A stretch of DNA of 64,000 nucleotides from Chrysemys picta bellii (taxonomy: Eukaryota). Under the pieces are notes generated by a model, which saw only the letters and a program-made list of their open reading frames with translations, did no database searches and had not been told where the DNA came from. The position numbers and the translations under genes were made by a program. This document shows positions 1-64,000 of the stretch, piece by piece; positions within the stretch are counted from its first letter, which is position 1, and each line of letters starts with the position of its first letter. The stretch is from contig NC_088792.1 of the NCBI RefSeq assembly GCF_011386835.1, positions 153,078,001 to 153,142,000 of the forward strand, in the 5' to 3' direction.

Positions 1-1438
1 TACTGTGACCTACAGAGAACGATACTAGGCTTAAAATGAAGCAGGTGAAGGAAGATTGCTCTTGATTGCCTTCCTCTGCCACTCTGAGCACGTGACACTG
101 CAGCATTCAAACTCCATGCTGGATGTGTGCTTTTTTTTGTTTGTTTTTTGTTCCGGAGGAACAAAGAGGGAAATGTCTCTTTCCTGGTTGAAGATGGACC
201 AAGATGCTGCTGCATACTGGAGCAGAGACTTAACAGAAATGCCTCAACTTGGGAAATAAAATAGATTCCTATCTCTTTCCACACCCCAGTTTTTCCCTTC
301 TAAAATCGGGATTGAGGTACAGCTGGATTGTGAAGTCGCGCTTGGCAGGCTGACTTAGAAACCAAGTGGTGACAGATCATGCTATTATTGAACATCACAG
401 TCTTCTTAGTGGGTGTACATGTATATGTATCTCGCAGGAGTGACGCGGTCAGAAAGCGAAACTAGTTTTGTGTAACATTTTGAAGTTCTTATTTCAAAGG
501 CTTCAGAATTGACCCATCGTGTCTTCATTTTGTATCAAAAACGCTAGGGACTAGCATTACACCCTTCAACCTCCCTATGCAATTCCTTTCCCCTTTTGCT
601 GTTAAAACCTTTCAAATACTTTGTTACCCCACTCCCTTCTGTCCAGCCCTTCCTTGTTCCTTGGTTGAGCTGTGTACACTCCGGTAATGTTTAATAGTGT
701 TGGCTCCCACAGCTCTGGGATAGTTTTGTGTCATGCTGGCTATGTCCTGTATCCCCCTACTGTCTGAGCCACAGAAGATAGGAGCCAATCTCTGCTACCA
801 GCTAATGGATTGTTCCTTTAGCTCAAGTGCTGGGCTGTGGGTTTTGGTGTTGGAGGTTCTGGGTTCTATTCTCACTGGGGGTATTGGGATGGGGGCTTGA
901 AATGGTTACACAACAAGCCCAAATCAACTGAAGCATGTGGCTGGCTTGTGTTTTGGAAGAAATTTGTATCCTGAGCGGTGAAGAAACTATTACATCCAAG
1001 GTTTCTGTGGAAATCCCATTAAATCCATGGGGATCCATTCCCTGATAAACAGCTAGCACTCTCAGATATTCTGCTCCTTAATCCTGTCCTGCTACAACCT
1101 CTAACCCATCCATCCAGCCGACAAGACTTCTGGCCTCTCTAGTGTGAATTTTTTCTGCCCTGGTTGTGAACCATTATGCCTGGTTGTGGCGGCTGCTGTT
1201 TCTCTTTTAGTAGCACACGCTGAATCCGTCTTCCCTGCCAGAGCTCCAGCGCAGCTCAAAAGTGTTGTCACTTGTGATTATATCTAAATGGGACCCTAAT
1301 ACTGTAGGTCAGTGAGGCTCTTTCAGTTTTCCCCTGCTCCATTATGCTGCGTGAGGTCAGGGCCCTGATGTTCAGTAATTCTTCAAACCCTGCCATTGTT
1401 CGTGGATGAGTAGCTTGTACATCTGCTTCCCTTCCTAG

Positions 1439-1668
1439 AAGCAGGCCCCGATAAGGCAACAGCAAAAACCTCAAACGACACCGCCTTCAGCTGTCCAGGG
1501 GCAAAAGCTGGGCTCCCTCACCCCTCCGTCCTCCCCCAAGACGCAGCGCGTGGGACACAGGAGGATTCTGAGCGACGTGACGCACAGCGCAGTTTTTGGG
1601 GTCCCAGTCAGCAAATCTACCCAGCTCCTGCAGGCGGCTGCTGCTGAGGCCAGTCTCAACAAGTCCAA
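1439..1668 (+). CDS. AAK1: AAK1 internal exon ([16 protein letters not shown]...[51 protein letters not shown]), phase 0 to 2
   Basis: Pyrimidine tract + TAG acceptor at 1436-1438, donor AA|GTAGGT at 1669. Translation matches the remembered human AAK1 segment [30 protein letters not shown]. Confidence 0.95.
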
Positions 1669-1999
1669 GTAGGTGGCTGTTGATTTTATGATGGGTACGG
1701 AGGGAGGGGAGAAGCTGTTTGCCCTGGAATGCCCAGAAAGTGAGATTGAGTCAGCTTATCTGGGACCCCAGTTTGGTACTCCCCTCCCCCCCAGCATGCC
1801 TGAAAGCCTTCCCAAAGCCTGTTCCTTGCCCAGAGGATAAAAAAATTCCAACTGCTTCTGCTCTCTCGATGTGCCAAGCAAACTGGGCCCCCCACCCCCG
1901 GTGGACTACACGGTGGACAAGAAGGTTATCAGTAGCCCCTGGCTCTTGCTTTGCACGGAACCCCCAGCAATCCTTTGGCCGTTATTCTGAACATGGCAC

Positions 2000-2438
2000 T
2001 GTCACAGAGTGTGGGGGAGTCAGGGCCCTGCACCCCCCCGCCCCACTTCCTGTGATTCACCGTGACTCACAGCCAGCCAGTAACACCCAAGGTTTATTAG
2101 AGGACAGGAACACAGTCTCAAGCAGGGCTTGTAGATACAACCAGGACCCCTCAGCCAGGTCCCTCTGGGGGGCAAGGATCTTAGGCCCCAGACTTGGGGT
2201 TCCCTGCCTCTTCCCAGCCAGCCCCAAACTGAAACCAAATACCCCTCCAGCCGGCTCTCTCCCCCTCTCCCTTTGTCCAGCTTCCCAGGCAAAGGACTCG
2301 ACTCCCCACCCCCTTCCTGGCTCAGGTACCATCTCTCACCTAAAGTCATCCTCTGCTCTCCCATCCCCCATGCAGACAGCCCCAGTAAAACTAAACGACA
2401 TTCCCAGGTCAATCCACCCCACTCGCTACTGCGTCAGA
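2000..2438 (-). mobile_element. Solo LTR with 5-bp target-site duplication
   Basis: Starts TGTCAC, ends CGTCAGA (decayed CA); GGCAC on both flanks (1995-1999, 2439-2443); TTTATT gives AATAAA on the minus strand. Confidence 0.8.
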
Positions 2439-2586
2439 GGCACATGCAGCAATGCTTCCCCCAAAGAATCTGCTCTGTTTCATCCATACCATCAAACCTG
2501 TAAAATCAGGCGGCTGCCACATGTCCTGTTGGATACAGTCTTTTATTGCATGTTGCAATACGGCATTTCGACAGGGTTCCCTAAAG

Positions 2587-3083
2587 CAGCGGTTTGCGAA
2601 CGTCTTGAGCTGAGCGCCCCTCTCCCCCTTTTGAGTTAGGATTTTTGGTTGAGCCCCCCCAAACCCAGACAAAAATAGACGCATGCAAAAGTATACTTGA
2701 TAGCTTACTCGTAAACCTAACCGAGACCTTAACGCCGCTTTAATTTACCTAAACCTGGAAGTTTCAAGTACACAGATACTGACTGGCACAGCCAAGGTTG
2801 CTTCAGCAGCGGGCCAGGCTGCCCTGCTAGGGCAGGGCCAATTACTGCCCCTCCCCGCTCGGGTTTTCAGGGCGGGGGAAGGCACGTGCGACGGTCTCTG
2901 GGTGCGGAGGCTGTCGGGAGCGGAAATCCATCTGGCCGTGGCAGATGATGCTGGCCCGCTGAGGTGAGTTGGGGGGTGGAGGTGGCGCACGCTCCCCACC
3001 ATGTGGGGTTGGCACAAGCTTCCTGGCATTGCTGCTCGCTCTCCAAATGTTCTTCCGTGCCCCCCCACGGTTTGAAAACCTTG
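2587..3083. mobile_element. Probable decayed hAT-type DNA transposon
   Basis: Ends CAGCGGTTTGCGAAC and GTTTGAAAACCTTG resemble hAT TIRs; GC-rich interior; no clear TSD. Confidence 0.35.
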
Positions 3084-3498
3084 CTCCAGCTGCACAAAGG
3101 CCCTAATACGTGTCTATTTGTGTCCCCGGTGCGAGTAGTACACTAGGCACTACATTGACAGATCAGAAGAGCCCAGTCCCTGCATCCCTGAACTCTAAAT
3201 AGAACACTGTAAGTGCAACCCCTGGAGTACATGGGAGTGCTTGGCTCCCACCATTTTGTTTACTTTGTTATTTGCCCGTCTTCCCCAACTCCTCCGCCCT
3301 CACCACCAGCACCCGCGGTGCAGCTGTTGGTTTAATGCTCTGTTGTTCCCTCCCACCCCTTATTTTGTGGTCTCCTGGCTATTTCCATGATAGCAAATTA
3401 ATGCTGGTTCCTATGAAGGCTATCCAGGACCTGGCTGTGACTTGGGTTGAGGGACGTGCGTAGTGTGGGTTAAAAAGAAAAGCAACTTGTGCAAAAAG

Positions 3499-4125
3499 TT
3501 CATAGACGTTAAGGCCAGAAGGAACCATTATGATCAGCTGGTCTGACTTTCTCCATTGCAGGGAGTCACAGCGTTTAAGGCCAGAAGGGAGCACTAGGTC
3601 CTCTAGCTGATCTTCTGTATGTCTCAGGCCACCAATACCACTCAGCACCTCCTCACTAAACCCACCAATGGAAATGAGATTGCTAGGAGACTAAACTATT
3701 ATGTACCACAGACCGAGAATAGGAGGGATTAAGGTGCACCAGTGCTCCAGGCCCCTCAATGGCAGGAAAAGGATTAAATGAGATGTACCCAGATAATCCT
3801 GGCAAGTGACCCCCACCCAGATGCTGGAGAAGAAGTCAAGAGACCCCTAACATCACTGCCAATTTGACCTGGAGGGAAATTTCCTTCCGACCCCATACAT
3901 GATAATCAGTGTGACCCTGAGCATGTGAGCGAGAACCAGCCAGCTGACACCTGAGAGAGAGAGAGAGAATGTTCGGTGCCACCGCAGAGCCCAGGCCCAC
4001 CCCACCCAAAATCCCATCTCCAATCATGGCCATCCCTGATGCTGCAGAGGAAGGAGATAAAAATTTCCAGAATACATGGGGGGGAATCCCTTGCTTGACC
4101 GCTGCTGGTGGCTGGCTGAAGCAGG
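3499..4125 (-). mobile_element. CR1-type LINE 3' region, antisense (boundaries approximate)
   Basis: Begins TCATAGAC..AAGGCCAGAAGG, the reverse complement of a CR1 tail; the motif occurs twice; the same start recurs at ~63965. Confidence 0.6.
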
Positions 4126-4288
4126 TACTTTAATAACACAAGACACAAACTGGAAGTGAGCCCCAGAGCTGTTGAGCCCCACCCTTCACCATCTCAAGCA
4201 AGCCCTTCATCCAGTTGCACTCAGAAAATTTCCAGTTGACTTGCCTGGTTACTAATGTTCATGTTTCCATTGGGTGGGATGCTTCTAG

Positions 4289-4446
4289 GTCTGCATCCAC
4301 GACACCGTCTGGCTCCCCTAGAACCTCACAGCAGAATGTCTACAATCCACCGGACGTCTCCACGTGGAACCCGTTCGATGACGATAACTTCTCCAAACTC
4401 ACGGCGGAGGAGCTGCTGAACAAGGACTTTGCAAAACTGAGCGACG
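4289..4446 (+). CDS. AAK1: AAK1 exon with NPF motif ([52 protein letters not shown])
   Basis: TTCTAG|G acceptor, ACG|GTGAGT donor; [25 protein letters not shown] is the same as the remembered human AAK1 sequence; phases fit both neighbours. Confidence 0.97.
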
Positions 4447-4857
4447 GTGAGTTTACAGGAGCGCTTCGGTGTCAGCTAGCGACTGGCGTTGCTCCCTTCT
4501 GGACCTGGGAAAGCGGGAATGGCATAACGGTGGGGGGGATGACAGCAGCTAGAGGCTTCTGAAATGTCCCAGTTACAGAGAGTTCTTGTGAGCGCGAGAA
4601 CCCGCGGAACTAACCTGTTAACATTGTGCATCCAGTAGTTTTGTCTCTTACTTTAATTGGGCATGTGGCATACTGCACAAGCCCTCCAAGATGTAATGTT
4701 CGTCTGCAACCCCTGCTCACCTCTGCTAGTGCCTTCCTCTCAGTGAGGTCAGGGAGAACTCGAGTAAGGATGGTAGGCTTATCAGGGCCAGAGCCTATCA
4801 CGGTATATCCATTACATTGCTGCATACAGACCTGCAGCACGCAGATTAAGTTATATT

Positions 4858-5783
4858 GCTTCATTAATGATCTGGAGGATGGTGTGGACTGCACCCTCAG
4901 TAAGTTTGCAGATGGCACTAAACTGGGAGGAGTGGTAGATAGGCTGGAGGGCAGGGGTAGGATACAGAGGGACCTAGACGAATTAGAGGATTGGGCCAAA
5001 AGAAATCTGAGGTTCAACAAGGACAAGTGCAGAGTCCCGCACTTAGGACAGAAGAATCCCATGCACTGCTACAGACTAGGGACCGAATGGCTAGGCAGCA
5101 ATTCTGCAGAAAATAGGTGTTATAGTGGACGAGAAGCTGGATATCAGTCAGTAGTGTGCCCTTGTTGCCAAGAAGCCTAATGCCATTTTGGGCTGTATAA
5201 ATAGGGGCATTGCCAGCAGATCGAGGGACATGATCGTTCCCCTCTATTCGACATTGGTGAGGCCTCCTCTGGAGTACTGTGTCCAGTTTTGGGCCCCACA
5301 CTACAAGAAGGATGTGGAGAAATTGGAAAGAGTCCAGCCCAGCGGAGGGCAACAAAAATGATTAGAGGGCTGGAGCACATGACTTATGAGGAGAGGCTGA
5401 GGGAACTGGGATTGTTCATTCTGCAGAAGAGAAGAATGAGGGGGGATTTGATAGCAGCCTTCAACTACCTGAAAGGGGGTTCCAGAAAGGATAGATATAG
5501 ACTGTTATCAGTGGTAGCAGATGACAGAACAAGGACTAATGGTCTCAAGTTGCAGTGGGGGAGGTTTAGGTTGGATATTAGGAAAAACTTTTTCACTAGG
5601 AGGGTGGTGAATTACTGGAATGGGTTACCTAGGGAGGTGGTGGAATCTCCTTCCTTAGAGGTTTTTAAGGTCAGGCTTGACAAAGCCCTGGCTGGGGTGA
5701 TTTAGTTGGGGATTGGCCCTGCTTTGAGCATGGGGTTGGACTAGATGACCTCCTGAGGTGCCTTTCAACCCTGATATTCTATG
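4858..5783 (+). mobile_element. 5'-truncated CR1 LINE (RT C-terminus plus 3'UTR), frameshifted
   Basis: ORFs give [24 protein letters not shown] and [25 protein letters not shown]; tail CTGATATTCTATGA. Confidence 0.95.
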
Positions 5784-5922
5784 AATGATGGCTTGCAAGA
5801 AGTATGAGTAAAAATACTGTTCTGCCATGGTATTTTATAGGTGTTTAAATAGAGAAATGTAGATCAGCTTCAAAATGGGAGCAATCTACTGTCGAGTGTA
5901 ATCCGACATTCTGGAATTTCAG

Positions 5923-6039
5923 GTAAACCTCCAGAAAAGCTTGGCAGCTCCACAGAGAACTTGATTCCAGGCTTTCAGCCAGCTCCCTCTACAACACAGG
6001 CAGATGCTTTCGGTGGTTCTTCCTTTACAGCTGCATCAG
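5923..6039 (+). CDS. AAK1: AAK1 exon, 117 nt, phase 1-1 (GKPPEKLGSSTENLIPGFQPAPSTTQADAFGGSSFTAAS)
   Basis: TTTCAG| acceptor, CAG|GTAAGC donor; similar to human GKHPEKLGGSAESLIPGFQ. Confidence 0.92.
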
Positions 6040-6530
6040 GTAAGCACGTGAGCGTACCCTGAAAGAGCCTCCCTTTGAGATAATACAGGTGGTGGTGGCT
6101 TTTCTGCAGCCCTCTGGAGGCCCAGATCCATTTGACTGACCTTGTTTCTTCAGCCAGTCGCCTCTTTGGGCATCTCAGTAGCACATACAGGACAGGCATG
6201 AGACCTTAATTGAAAAAGGATGGCAGGAGGGACACATCTACTGAGAGATGCCCTGTAATGAAAGACCTCATCCTGGGAAACCTGTTTAGTTCATCTCAGT
6301 TGGCTAATGGATCCAGAATGAATGGACGAAGTTAAACACTGAATAAATCCCTTAAAGTCTATAGGAAAGTCAGAGCCTCTCCTTACTAACCATTATGCAT
6401 CATACAGTAGCTGTTCTGCACTGGAAGATGTAGTCTGGAATGGATGGGGCTAGGGGAACTTGTTAGTCAAAACTTGCCTGACTCCTTGAGATGTGCCAAG
6501 TGATTCCACTTCGAGTGGCTGTGATGAGAT

Positions 6531-7250
6531 ATAGAATCATAGAAATATAGGGATGGAAGGGACCTCCAGAGGTGATCTAGTCCGTCCCCTCCATGCTAAG
6601 GCAGCACTAAATCTACCTAGATCATCCCTGAGGGGTGTTTGCCTAACCCTGTCATTAAAAACCTCCAATGACTGAGATTGGAACAGGTTATCATGGGAGG
6701 TTGTGCAGTGCTTCCATATACACTACAGAAAGGATGTGGACCAATTGGAGAGAGTCCAGCAAAATTGATTAGGGGACTGAGGCACATGACTTATGAGGAG
6801 AGGCTGAGGGAACTGGGGTTATTTAGTCTGCAGAAGAGAAGAGTGAGGGAGGATTTGATAGCAACCTTCAACTATCTGAAGGGGGGTTCCAAAGAGGATG
6901 GAGCTCGACTGTTCTCAGTGGTGGCAGATGACAAAACAAGGAGCAATGGTCTCAAGTTGCAGTGGGGGAGGTCTAGGTTGGATATCAGGAAACATTATTT
7001 CACTAGGAGGTGGTGAAGCACTGGAATGGGTTCCCTAGGGAGGTGGTGGAATCTTTCTTTAGAGGTTTTTAAGGTCAGGCTTGACGAAGCCCTGGCTGGG
7101 ATGATTTAATTGGGGTTGGTCCTGCTTTGAGCAGGGAGTTGGACTAGATGACCTCCTGAGGTCTCTTCCAACCCTAATCTTCTGTGATACTTCTAGTTAG
7201 AAGAATTTCCTAATATCTAACCTAAATCTCCATTGCTGCAAATTGAAGGA
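6531..7250. mobile_element. Nested CR1s: older antisense copy (6531-6715 and 7190-7250) split by a younger sense fragment (~6719-7188)
   Basis: ATAGAATCATAGA is the reverse of the CR1 terminal repeat; the sense ORF gives [22 protein letters not shown]; antisense sequence resumes after 7188. Confidence 0.85.
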
Positions 7251-7349
7251 TAGCAAGGTTGCTTAAGGACACTATATAAACCTCGTGGTAGATGGAAAAA
7301 GTGGGAACTGATTGTACGAGCGTGGATTCCACAGATCAGCAATTCATTC

Positions 7350-7451
7350 GGACCTGATCCTGCAACTGCATCTGAGTGCATGGAGCCTGGTGTGGTGCAC
7401 CACTGGATTCTGCGCGGGTGCCCAAGTGGATGCTGTTGCAGGATCAGGGCC
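7350..7451. mobile_element. Small palindromic PIF/Harbinger-type MITE (similar copies ~25773-25870, 26764-26840, 42549-42610, 43205-43280)
   Basis: Inverted ends GGACCTGATCCTGCAAC / GTTGCAGGATCAGGGCC. Confidence 0.6.
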
Positions 7452-8910
7452 TCGTTAAAAATTTATTTCTCTTGCTCTCAAGTAAAACCCAACCCAGCTT
7501 CTTCAAGCTCAGAAATCTCTGGCTGGATGCTACTGCACATCTTGTCACTTTCTTCGGCTGCGGGGGCACCTGGAAAATCCCAGCACTCTGGAAAACACCC
7601 ACAGCCACCCGAAACAAAATGTCTGGGGCGGTGGGAGGGAGGCTCAAACGCCGAGCTAAACATTTGACCTTTTTACCATTTAAAAACTGGATTTGTTGGG
7701 ATAAAACTTCCACAGGGGTCAGCAAGCTTCAAGGCAAGTAGACAGTCTTTCTGCATCGTAAATTAGCTGTGGGCACGTGGAATGTGCTAATGAGAGCACC
7801 AGGTTATGGGGCTGGGTCAGATTTTAGATCACCCTAGAATCTTAATTACTCGGAAGGAAGAAAACAAAGAAATCAATTTTAAGATGATTTCTAAATAGAA
7901 GTGAGACTTAGAGAAGCTTATAATAGAGCTCAGTAGCTTTGCAGTGGCTTGTACCCACTAGCTAGAGAGCTGCGGAATAACTAGAAGACGCTTTAGTGAG
8001 TTAACTTCCTCTAGCCACTCGACACAATCTGGGTCAGACTTGCCTCTGGTGTCAATCAGTGTTGCTGCATCGACTTTAACGGAGAAATGCCAATTTATAC
8101 CAATTGAGGTGCTGGTCCTCTGTTTATTATTTAAATGCCCTAACACACATCCCGTAAGGCCGTGTCCTTCCAGGTACAAAGTGTCCTTAATTCGCCTTGG
8201 GCCAAAAGTTTCTAGACTTTTTCCCATGACACTGTAGCTTGCTCAGCTGTCTGAACACAGGTATGAGTGTAATATTCTCCTGCTTTGAAGGGTTGGGAGG
8301 TGTTGACTCAATGTCTTCGCTACATCATTGGAAATTCTTGGTTGAAAAGTGCTATAAACAAGCTTAGTATTAATATTACAAGAGGAAGCAGGGTCTTGAG
8401 GGTAAAGCACTGAACTGGGACTCAGGAGACCTTGGTTTAATTCCGAGCTTTGCCGCTGCGCAGATATTGGGTGACTTTCTTTCTTTACTTCATTTCCTCA
8501 ATCAGTACAATTTGGATGATCACTTCCCTTCTCCCAACTTTTGTCTTCTATCCATAGAATGTAAACTCTTCAGGGCAGAAACTCTCCACGCTTTCTATTT
8601 GTACAGCCCTGATCTGGGCTACTACAATAGAAATAAAGAATTGGCGTTGTTCTGTGGATCTCTTTGGCTTTTGCGCTCTAAGTTTCCTACCTCCATAGAC
8701 TCTTCCCTGCACTAAGATCTGTTTTGTTTTGGGCATGCCTCTCAGAAGTTTTGTTGGAAGTTTCCAATCCCGGTGGAAGCACCATCTCTTTTCCTTCTTT
8801 GCTCTTAAGTGAGTGCTAATGAGGGAGTGCTCGTGAATTGACTTGCGTTTCTCAGTGCATGAGAAGCATATGATGGCATAATAGTGTGAATTTGGGGCCA
8901 GGGCTGGGCG

Positions 8911-9095
8911 GGGAGCAGTCTGGTTCAGTGGTTTTGGCACTGGATTGGGGTTCAGCAGACCAGGGTTCTATTCCCAGCTCTGATGCTGGGTGACCTTGGA
9001 TAAGTCACTTCATCACTCTGTGCCTCAGTTTCCCCACCTGTAAAATGGGGATAATAGTACCTCCTTTGAAAAGCACTTTGAGATGTATAGATTTA
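8911..9095 (+). mobile_element. MIR/CORE-SINE
   Basis: CORE motif GTGACCTTGGATAAGTCACTT..CTCTGTGCCTCAGTTTCCCCACCTGTAAAATGGGGATAAT. Confidence 0.85.
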
Positions 9096-9277
9096 AAAGC
9101 ACAATGGATCTGCTCAGGATGGTCTTATTACTAACTTTTCCATAACAAAATAAGCATGTTTCCCCAGGCATGGTTTAAATCTTTTAAGATCTATCTGTGT
9201 CTCAGTGCTGCACCTTTTCTGCTTGACATTGTTTGCTTTTTCTTTCTCTCTCCTCTTGTTTCTTGTTGCCTGTCCAG

Positions 9278-9373
9278 CTGAAAAAACAAAAGACATCCTG
9301 AGTCTGGACACTAGCCCTCCGCTTCTAGCTGTGCCTGATCCTTTCATTCCTCTTCCGTTATCCGACACACCAG
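9278..9373 (+). CDS. AAK1: AAK1 exon, 96 nt, phase 1-1 (AEKTKDILSLDTSPPLLAVPDPFIPLPLSDTP), DPF motif
   Basis: Long pyrimidine tract + CAG, CAG|GTAACC donor; similar to human AEKRK...PLLSVSDPFIPLQVPDAP. Confidence 0.93.
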
Positions 9374-9678
9374 GTAACCAGAACAGAATGTGGAGTTTTA
9401 ATATCAATATTTGTCACTTTCCGGTTTGCGCCTTGGGAAACTTGAAAATTGGGGCCTATATCAAAAGCCTGCAGGATTTGAGTGACAAATGCTCCTCACC
9501 TTTTGGAAATGGGCCCTAGTAGGGGTGTGTAGGTGTGGGGGGATGGATATACATCCCCTAGCACAATGGAGTTCTCATTCCTGATTCAATCCTGGGGTGC
9601 TATTGAGATGATACTACTACTACTAATAATAATGGAATTTTTCTCTAACTTATTTCAAGGGTTCAGTTTATACAATAA

Positions 9679-12216
9679 CACTGCTCTACAGCCAAAATGC
9701 TTCTGAAATAAATGTAGTCAAACTTGACTAATTCTGGGTCACTGAGAATGAAAATGATGCTTAAAATTGTTGATTGGCTCTAGTTTTCAAGATATGCTAT
9801 TGGCTCAGTATATACGACCCTTGACTTGGGAATGGCGGAGGATAAGTGAGTTATAAAGGGAAGGGATCTCAATTTAAACCAGAAATGACTAAAATACATC
9901 TTTGACAGGATCTATGAATAAATCTATGACTGAGTTTGGACAGTACTTGCTTTTTAGGCAAAACAATGAATGATGCAATCTGAAGCTGGTATTGCGTCAT
10001 ACATGATATGAATTGCATCATGTTATTCCTAGAAGTCAAGGATGGGGCAATCATAACGAAGCTTACATCACTCTGCTGAACAAATTGCCCTATATCTGCT
10101 CTAGAAATCATACAGTGTCGTGCTCTCTTATTTGTCAGTGTTTGATTTTGCAAAGGGACACATTTCTGTTTAGCCAAAGTGAGCAGAGATGCCTCATACT
10201 TGTGTGAACAGTGCAGATAACTTCTGCTATGTTTGTGATGAAATGACTTTCGCATCCCAAAAGCGCAGTATAACCACTATGGTTAAGAAAGCCGATTACC
10301 TTTATTTTGACTGCAAAATTGGAGATCAGGACAAGAGGTGGGCCCCACACATATGCTGCAACACTTGTGCAACAAATCTTCGCCAGTGGTTGAACAGGAA
10401 AAGGAAATCTATGCCTTTTGCAGTGCCAATGATTTGGAGAGAGCCAACAGATCATACCAGCAATTGTTACTTCTGCATGGTGCCTCCAGTTGGGAAAGGT
10501 GTGTCAAAGAAGAAAAAGTGGACTGAGCATTATCCAAACATTCCATCCGCTATACGCCCAGTACCCCACGGAGAAGGACTGCCGGTTCCTGATGCACCAG
10601 AATCATTCTCACTTGAGTCAGACGAGGAAGAGGATGAAACTTCTGGTCCTGAACCATCAATGTCACAGGATCCACATTTTCTCCCATCCTCCTCCTCTGA
10701 ACCACACCTCATAGCACAAGGTGAACTGAATGACCTTGTCAGGGATTTGGAACTACCCAAGAGTAAGGCAGAGCTGTTGGGCTCCAGACTACAGCAGTGG
10801 AATCTCCTGGCAGGTGATGTTAGGGTTTCCCTGTTCCGTGACCGTCAAAAGGACCTTGTCCCATTCTTCTTCATGGAAGGTGAACTTGTAACCTGCAGCA
10901 ACATGGATGGTGTGATGGCAGCCCTCAACATCATTCACGATCCAGATGAGTGGATACTGTTCATTGATTCATCGATGATGAGTCTTAAAGCTGTTTTATT
11001 ACATAATGGCAATGTTTTGCCATCAATTCCAGTTAGTCATGCAGTCCATATGAAGGAAACCTATGACAACATGAAACAACTTTTGAGGTGCATAAACTAT
11101 GACCAACATCAGTGGCAGCTTTGTGGCGATTTGAAGGTTGTTGCTCTCTTGCTTGGTCTGCAGACTGGATACACAAAGTACTGCTGTTTTCTCTGCGAAT
11201 GGGATAGTCGTGTAAGAGATTTCCATTACATCAAGAAAGATTGGCCACTCCGACAGTCATTGGAGCCTGGGAGGGAAAAGTGTTCAGCATCCACCACTTG
11301 TTGAATCAAGGAAGATTTGGTTACCACCCTTAAACGTCAAGCTGGGTCTGAGGAAGAACTTTGTCAAGGCCATTGACAAAACACAAGCCGCTTTCAAGTA
11401 CCTCTGTGGAAAATTTCCAAGGTTAAGTGAAGCTAAGATAAAGGAAGGTGTCTTTGTTGGTCCTCAGATTCGTGAACTTCTTCGAGATGACCCATTTGAC
11501 CATGCACTGCGTGGCAAGGAAAAGACGGCATGGAAAGCCTTCCAGTTAGTGGCAATAAAATTTCTCGGAAACAGGGCAGACAACTACAGGTTGTTGGTGG
11601 AAAACCTCCTCAAGGCATACAAAAGCCTTGGTTGCAACATGTCACTAAAGATCCATTTTTTGCACTCTCATCTAGTTTTTTTCCACCAAACTGCGGAGCA
11701 GTGAGCGATGAGCATGGCGAGCGATTTCACCAGGACATAGCGTTTCTCCGTTGTTGCAATCAGGACAAATGGAGCCCATCAATGCTTGCAGCCTATTGCT
11801 GGACAGTGATATGAGATGCTCCATTTAATGAATACAAGAGACAAGCCAAGAAGTGCCGAGTAGACACTGAATAGGACTAAACTATGTACATAATAGTTTT
11901 CTGCCTTTTGTTTCAGAATACATTTTATTTATATAACCCTTTTGCTGATTTTTAAAGTGTTATGTAAACAGGACAGGTGAAATATTATTATGTAAAGCAA
12001 CCATAAACACAGGAAAAGACCTAGGTTTACAATTTATGATTAAAACTCTGTCTACACCATATACATAGACATAAAATGTAAACACTTAAATATCTTAGAA
12101 ACAGCAGCCAATCAGTTGTTTTAATTGTCATCTTTGAATTCAGCACATCAAAATACATAATAAATAGCACATTTTATCTCTGAAGCAGACGACTTCTCAA
12201 AAATTGTAGACCAGTG
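9679..12216 (+). mobile_element. Full-length Chapaev3-type (CMC superfamily) DNA transposon, 2538 bp
   Basis: TIRs CACTGCTCTACA / TGTAGACCAGTG (11/12), TAA duplicated on both flanks, imperfect subterminal inverted repeats (~9742-9795 vs ~12090-12143), transposase inside. Confidence 0.88.
10189..11874 (+). pseudogene. Chapaev-type transposase: first 371 codons open, then frameshifts (~11275, ~11570, ~11680) and a stop at 11812
   Basis: N-terminal Cys cluster (FCYVC, HICCNTC, CYFC); IDSS..SLKAVLLHNGN; LCGDLKV; shifted frames give LPPLNVKLGLRKNFVKA, GCNMSLKIHFLHSHL and GAVSDEHGERFHQDI. Confidence 0.88.
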
Positions 12217-25307: not shown

Positions 25308-25532
25308 ATGTCTCTATGGTTTGTTAATCCATTAATGTCTCTTTAACACACTAGAATAAAAAGTCGTGTCCCCCTCCCCCAATTAGCTTCCCTTAAAATC
25401 ATATGTTTCTAGTTATAGACATTTGTTAGTGGTGTGTTGCCAATATGAATATGAAACTTCCCTGGTAATTTCCAGTTTACTGCTGAGATCTCCTGTGGCT
25501 GTTATGAATGCCAGTCTTCAGTGTCACCTGTA

Positions 25533-25720
25533 CACCTCTACCCCGATATAATGCTGTCCTCGGGATCCAAAAAATCTTACCGCATTATAGGTGAAATCGC
25601 GTTATATCGAACTTGCTTTGATCCACTGGAGTGCGCAGCCCCACCCCCCTGGAGCGCTGCTTTACCACGTTATATCCGAATTCGTGTTATATCGGGTCAC
25701 ATTATATCGGGGTAGAGATG
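25533..25720. mobile_element. Tc1/mariner (Tigger-like) MITE with TA TSD
   Basis: TA CACCTCTACCCCGATATAA ... TTATATCGGGGTAGAGATG TA. Confidence 0.88.
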
Positions 25721-26603
25721 TATTTTGTCTGTGTTCTGTAATTGGCAATTCATCCTTCTTCCTTACCCCATAAGCCCTGATCCTGAAAATTGCTCCTACG
25801 GGTGGATCCTTATATCTTCTCAGAGCCCCACTGACTTCAACAGGGTGTTCAGCACTTCGCAGGATAGGCCCCAGCTGACAGCGTCCCAATGTGCCACAGG
25901 AGACCAGTAGCTTTAAGATATCTGAAATGTTACTTAATGTTTCTTTTACACAGAAATGAATGGTGTGTAGTCTGATCTATGGCTGACAAGCCTCTTCAGA
26001 TACTTGAGCTCAGCTACTTATTTATCTCAAAAAGGTTGTCAGCTGCATCTAAAATATCAGGCTTGCTTCCCTGAAATCATGGGCTCAAATTCTCCTATGA
26101 GCAACTCTCTCCTTCTTTGCAAAGTAAATACCATAGTCTGTATGTCTTTCCAACAAGACCTTAAACCAGGCCAACAATTGTAAAAGCCTCCTCATTCCAG
26201 TCTTGACTTAAACAATATCCAAAGATCCATCAGGGGTTTTTTTTGCAAGAGGGGAGGGACTCTCGCTCTTCTCTTGGCTAATGTCTAGCCCATTCCACTA
26301 TGCAAGATTCTGACTTGGCTGCTGCTCTCACAGCTCCAGAGGTGGCTGCTGTCCTGCGGTGAATCTGGTTTTCTGCATGTAGGTGGTTAAAACACTTTTT
26401 GGGATCCTTCACTGCTCTCTCTAATGGTGGGAAATTTTCCCCGCCAGAATAATGTTAGATGTGGCTACATGCAGGATCTGCAAACTGCCCTTTCAGTACT
26501 AACTGGATGGTAACAGGAGTGTGACAGTATTAATCTAACAGTCTTGTGTGTGTGCTGTTTAATGCTGTCGTTGCTGTGGCCTGATGGCTGTTAATCTGGA
26601 CAG

Positions 26604-26714
26604 ACTCGCTCACTGGGGAAGATTCTCTACTTGACTGCTCTCTGCTTTCTAACCCCGCTGCTGACCTCTTGGACGAGTTTGCTCCTATAGCTATTTCAGC
26701 TCAAGCTCACAAAG
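26604..26714 (+). CDS. AAK1: AAK1 exon, 111 nt, phase 1-1 ([37 protein letters not shown])
   Basis: CAG acceptor, AAG|GTAACC donor; [18 protein letters not shown] matches human. Confidence 0.95.
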
Positions 26715-29700
26715 GTAACCTGCCACTGGGCGTTTTTGTCATACCTGTCGTACTTGATGTTGTAGGGTCAGATCCTCAGCAGGTGTAACTCAAAATCAGT
26801 GGAATTATGCTGATTTATACCAACTGATGATCTGACCCATATTCTTTACTGGGCCCTGTTGCCTTGTCCCCTGACTTGGTAACACTTGTAATGTACAGTG
26901 TAGCCTTTAATACTGGGGGCATCAAATTACCAACAGAAAATATGAAAACCGTTCAGCATGATTCTGCAAACAAATGCACTTAAGACTTACTTGCTGTATA
27001 TTTTTTGCGTGTACATGTGTGTAATAGTATTTGCCTTAATGCTCCAGTATTCATAGGGTGGGTGGGTGGGTGGTTGGTTGGTTGACCACGTGTGCTTTTG
27101 AAACCCTGTGCTTCCCATCTCGAAGAGCCACTGTTTGATTTGTCTGTAGCATAAGTCCTCTGTGACTTAGTATTGCCAGATTTCAGGAACAGGTCCTCTT
27201 CCCTGAAGCGTTTAGCTAGAAAAAGCCCATGAACCAAGTCACACTAATTACAGAAGTGACTAGGTGTTCAAGTGTAATGTACAAACCGAAAAGTTTAGTG
27301 GGGTATACTTGTGGGAGGTGGGCTGGGGAACCTGAACTGCAGAGTAACAATGGGCTAACGTGTTGTGGCTATGAAGAATTGCAATTCTGGAGGTTGGCCT
27401 GAGCATTGTCTAGTGGCTAACGAACATGCCTTGGCGTAGGAGATCCGAGTTCTGTTTCCAGCTCTGCTCTTGTTGTGTTGTGCAAGACCTTGCATGTTTC
27501 ATTTACCATCTGTGCTAGGATCTGAATATACTTGAGGCTTGATTTCCTCCCCCCCCCCCCCCCCCCCCCCCCCCGCAAAGTTGCTCACCATCCACCACTC
27601 CAGTGAAGTCAGTGGGGGTGAAAATTAGGTCCTCGGTGTATTTGGATCTGGAATGTTTCACCATCACTCATTAGTTCAGAGCTTCAAGCACAGGTTTTAA
27701 AATGTACTTTTCCTGCTGTGATCTTCCAGTTTCCTGCTCTGTGCTGAAGCGATCACCGTAACATCTCCAACTATTAGAAAAATGCCAGGCAATGAGTAAT
27801 ATGCAAATAAAATGTGGAGTGTATCTTGGATGGTAAATACCTCTCTACAGGGGTTTTTCCTTCATTTAATGCATTGAAAAGACAGGCCCAAAGAGCGAAA
27901 TACTAACCTGGATTTGACCTCTGGGTGTCTGTTCACACTGAGGTTTGTTTAGCTCAATTGATAAGCATCCCTATGGCAACAGAAAATGTTCAGTCCCTAG
28001 AGGAAGTGCAGTAGAAATAGTCTGTAATCAATTTTTACAGTCAATGGCATTTTAAAATGAGATTGCATTTTTCATAAAGCTTCTGGGTTTAAACAAGCAA
28101 TTCTCCTAATTACTCATTGCAACAGTAAACTTCCCTGCCACTTTATTCTGAGTAAATGGCTTGAAATGTATGTTCACTGGCTATTATTCTGTGATGGAAC
28201 TCAGCAAAATGGAAGCTCAAAATGTTGGACTTCAATAAGAAATGAGAGAATGAATTGAGACTTCTGCCTGATTTCCCACTATTTCTATTGCCTTGAGGGC
28301 AAACGTGGAAATCTCACTTTCCCTTTCAAGGTTATTGGACACATAAGGTTTATATCTTTTTCCAAAACTCTTGTCTGTGGCTTTTCTACAAAATCTTTAT
28401 TATTATTATTATTTATTATAGCTCTGGATGATCTCCTTATCCATATAGCTGTCCGATCCTTTTTTTAATCCTTTTTTTAATTCTTTGCTTCAGTGAATCC
28501 CGTGGCAATAAGTTGAACTGGCTAATTGTGCACTGTGTGCAAAAGAATAATCAGCCTGTGGAACTCAATGCCGCAAGATATTATTGATACTACAGACATG
28601 CCTTAATCACGTCAGCTATTGGCTCTTGGGAACTTTGATAAATGTAGAAAGATTTTAAAAAATGGGTTGGATGCTTATATCAATAACAATAATATCCAGA
28701 GATGAGTTGATGTTCTCTCCAAACCGCTGTATCTTATTCAGCAAGTTACACTAGAGAATTCAAATGTATTGCTAGGTTATATTGTGTTTCTTAGGCTGTA
28801 AATTAGAACCCCTCAAGACTTGGTTGTCATTACTTTGCATTTACTCAACAAAAAACTGAATCCCGGATGTGTGGGATGGGAAAGACTGTGACAGAATAGT
28901 GTGTGTTTATTACTATAAATAGCTGAAACAGTGAGCTGAAGAGAAAATGCATCTCTTAACGAAACCCATCCAAAAGTATATACTTGCTTGCATTTGTCTC
29001 ATCTTGAGAAGATGCCTAAAATGAGTGCAAGTTTCAACAATCTTCCCTTAATGCCTACAGATGTAGATGGCTAAATGTATTACAAACTTCTGTTGTCTCA
29101 AAGCTATCAACAATTATGGATAGAGCAGAAAAGAACATTGGTTGGCTCAAAAAGGTGCTCAGCTATTTGTCTGATTGCTGAAGAACACTACTTCTAAGCC
29201 AAGCCATAAAGCCTACTTGCATGATCCTGGCTTGTCTGCATGTTCATTCTGTAGAAACATGTGGTTTTCCCCTTTATACTCCTAAGAGCCAGGTGTTTTC
29301 ACAGGGTTTCCTTCACCTGCACGGCCAAAATCTAGTAGGATATCTATCAACTTCATCTAAAGGGATTTTTTTGTATGAGTGGGAGAATGCTTCTGGTCAA
29401 CAGAACCTATTTACTCTTATTCCCTGAGCCATAGCGAGGGAATATGCTTCACATAGGGTCTGAGGACCAGATTTTCCAAGGTACTTAGTTACTTAAAGAA
29501 GCAGAGAGGCATTTAGTGGGATTTTCAAAAAATCCCTAACAAGTTTAGGCACCTAATTCCCATTGATTTCAAGCCCCTATTTGCCTTCTTTCCCACGGGC
29601 AATAACTCATGTATTGGCTCATCTGATTAATCGGTCTTGGACCTTTTGTACACCTCCCTTGTGCCAGGCTGCCATCTTTCTCCTCAAAATCTCCCTTTAT

Positions 29701-30176
29701 ATATGTGGTCCCATGACCAAAGAGGTAGACTGTTTGCTGGAACTGTACTGGTGTTTGAGAATAAGAACATAAGATGCAAAAGAATATTTTCATTCCTCTT
29801 TCCTTTGCCCCCTGCCCCCCTATTCTTGCTGGCCATGCAGTGTGCCAGTGTAACCTCAAACCATGTTTTCTAGCATAGCTAGGAAAGGTACTAACTGCTA
29901 AAGCATTGGGTTGGCCAAATTTTATGTTGGTTCTCATTAATTGGTTCAGCTGAGTATGTGCGTGTATGTTTTGGGTTTGGTTTTTATTTTTTTGCTTTTG
30001 AGTTTGACTCTTCACCTATTATCTTCTTATAGACTTACCAACTTTATTTCAACTTTTTATTTAAACTCTTACTTTTTAACCACTTAAAAAAAACCAACCC
30101 TAACATTTTTGGCAATTCTAACATGCTTTTTTTGCTATCTTTGCTTCTTTACCTGCGTTTCTCCTTTACACTGCAG

Positions 30177-30281
30177 AAGATACTAATCTGATATCAGGCT
30201 TTGATGTTCCTGAGGGCTCTGAAAAGGTGGCAGAAGATGAGTTTGACCCTATCCCAGTGTTGATATCCAAAAATTCACAAG
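30177..30281 (+). CDS. AAK1: AAK1 exon, 105 nt, phase 1-1 ([35 protein letters not shown])
   Basis: Pyrimidine tract + CTGCAG|, AAG|GTAAGC donor; matches human [30 protein letters not shown]. Confidence 0.95.
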
Positions 30282-30654
30282 GTAAGCGAGGATTTTTAAA
30301 AAGAACACACATGATGGCAACCAGTTTATTGGGCAGTCATGCTAAGCCGTACACCTAAATTACACGGAAACCATATCTCCTTAGTTATCAGTGAGCCTAA
30401 TTCTCCTCTGGCTTATGCCAGTTTGTCTTGCTCCATTCTTTCAGGTTACTCCTGATTTTCAAACATGGGGGGTGGGGGGAGAGGAGAATCGGGCCCAGTG
30501 AGATAGGATAATACAATACTGAGAAGGATTCATTCACCACTTGGTCACAATGCCATTCACTCAAATTTGGCCTGGCTGCCCCACTGTCATGAATTAGAAG
30601 GCTTACTTTGCCCCATGAAGGCCTTATTGTGTGTAAATCTTGGCGGTGGCTGCT

Positions 30655-30765
30655 ACCTTGTCTCCCTCACCAATAGAAGTCCGTCCATAAAAGATATATT
30701 GCCTGACCCACCTTGTCTCCTCTAATATCCTTGCCATTGACACGGCTATAACAACACTGCATACC
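30655..30765. mobile_element. Penelope-like terminal fragment
   Basis: CTTGTCTCCCTCACCAATAGAAG..ATAAAAGATAT..CCCACCTTGTCTC..ACACGGCTATAACAACACTGCATAC resembles a common turtle Penelope tail (recognised from memory). Confidence 0.55.
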
Positions 30766-30906
30766 ATAATACCCGTAACATAGAATAGCTTAGCTCAGCT
30801 TAAAGTTGCTTTCTCTGGTTGTTCTTTCTTTGCTTGTGCTTGAACATCTGAAACTAACCTGTGTGTGTCCTGTGCAATACTGAATTCCTATCTCTCACCC
30901 TTTCAG

Positions 30907-31001
30907 GTGGGCATTCTAGAAACAACAGTGGAAGCTCTGAATCCAGTCTTCCCAACCTAGCCAGGTCTTTACTGCTGGTGGATCAGCTCATAGACCTGTA
31001 G
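30907..31001 (+). CDS. AAK1: AAK1 canonical terminal coding exon ([31 protein letters not shown])
   Basis: TTTCAG| acceptor, TAG at 30999-31001; near-identical to the human AAK1 C-terminus with its clathrin-box-like LIDL. Confidence 0.97.
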
Positions 31002-33277
31002 CAGTGACCCAGTAGCAGATGCAGTTTCTGTAACGTACCTTATCTACATTTTCATTTCCAGAGGAGTTAACCTTCAGGTTTTTTTGGGTTTTATTTAAAA
31101 AAAAAAAAAAAAAAATCTGCAAACAGAAGGAGACAACCCCCTATGTTCCCATCTCCCGGCCCAGGAACGGATTCTATTTCTGTCCCACCTATTCCCATAG
31201 TCCGTCCTTCAGCTCATCCCTGGTACAATCTGCTATGGTTCCTTATGCACCTGTCTTGGCTAGCATATGTCTAAAGGAAGCACTACTCCTCATTATCCAC
31301 TCTGCTGAGACTTACACATAGCTCCACCGAAAGCTTAACTGTAAATGAATTAGTTAATTGTAGTCTATGTATGATCCTTGCTAGAAATGGCATACAACGG
31401 ATATTTCTTTTTCCTTAGGCTAGAGTGCTAACATATGTGTTTAACCTTAGAGGGGAGAAGGGAGGATTTCCGACAAATGGGCAAAAGGAAAGGACACATA
31501 AAATCACTAGCGCTATTCATCTCCTAGGTAGGAGACAAATTAGGAGAAGATGTTTTTAAATTGGCAATATATGCTTCAGAGGGGGAAAAAAAATAAATTG
31601 GGCATTGCTGCAGTGGAGCTGCACGGTAAATATGGTGATCATGTAAATTGAGAGGGTTTTCCACACCCCCTCTAAAATGATCCTGCTCACGAACAGATTG
31701 TGCTTTCTCAAAAAAGAACCCCAAATGTTAATGATAGAAAAAGGACCCCAAGTGAAATATTTCAAAAATTGAGAACCAAATACATGCGAGTATGGCTGTA
31801 GTGTCTTTATACTGAATGAACTGTTAACCGAAAAGGGCAATGTGGCAGCAGCGGATGTATTTTCCTGTTATTTTTGTGTGCGTGCGTGTATGTATGTGTT
31901 TTTAGATTAAAAAAACAAGCTGTAAATTGTGTACAAACCAAATTGTCCAACAGTTGTTTTTTCTTAACCTGGGTTTTAGTCAAACGTCTCGTATCTGTTC
32001 TGGGTTTTTCTCTTTTCCCTTGTAACTACATATAGTGCAACATAGTTAAGTATGGAACCATTTTTCAGTAGACAAGTTACTGTAAACTTTATTCAGATCT
32101 TCAGTCTTTGTAGAACAAGCATGCACTCTCCTCAAACAGTTGGAAATGAGTGCTGACAAGCTAGATACAATTTGATGGCATTTACCTTTTTCTTTTTACC
32201 TTGACATGCTTAGTTTGTCAACTAACTGGATACGCTAAACTTGTTTTCATTGGCTTATGATCTTAAAGTCCAGCATTCCTATCATATATTTGAAAATTCT
32301 TCCTGAATAAAAGGACTCTTCCTCTGTAGTGGAATAATTACTAGCTTACTGCTAACCTTGTGTATGTGTATGTAGCTGTATTAGTACAAGTGCAGACTCT
32401 CATGTGCGAAAGTATGAATGACTAAATTATAGATGTATTGACCTCTCCCTGAGAGGGAAAGACATTAAAGTCTGTGAGCATTTCTCTCCTATTTCCAGTT
32501 TCACCACTATTCCCCCACCACCACCACCAACATTTAGTTTAACAAATTCTGTAAATAGAACTAACCATCAATTGTCTGCTCTCCGTTAATCTTCTTTTAA
32601 AATCTACACTTCATAATAAAAGTATTGCTTAAATGTGTTGTATCATTACATGTGTAATACTGCACTTTCCAGAAGAAGCTTTACATGAGAGAGCTATGGA
32701 AATGATCTTAGTAAAATTGTCAATAGAATTTTATTTTTATTTTTTGTTTGTTTGTTTTTTATTCCTAAAGCAGGCAAATTGGACTGGAGAACATGAAAAA
32801 GCTTTAGATAGAAAGTTATTGTATAGCCAGATACTGAAAATACATGAAAAGAGAATGGATTTAAAAAAAAAAGTAACCATCTACTGTATATTAGAAACCA
32901 AGAGATTTCTGTGAATTAAAGTACTTTTAAAGAATGTTTAAGATTTTAAATCTAATAGTTTGTTCAAGTGTTCTGGAATCAACATTATAAAAGCACTGGG
33001 TTGTTTTGGAATGATGCTATTAAATAAGCAGAGGTATATGTTCTTTTTATTGTTTTTAAAATAGCTATTCATGGATCTGGGAGGGAAATGCAATACAATG
33101 GAAGCATAATCCTTTATAAAGGTGTATGATTTAGACCCAGCTCATAAGAAAAGACTTGACACTGATTGTTAAGGAAATGTTACAGAAGAGATGTGTGGAA
33201 TGGAAAATGCAAGAGAAGTATGAAGACTTCATTTTCTTTAAAGGAGATGGGGGATTAATTTTAAAAACTGCCAAAAT

Positions 33278-33477
33278 GGGGGAGGGATAGCTCAATGGTT
33301 TGAGCATTGGCCTGCTAAACCCAGGGTTGTGAGTTCAATGCTTGAGGGGGCCATTTAGGGATCTGGGGAAAAAATCTGTCAGGGACGGTACTTGGTCCTG
33401 TTGTGAAGGCAGGGGACTGACCTCAATGACCTTTCAAGGTGCCTTCTAGTTCTGTGAGATAGGTATATCTCTATATT
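33278..33477 (+). mobile_element. Complete turtle tRNA-derived SINE with CR1-like tail, inside the AAK1 3'UTR
   Basis: A box TAGCTCAATGG, B box GTTCAATGC, CR1-like 3' part, TTTT at the end. Confidence 0.9.
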
Positions 33478-35234
33478 TTAAAAAAAATGGTTTTAGCCTG
33501 CAAACATTAGGTTCACGTGGTGTAAACTGCCCAATTGGGAAGAAGTTGTGTGAAAATTGCTAGCAAGAAGGAAAGGCACAGAGTGAACTGTCATCCAGTT
33601 TCTATGCCAAAGAATTTGGCATAAGAATACAAGTTTACTAACCACCATAAAGATGTTCTATTATAGTCATGAAAACAAGAAGGGGGACAAGTCAAATGCT
33701 TATCTATCTCCTCCAAGGTTTGTTCCTCCATCTGTTGTCCCCAAATGGGTAGAAATCTATGCTGAGTGAAATGACACAAGATGATTCTCCTTTTTCTGCT
33801 AGTACATGTTGTTGATTCATATACCGATGAAGGAACCATCACATCCCAATGTCCTTGGGTCACTAGTGCAGTTCTTGACATTGGTTTCCTTGGTACCTTA
33901 ATGGATGCGCCTACAGGATTTTATACTTTCAAATGTAGCCACCATACAAAAGTCCGAGCAACTCCCCTTTCAAGGCAGAGATAGGACTTTGCAATCTTCA
34001 TTATCACATCAGGAGCAGGATTTATTTGTGGACTTCCAAGTTACTGCACAAACTGGTGAACAGTTAAACTTTGAGCCCCACAAAACAATTGATCAAAATG
34101 GATGCGAGTGTCTTCAAGTGGCAAAGGTGACTGGGTCAGAGCTTCTGGGCTCTATTACGACACATTGCAAGGTGCATGTGATCGTTCCAGCAAATCCCAG
34201 CTATTGTGTGGAGGGGACTTCTACTGATGATCCTGCTACCGTTTAAAAAACTTATTTTAACCCCCCATCCCCCTTTTCCACAACCAGCCAGGAGCTAGCT
34301 CTGCCTAAAATGGTTTTTCCATAAAGCCATTTGAAAAGGCTGCATCACTGAAATACAAGATCCGATGAGAACGGGGGGCCCAGGTGAGCTTAGAAAGTTG
34401 AGGGGTGCATTGGCAAACCCCAGATGTGGAGCCTGTAAGCCACAGACCTCAAAGAGGGACACAAACATGGGATAAAGCACAAACATTCATGACTTGGAAT
34501 TAATTTTCTTCAGCGGCATTTTCGGTTTAAAAAAAATAATTTCCTGGTTTTTGTTTTTGTTTTAAATTGTGGAAGGAATTTATAAGAAATCAGCCTTGGG
34601 TGTGGTAAATCTGGGTGTAAAAGGAAGGGATGTTTTGAGAGATGTGGGATGGAAATAATCGATCCAAATTAATCATGTAGCAACTTTGCATCAAAGTGTG
34701 GGCACTGCATGCTACAACCACTTCATCCTAGCAGAAAACTGAGTTTTGGAATAATGAGGTTAGAACTGTTCCTTATAGATGGAGGCCAGCTGTTTCACAC
34801 ACGGGATTAAATTCACTTGTGTGCAAAGGGCATGCACAAATCTTGTGCACCACATAAGCCCTCTTATATTTTTTTTTTATTTATTTTTTAAAAGGACTGG
34901 AGTGGTGCATAGGCCTTGTGCTAGTCTGCTCCACCAGAGTGAGATTTACCCATACTAAATCAGCCGGGTATTCCTCTGAAGCAATCACAAACCATTCTTT
35001 AAACCTGAACTATGTGTATCTGAGGAGTCTAATTGTCTCAGCTTTATCTAAAAAGAAGATTTATTCACAATTTGAGTAAGCTTTATTCTCCACTACTAGG
35101 ATCACTTAAACATGTATGAAGTGGGAATAAAACTCTTCCTAATCAGAATGTTTTATACCTGCTTTTACTCACTCTGCAGGGGAATAAATGGCTGCACAAG
35201 ATGCCAAACAGAGGAGACACAAATCATTATCTTT

Positions 35235-35460
35235 GGGGTAGTGTGGCCTAGAGGATACAGCAATGGACTGGTCCTCAGAAGAGCTGGAGTCTCTTCCCAG
35301 CTCTGCCACTGGCTTGCTGGGTGACCCTGGTCAACTCACTTCACCCCTCTGTGCCTAAGCTTCTCCATGTTTAAAATGGGGGGGGGGGAATGGTACTGGC
35401 TTCTTTCTGTAAAGTGCTTTGAGATCTATAGATCAAAAGTGCTATGTATGAGCTAGATAT
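35235..35460 (+). mobile_element. MIR/CORE-SINE in the 3'UTR
   Basis: CORE GGGTGACCCTGGTCAACTCACTTCACCCCTCTGTGCCT. Confidence 0.8.
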
Positions 35461-38400
35461 TTATTATGATTACTGCTCCCTTATTTTTAACCTCGACGGG
35501 CATTCGAGTACAAAGAAAGAATACACCATCTCCTCAATGAAGGTGAATAAGGGAAGCATTGATCACTTTTTATTTTTTTTATTTTTTATTTTTTTTAAGA
35601 TCACAAACAAACCTAGCCAATAGCCATATGTTCCAGCTATTGTATTAGTTTTACCCAGTCAACATCAGATGATAGGATCTTTATGGCTTTGTCTAGATAA
35701 AATGTTTGGTACAAAACAGCAGAATTACTGCATTGAAAGGCAACTTCAACTCCGGCAATACCTGTATTCTTTCAAACGTTCTAATTGTAGGGCCTGATCC
35801 AGTGTCCTTTTAAAGTCAATGAAAAGTTTCCCATTGACTTGAGGCAAAAGCTGTTCAGTGTATTTTTTTTTGTTTTCTTGCGTTAATTATTCTAGTAGCT
35901 TGCAATCACTGCACAATGTTCATAAAAAGAAGAAAACCGTTCAAGTGTTGATATATTCTAACCTGTAACAAGCTGTCTCTTCCCTCTCACACGCTATAAA
36001 CATTAAGGTTATTACAGGCTTTATATGTTGCTAATCTATGCAAACTAAAGTCTCAAAGCAGCAGTTATCACATAGAGGGGTTTTGTTTTGTTTTTGTCTA
36101 TACTTACTGTAGCAACGTGAACTACATCTGTTTATTGTGAGTATTCTACACTGCGGCATTGTGCAGATCCTGATCTATCCCAGGATGTATATTTTTAATA
36201 TATACCTTCTCTCTGAAGAAGGTAAAGCAAGTCGATGTTCTCGGGGAGTGTTTTTCTTTAGTACAATGTTTGAGTCTAAAAATTTCTACCAAGTATTGTA
36301 TACAAGGGGGAAAAAGTTATCTAATCCAAGTTCTATCTTATGTAAACATCTTAAGGAATAAAGTCTTCAACTATTACTAGTGAGCATGCTTAGAAATATT
36401 CTAACTTTACAAGTATGGACCATTTTTCTGATTGGATAACTGAAGGGCAACTGCCCGTTGGCAGTGTTAATATTTCTTGGCATGCTAAAGTGTTAGAGTA
36501 TCATCTCCCAACAAAGAGAGGTTGTGTGCATCCCATTCTTGCACAACTTTATCGAGGTTGGCAACTGGGCCTATAGATGATGCCAAAAAACCGATGTGTG
36601 GAGATTGAGGATGTTCTGTGTGTTCATAAAAGGCAACCAAGCATCTTGTTTAGCTTGCTTACCGATAGTGTGATTGGAAACAGTGCCATGAAATAGGATT
36701 TCAAAGCTAGTAGCACTGTCGTAATTTTACTAAGCCTGCCCTTTACATTCTAACCACAGCTATTTGTGGAATGGTCCTTTCCACCCTTCACCCATGACAT
36801 AGAATGAAATGGCTGGTACCCTTTTAAAATAGAAATCGCCTTCCCTTGAGTGCATCAGTCACATTGGTCTCTCTTTGACCTGGGATGGGAACTGTTGGAC
36901 CGTCCATGTTGGACACTATCTATAGGAGCTAACTTAAAGGATCCACTTGCACTTATGTTTACATTGCATGCTCCTCCAGACTAATCAACGGCAAAACCTG
37001 GGGCTTGGGCCGAATATGACTGTCTTCATGTTCCTGTCACAGGGTTGCTTGTTAACTTTTACACCACCTTCATGCAGACCTTGAGCACTTCAGAGTCTAA
37101 CTTTATCCTATCTCCCTATTTTTTTTTAACTCACTTATATAAAAACTATTTATCTGTAAGAACAAACCCATTGGCCTACTGCCCCTGTCCAAAAGGGGAC
37201 ACACCTAAATATTTCTAAAAAGCTTGGCAGTTTAGTTAGTTATGGGACTGGTGCACTAGCTACTCTTGTAACTAATCCTTTACTCTTCTCTTAGTGAAAT
37301 GCACTGAGAGAACCAGAGAATTTAGAACGTGGGCCTGGATCCTTCATCAATGTTGAATCCATTGTGGGGTGGAGTGATTGTGTGTGTTTTTTTTTTTTTT
37401 TTTTTTTTAAAGGTACTGCTACAAAATTCTCACTTTCTTCCTTCAGGAAAAGATGCCGGAAAATTTCCCTTGGTGACTAATGACGGTAGAACTTTGTCCT
37501 TCTCTATTAATATTGCCCTCACAACTAAAATGTTAATTACCTTGTAAAAGCATTGAACCATCAGAAGTTACACTGAGGGGTGGCTGGCCCCTCTCTTGGA
37601 CAGTGCTGTCCCAACTAAGCAAAGGTGACACCTCAGACTTGCATACCTTGCTGCATTTCTGCTCATCTTTCTTTGTCATATGATAGCAATATGCTAAAAT
37701 ACAGTGGCTGGCCATTTAAAAAAATAGCTAGTATCAGAGGAACGTTAACTCCTCATGGTGTAGGGGAGCCAAGTTTTCCCCACTTGTAGTTAGAATAGGA
37801 AACAAGTGTGGTAGCATAGATACTGGTGTGGTAACCATTGGCAAATGTTGAGATTCTGATGGCAATCACTGTACACTTGAATAGAACTCCACTTTTGTCG
37901 ACACATGGCGTCTCAAGTGGCACACCTATACACACTTGTTTGTCTTGAAAATCTTTAGTATGCTCTAATTCTTGTAGTACCTTCCAGCAACTATTACATA
38001 GGCTCGGGGTGAAACTGGCCCCTGTGCAAGAGGCCAGCACAAGATCTAGGCACAGTGTAAGCACTGTTTTGGGCACTGAAGTCTTGCTAAATGATGATGC
38101 AGAGGCCTTTGACCTGATCTTCTGCAGGGGGTGAATTTCTGTCCCGAATGTCCAAGGCCATCCACACTTAAGCCTAAGTGTGAGGTATTGACAAGTGGAA
38201 GGCGCAGTGGCTACCCAGAAGAGCATCTACATCCCTTGCATGCATCTCTGCAGGATGTAGACCTAGCGCAGAGCCACTGGTCTGGCATGGGCTGAAAGCT
38301 GGGCACGTGCACAAACTGCGGCTGCCCTGACAGTCCATAGTTTGGAATACTGCATAGAACAGCTGCTTTGCCGGGCTGAAGCTAACAACAAGGGCAGAGA

Positions 38401-39118
38401 GCAGAATGTCATGGAACAAATTATGCTAACTTCAGAACCTTGGCAATGTAACTATCCGGTGCTGTTTCCATATTCTGTTCAGATGGATGCTGCTACTGTC
38501 CTTAACTGATTGGGGCTTAAATTAGATTGAACCTGTTTTCCCTCCTATCTCTATCTTTTTATAGATCATACTCTGTACACCATGATTGTAGATACAGTGT
38601 TATCTGCATAATCTTGTAGGAAAAATCATAATTCAGGTAAAATGATTTGTCTAGTGAAATAGTGGTCTACAAAAATATTGAATAGTTTGCATTATAACAT
38701 TAATTACAGCGAATTCGCATGTATGTTACATCTGTGATGATGCATGCTCATGATCCTCTTTTCTCCCCCCCACCCCCTTCCTTATTTTCCTGTACCACAT
38801 CATGTTCCAATGTAAGGCTTCTGCAAGTCTTGGTCTTTGTCAGTTGCTGCTTTAAAAATCACACAATACCACCCAGCGTGGGCACTCAGTAAATATATAG
38901 TCAACCTCTTGAAAGGAGAAAAAAAAATCTATATAGATAATTAGACCTTTTTTGTTACTGTAGTCAAACTGAGATTAGTATTTAAGTTTAAATCATTCCT
39001 GACAGCATACGCTTCAGAGAAGGTAGACAGTATTTTTGTACAGTATCTTATAAAATGCTCACCTATATCTACACTGCTTTACTTTACAGTGTAATGTATT
39101 TTAAGTGAATAGTTTCCC

Positions 39119-39124
39119 AATAAA
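39119..39124 (+). terminator. Candidate distal poly(A) signal of the canonical AAK1 isoform
   Basis: AATAAA with TGTA motifs upstream and GT/T-rich sequence downstream. Confidence 0.55.
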
Positions 39125-40696
39125 CAATCGTTTGGATGTCTATCTGAGTATTGTCTTTAATTATGAGAAATTGGTGTAATATATTATGTGTTTTATGCCT
39201 GAAGTTCAGTGTGTATGTTTACATATTTTATATATGCAGAGGATGGGGGTGGGTGATCATGCAAGTTTGCAAAACTGCGAGATGTGTTTTGCTTAAAGCA
39301 AAAGGAAGTGTAAGTGCATTTTTCTGTCCTATTGCTCGATGAATATCACGTACCAAAACCCAAATATTTTTGTCTGGAATCTATACTGCTTTAGTTTTTC
39401 ATGTGCCTTTTTCCTATCCTCTTGCTAACATGAGTCCAATGACATACTTCTAACCTGCTAATAGTTCTTTGAAGGTAAGATATCTTGTATTCTGATAACT
39501 GTCTGTGTGATTCATAAGGCAAAAACAAGCCAACTCTTGAGCTTGTATAACTAGAGAACAGCAGGATAGTAAGCCTCCATTTCTTCCTTATTAGTAATAT
39601 CTTACTAACACCTAGAACCAAGCTAGTCCATTAGAAGCGTGTTAGATATTTCATTTGTAATCATTATATAGGGTTGTTTAAATTTAACTGTGACTGTTTT
39701 GCAATGGCTTGAGTACCATTGTGAAAATTACCGGATTTGATACAAAATCCTGTAGGATACCTTGCTAAAGGAAACACGTTTTATTTCTTTTAAAACACCT
39801 ACTACTTTCACAGTAAGGGACGCCAGTGTGTGTATTTTACGTGCCCTCAGTGCAATGCCACTTTTTTCTGTGAGCCAGCTCCCAGAAATAAAAATTAAAT
39901 CTTTAAAAAATGCCAAACAATATACAGTAGAACCCCTATTTTATGAACTAATTTGGAATTGAGGCATTCATAAAATCCAAGAGTTCATAAAATTGAAGAT
40001 CTCAACTTTGCAAGAGGTATGGTGCATAAGTTGCAGGGTGGTGCACCACATTCTTGGTTTTTCTTTCTTGTTCTTCAAGCCACTGCAAAGTGATTTGCAA
40101 GGCACTGAATGCATCAGAATGTGAATGTCAACTTGTTCTTCACTGACATTTTTTGTGTTATGATTTTTGCCCTCCCCATCAGAAAGATGGTTCATATAAG
40201 AAGTCATTTGTAAGATTGGATTTGTAAAATCGAGATTCTACTCCACTGCTATTTGCAAGTAGGGGGCTGTTATGTCAATAGGCAGTGTTGATTATACTGA
40301 GACCTGTCCATTCACTGGTACTTCACGCTAGACAGCAGTTTTCCGAAATGAAAACCCACGTAGGTTGTGGTTCTTGTGAGTGATCTATAGAAAAGATCCT
40401 TGTAGAACGATGTCAGGAGGGAATGTTGAATTGGAACGTCTGAGTATCTAACATCTTCCATTTCTTTTTAACATGTTGTACTTGTGGTGTCCTTAATTGT
40501 GAGGAAGTGCTTAATTTTTTTCCAGTTTGTGTGCTTTGAATGCCTTGCCTGATCTTAATTTTATTTTATTTTCCCATTTTCCATGTGTGGCAGTTTAAAT
40601 CTGAACATCATAACATTTCTGATATGGTTAAGTTTCTTTTGTGTTTGACTACATGAATCTAGCCCATTGAGTAATGCTCTTGTTTTGTTCTTATAG

Positions 40697-41838
40697 GTTT
40701 GCAGAGGGAACAAGTTGTATATCCTGTCCTAACCACTGAGCACAGTAAACTGTCTGCTGCTACTGATGGACTTCCTCTGTACAAAGGCCAGCCTGAAATG
40801 CTTGAAGTGAAAACTCAGCACAATTCAGAATCTGATTACTTCGCAAGAGATGGGCCTTCAAGCAACAGTTCTTTCCACAGCAGTGAGGGAGAGGGGACAG
40901 ACCATGAGGTGGACATCTTGGATTGTAGTGGGTCCAGGCCTTTACTTATGGACTCAGAAGAAGAAGAGGAGTCCAGTAAGTTGCAATCGACACTCAAGGA
41001 AAGATTTGTGGCTTCCAGAGAAGATTCCAAGCCCCAGCCTTCCCAGAGCGGTATGGGGAAAGCTCTGTTTACAGCCTTTCAGCAGCACTCCGGAGAAATT
41101 TTCAATGAGCCAGATGTCTTTGCCACGGCTCCTTTCCGAAGCTCAAGAATAGTGCATGATGAGTTGGACATCTTTACCAAAGCTCCCTTCATCTCCAAGA
41201 GCAATGTGCCTGTCAGGCAGCCAGAAGAGGCAGATGTATTCCTAAGTGCCCCTTTCACAAAAAAGAAAAGCTTGGAAGAGTTGACTTTTCATAACGTTTC
41301 CAAGGAGCCTCACATTCAAGCCTCTTTCCTAGGTCAAACTGGTGATGTCCAACATGTAGATAACTCCAAGTTCCAAAACTTGGATACAGGAACATGCGGA
41401 TTGTCTGTCTCATCTAGAGTTCAGTACTCTGGGGTAGGGTTTATTCAGCCAGCCAACCTTCCGTCTCATTCCGTAAGACCAGTGGAGACCCAAGAAGGCA
41501 TTCCTCCCAAAGGTACATTTAAAGATCTTGGTGGCATTCCTAATGATAAAAACCAAGGACATGCACTCCCCCAAGAAGCCATCTTGGGTTCAATGGTTAG
41601 TAAGCCTTTCCGTCCACAGTCTCTATCAAAGTATTCCCGTCACTACAGTCCGGAAGATGGGCAGGGTCTGGAAGTCCAACCTATAGCAGCATACAAAGTG
41701 GTTTCTCAGACCAACAAACAGGCTATCGCAGGATCTGTCTCTATTGCTTCTCTGTCTTCCAGGACTAAAGAGCTACCCAGCGTTGACCCATTTGCTTCAG
41801 CACCCTTTCCTTCCAAATCAGGAAAGCAAAAGCCTTAA
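40697..41838 (+). CDS. AAK1: AAK1 alternative terminal exon, 380 codons, homologous to the BMP2K/BIKE C-terminal region
   Basis: TTTTGTTCTTATAG|GT acceptor in phase 1 joins exon 30177-30281 in frame. The uninterrupted ORF has RPLLMDSEEEEE, DVFATAPF, DIFTKAPF, DVFLSAPF and DPFASAPFPSK, motifs shared with the BMP2K tail. Confidence 0.9.
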
Positions 41839-43343
41839 ACAGTCTGAGAGAAAGGGGGAATGTGCATTTCTCACAGGACCTTCAATCTCTTAGTCAAAAC
41901 GAGCAACCATAGCAATATTTTTTTTTGTTGTTCAAAACTCCAGTTGCGGTGATATTTAGTTAAACCATTTTAAGTTATGTTAGATAGTTTCAGGATATTG
42001 AATTCCAGGCTCTCAAGGTTTTTCCCATCCTTTTTTAGTGGCTATTTCCCCCCAATACTTTTTAGATTCTTATTTAAACCAGTAATATTCCATATTTTCT
42101 GGCTTCAGTGGGGGGAAATCCATTTGGGATAAAATGAATTACCATTGATACTAGCATACAGTTAGGATGCCAGAGCAAATCAATCAGGACAAGCTAATGC
42201 TCTGGAGAAGAAATGAGTTTGAAGTAGAAAGGCTGTCATGATTTTTTTTCTTCTTACCAAGGGGAATTGTGGAAGAGACCAATGTCATCACAAAGCCAGG
42301 AGCTGTAGATTGGCAACTTGATGAGGGGTGTGTGTGTGTGTGTGTTTGTGGATCATATGCACGTGGAGTAAAATTGACACATGCCACTAGTCTACCACAA
42401 GACCTATGCACCATGGAAGTCCTCTTTTAAGTATTGCATAGGCCTTGTGCTGGTCTTCTTGCCTATAAGCAGTTTTCCCTCATTGCAGATGTAATAGGCA
42501 ATTTTCACTGTCTGCAGGTAAAATACATGAAAATGTGTATCTTTCTATGGGCCTGATCCAAAACCGGTTGAAGTCAATGGAAAGACTTCAATGAGCTTTG
42601 GATCAGCTCTTTGGGATCAGGTCCCAGGTACATATGGATGGAAGTATTGGCAAAGCAATCTTTCAGACATATTCTTCCTCTCACAGTTGGCTACACTCCA
42701 GAAATACCATGATCCTACTGTGTTACTAAGGAAAAGGACAGTTGCTTAGTATTTATAATATAATTTTAAAATGTTAGTGTATCACACTTGAGTGTAGAGG
42801 AAAATATAGTTGTTGTTTAGTGTGGAAGTTAACTGTGATATTTGTCATGTGTTACTGTTGGTGGCTGAGCAGGAGTACAGTTGACCTCCTTAGGAATTGT
42901 TAGTCTGCCCCCGTGTCTTTTCGCAAAGGAAGGAAAAAGGCAAGTATCCTTAATTAATAAGCGTGCATATTTAATGGCAAGCACCAGGTAACAAAACAGT
43001 CCCTGCCAAATCTGTTGTTTTTCAAGCTATTTCACCCCAGAAAACACTTCTAAATGTCAGACTATAGGGATGCTTTTGGCTGCTGATCATTAATAGTGCT
43101 GCCCTTTTTTAAATGTCATCTGGCATATCCAGAGAAGCCACTTTCCTAGTGGACATCCTAGAAGAGCGCGATCTCTGGAAGGTCTCCATGATTCTCATTT
43201 TCTAAGGACCTGATCCAATGCCTATTTGAAGTCAATGGAGACAGTCCTGTTGACGCCAGTAGTTTCTGGAGCCAGCTCTTAAGAGCGTAGCTATGACTTT
43301 GTTCCCGATTTAATTTGACAACTTAATAATAAATGACCTAGAG

Positions 43344-43677
43344 CAGGGGTTGGCAACGTTTGGCACGCGGCTCGCCAGGCTAAGCACCCTGGCGGGCCGG
43401 GTCAGTTTATTTACCTGCTGACGTGGCAGGTTTGGACGATCGCGGCCCCCACTGGCTGCGGTTCGCCATCCCGGGCCAATGGGGGCGGCAGGAAGCCGCG
43501 GCCAGTACATCCCTCGCTCGTGCCACTTCTTGCCGCCCCCATTGGCCCGGGATGGCGAACCGCAGCCAGTGGGGGCAGTGATCGTCCGAACCTGCTGCGT
43601 CAGCAGGTAAATAAACTGGCGGGGCCCGCCAGGGTGCTTACCCTGGCGAGCCGCGTGCCAAACCTTGCTGACCCCTG
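43344..43677. mobile_element. Almost wholly palindromic hAT MITE, 334 bp
   Basis: Perfect 8-bp TSD ACCTAGAG (43336-43343, 43678-43685); arms of ~150 bp are reverse complements. Confidence 0.93.
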
Positions 43678-46600
43678 ACCTAGAGCTTTGCACTGAAAAC
43701 TAAGGGGAAATTCTGCCCTTGGTTACACTCGCAACATCTCCTTGAATTCTCTGGGCTTACACAGGGGAAATCTTAGGGTAGTGTTGGTTTGCCGAGGTTT
43801 TAAAAGTTTGTAAATAGATGGTGTGGGACTGGTGTTTAGGTTCTGCCATCTTACAAGATGGGCATGTGCTCCTAGAAACTGTTATCTTTAGCTTTATTGA
43901 ATGGAGTATGTAGCGGGGGTTCTCCTCTCTCACTGGTGTCAATCAGGGCATGACTTGTAAATCCAGCAGTCTCTCATGAGTGTAAACCTGGTGTAACTGA
44001 GTGTAGAATCGGGTCCAGTCACTTAAACACAAGACTTCCAGTCTCATGGGGAAACTGCTTTGCAAAAACTCAGACCTATGACGTTGAGCTCCCAGGTGCC
44101 CAAATAGCTGGTCAAGGAACATAGAAGGCACATTGAAACTACATATAAGCAGATCTTTGCTATGCAAAGCAAAACATTTAGTCCTACAGCTCACTGTTAA
44201 CATCACAGCCAGGAGAGAGAATTAGAACAAACTTGTCTGCCACCAAATGGGAGAGGATTAATGAAACGCTGTTCCTCTTCCTCTGCCCAACCCATACTGC
44301 AGTCAGTGACACGAGTCACATTTTGCTGGTGGACTGGTGCAGTTCTGACTTCAACGGGGCTGTACGAATGTAACCAAGGGTAAAGAACTTGACCTGATAT
44401 GCTTAATACTCAGGTAGGGGAGGGAAGAATACTTGAAAATAAGGAGCATAGATAGCTGGCGGTTGGTGACACAGTTAGCCTAGCTCAGGTTAAGTAGAAC
44501 CCCTTTTTTAAAAGGTGGGCAACTTCCTGCTGCTTGTCCGTTGCGTTTCAAGTTAGATTTTTGTAGCTGTGTGGTGGCAGCGGACCCTGTCAGCCATCCT
44601 AGAAAACGGAAGTACTGTGAACCCGTTTCTGAGTTTCTTGGAAATAACATTTTTCCCCAACTAAACTGAGGATATAGTTTGTGGGTGGGTGGCTTGGTTG
44701 GTTGGTTTAAAAAAAAAAAAGTATCAAATGCGTTACTGCTGGAATAGATGAATGCGGAATGCCTGGAACATCTGCGATGTCAAACTGTGAAATACAAGGC
44801 ATACAGATGAGACTGAGTATTTGGGCCCAGATTTGTCCTTGCATTTTGCAATCCCCTGTTATGGTCACTTGTGGAACCTGGAGACAGAACTTTGCTCTGA
44901 ACTGTTAACTTCACTTGGTGAGGTAGTGGAGGGAAGGAAGGAGAAATCTAGATTCTATGGACTGAATCTGGTGTAAATGAGGAGCCATTCCATGGAAATA
45001 AATAGTTACACCAGCATAAATGGGATGAGAACTGGACCCATTGTCTCTGATAACTGGATTCCCAAACCTAGTTTCTTTTTTTTTTTTTTTTTTTTTTTAA
45101 TGGGTGTCATATTTTTTTTACTTGAAAAAGTTACTACAGAGCTCGGTTGCTCTGTCTGTTGTTTGGAATGCTTGACTTTTTGTGAAAAGTACTGATGGAA
45201 AAGTATTGGCAAATCCTTCTTCAAACTCCTGCTAGGATCCAGCTCCTTGCTTTCTTGCCAATTAGTCCGTAATGAAGACCGGAGTTGCAGGTAATTCAGA
45301 TCTAGCTATCTTACACTGCCAGGCAGGAAAGGGAGAATGGGAAATGTACAGTAGTTTTGACAGCTGAGAGTATTTTCCTCAATTTCTTTATTTAGGTTTT
45401 GTTATGGATTGAATTTTCCAACCAGGATGTTGGCAGTTGACATCTCATTCCTCAAGCACTTTTTATGAAAAGCAAGTTAAAACTGTGCACAAGAAACTAA
45501 CAATCCTGCTAGTAAACCCAACAGGTGAATAGTTTAACTATGTACAGGAGCACTCTGTTCAGATGAGTTCATTTTGCTCAATCTACCAAATTCTGGAATT
45601 TTGCTTATGATCAGAAAACCCTGAAAATTGCATCTCATTGCCCTGTTAATCTGATTTTTTCCAGATCAACTTTTTCCCTCCCCCCACCTCTCAAGTTGTC
45701 AGCACGACAACCTCAACCTGAACTCCATTTTTTATTGGTATCTCGCTGTATCATCTAAAGTTCACTGTTTTTAATGCGCGTGGCAGAATGTACTATGGAG
45801 CTTCTGGGTTTTTTGGCAATCTTGATTTCATAAGGCTTTGACTTTTTTACTGTTCACTAGCCAGAGATACAAATGCAACAATTTAAATCACTTTTCTGAA
45901 CATAAGCACAACTTAAAAAAACAAGTTCTATTAAATTTCTTATTTCTGCCACTTCCCAGTAGCCAGTAAATTGAAGCAATCGGTTTTCAGTTTTGGCTCT
46001 GGCCAAAAACGATAAAGGTCCCTTTTCAGAAGCAACCAAGACCTGTTGAATTTCAAGGACTGTAGTCTCCTAAGCTACATGGCGCTTTTGAAAATAGTAC
46101 CCCTTCCAGTCTTGCAAATGGATCAATGCAGACTGTGCCTGCCTGAAATCCCATCGAGGTCACTGGTTTAGGGGCCCATCTGCACAAAACAGGGTCTTGG
46201 TGAACTTCCTCGTTGGCCTTAAGCAATCAGCAGAGCAAGGCGCTCTCTCTAAGCTCTGCAACTCAGTGGCTGTCCCTAATTGACTTTCTAGGAAGGAGGA
46301 GAAAACTCCTCCCTTCATGATAGCAGCAGTAGAATGAGGGGAGGCCATTTTTATTCTGATTCTCCTTCCTCCCACTCCCCTCCCCTCCCCCCCTTGACAT
46401 TAAATATACAACAAGTGTCATACCTCAAATCATATAAGATTTCTCCTGGTTGTCCCCCCCCCCCCTTTCCAAATGCACTCATGGCACAGAAAGAACTCAA
46501 ATATAATTTCATCCTGCTGTGTTGACAAATACCAGTCAGTCCTGTGACAATCTTCTGCTTCTGTAATTCTCAACTGGGGATGTGGTGGTGGTGTTGTTTC

Positions 46601-47808
46601 CCAGTTTGCTGCCAATTTAAATTTGAGTTTGGTTAAACCCTTTCCTTGGAAAGGCTTAATCAGAGCTTCTGCACACACAAATTCAGGCCAGGCAATCAGC
46701 TCCGCTCTGTTCCCTTTGCATTTTTACAATGATCATAGCTATAAGAGCTGCTTTCGGATTAGCCTGCATCTTCTTTATCTTATTGCTCTATTTCCGAGAC
46801 TCGTAACTGCATCTGCTCTCCCTTCCAGCCAGCTCAGTACTATAGTATATGTGATAAGTGTTGAGTTTACAATCTTACTCTCTTGAAGCCAGCGTGCACT
46901 CAACTGCAATCTACAGTATGCATGGAGCACACAGAAGATCCTAAACTTGCAAGAAACCCATGTAACCAATCCCGAAACACTGTAGCGGGGCATGTTTTCA
47001 GCTACATTTAATATAGCAAGTTTATACTGAGTGGGCTCGATATAACTGAGACTTTCAATCACTCCAAAGTGGGAATCCGTTACATTAACTCAGCTTCCAC
47101 CAAAGATTGTCATGTTGGAGAGTTGGTTATTGTTTAGCTTTTTATTTAAATCCAGGCCTCTTTAGGACACCCAAAGACTCAAAGTATTTTTACTCTAGGT
47201 ATTTTCACCCTGTAATCTTGTTCTGCTTTTGAAACACATTCCTGAATTATGATCAGCTGTGGTGGTGATCCTGCTAAACCATGGCCTTTCGTTTTTGTTA
47301 CGTGTACTGTAAATGCTTTACTGTTACAATAAATCTAGACTTGCCACCTGTGAAATTAGAGGGGTAGTCACTGATTACTTCCCCCTCCCCCCAAGAGAGA
47401 AAGAAAAAGGGATTAATAATCTTATACAGGTAGAGGGAGGGTAGATTATGTTCTGGCTGAGGAAGCCTGATGAGAAAATATCCAGTGGATCTGAATGAGG
47501 TAGATTCCACTAATCATTGACTAAAATAGTGAAAGACACTCTTAATGTCACAAAGTCTGAGTTGGACATGTCAGATAACTGGGAATACAATCTGTGTGCA
47601 ACTGTAGGCTGTGTATTGTAAGACCAGAGCTTCATTCAAATCCCATTTTTATTTGGGTGAAATCAGAATGGTGTTGGAAATACCTCTGACGGGCAGATTA
47701 TCGGAGTCCTGTTGCACTCCAGGTGTGATTCTGCTATGTTTCTGATAGTCTTGATGAAGAAATGTTAGAGCTGTAAACTTATGTACATTTTATTAAAAAC
47801 CTCATCTG

Positions 47809-47814
47809 AATAAA
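47809..47814 (+). terminator. Candidate distal poly(A) signal of the long AAK1 isoform (alternatives at 43328 and 47328)
   Basis: ATTAAA then AATAAA, TGTA upstream, T/GT-rich downstream. Confidence 0.5.
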
Positions 47815-50800
47815 ATGCACCTTCCCTGCTCTGTTTCTTCTTGTTGGCATGAAATCTTCACTGGGCTGGATACAAAGCATTTGGTTTTACAGTCTCTTTT
47901 GTCATGCTGGTGTTAAAGAAAACCTTCCTGATAATTGAATTTCTGCACGCCCAGGTGTACCATGGTGCTCAACAACCAAGGTCACAGGTGCTTCTAAAAA
48001 GCCTAAAGAGAGGTAGGATTCTAGATTTTGAACCAGGAAATTCAAACTGGCATGGCCTCTCTGAGCAGGGTCACACAATGGAGGTCCCATGTTATTTTAA
48101 AGGGATTTTGATTTGCTTAACCTAGGGTTGCATCATGGTGTTCAGCTAATCTGCACTCAAGCAGCAGCAGAGGTGGATCTCAGGACCTTACTGCAAAAAC
48201 ACAGGCTCTTTATGACACACAAAATCTACACAAACTCTCTTCTTTCCCTGGAAATAGAGCTTTTTACTTTCTGTACATTACCACTACCTCGCCGCTAACA
48301 CCTACAAGTATACACCAGCTAGTATGTTACACTGAGCCTATTGATTTGGGTAAATGTGCCTTAAAAAGAAAGATCAAAAAGTGCAGACATATAGAAGAGC
48401 AGTGTGGGCTGGTAAGGAAAGCCCCCAGCCTAGGGAAAAAAAATCTACCACCTCACCTCTCTCTTTCAGGCCCTTCCATTAGGGTAGAGTTGTTGAATTC
48501 AAACATAAAACAAAGCTATTTCCCTGGTAGACACAGGCTCAGAGACCATTTCTTCTGTAGCCTCTTTCTGCTCCAGGGCCAATCCCTCAAACCAACCCCT
48601 CTTGCAGTTCCCCTCCCTTACTCAGACACTTGCAGGCTTTTATACTGTAATTGATCCCTTCCCAGGTGGGTCTGATAATGGGAGGGGGGGGGGGCCTGGT
48701 CCGAGGCCCATAACGGGACAGATCACTCTGTTACAAGCAGGCTTCAGTAAAGCTTACAGGGCGGACTTACTCTGTGTCAGCACAAATGGTGGCCAAAGAA
48801 GAACAAAGCAAGCAGACCAACAAATAAGAAATTTAAGTGATAGGCAAAGGGAACTCTCTCCAGTGGACGAATGAAAGTCTGATGGGCAAAGTTTATTTGC
48901 TTTTGTGCCACTGAATTACTGCTTTCTTCTGAAGGGTCTGAAGCAGAAAAAACAGATGTGACCAGCCCAACCCTACCTTCTATCCAGTTCAAATTTGGCA
49001 GCAATACAGGCCTCTTCGATATACAAGTTTTACAGTAATGTCCTTTAAATTAGTTACAGGTGTATAGACTATGTGCTAATCTTGGTGAGATTATTTAGGA
49101 TTCAAATACTCCCCTTGAAACACAAACACACATACTGGCTAGTGGGTGAAATCTGCACAACAGAGACCCTCTGTGTCAAAGACTGTGCAGTCTAAATGAC
49201 TAAATTAATGCAATATGCTATTCTCAGACCAAATAGGTCTCTGGCAAGCTAGCTGGAGGAGAGTCTAGTTTGCCAAATTCTTGATGATGAAATCTAGTCC
49301 TAGATTTGTGCAATGTGTCTACTCTGCTGGGCTACCGTCAAAGGACGGTTACCCCTTTTTGATCTGAGCAGTTAGCCAAAGTCCAGGACCTTGCAGGTTG
49401 TTTCCATGAGGGGGAGACCTTGATGGTGGAGTCAGGTATCTGAAGTTTTCCTGTTTGTTTACAAAGAATGTACAAAGTTCTGTTTGCCAGAACAGGAACC
49501 AAATAGCAAGAGACAGTTTCTTTGCTCACAGTGTCAAGCCCCTTTCAGCCAGCACTCAGCCCAAAAACCTCTCTGTAGCTATTCAAAGGGCTACGCTCAC
49601 AGTGCGGGTGCTTCCTTGCTGCCTTCTCTCTACGTTTACTGGTCTTTCTGCTGTTTCATATATATAAACCTCCACAAAACAGTGTGAGCCAGCAACACAC
49701 CCCTCTGTTGTCATTTCTCTTAGACACAGGTTAGATGTATTTTAATGATAGAGCCTAGCAGCAGGGGCCTGGGTTCTCTAGGCACTACTGCACTGCAAGG
49801 TACCTATTGTAGTCTCAGTTTAAGAGAGGGCAGTGTGAAATACAGAAGTGAAGAGCTGCACTTTCTAAAATGGCCACTGATCATACAGAAACAAAATATG
49901 TGATCAAGAGTCAGGCAAAAACAAAAAGGATCAGGTCTCTGGAACAGACACTCTCTGAGTATTTGACCAGCACTCAGCCCAGTGGAAGGAACCCTGATCA
50001 TGGCTGGGGTCTGAGGCTACTGTTGTAACAGAACTAATGAATACAGTGTTTGTCCCAAGTTATGGAATTTTGTTGGTTCTTTCAAAGCCAGAGCTCCTGG
50101 AATGATGTGACTATCTTACATTAGTTTTAATAAAAAAAAAAATACAGTTAATTTCTAGCCCTCAGCAGGGCTAGAGAAGAATAAACACTAAAAGCACAAA
50201 AACTAGAACGTACAGAAAAAGAACCCCAAAATGTGTTTGCATTTTTTAAATCCTACTCCTTTTAAACCAATGTTATGATCTTTGGGGAGCAGCGGCCTGA
50301 TTTTTGAACACTGAGGGTTGGAAATATTGCAAATAAATAATGGAGTTTTTCACCCCAAATAGGAAATGTTTTGTTACCCTAGCATATAAAATTTTGCTCA
50401 TTTTTTTTAAATGCATAGGGCTTGCAAATATTTCTAAGCCAACCGCCTGGTGCCTCGCTGGGGCACATGGGGACAGGGTAGCAGTGGGTTTTGCAGAAGC
50501 ATTGGGGTTGCTACTTCTGTAGTGCTAATAAAAGAGAGATGAGCCTGGGCCCATAAAACAGGACCGGTGGCCGTGTATAGGGAGCTCTTTGATGGCTCTC
50601 CCGGGCCAGGTACCCGAGCAAGGGGACAACCTGGACAGGTGGGAGCCTGAAGCGGCAGGGAGAGAGCCCCTGCCCCTACTGGCCCCTGGGAGCCCCTCCC
50701 CCCACTGTTTGGGCTTAACCAGGTAGCAGTGCTGCTCCCCAAGGCTGCAGCGGGTTTGTTGCAGTGGGAGGAAGCGGCCTGCCCCGGGCCAGGCGGTGGG

Positions 50801-51011
50801 GTGCGCGCGCCCCATTCCCTGGCCTCTGCTGCCCCTAAACTCTCCACCCCGCCCCTAACAGGCCTGACCCCCAGCGGAGCCCTCGCTGCAGTTCCCCCCT
50901 GCGGCCGGCAGAGGCCGCCCTGGCGCCCCCGACTCCTTCCCAAGCAGGCGCCTGGGTGGGGCAGCCCCGCGCCGGGGGTCCTGAGTCCGGCCGCCGGCGC
51001 CTCGGGAGAGC

Positions 51012-51023
51012 CAAGATGGCGGC
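51012..51023 (+). promoter_or_regulatory. NFU1: TISU / YY1 element CAAGATGGCGGC overlapping the NFU1 start codon
   Basis: 12/12 match to SAASATGGCGGC. Confidence 0.8.
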
Positions 51024-51065
51024 AGCGGCGCGGTGGCTGCGGGCGGCGGCGGGGCTGGGCGGCCG
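51016..51065 (+). CDS. NFU1: NFU1 exon 1 (MAAAARWLRAAAGLGGR), start of mitochondrial presequence
   Basis: Strong Kozak ATG in the CpG island, CG|GTAGGT donor in phase 2; Ala/Arg-rich with no acidic residues. Confidence 0.9.
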
Positions 51066-51149
51066 GTAGGTGACCCCGGCCCGGGCTCGGCTCGTCGCAG
51101 CCCCGCCTGGGGGGGTTAACTCGTCTCCAGCCAGGGGGAAAGAGGGTCC

Positions 51150-51440
51150 CCCCTTTATCTGCCCTCCCCCCCGCGGGCCACCCGCTTTATCTTCCCGTCC
51201 CCCGCGGGTCACCCCCTTTATCTTCCCGTCCCTCGCGGGTCACCCCCGTCATCTGCCACCCCCCAACTCCCCCTCGCGGGTCACCCCCTCATCTTCTTCT
51301 CCCCCCCCCCCCCCCCCCCGCGGGCCATCCCCCCTGAACTTCTTCACACACACACACACCCCGCGGATCACTCCTCCCTTATCTCCCCCCGCCCCACTTA
51401 TCTTCCCCACCCCCGCGGGTCACCCCCCATCTCCTCCCCC
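51150..51440. repeat. Degenerate ~30-bp C-rich minisatellite in NFU1 intron 1 (core CGCGGGTCACCCC..TTTATCT)
   Basis: About seven CGCGGG(T/C)CA units and five TTATCT copies separated by C-runs. Confidence 0.85.
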
Positions 51441-52162
51441 CCCGCCCTGGCGTGTTGGGTGTTAATTCCCCCCCCCCCCCCCCGCAATGGAGAGGAGGAA
51501 GAATAGCTGATTACAACGGTCTCGTCTGGCCTTAAAAAAACAACAACAACAAAAGCTGTGAACTATTGACCTGATCCACAATCCCCACCCAGCGTGTGAC
51601 TGGGAAGAAGGTTTTATTATTTGTATTGTCATTGTGCAGCAGAGCCATAGTCATGGGTCAGGACCCCGTTGTGCTAGGCAAGGCGCAAACACAGCATAAA
51701 AAGATGGTCCCTGTCTCAGAGAGCCTGCTGGGGTGCAGGGGGTGGGAATTGTTTCCCTCCAGCCCTCTGTGCAGGTTGCCAACTCCATCATCAGCATATG
51801 GGAGAGAGAAAGAAGCATCTACACATGTGCATCAGGGAGGAGGGTGCTACCAGGCGCAACAGGATGGAGTTGTCTACTCACCCCACTTTATGCTTGTGAG
51901 ACATGAGAGCATAGTGCTAAAATTAGTTAAGGTTACCACCCACCCTTAACATTAAGTCCTAAAATACCTTAAAGACATCTGGGCTTCCCTCAGCATCCAT
52001 GCCCTTCCCCACTGTACGGGGGAAGTGGGGGGGAAAGGGATACTACAGCAGGTCGCCTTATGCTCCCAACCCTGGTGTGTGTTGCTGTGTTTGAGGGGGA
52101 CACACAATGAGAATGAACTGCTACTGCTAATGGTGTGTTAAGTCTACTGGCTTTGTATGTTC

Positions 52163-52468
52163 TAGGGATGTAAAACGTTAACTGGTAAGCATTAGTCTTA
52201 CCAGTTAGTCCGCCTTAACCGTTAAGTCCTGGGCTGGTCGCAGCCCTGCCTGGGCGGGGGTTAACTCCTCGCCAGCCAGGGGGAAGGAGGGTCCCCCCTT
52301 TCCCCTCCCCCCCGCTCCCAGCGGCCCCACGCCAGCCGGAGCAGCACTGCCCACCTAGAGCGCCCCCAGCAGCGGCCATGCTGGCCGGATCGGCCCTTTA
52401 ATGAATTAACTGTTTAAATGAAATATTTTAAATCGTTTAAACGGATAACTTTTTTATTTATGTCCCTA
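52163..52468. mobile_element. hAT MITE (TAGGG-type ends) carrying a copy of NFU1 intron-1 sequence
   Basis: TIRs TAGGGATGTAAA / TTTATGTCCCTA; TSD GTATGTTC / GTATATTC; interior 52238-52301 matches 51095-51156. Confidence 0.85.
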
Positions 52469-53238
52469 GTATATTCCCTGTGAACTATCACTGAAAGGCT
52501 GGGTAGAGAGCAACTTCTACATCTCTACAATGAGGAAAGGGTTAAAAGGACCCTAGTAACTCAAAATTATCCCAATTGCTTAAATTTTGTAAACAAACTC
52601 TTACAAAAGTTGTTTAAAAAAAATCAACAACCTCCTGCTGAGGTCTGAAAGCGAAACTGACTCTAAGTGTGAACCTGACCATCTGTTTTTATTGTCCAAA
52701 CCCAGAGAGAGGGAAGCAAAGAGTAAGCAGTCTAAAGAAAGAAATCTGGATTAGATCTTAAAAAATTTTTTCTGTAATAATTCAAGGTGCTTGTTAGTAA
52801 CAGATAAAGATATCTGTCACCATATAATTACAACATCATTGTCTGAAGATTCTTGGAAGCTAGAAGTCATAGCTTAGATTTTCTAATTGTGGATATTTTC
52901 ATGCCAAGTTTGTGCATGTGATTATAATGATTGCACAAAACAGGAATTTGCATGTGAAAATGAAATGTTTTTTGTATTCCTGTTTATTACCTATTTAATC
53001 ATGGTAATTATTGAGTACAAATATTCACCTAGACTTTTGAAAATCAGTTTAGTCCATCTTTTCACCTCTTCAGGTTTGTTCTTCTCAGCGTATTCTTCAT
53101 CCTTTTGTCCACTTGAGGTCTGTGTGTCTCAACAAGATGGGTGGTGTGGTCTACCTGACCAACCTCGACAAGAATTTTTTGTTATAGCTGGCCTGGTTCC
53201 ACTCCAGGGCCCTGGTCTCCTGCTGCTGGATACGAATA

Positions 53239-53388
53239 CACCTCTACCCCGATATAACGTGGTAAAGCAGCGCTCTGGGGGGCTGTGCACTCCGGCAGAT
53301 CAAAGCAAGTTCGATATAACGTGGTTTCACCTATAACGCACTACGATTTTTTGGCTCCCGAGGACAGCATTATATCGGGGTAGAGGTG
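53239..53388. mobile_element. Tc1/mariner MITE, same family as 25533-25720, opposite orientation, internally deleted
   Basis: TA CACCTCTACCCCGATATAA ... TTATATCGGGGTAGAGGTG TA. Confidence 0.88.
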
Positions 53389-53743
53389 TAGCTCTGTTGA
53401 CACACTGCTTCAATGGAGCTGCTGTCCTTTCTCCACAGCAGTTTCCTGGTGAATTTTAAATCAAGGCGACTGGTGTGTAATGATTACTTGCCCACCTGGA
53501 AATTGAGGGAGAAGGGATTGAAACCTCATTTTCCCTTCTCCCCCAACAACTATGTGGAGAGGAGGGGAAAATAAACCTGTAGCTGATAGCTAGTCTACAT
53601 TACCTGTTCTCCTTCAAGAGGGAGGAAACAGATTAAGCAACTTGCTGAAATCCAGAGATATTAGGTGCATACAAAATACTTTCCTTGAGAAAAGCTAAAT
53701 TCTTAATTGAGATATTGTTGGTAAAATCTGTATCTTTCTTTAG

Positions 53744-53850
53744 GTTCTGTCGCATGACATTAAAAGACTTTAACTTAACAACTAAGCAGCCTCTCTGCCA
53801 ATTCGCACGAAGGAAACCGTTTCCTCCATCCACCGTAGCACATAATACAG
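53744..53850 (+). CDS. NFU1: NFU1 exon 2 (FCRMTLKDFNLTTKQPLCQFARRKPFPPSTVAHNT)
   Basis: TCTTTCTTTAG| acceptor, CAG|GTAAAT donor; similar to human [20 protein letters not shown]; phases 2 to 1 fit. Confidence 0.9.
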
Positions 53851-54009
53851 GTAAATTTAATTTTTGTCATAAAATAAGGAAAGCTCTCATGAGATTTGTC
53901 TCAAGAAGATGGTGAAAGAATAAATTCTCCTTTTTACTGAAATATCAAATGTATGCAATATTCTGGGTGATTTTTTATTAGTAGAAAGGTAGTTAAGTCA
54001 TCATGCAGG

Positions 54010-54180
54010 CAGAGTTTAGAACCAGGATTTGGAGACTGTATTCCAGATTCTGGTCATTGTATGACCTTGGGTAAGTCCATTATACTCTGCACCTCAGTTT
54101 CCCCATCTGTATAATAATGGAGATATTTCATTTGGTTGCTGTGGCTTGTAAAGAGTTTTAAAGATGTAAAGCATTATATT
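54010..54180 (+). mobile_element. MIR/CORE-SINE
   Basis: ATGACCTTGGGTAAGTCC..CTCTGCACCTCAGTTTCCCCATCTGTA. Confidence 0.75.
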
Positions 54181-54337
54181 TGTGCTCATATGTATTAGTT
54201 TAACTCCTTCTTAGTGTAAGATCACCATCAGACCTCCTGCTATCCTGTATCCTGTTCCACAGTTGAAATCAGCAAGACTGGAACTGCTGACCATCCCAAG
54301 ATGTCATCTTGCAAGGGTGGAGGCGTAGTGCCTTTAC

Positions 54338-54470
54338 GGGGGGAGGGATAGCTCAGTGGTTTGAGCATTGGCCTGCTAAACCCAGGGTTGTGAGGGGGCC
54401 ATTTAGGGATCTGGGGCAAAAATTTGTCTGGGGATTGGTCCTGCTTTGAGCAAGGGGTTGGACTAGATGA
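54338..54470 (+). mobile_element. Turtle tRNA-derived SINE, B box deleted, fused to CR1
   Basis: GGGGGAGGGATAGCTCAGTGGTTTGAGCATTGGCCTGCTAAACCCAGGGTTGTGAG|GGGGCC; tail matches the CR1 3'UTR up to GGACTAGATGA. Confidence 0.88.
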
Positions 54471-55756
54471 TCAGCATGGATTCACGAAGGGGAAGTCGTG
54501 CCTGACTAACCTAATTGCCTTCTATGATGAGATAACTGGCTCTGTGGATGAGGGGAAAGCAGTGGATGTGTTATTCCTTGACTTTAGCAAAGCTTTTGAT
54601 ACGGTCTCCCACAGTATTCTTGCCGCCAAGTTAAAGAAGTATGGGCTGGATGAATGGACTGTAAGGTGGATAGAAAGCTGGCTAGATCGTCGGGCTCAAC
54701 GGGTAGTGATCAATGGCTCCATGTCTAGTTGGCAGCCGGTTTCAAGCGGAGTGCCCCAAGGGTCGGTCCTGGGGCCGGTTTTGTTTAATATCTTTTGATC
54801 TGGAGGATGGTGTGGACTGCACTCTCAGCAAGTTTGCAGATGACACTAAACTAGGAGGCATGGTAGATACACTAGAGGGTAGGGATCGGATACAGAGGGA
54901 CCTAGACAAATTAGAAGATTGGGCCGAAAAAAACCTGATGAGGTTCAACAAGGACAAGTGCAGAGTCCTGCACTTAGGACGGAAGAATCCCATGCACTGC
55001 TACAGACTAGGGACCGAATGGCTAGGTAGCAGTTCTGCAGAAAAGGACCTAGGGGTCACAGTGGACGAGAAGCTGGATATGAGTCAACAGTGTGCTCTTG
55101 TTGCCAAGAAGGCTAACGGCATTTTGGGCTGTATAAGTAGGGGCATTGCCAGCAGATCGAGGGACATGATCGTTCCCCTTTATTCGACATTGGTGAGGCC
55201 TCATCTGGAATACTGTGTCCAGTTTTGGGCCCCACACTACAAGAAGGATGTGGAAAAATTGGAAAGAGTCCAGCGGAGGGCAACAAAAATGATTAGGGGT
55301 CTGGAGCACATGACTTATGAGGAGAGGCTGAGGGAACTGGGATTGTTTAGTCTCCAGAAGAGAAGAATGAGGGGGGATTTGATAGCAGCCTTCAACTACC
55401 TGAAGGGGGGTTCCAAAGAGGATGGAGCTCGGCTGTTCTCAGTGGTGGCAGACGACAGAACAAGGGACAATGGTCTCAAGTTGCAGTGGGGGAGGTCCAG
55501 GTTGGATATCAGGAAAAACTATTTCACTAGGAGGGTGGTGAAACACTGGAATGCGTTACCTAGAGAGGTGGTGGAGTCTCCTTCCTTGGAGGTTTTTAAG
55601 GCCCGGCTTGACAAAGCCCTGGCTGGGATGATTTAGCTGGGAATTGGTCCTGCTTTGAGCAGGGGGTTGGACTAGATGACCTCTTGAGGTCCCTTCCAAC
55701 TCTGATATTCTATGATTCTATGATTCTATCTCCTGAGGTCCCTATGATTCTATGAT
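54471..55756 (+). mobile_element. Young 5'-truncated CR1 LINE; RT nearly intact with one frameshift (~54795)
   Basis: [49 protein letters not shown]; (ATTCTATG)n tail. Confidence 0.97.
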
Positions 55757-57894
55757 CAGGAGCAGTCTGCTCCTGAATATATCCTTCTGTACATCTCTGG
55801 CCATCTTTGGGGCAGAAATTTAAAAGTTTTGTTTTAATTTTGAGTTGTCTGATTAATTGTAGGTGTTGGGGAGATTGTGTCAATTTATTAGGCATGTTGC
55901 CCAATTCTTTTTTAATTTGCCTAACACCGTATTAAGGCACTGAGAAATTAAAATGGACTGAAATTACTATTTTGCAGTTTTTAGTATTAACCTAGAAATT
56001 AACCTCTTACATTAGTTTGTCTGGAAAGCACTTCAGCTGCTAAAACTTGTAGTTAGGTAGCTCATGGGATTGTAGTAACATATATAGATTTTCAGCTTTG
56101 GATTTCTGGTTCAAAGCCAGTCTTTGTTAGTGATCAAAAATTTTTAGTTTCTTGTGTCTCTTCAGTGATCTGTATAAAGTTAGTTTTGTCACAGAAAAGG
56201 GTTTGTAATACACGTTCACCATAATTGGCACTAACCATTAAGCAGTTTCAGGAGAGAGGCTAAGGGTGATTGGATCGTGAAGCTGGAGAGGGCTCCTCCT
56301 TTTGGACAGATTTGAGGAACATTGGAAGGCCAACCCAGAGAGGTTTGAACTGCCACTGCAAATATTGTGTGTGTGTATGTGTGGACAGATGACTTCAATA
56401 GCCGGGTCTGTCAATCCAGCACCTTTCACTAACACTAAAATTCCCCCACTCCGGGCCAAATTAATATTATCTGAAAATGCGAAGGTTGGAACTCCAGTTT
56501 ACTGTATCTGCTCCTATAGTATTTTGTACAACTCTATGATCAGCAAAAAAAAAAAAGATTCAGTTGCCTTTTGTGCTGCTGAAAATTGCAGATCAGCTTC
56601 TGCAGCTGCCTGGTGGATTCAACAACAACTCTGCCATGTTGTGGAGAAAGAGATGTGTATATATACATTTTTAATTATGCAGGTGCCTGTTGTATAGAAC
56701 CAACCACAAGTGGAAATATTATTTAAATGAGTGTCTCAGTGCCCACTGCAGCAAATGCTTTTTGATGCAGATTCCAGAGGGCCTCAAACCTACCCAACTC
56801 AGAATTGAATTTTTTTGAAATTCAGATTTAATCAAGCAGTTGACTGATGGACTCTGAGGGTTCTAGTCAGCCGCCTACTGATCTACAAATGTCCTTTAAA
56901 TTCTGTCTTTTTTTCTATCTTTATTTTTCACTTTCAATAAATGATCAAACAGAAGAAAGTACATGGTATAGTGGTCAGATAATTGAAAGAAGCGATGTGT
57001 TTATTCTGTGTGAATGATGCTACTTACAAACTGTAGATGATGATAAACTTGGTTATTCACAGTATATACAAAGAGTTCCAGTGTGACTAATGAGAGGGAA
57101 ACACTGTTTTTTGAAAATAATCTGTTTTCCTAACTTCAGAAGATCCTGGGTACAATAGCTACCCTCATCAATACTTTTGTGAAAGGATGATGTATCCTGT
57201 TGTATTCTAGGCCTTTGGGGATGCTAGCCATTTGACTGTGGAGTTGCTGTCAGTTGCCCTTTGCATTAGCGAAGTCAGTAAATTTGTTGGGCATGTTCAG
57301 TTGACAACATTCACTTCCATCACTATAGGCTATTTGTCATATTGTCACATTGAAGGTAGCTTCCTTTGCCACTCTAATCAGGAAGATGTTTTTAGCCCTT
57401 GTGGATGGAGTTGTGTGACAGAACAGAGAATGGCTGTTAGTTGCTAAGTCAGGACTATTTCTAGCATGTTAGCACTGAGCGTCTCCATGCTAATTCTTCT
57501 ATTCTTTCTCTTGAAATTTAAGAGCTTGCGTGTGTGGTGATGGTGTGGGTTAAAGTCAAATGAGTTGTTGTCATGACAGACACCTGCAGAGGAAATTTGG
57601 TGATTTATAAATAGCCTGATTTGTCATCTAATACTAGGAGTCGTGATCAAAATTGCTGTTTAGGAAGTGAAAGCTTCAGCTCTTTTTTTGTTGCTTTAAA
57701 AATAACAAAAATAATTATCTCTAAGCCATATATGTTTCTGAAGTTAAATAAGCTTGCTTCCCAAATATTATGTACTCAGAATTTATACATATTTCTAGGG
57801 TTTTCTAACTTAAAAAAAATCAGTTTCCCTTTGTTGAAGGTGATGTGCTGTTTTGAGAATCCTAATCATGCAATGAAATTTGGCAGTGAAGGGA

Positions 57895-58100
57895 CAGGAG
57901 AGTGATCTAGTGGTTAATGTAGAGAATAAGGAGGTAGGGTTCTATATCCAACTCTGACATTTACTTTCTGTGTGACATCACATGTCCTTTAACCTCCCTG
58001 TACCTCAAATTTCCAATCTGTAAAATGATTATTGTAATACCGACTGCACAGCTCCATTGTGAATCTTAAATAATGTTTGCAAAGCACTTTGATATACTTG
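57895..58100 (+). mobile_element. MIR/CORE-SINE
   Basis: Head and CORE remnants: TGTGTGAC..CTTTAACCTCCCTGTACCTCAAATTTCCAATCTGTAAAATG. Confidence 0.7.
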
Positions 58101-58759
58101 GGTAAAAAATATATTCTATTCTTTTTATTAAGGTTTGGGCAGTCCAGCAAAATCCCATTAAAATAATAGTATCTGAGTAAACAACTAAATACTTTTTTCA
58201 TAAATGTTGGGTATATTTTTACCAGCTTTTATAAATTATTTTAATATCAACTGTTAATACAAAATGTTTGCTGAAAGTCAATAAGCACAATATCAGAGCC
58301 AGCTTAATTAAACTGGTTGAGCTGTCCATCCGGATAAGATAGTTTCGGTGACTAAAAAGAATTCTGTGCTTGCTCTGAAAGGCTATGCAGGTTTCCAGAT
58401 TACTGCAATTTCTTGTCCACACCAAAATGTCACAAACACTCCTTACTGGGCTGTGTGTTCATTTTTTACAGTTATTTTCTGTGATACTTTCTCCTTTTTG
58501 ATAATGCTGGAAAAGGAACAAAAAGATCTTAACATTATTATATCTACAACAGAGGGTTAGTACATCTGCCCAAGTCCTGCATCTGGAATGCTCTTAACAG
58601 GAGGGTGATGATGCTGGAGTGGAGACCCCACACAATGCTCAGGTACCAAAGTGGTGAGCATGGAATAGCAACCTGAATAGAATAGAGAAGGAGCACAAAT
58701 ATTATCTTAGTGTGGATGTTAAAAAGAGAGCCTCTGAAAAAGGATGGGGAGAGTATTGT

Positions 58760-58870
58760 ATCAGAGGGGTAACCGTGTTAGTCTGAATCTGTAAAAAGCA
58801 ACAGAGGGTCCTGTGGCACCTTTAAGACTAACAGAAGTATTGGGAGCATAAGCTTTCGTGGGTAAGAACC
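58760..58870. mobile_element. Penelope-like terminal fragment
   Basis: TCAGAGGGGTAACCGTGTTAGTCTG..GTGGCACCTTTAAGACTAAC..ATAAGCTTTCGTG, a turtle Penelope end motif (recognised from memory). Confidence 0.65.
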
Positions 58871-59205
58871 TATTGGCTCTGTTCAGCTAAACACAGAGAA
58901 TGTGAGCAGCAAGTTGCTCAGGGAATAAAGCTGAGATTAAAACTAGCTGGGACAGGGTTTCATTAAGCTTTTCATCTGTGTCTTAAATTTAGTGACTGAA
59001 TTTGTTGATCTTCATGTTAATATGGGTACTTTGATGGAACTCATTGAGCCATGCTTGATAAATTTCAGTGTTCCACGGTCCTCTGTTTTTAATAAATCTG
59101 TGTTGTGCAAACAAAACCTTGCCTGGCTAAATAAACAAGATCTCTGTTATTCCTTATATGAGCCACTTCTCTTTTGAACTTTTATTTCCTTTTTTCTCTT
59201 TTCAG

Positions 59206-59341
59206 TAAGATGCATGTTTATTCAGACTCAAGACACTCCAAATCCAAATAGTTTGAAGTTTATTCCAGGAAGACAAGTACTGGAGTCGAGAACCATGGAT
59301 TTCTCCACACCAGCTGCAGCGTTTTGCTCACCTTTAGCGAG
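59206..59341 (+). CDS. NFU1: NFU1 exon 3 ([46 protein letters not shown])
   Basis: Strong acceptor, AG|GTGTGT donor; [19 protein letters not shown] is the NFU1 N-domain signature. Confidence 0.97.
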
Positions 59342-62105
59342 GTGTGTTCAAGCATTACATACTTTGTTCAAGGGACTATCTGTGGTAGTTACTGAAACAC
59401 ATGTATATACAAGTGTCATCATAAATGCAGCTGAATGTTAAAGAGCGGATTTGCTGCATTTCCATTGTGGATGCTGCTTTTTTTCATAAAGTAGATTGAA
59501 TGCCTAGAAAGAGCCAAAGTAATCTATCGAGATTTTTATACTGTGCATGTCAGTGTGATAACTAAGTTCCTGGTCATCTATTTCATTGATCTGAATCAAA
59601 TCATGATAGCATTCATTATTCCTGAAAAGGAAATATACTGTTGTTCATACCTGTGTTCCGGATCCTGCAAAACTTTACTGAATAGTCCTTACGCTAGTAG
59701 TCACATTAAAGTCATGCCAACTCCCAGTGTAATGAGACAGGCGACCTGAGGAAATGTCCATAAATGTCATATGTGAAAGTGAAACAGTTTACTAATTTTG
59801 GCACAGTTAATAACTTTTAACATTAGCTTCAAAGCCATTGGGTTTTTTCTCTCTTTAAAATATGGGTGTGTTACAAACAGTACAGTGGAAAAATTAAAAT
59901 TACTCAAGTTTATAATGAACCCTTTTTTCTAGTCTTATTCATGTATAATCTTTTGCAAAGGCCCTCAGTGCCATAGATCTGGAGTATCCATAGTGAAACT
60001 TACTTGGACTAATACAGTTCAATCCACTTGGACTATGAATCATTACTACAGTTTGTTTTCCATCTAATACTTTGCTATATTTTCATTGGGTAAAAAAGGG
60101 CTGGGACACCATTAAAGGTCTGTCTGAAAGTGGGGGATGGGATGGGAAGGAGTCATAGGAGTCTTTTGCCTGCTGATAGTGATGAGATGCCTTGGAGAAC
60201 TGTTGCAAACTTGCTTCCTGGGGAAAGTGGGTGTGAGCACTGCTTCTGGTATCTGCCATTGCATCAATAGCAGCCTCTGGAGATAATGCTCCTTATACCT
60301 GCTATGTATGTGGGTGGAGAGGCTGCAGTGGGAGGGTGAGATATGGAAATGCCATAGTGTCACCTTCCCAAGATCATAGTTTAATTTTCTCTTAAACGTG
60401 ATGGAAATACTGCACACAAGTGAAAGCAGCTTAATGCAGCCCTCTCTCTGGGAAACGTAGCATTATCCAGGGTATTGCTATAATATTTCCAAAATGCTAT
60501 AGTTGATTTGTAACCAAACAGGAACTTTACAAATTAAGTTCTTTAGCTCAAAGGTAGTAGAAATGCCCATATGTATAGAACAGCAGATGTTTCAGGCTTT
60601 GTAATTGGGATGCCCATTTGTTTTGGCATGAGAATACAAATCTTCCAAAGAAATAATATCAGCTATGCTAGCGTTAAATGATTTGGAGTGCACGTGTAAC
60701 TCCAAAATATATTTTAAAGTAAAATTTTGGGACCATTAGTCCATCAAGCAAATTAGGGTGTGATGATATTTAAAAACAACAACCCACGCACAACATGCAC
60801 AGCTACATTTTTAACATTTAAAAATTGTTTGTTACGTGTATAGGAAAGTTCCTTTTTGCCATACATAACCTGTGGTAAAGTATCTGATTTGTGCATCTCG
60901 AATTGAATAGATTTCCCCTTTAAGAAAGTCTATTTTTCAGCTATTTATACTACTGAAAATGTATTCTGTCTCTGTTTTCAAGATTAGGATTACCTACAGT
61001 GTTTTGTATGAAAATGCCAGATTTAACTTCTGTTTGTTCTAGCTATTCTTTATCGTATCCCTGTGGGTGACAACAGACAGTCATTTAATCTGTGGTCTAG
61101 GTATTAAGATTGTATAGATTTAAAATTACTGACTCCTGTGGCCACACAAACAAAACTGAGCATTTGTTGAGATGCCTTTAAAACTCTCATGCTATTATTT
61201 TATCGTTAGAATAGTTTGTAATCAAAGTGTGTTCTTGTTTCCTGTCTGGTTCTAAAGTTTTAGTGTGTTGGTCTGAATTTGTGTGATGATTGTTTAAATA
61301 CGGTACACCAAGGTAGTGAGGAATGAAGTATCAAGCTTAGATCTCTCTTAATATTTAATTTTAGAATTTTAATAGTGTTTTAATTGCACTAAGCAACTGA
61401 AGGTAGCAAAATTAAGTGAAACGGATATTTTGATAAACTCTGGTGCCCTTGCTTTCCGAGTAACCGCAACTTCAAATTCACCAACGTCGCCACAGAGTCA
61501 CTCACATACCATAACAATGAATAAAGATTTGAAGATTCCTTACACATTAAGCTGGCCTGTTAAAACCTTGTGGGCTACTCTGCACTGAAAAGTTATTGCA
61601 CTGAACAGCAACTATCGCCAGAGTCCTAGTTCAGTTTGTTTTGGGGGAGTCTCTATGGAAGGAACAAAATTCAGAACAGCTTTTAGTAAAATAGATTATA
61701 TTTAAAAGTTTTCAGCAACCTAATCTACTATTCTAAAGAAGAGTCCCTGTCCTTCCACAGTTGCATGCCAGGAATGTTTGTGTGTGTGTGTGTTGGTCAT
61801 CCTTGATGCTGATCCAGTAGTTTTATGGATAAAGAATACCCTCTTGGCTTCAAATCGGAGCTAGAGACATGTTAACAGGAAAAAATAACATGCTGTATGT
61901 TCAGTATCACACTCCATGGTATGATGTTTTCTACTTATGCCAAGCTGCAGAATTCCATTGCCATGGATAAAGAATAGAAGCACTTAAACTGTAGAAGAAC
62001 CCTTTGCCAATCTCCTTTAATGGTTTTATTTTCTTACGTGATGATTGCCCTCTAGAAATGTATTCTTGTAGGAAAGCAAGAAAGACAGTAGAACATGATT
62101 GATAG

Positions 62106-62243
<138 letters not shown>

Positions 62244-63567
62244 TAAATAGGAGCTGATGCTTGTCCAATCTACAGGGAGAGGTGAAAGGAACAGACTCCT
62301 GGCAGAGCCTTCCCTGGCTTGCATAACGTACACCAGAAATCTTACCTTTCTTTAGAATGTCCTCAAAATATTCACTACAGGGATTTAATTTAGTTCGTCA
62401 ACATAATCTCTGTACAAAGTGCCTTCACAACTTTGTGGTAATTGTATTTCACACTGTTGTTCTAGTTACGGCTTCTGAGAATATTGTCTCTTGAATCTGA
62501 TTTTCAGAGCCACCGAATGTCACGGCTTCCCTTGATATGAATTATTGTTGTAGGTGCTCAGCACTTTTTCAGTTCTAATCAAAATGCTAAAAGTCAGCTG
62601 AGTAAACTTTTAATATAACATTTTGCCCTTCTGTGGTCCCTTTCCTCTAAATTTAAATAAAAGAAGCCTCACATTTTACAAATGTGCGTATTTACTATGG
62701 CATACTTAGGTTAAGTAAGTTTCTGTAGCCATATATAGTGAGCTAATGGCTGAGCTAGGAATAGATCTTGGGACTCCGAATGGATGATCATAAAGGCATC
62801 ACTGTTGTCTGATCTAGCATGCACATGGCATTATGAATAGAGCTTGGAACCATCTGCTCCAGAAATAGACCTTTACTACTTGAGCTAAAAGAGAAGTTCC
62901 ATTAAATATTTAGTAGTAGTAAGGTTCATATCCTTTTAGGCTAGATAATAGTAGGCAACAAAATTACAAACACATGAAGGTGAAAGTCTATCCAACAAAG
63001 AACAGTGATGCACATAAATGCAAGCAAGTGCATTACATATTGCCTCAAAATCCCTCCTTTGCCTCCAGTGGCAAAGCTTATTCATCTGGGACTCAGGAGT
63101 TCACCCAACCCAGGAGGTATTGTGTAATAAATCCATAGCTGCATAAATACTATATAGTCGCTATGCCATTTAGTGGACAACTCATGAGACGTCAATAATA
63201 GAACACAACCAAAACACAAACAGTTTGTTGGTAGAAATAAAGCTTAGCAGAACATCTGTGATTTTAGTTTCTTTTCATCTTATGTTGTTTGTTTTTATAC
63301 ACTAATATTTTATACAGCAGTTGGCTTGCAAACATTGCAGGCAACTGCTTAAATCCAAACAACTAGACCTCTTTACTGAATATTTTAAATATAATTTTAT
63401 GAAAACGTTTCTGTTTCACATTAGATTTGGTAAAACTGTTGAATAACATTAAATGTCAGGCCTAAATGCTCAGCAAGGTGCCTTTAAGATGGACAAAGGC
63501 CATGTATAAAATTCATCTTTGGAATGAGGCACAAACACTATATTTGGTTTTCTTAATTTTTTTATAG

Positions 63568-63682
63568 GTGAGCGAAGATTGGGATTGGAATTTACTGAAA
63601 CCAGATATTTATGCAACCATAATGGATTTCTTTGCCTCTGGTTTACCTGTAATTACTGAAGAGGCACCTCGTACAGATACAG
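63568..63682 (+). CDS. NFU1: NFU1 exon 5 ([38 protein letters not shown])
   Basis: TTTTTTTATAG| acceptor, CAG|GTAAAT donor; [22 protein letters not shown] matches human. Confidence 0.96.
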
Positions 63683-64000
63683 GTAAATGAAACTCTTCAC
63701 GACTGGCTTATGCCTGTATATGGTCTTAGTCCTCTCTTAAGTTGATGTGTTTGATAGATCATGTTCAGAGGAAATGAACTTGCCCCACAGAAAACATGTG
63801 AGAAGAGAATAACTGAAACAGTATAAATGGCTAAAATTAACACGCAAGATTCAATGGTCTGCATAAGGTGCAATTAAACTAATAATATACAAACAGTTCA
63901 AAGCAGTTGTCTGACCATGAATATGGGGACAGATTCTCAGATAGTGCAATGCTGAGGCCAAATTTTATAGACTCATTGATTCCAAGGCCAGAAGGGACCA

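Follow-up and report, generated by a model that had tools for sequence, protein, structure and literature searches.

In plant Pack-MULEs and Pack-TYPE elements, transposon ends enclose host-derived DNA; what they enclose is typically a fragment of a gene or exon, and a large number of these elements have been amplified to several copies with separate target duplications. Filler DNA was also reportedly described by Rubin and Levy in 1997 in Ac/Ds and other hAT deletion derivatives, where it was put down to abortive gap repair. A reptile precedent exists in the hobo-type hATs of Anolis, in which the filler is often another transposon and the filled elements have been amplified (Novick et al., 2011, PMC3014272). 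A published animal set comprises 370 Pack-TIRs in 100 genomes, 208 of which are hATs (Tan et al., 2021, Nat Commun 12:4280, PMC8277862), and the statement in an earlier note on the present locus that transduplication is little described in vertebrates is therefore out of date. In that set, 57% of the elements lie within 15 kb of their parent, most of these within 5 kb, and the single-copy cases are attributed to transposition-independent gap filling; for 94% of the primate single-copy Pack-TIRs, outgroups have the element at the corresponding site in its bare form, so that capture came after insertion (PMC8277862). The survey of 100 animal genomes contains no Pack-TIR for the painted turtle (PMC8277862).

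We analysed a stretch of 64,000 nucleotides of painted turtle DNA (the window) that contains a 306-bp transposon-like unit at positions 52163-52468. The interior of this unit includes 87 nt that are also found 1.1 kb upstream, immediately behind a putative first exon of NFU1. We consider it probable that the unit is a 'Pack-hAT' present in one copy, that it arose when a gap was filled from a nearby template independently of transposition, and that the DNA passed from the intron to the element and was captured in place.

The gene was recognised from an open reading frame at 59214-59438 (+) that matches the Pfam domain Nfu_N (PF08712; E 7.7e-11, 42.3 bits against a cut-off of 27, profile positions 1-43), with the exon encoding the start of this domain at 59220-59345 (+). 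Because the Nfu_N exon lies downstream on the plus strand, the gene is identified as NFU1, transcribed from that strand. Its putative exon 1, read from the sequence as extending from an ATG to the donor GTAGGT, is located at 51016-51065 (+) within a CpG island (50760-51500; GC 0.74, CpG observed/expected 0.66), and the element sits in the 5' part of the gene, likely in intron 1. No effect on NFU1 is evident, and the captured piece is non-coding. Two overlapping open reading frames of 124 and 307 aa at 54424-55636 (+) match RVT_1 (E 3.2e-18 and 9e-4), and this region is a LINE fragment within the NFU1 intron.

Elements of the hAT superfamily have short TIRs that start with YARNG. The 306-bp unit begins with TAGGGATGTAAA and ends with TTTATGTCCCTA, and its ends are of the YARNG type: the 12-nt TIRs at 52163-52174 and 52457-52468 show a 10/12 inverted match, the 3' end reading TAGGGACATAAA when reverse-complemented and agreeing with TAGGGATGTAAA at 10 of 12 positions. 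On either side of the unit lies one copy of an 8-bp TSD, GTATGTTC at 52155-52162 and GTATATTC at 52469-52476, identical at seven of eight positions (chance P = 3.8e-4, calculated for the NFU1 copy only). A Tc1/mariner reading, which implies a TA target duplication, was rejected, as it offers no explanation for the agreement of the 8-nt flanks at 7/8 positions. The two arms are AT-rich, with GC contents of 0.40 and 0.24, and enclose a GC-rich interior (0.75). The 5' arm (52163-52227, +) comprises its TIR, a hairpin at 52181-52206 and GTTAA-type subterminal repeats; the 3' arm (52393-52468, +) ends in the other TIR, and both arms have the sequence depth of a high-copy repeat. Further copies of the element were absent from the 64-kb window, both by blastn (word size 7) and by searches with 20-nt end patterns allowing up to 3 mismatches, and exact-pattern scans of metagenome contigs with two conserved arm motifs gave 0 matches each. 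The description of the unit in the earlier note as a hAT MITE with TIRs and an 8-bp TSD thus holds for its ends, its target duplication and its multi-copy arms, and the data support the view that it is a TIR- and TSD-bounded, non-autonomous member of a multi-copy hAT-like family.

The shared segment was initially delimited as 52238-52301 in the element and 51095-51156 in the intron, with 4 mismatches and one 2-nt indel. This match was borne out, and the homology proved to be longer: 52229-52315 (+) aligns with 51086-51174 (+) in the same orientation, with 79 of 91 columns identical, 6 mismatches and three 2-nt indels (blastn within the window, E 1.7e-20). The start-to-start distance from the intron segment to the filler is 1143 nt, in cis and on the same strand. 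The intron segment is non-coding and starts 21 nt past the putative end of exon 1 at 51065, which agrees with the earlier placement of position 51095 at 30 nt downstream of the exon-1 donor. Its last 31 nt are at the same time the first unit of a locus-specific 31-nt minisatellite at 51144-51450 (+), which Tandem Repeats Finder reports with period 31 and 3.6 copies over 51144-51254 and which continues in degenerate units to about 51450. As had been proposed, the intron copy is without transposon ends: neither 20-nt end of the element (up to 3 mismatches) matches anywhere else in the window, blastn found no transposon arm beside the segment, and the depth over 51070-51281 is that of single-copy DNA.

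Both stretches are 71-75% GC and contain C-runs, and such low-complexity sequences could resemble each other by chance. The local alignment score of 64, however, lies about 14 standard deviations above the scores obtained with 300 dinucleotide-preserving shuffles of the CpG island (22 +/- 2.9, maximum 35), so that GC-richness is not the explanation of the match; together with the blastn E value this leaves a fortuitous resemblance with a practically negligible probability. An Rfam scan for a structured RNA common to the two copies gave a chance-level match only, at 24.5 bits against a gathering score of 97.

Whole-genome contig sets exist for the source species (A) and five relatives; we aligned the region 51070-52650 of the window at 80% likeness to those of four organisms, namely A and the related species B, D and E (runs X1, X6, X9 and X10). 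Copy counts refer to assembled contigs at 80% likeness or more, which may collapse or drop repeats and from which some records were filtered out. In run X1, from organism A, summed depth is about 17 over the single-copy flanks, as against 1068 and 2192 in the bins of the 5' arm and 554 in that of the 3' arm (52395-52447; range 554-1201), whereas the interior bins (52236-52394) have depths of 31-37 and the filler itself of 31-33. This pattern of high arms and a low interior is alike in B, D and E. Over the four genomes the arms reach about 30-130 times the single-copy value, a summed depth that is not a copy number and that corresponds to roughly a hundred copy-equivalents of the arm family. 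The depth of the interior, about twice single copy, is made up of the element's own contig (15.9) and the cross-aligned contig of the intron (17), and the bins of the intron copy have a depth of about 21.

The other family copies align over 52162-52230/52237. In each run, 19-21 contigs follow the 5' arm, diverge at 52225 and continue for a median of 143-205 letters unlike the NFU1 copy, with a GC-rich consensus (CCCCCAGCCCGG...) whose agreement is only 0.55. Other contigs join 52182-52237, at the end of the 5' arm, to 52393-52427 in the 3' arm, in one case across a spacer of only 34 letters. Upstream of 52162, and thus over the left target duplication, the flanks of other copies are without agreement (0.4), which fixes the 5' end of the family at this point. 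The earlier note held that its account would fail if the shared segment belonged to the family consensus, in which case the intron copy would be a transposon remnant. The family does have a GC-rich core, and a distant relationship at less than 80% identity is possible; but with an interior at about twice single copy in all four runs, as opposed to arms at 30-130 times, and with the contigs of other copies diverging at 52225, the filler is not family consensus, and we regard the remnant reading as very improbable. In every adequately covered genome, the 87-nt segment occurs in two copies only among assembled contigs at 80% likeness or more, the one in the element and the one in the intron. The main use of this locus is as a worked example of how profiling the depth of arms versus interior separates true filler from family sequence.

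For the rest of the GC-rich interior the outcome was different from what had been suggested, namely that 52315-52400 might be a second captured piece. No source for it is present in the window, where 52316-52392 finds just weak GC-rich matches of 64-67%, leaving a local source unsupported. In addition, 52358-52427 can be aligned to a contig from another member of the family (9 mismatches, 3 gaps), so that at least 52358-52392 (+), adjoining the 3' arm, is the element's own GC-rich core. A short family copy likewise has similar letters between 52225 and 52406. The remaining stretch, 52316-52357 (+), is close to single-copy depth, has no convincing match in the window and could be family core that has diverged or else additional filler. 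Consensus strings of 30 letters, taken from the loose ends of the family core (agreement 0.55), score 11-14 against the core of the element, the same as against unrelated GC-rich intron.

The arrangement is shared by the related species. In B, D and E, contigs run from the unique flanks through the arms and the filler; the intron copy is likewise present in contigs of B and D, while E has thin cover there. An empty site at the orthologous loci, which the earlier note had proposed to look for, was not seen in the contigs of B, D and E, and neither was a filler-less element; all three carry the element with its filler, and the structure is thus old and fixed in these species. B, D and E differ from A by about 2% at the locus. 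The filler differs from the intron copy by about 7% substitutions (6) and by 3 indels, i.e. by about three times the divergence between species, and therefore either the capture is several-fold older than the split of these four organisms or errors were made in the copying. With 6 substitutions and 3 indels between the copies, the event appears to be old, and its breakpoints are blurred. At 52271, B, D and E have T, as does the intron copy; one of the mismatches consequently arose in the lineage of A, and in the common ancestor filler and intron copy resembled each other more closely.

One rearrangement within the element was seen in this comparison. In contigs of D and E, the 51 nt at 52195-52245 are on the opposite strand between collinear flanks (joints 52194/52245 and 52195/52251). 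The inverted stretch starts in the loop of the arm hairpin at 52181-52206 and spans the junction of arm and filler. In A and B the stretch is collinear with the family arm as well as with the intron copy, and the inversion therefore seems to be a derived state common to D and E; alternatively, it may be an assembly artefact at the hairpin.

How the 87 nt came to be present twice can be pictured as follows. A non-autonomous hAT-type element would have inserted in the 5' part of NFU1, producing the 8-bp target duplication. A later break inside the element, at the border of the 5' arm and the GC-rich core, would have been repaired by synthesis that switched to a template on the same chromosome, 1.14 kb upstream and directly behind NFU1 exon 1; some 87 nt would have been copied in the same orientation before synthesis returned to the element. 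That the filler is not family sequence and that its parent is without transposon ends makes template switching during gap repair the best mechanism. We likewise take it that host CpG-island DNA was copied into the element from about 1.1 kb off; both proposals had been made in the earlier note. The absence of the piece from any other element copy that we found fits capture in place. The label 'Pack-type' that the earlier note gave to this capture is not supported in the Pack-MULE sense of capture followed by spread, for no second element copy with the piece was found in the contigs of the four genomes.

The direction of transfer deserves separate consideration, as sequence identity alone gives no direction. 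The 87 nt could instead be element interior that was copied into the intron by ectopic conversion or repair, or the intron copy could be the remnant of a stripped sister element, and the minisatellite could then have grown from the end of the inserted piece. The stretch homologous to the intron starts at 52229, and the family sequence stops at 52225-52237; this coincidence of borders is expected if foreign DNA was put into the element, but would be unexplained if the element was the donor. The interiors of other family copies differ as well, so that the piece would still need an origin outside the family, no arm remnants are found beside the intron copy, and a full sister element at that position would have overlapped exon 1. 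A transfer from element to intron is therefore quite improbable in our estimation. A somewhat better case can be made for a history in which the element, then at another site close to the NFU1 CpG island, acquired the piece while an excision gap was being repaired, and subsequently hopped about 1 kb to its present site, where the 8-bp duplication was formed. The target duplication does flank the whole 306-bp unit, and no outgroup with a filler-less element at the NFU1 site was found among B, D and E. A tendency of hAT elements to reinsert at linked sites is, moreover, established for Ac/Ds. The hop nevertheless needs one step more than capture in place, and no second element copy with the filler was found among the contigs of any of the four genomes. 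The primate set also points the other way, since its single-copy cases have, in 94% of instances, a bare element at the same outgroup site (PMC8277862). We hold such a hop to be unlikely and retain capture in place, by copying from the intron, as the probable history.

With respect to the animal Pack-TIRs, the NFU1 element has three of the characters by which these are recognised: ends of a recognised family around non-family DNA, an identifiable parent without arms, and a parent in cis at less than 15 kb. The likeness to the set of Tan et al. extends to the short non-transposon DNA within TIR ends, the single-copy nature of the captured piece, the hAT affiliation, which is the commonest among the carriers, and a parent without transposon ends that sits in cis, no more than a few kb away. 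The breakpoint again falls inside the element, little of whose sequence seems to have been lost. Indeed, the layout, with the parent 1143 nt off, in cis and in the same orientation, is the commonest one in the animal Pack-TIR set (PMC8277862). There are three differences: the NFU1 case is older than their 'young' cases, the identity of filler and parent being 87%; an outgroup with the unfilled element, on which their argument chiefly relies, was not found for the NFU1 element among B, D and E; and the captured piece is intronic CpG-island DNA rather than an exon.

The features of Pack-MULE-like elements, a piece present in at least two element copies with different target duplications and an origin of the piece in an exon, are both absent here. 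What the NFU1 element has in common with plant Pack-MULEs and Pack-TYPE elements is that transposon ends enclose host-derived DNA; it differs from the Pack-MULEs in that the piece was found in one element copy only, is non-coding and comes from 1.1 kb away, with no mobilisation seen after capture. In the Ac/Ds derivatives and the Anolis hATs, as proposed here, foreign filler in the interior of a hAT element was acquired during double-strand-break repair with template switching. The filler of the NFU1 element is, however, unique neighbouring host DNA that has not been amplified, unlike the often transposon-derived filler of the amplified Anolis elements (PMC3014272). The NFU1 element thus exemplifies, in an old and single-copy form, a process that has already been catalogued in vertebrates, and no new mechanism is involved. 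Possibly no such case has been noted in a turtle before, given that the 100-genome survey has none for the painted turtle (PMC8277862). Its value lies in being a clean, well-bounded example of double-strand-break repair patching a resident transposon with neighbouring DNA, in a slowly evolving genome where, even at a considerable age, donor and patch are both still readable next to each other.

The low agreement (0.55) of the interiors of other copies and the many arm-to-arm joints with other letters between them hint at a wider phenomenon, namely that this hAT family is unusually prone to uptake of foreign DNA at the junction of the 5' arm and the GC-rich core, and that many copies carry different fillers. 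We regard this as a long shot. If it were true, the NFU1 copy would be just the one whose donor is still visible next door, and the family would be a vertebrate counterpart of the plant Pack elements, shuffling CpG-island or promoter-proximal DNA.

Lastly, several minor features in and downstream of the intron copy were observed. One contig of run X1, from organism A, matches perfectly except that exactly the 31 nt of 51185-51215, one minisatellite unit, are missing; the number of repeats consequently differs between this run and the assembly of the window. Small indels are present at 51156-51165 in B and D. At two C-runs, 51301-51319 (19 nt) and 51468-51483 (16 nt), the short-read contigs of all four species break, and the corresponding bins show spurious depth of up to 70913 (X6), so that depth readings of these bins call for caution. 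Another high-copy interspersed repeat occupies 51494-51758; at 51653-51705 its summed depth rises to 2205 in A and to 5825 in B. Variant letters are numerous in it, consensus-like flanks run on from both of its sides in other copies, and it is probably a common turtle SINE or a fragment of another retroelement. After 51896, B, D and E have seven extra letters (TGAGACA); the site looks like a short tandem duplication, with one unit less in A than in the other three.
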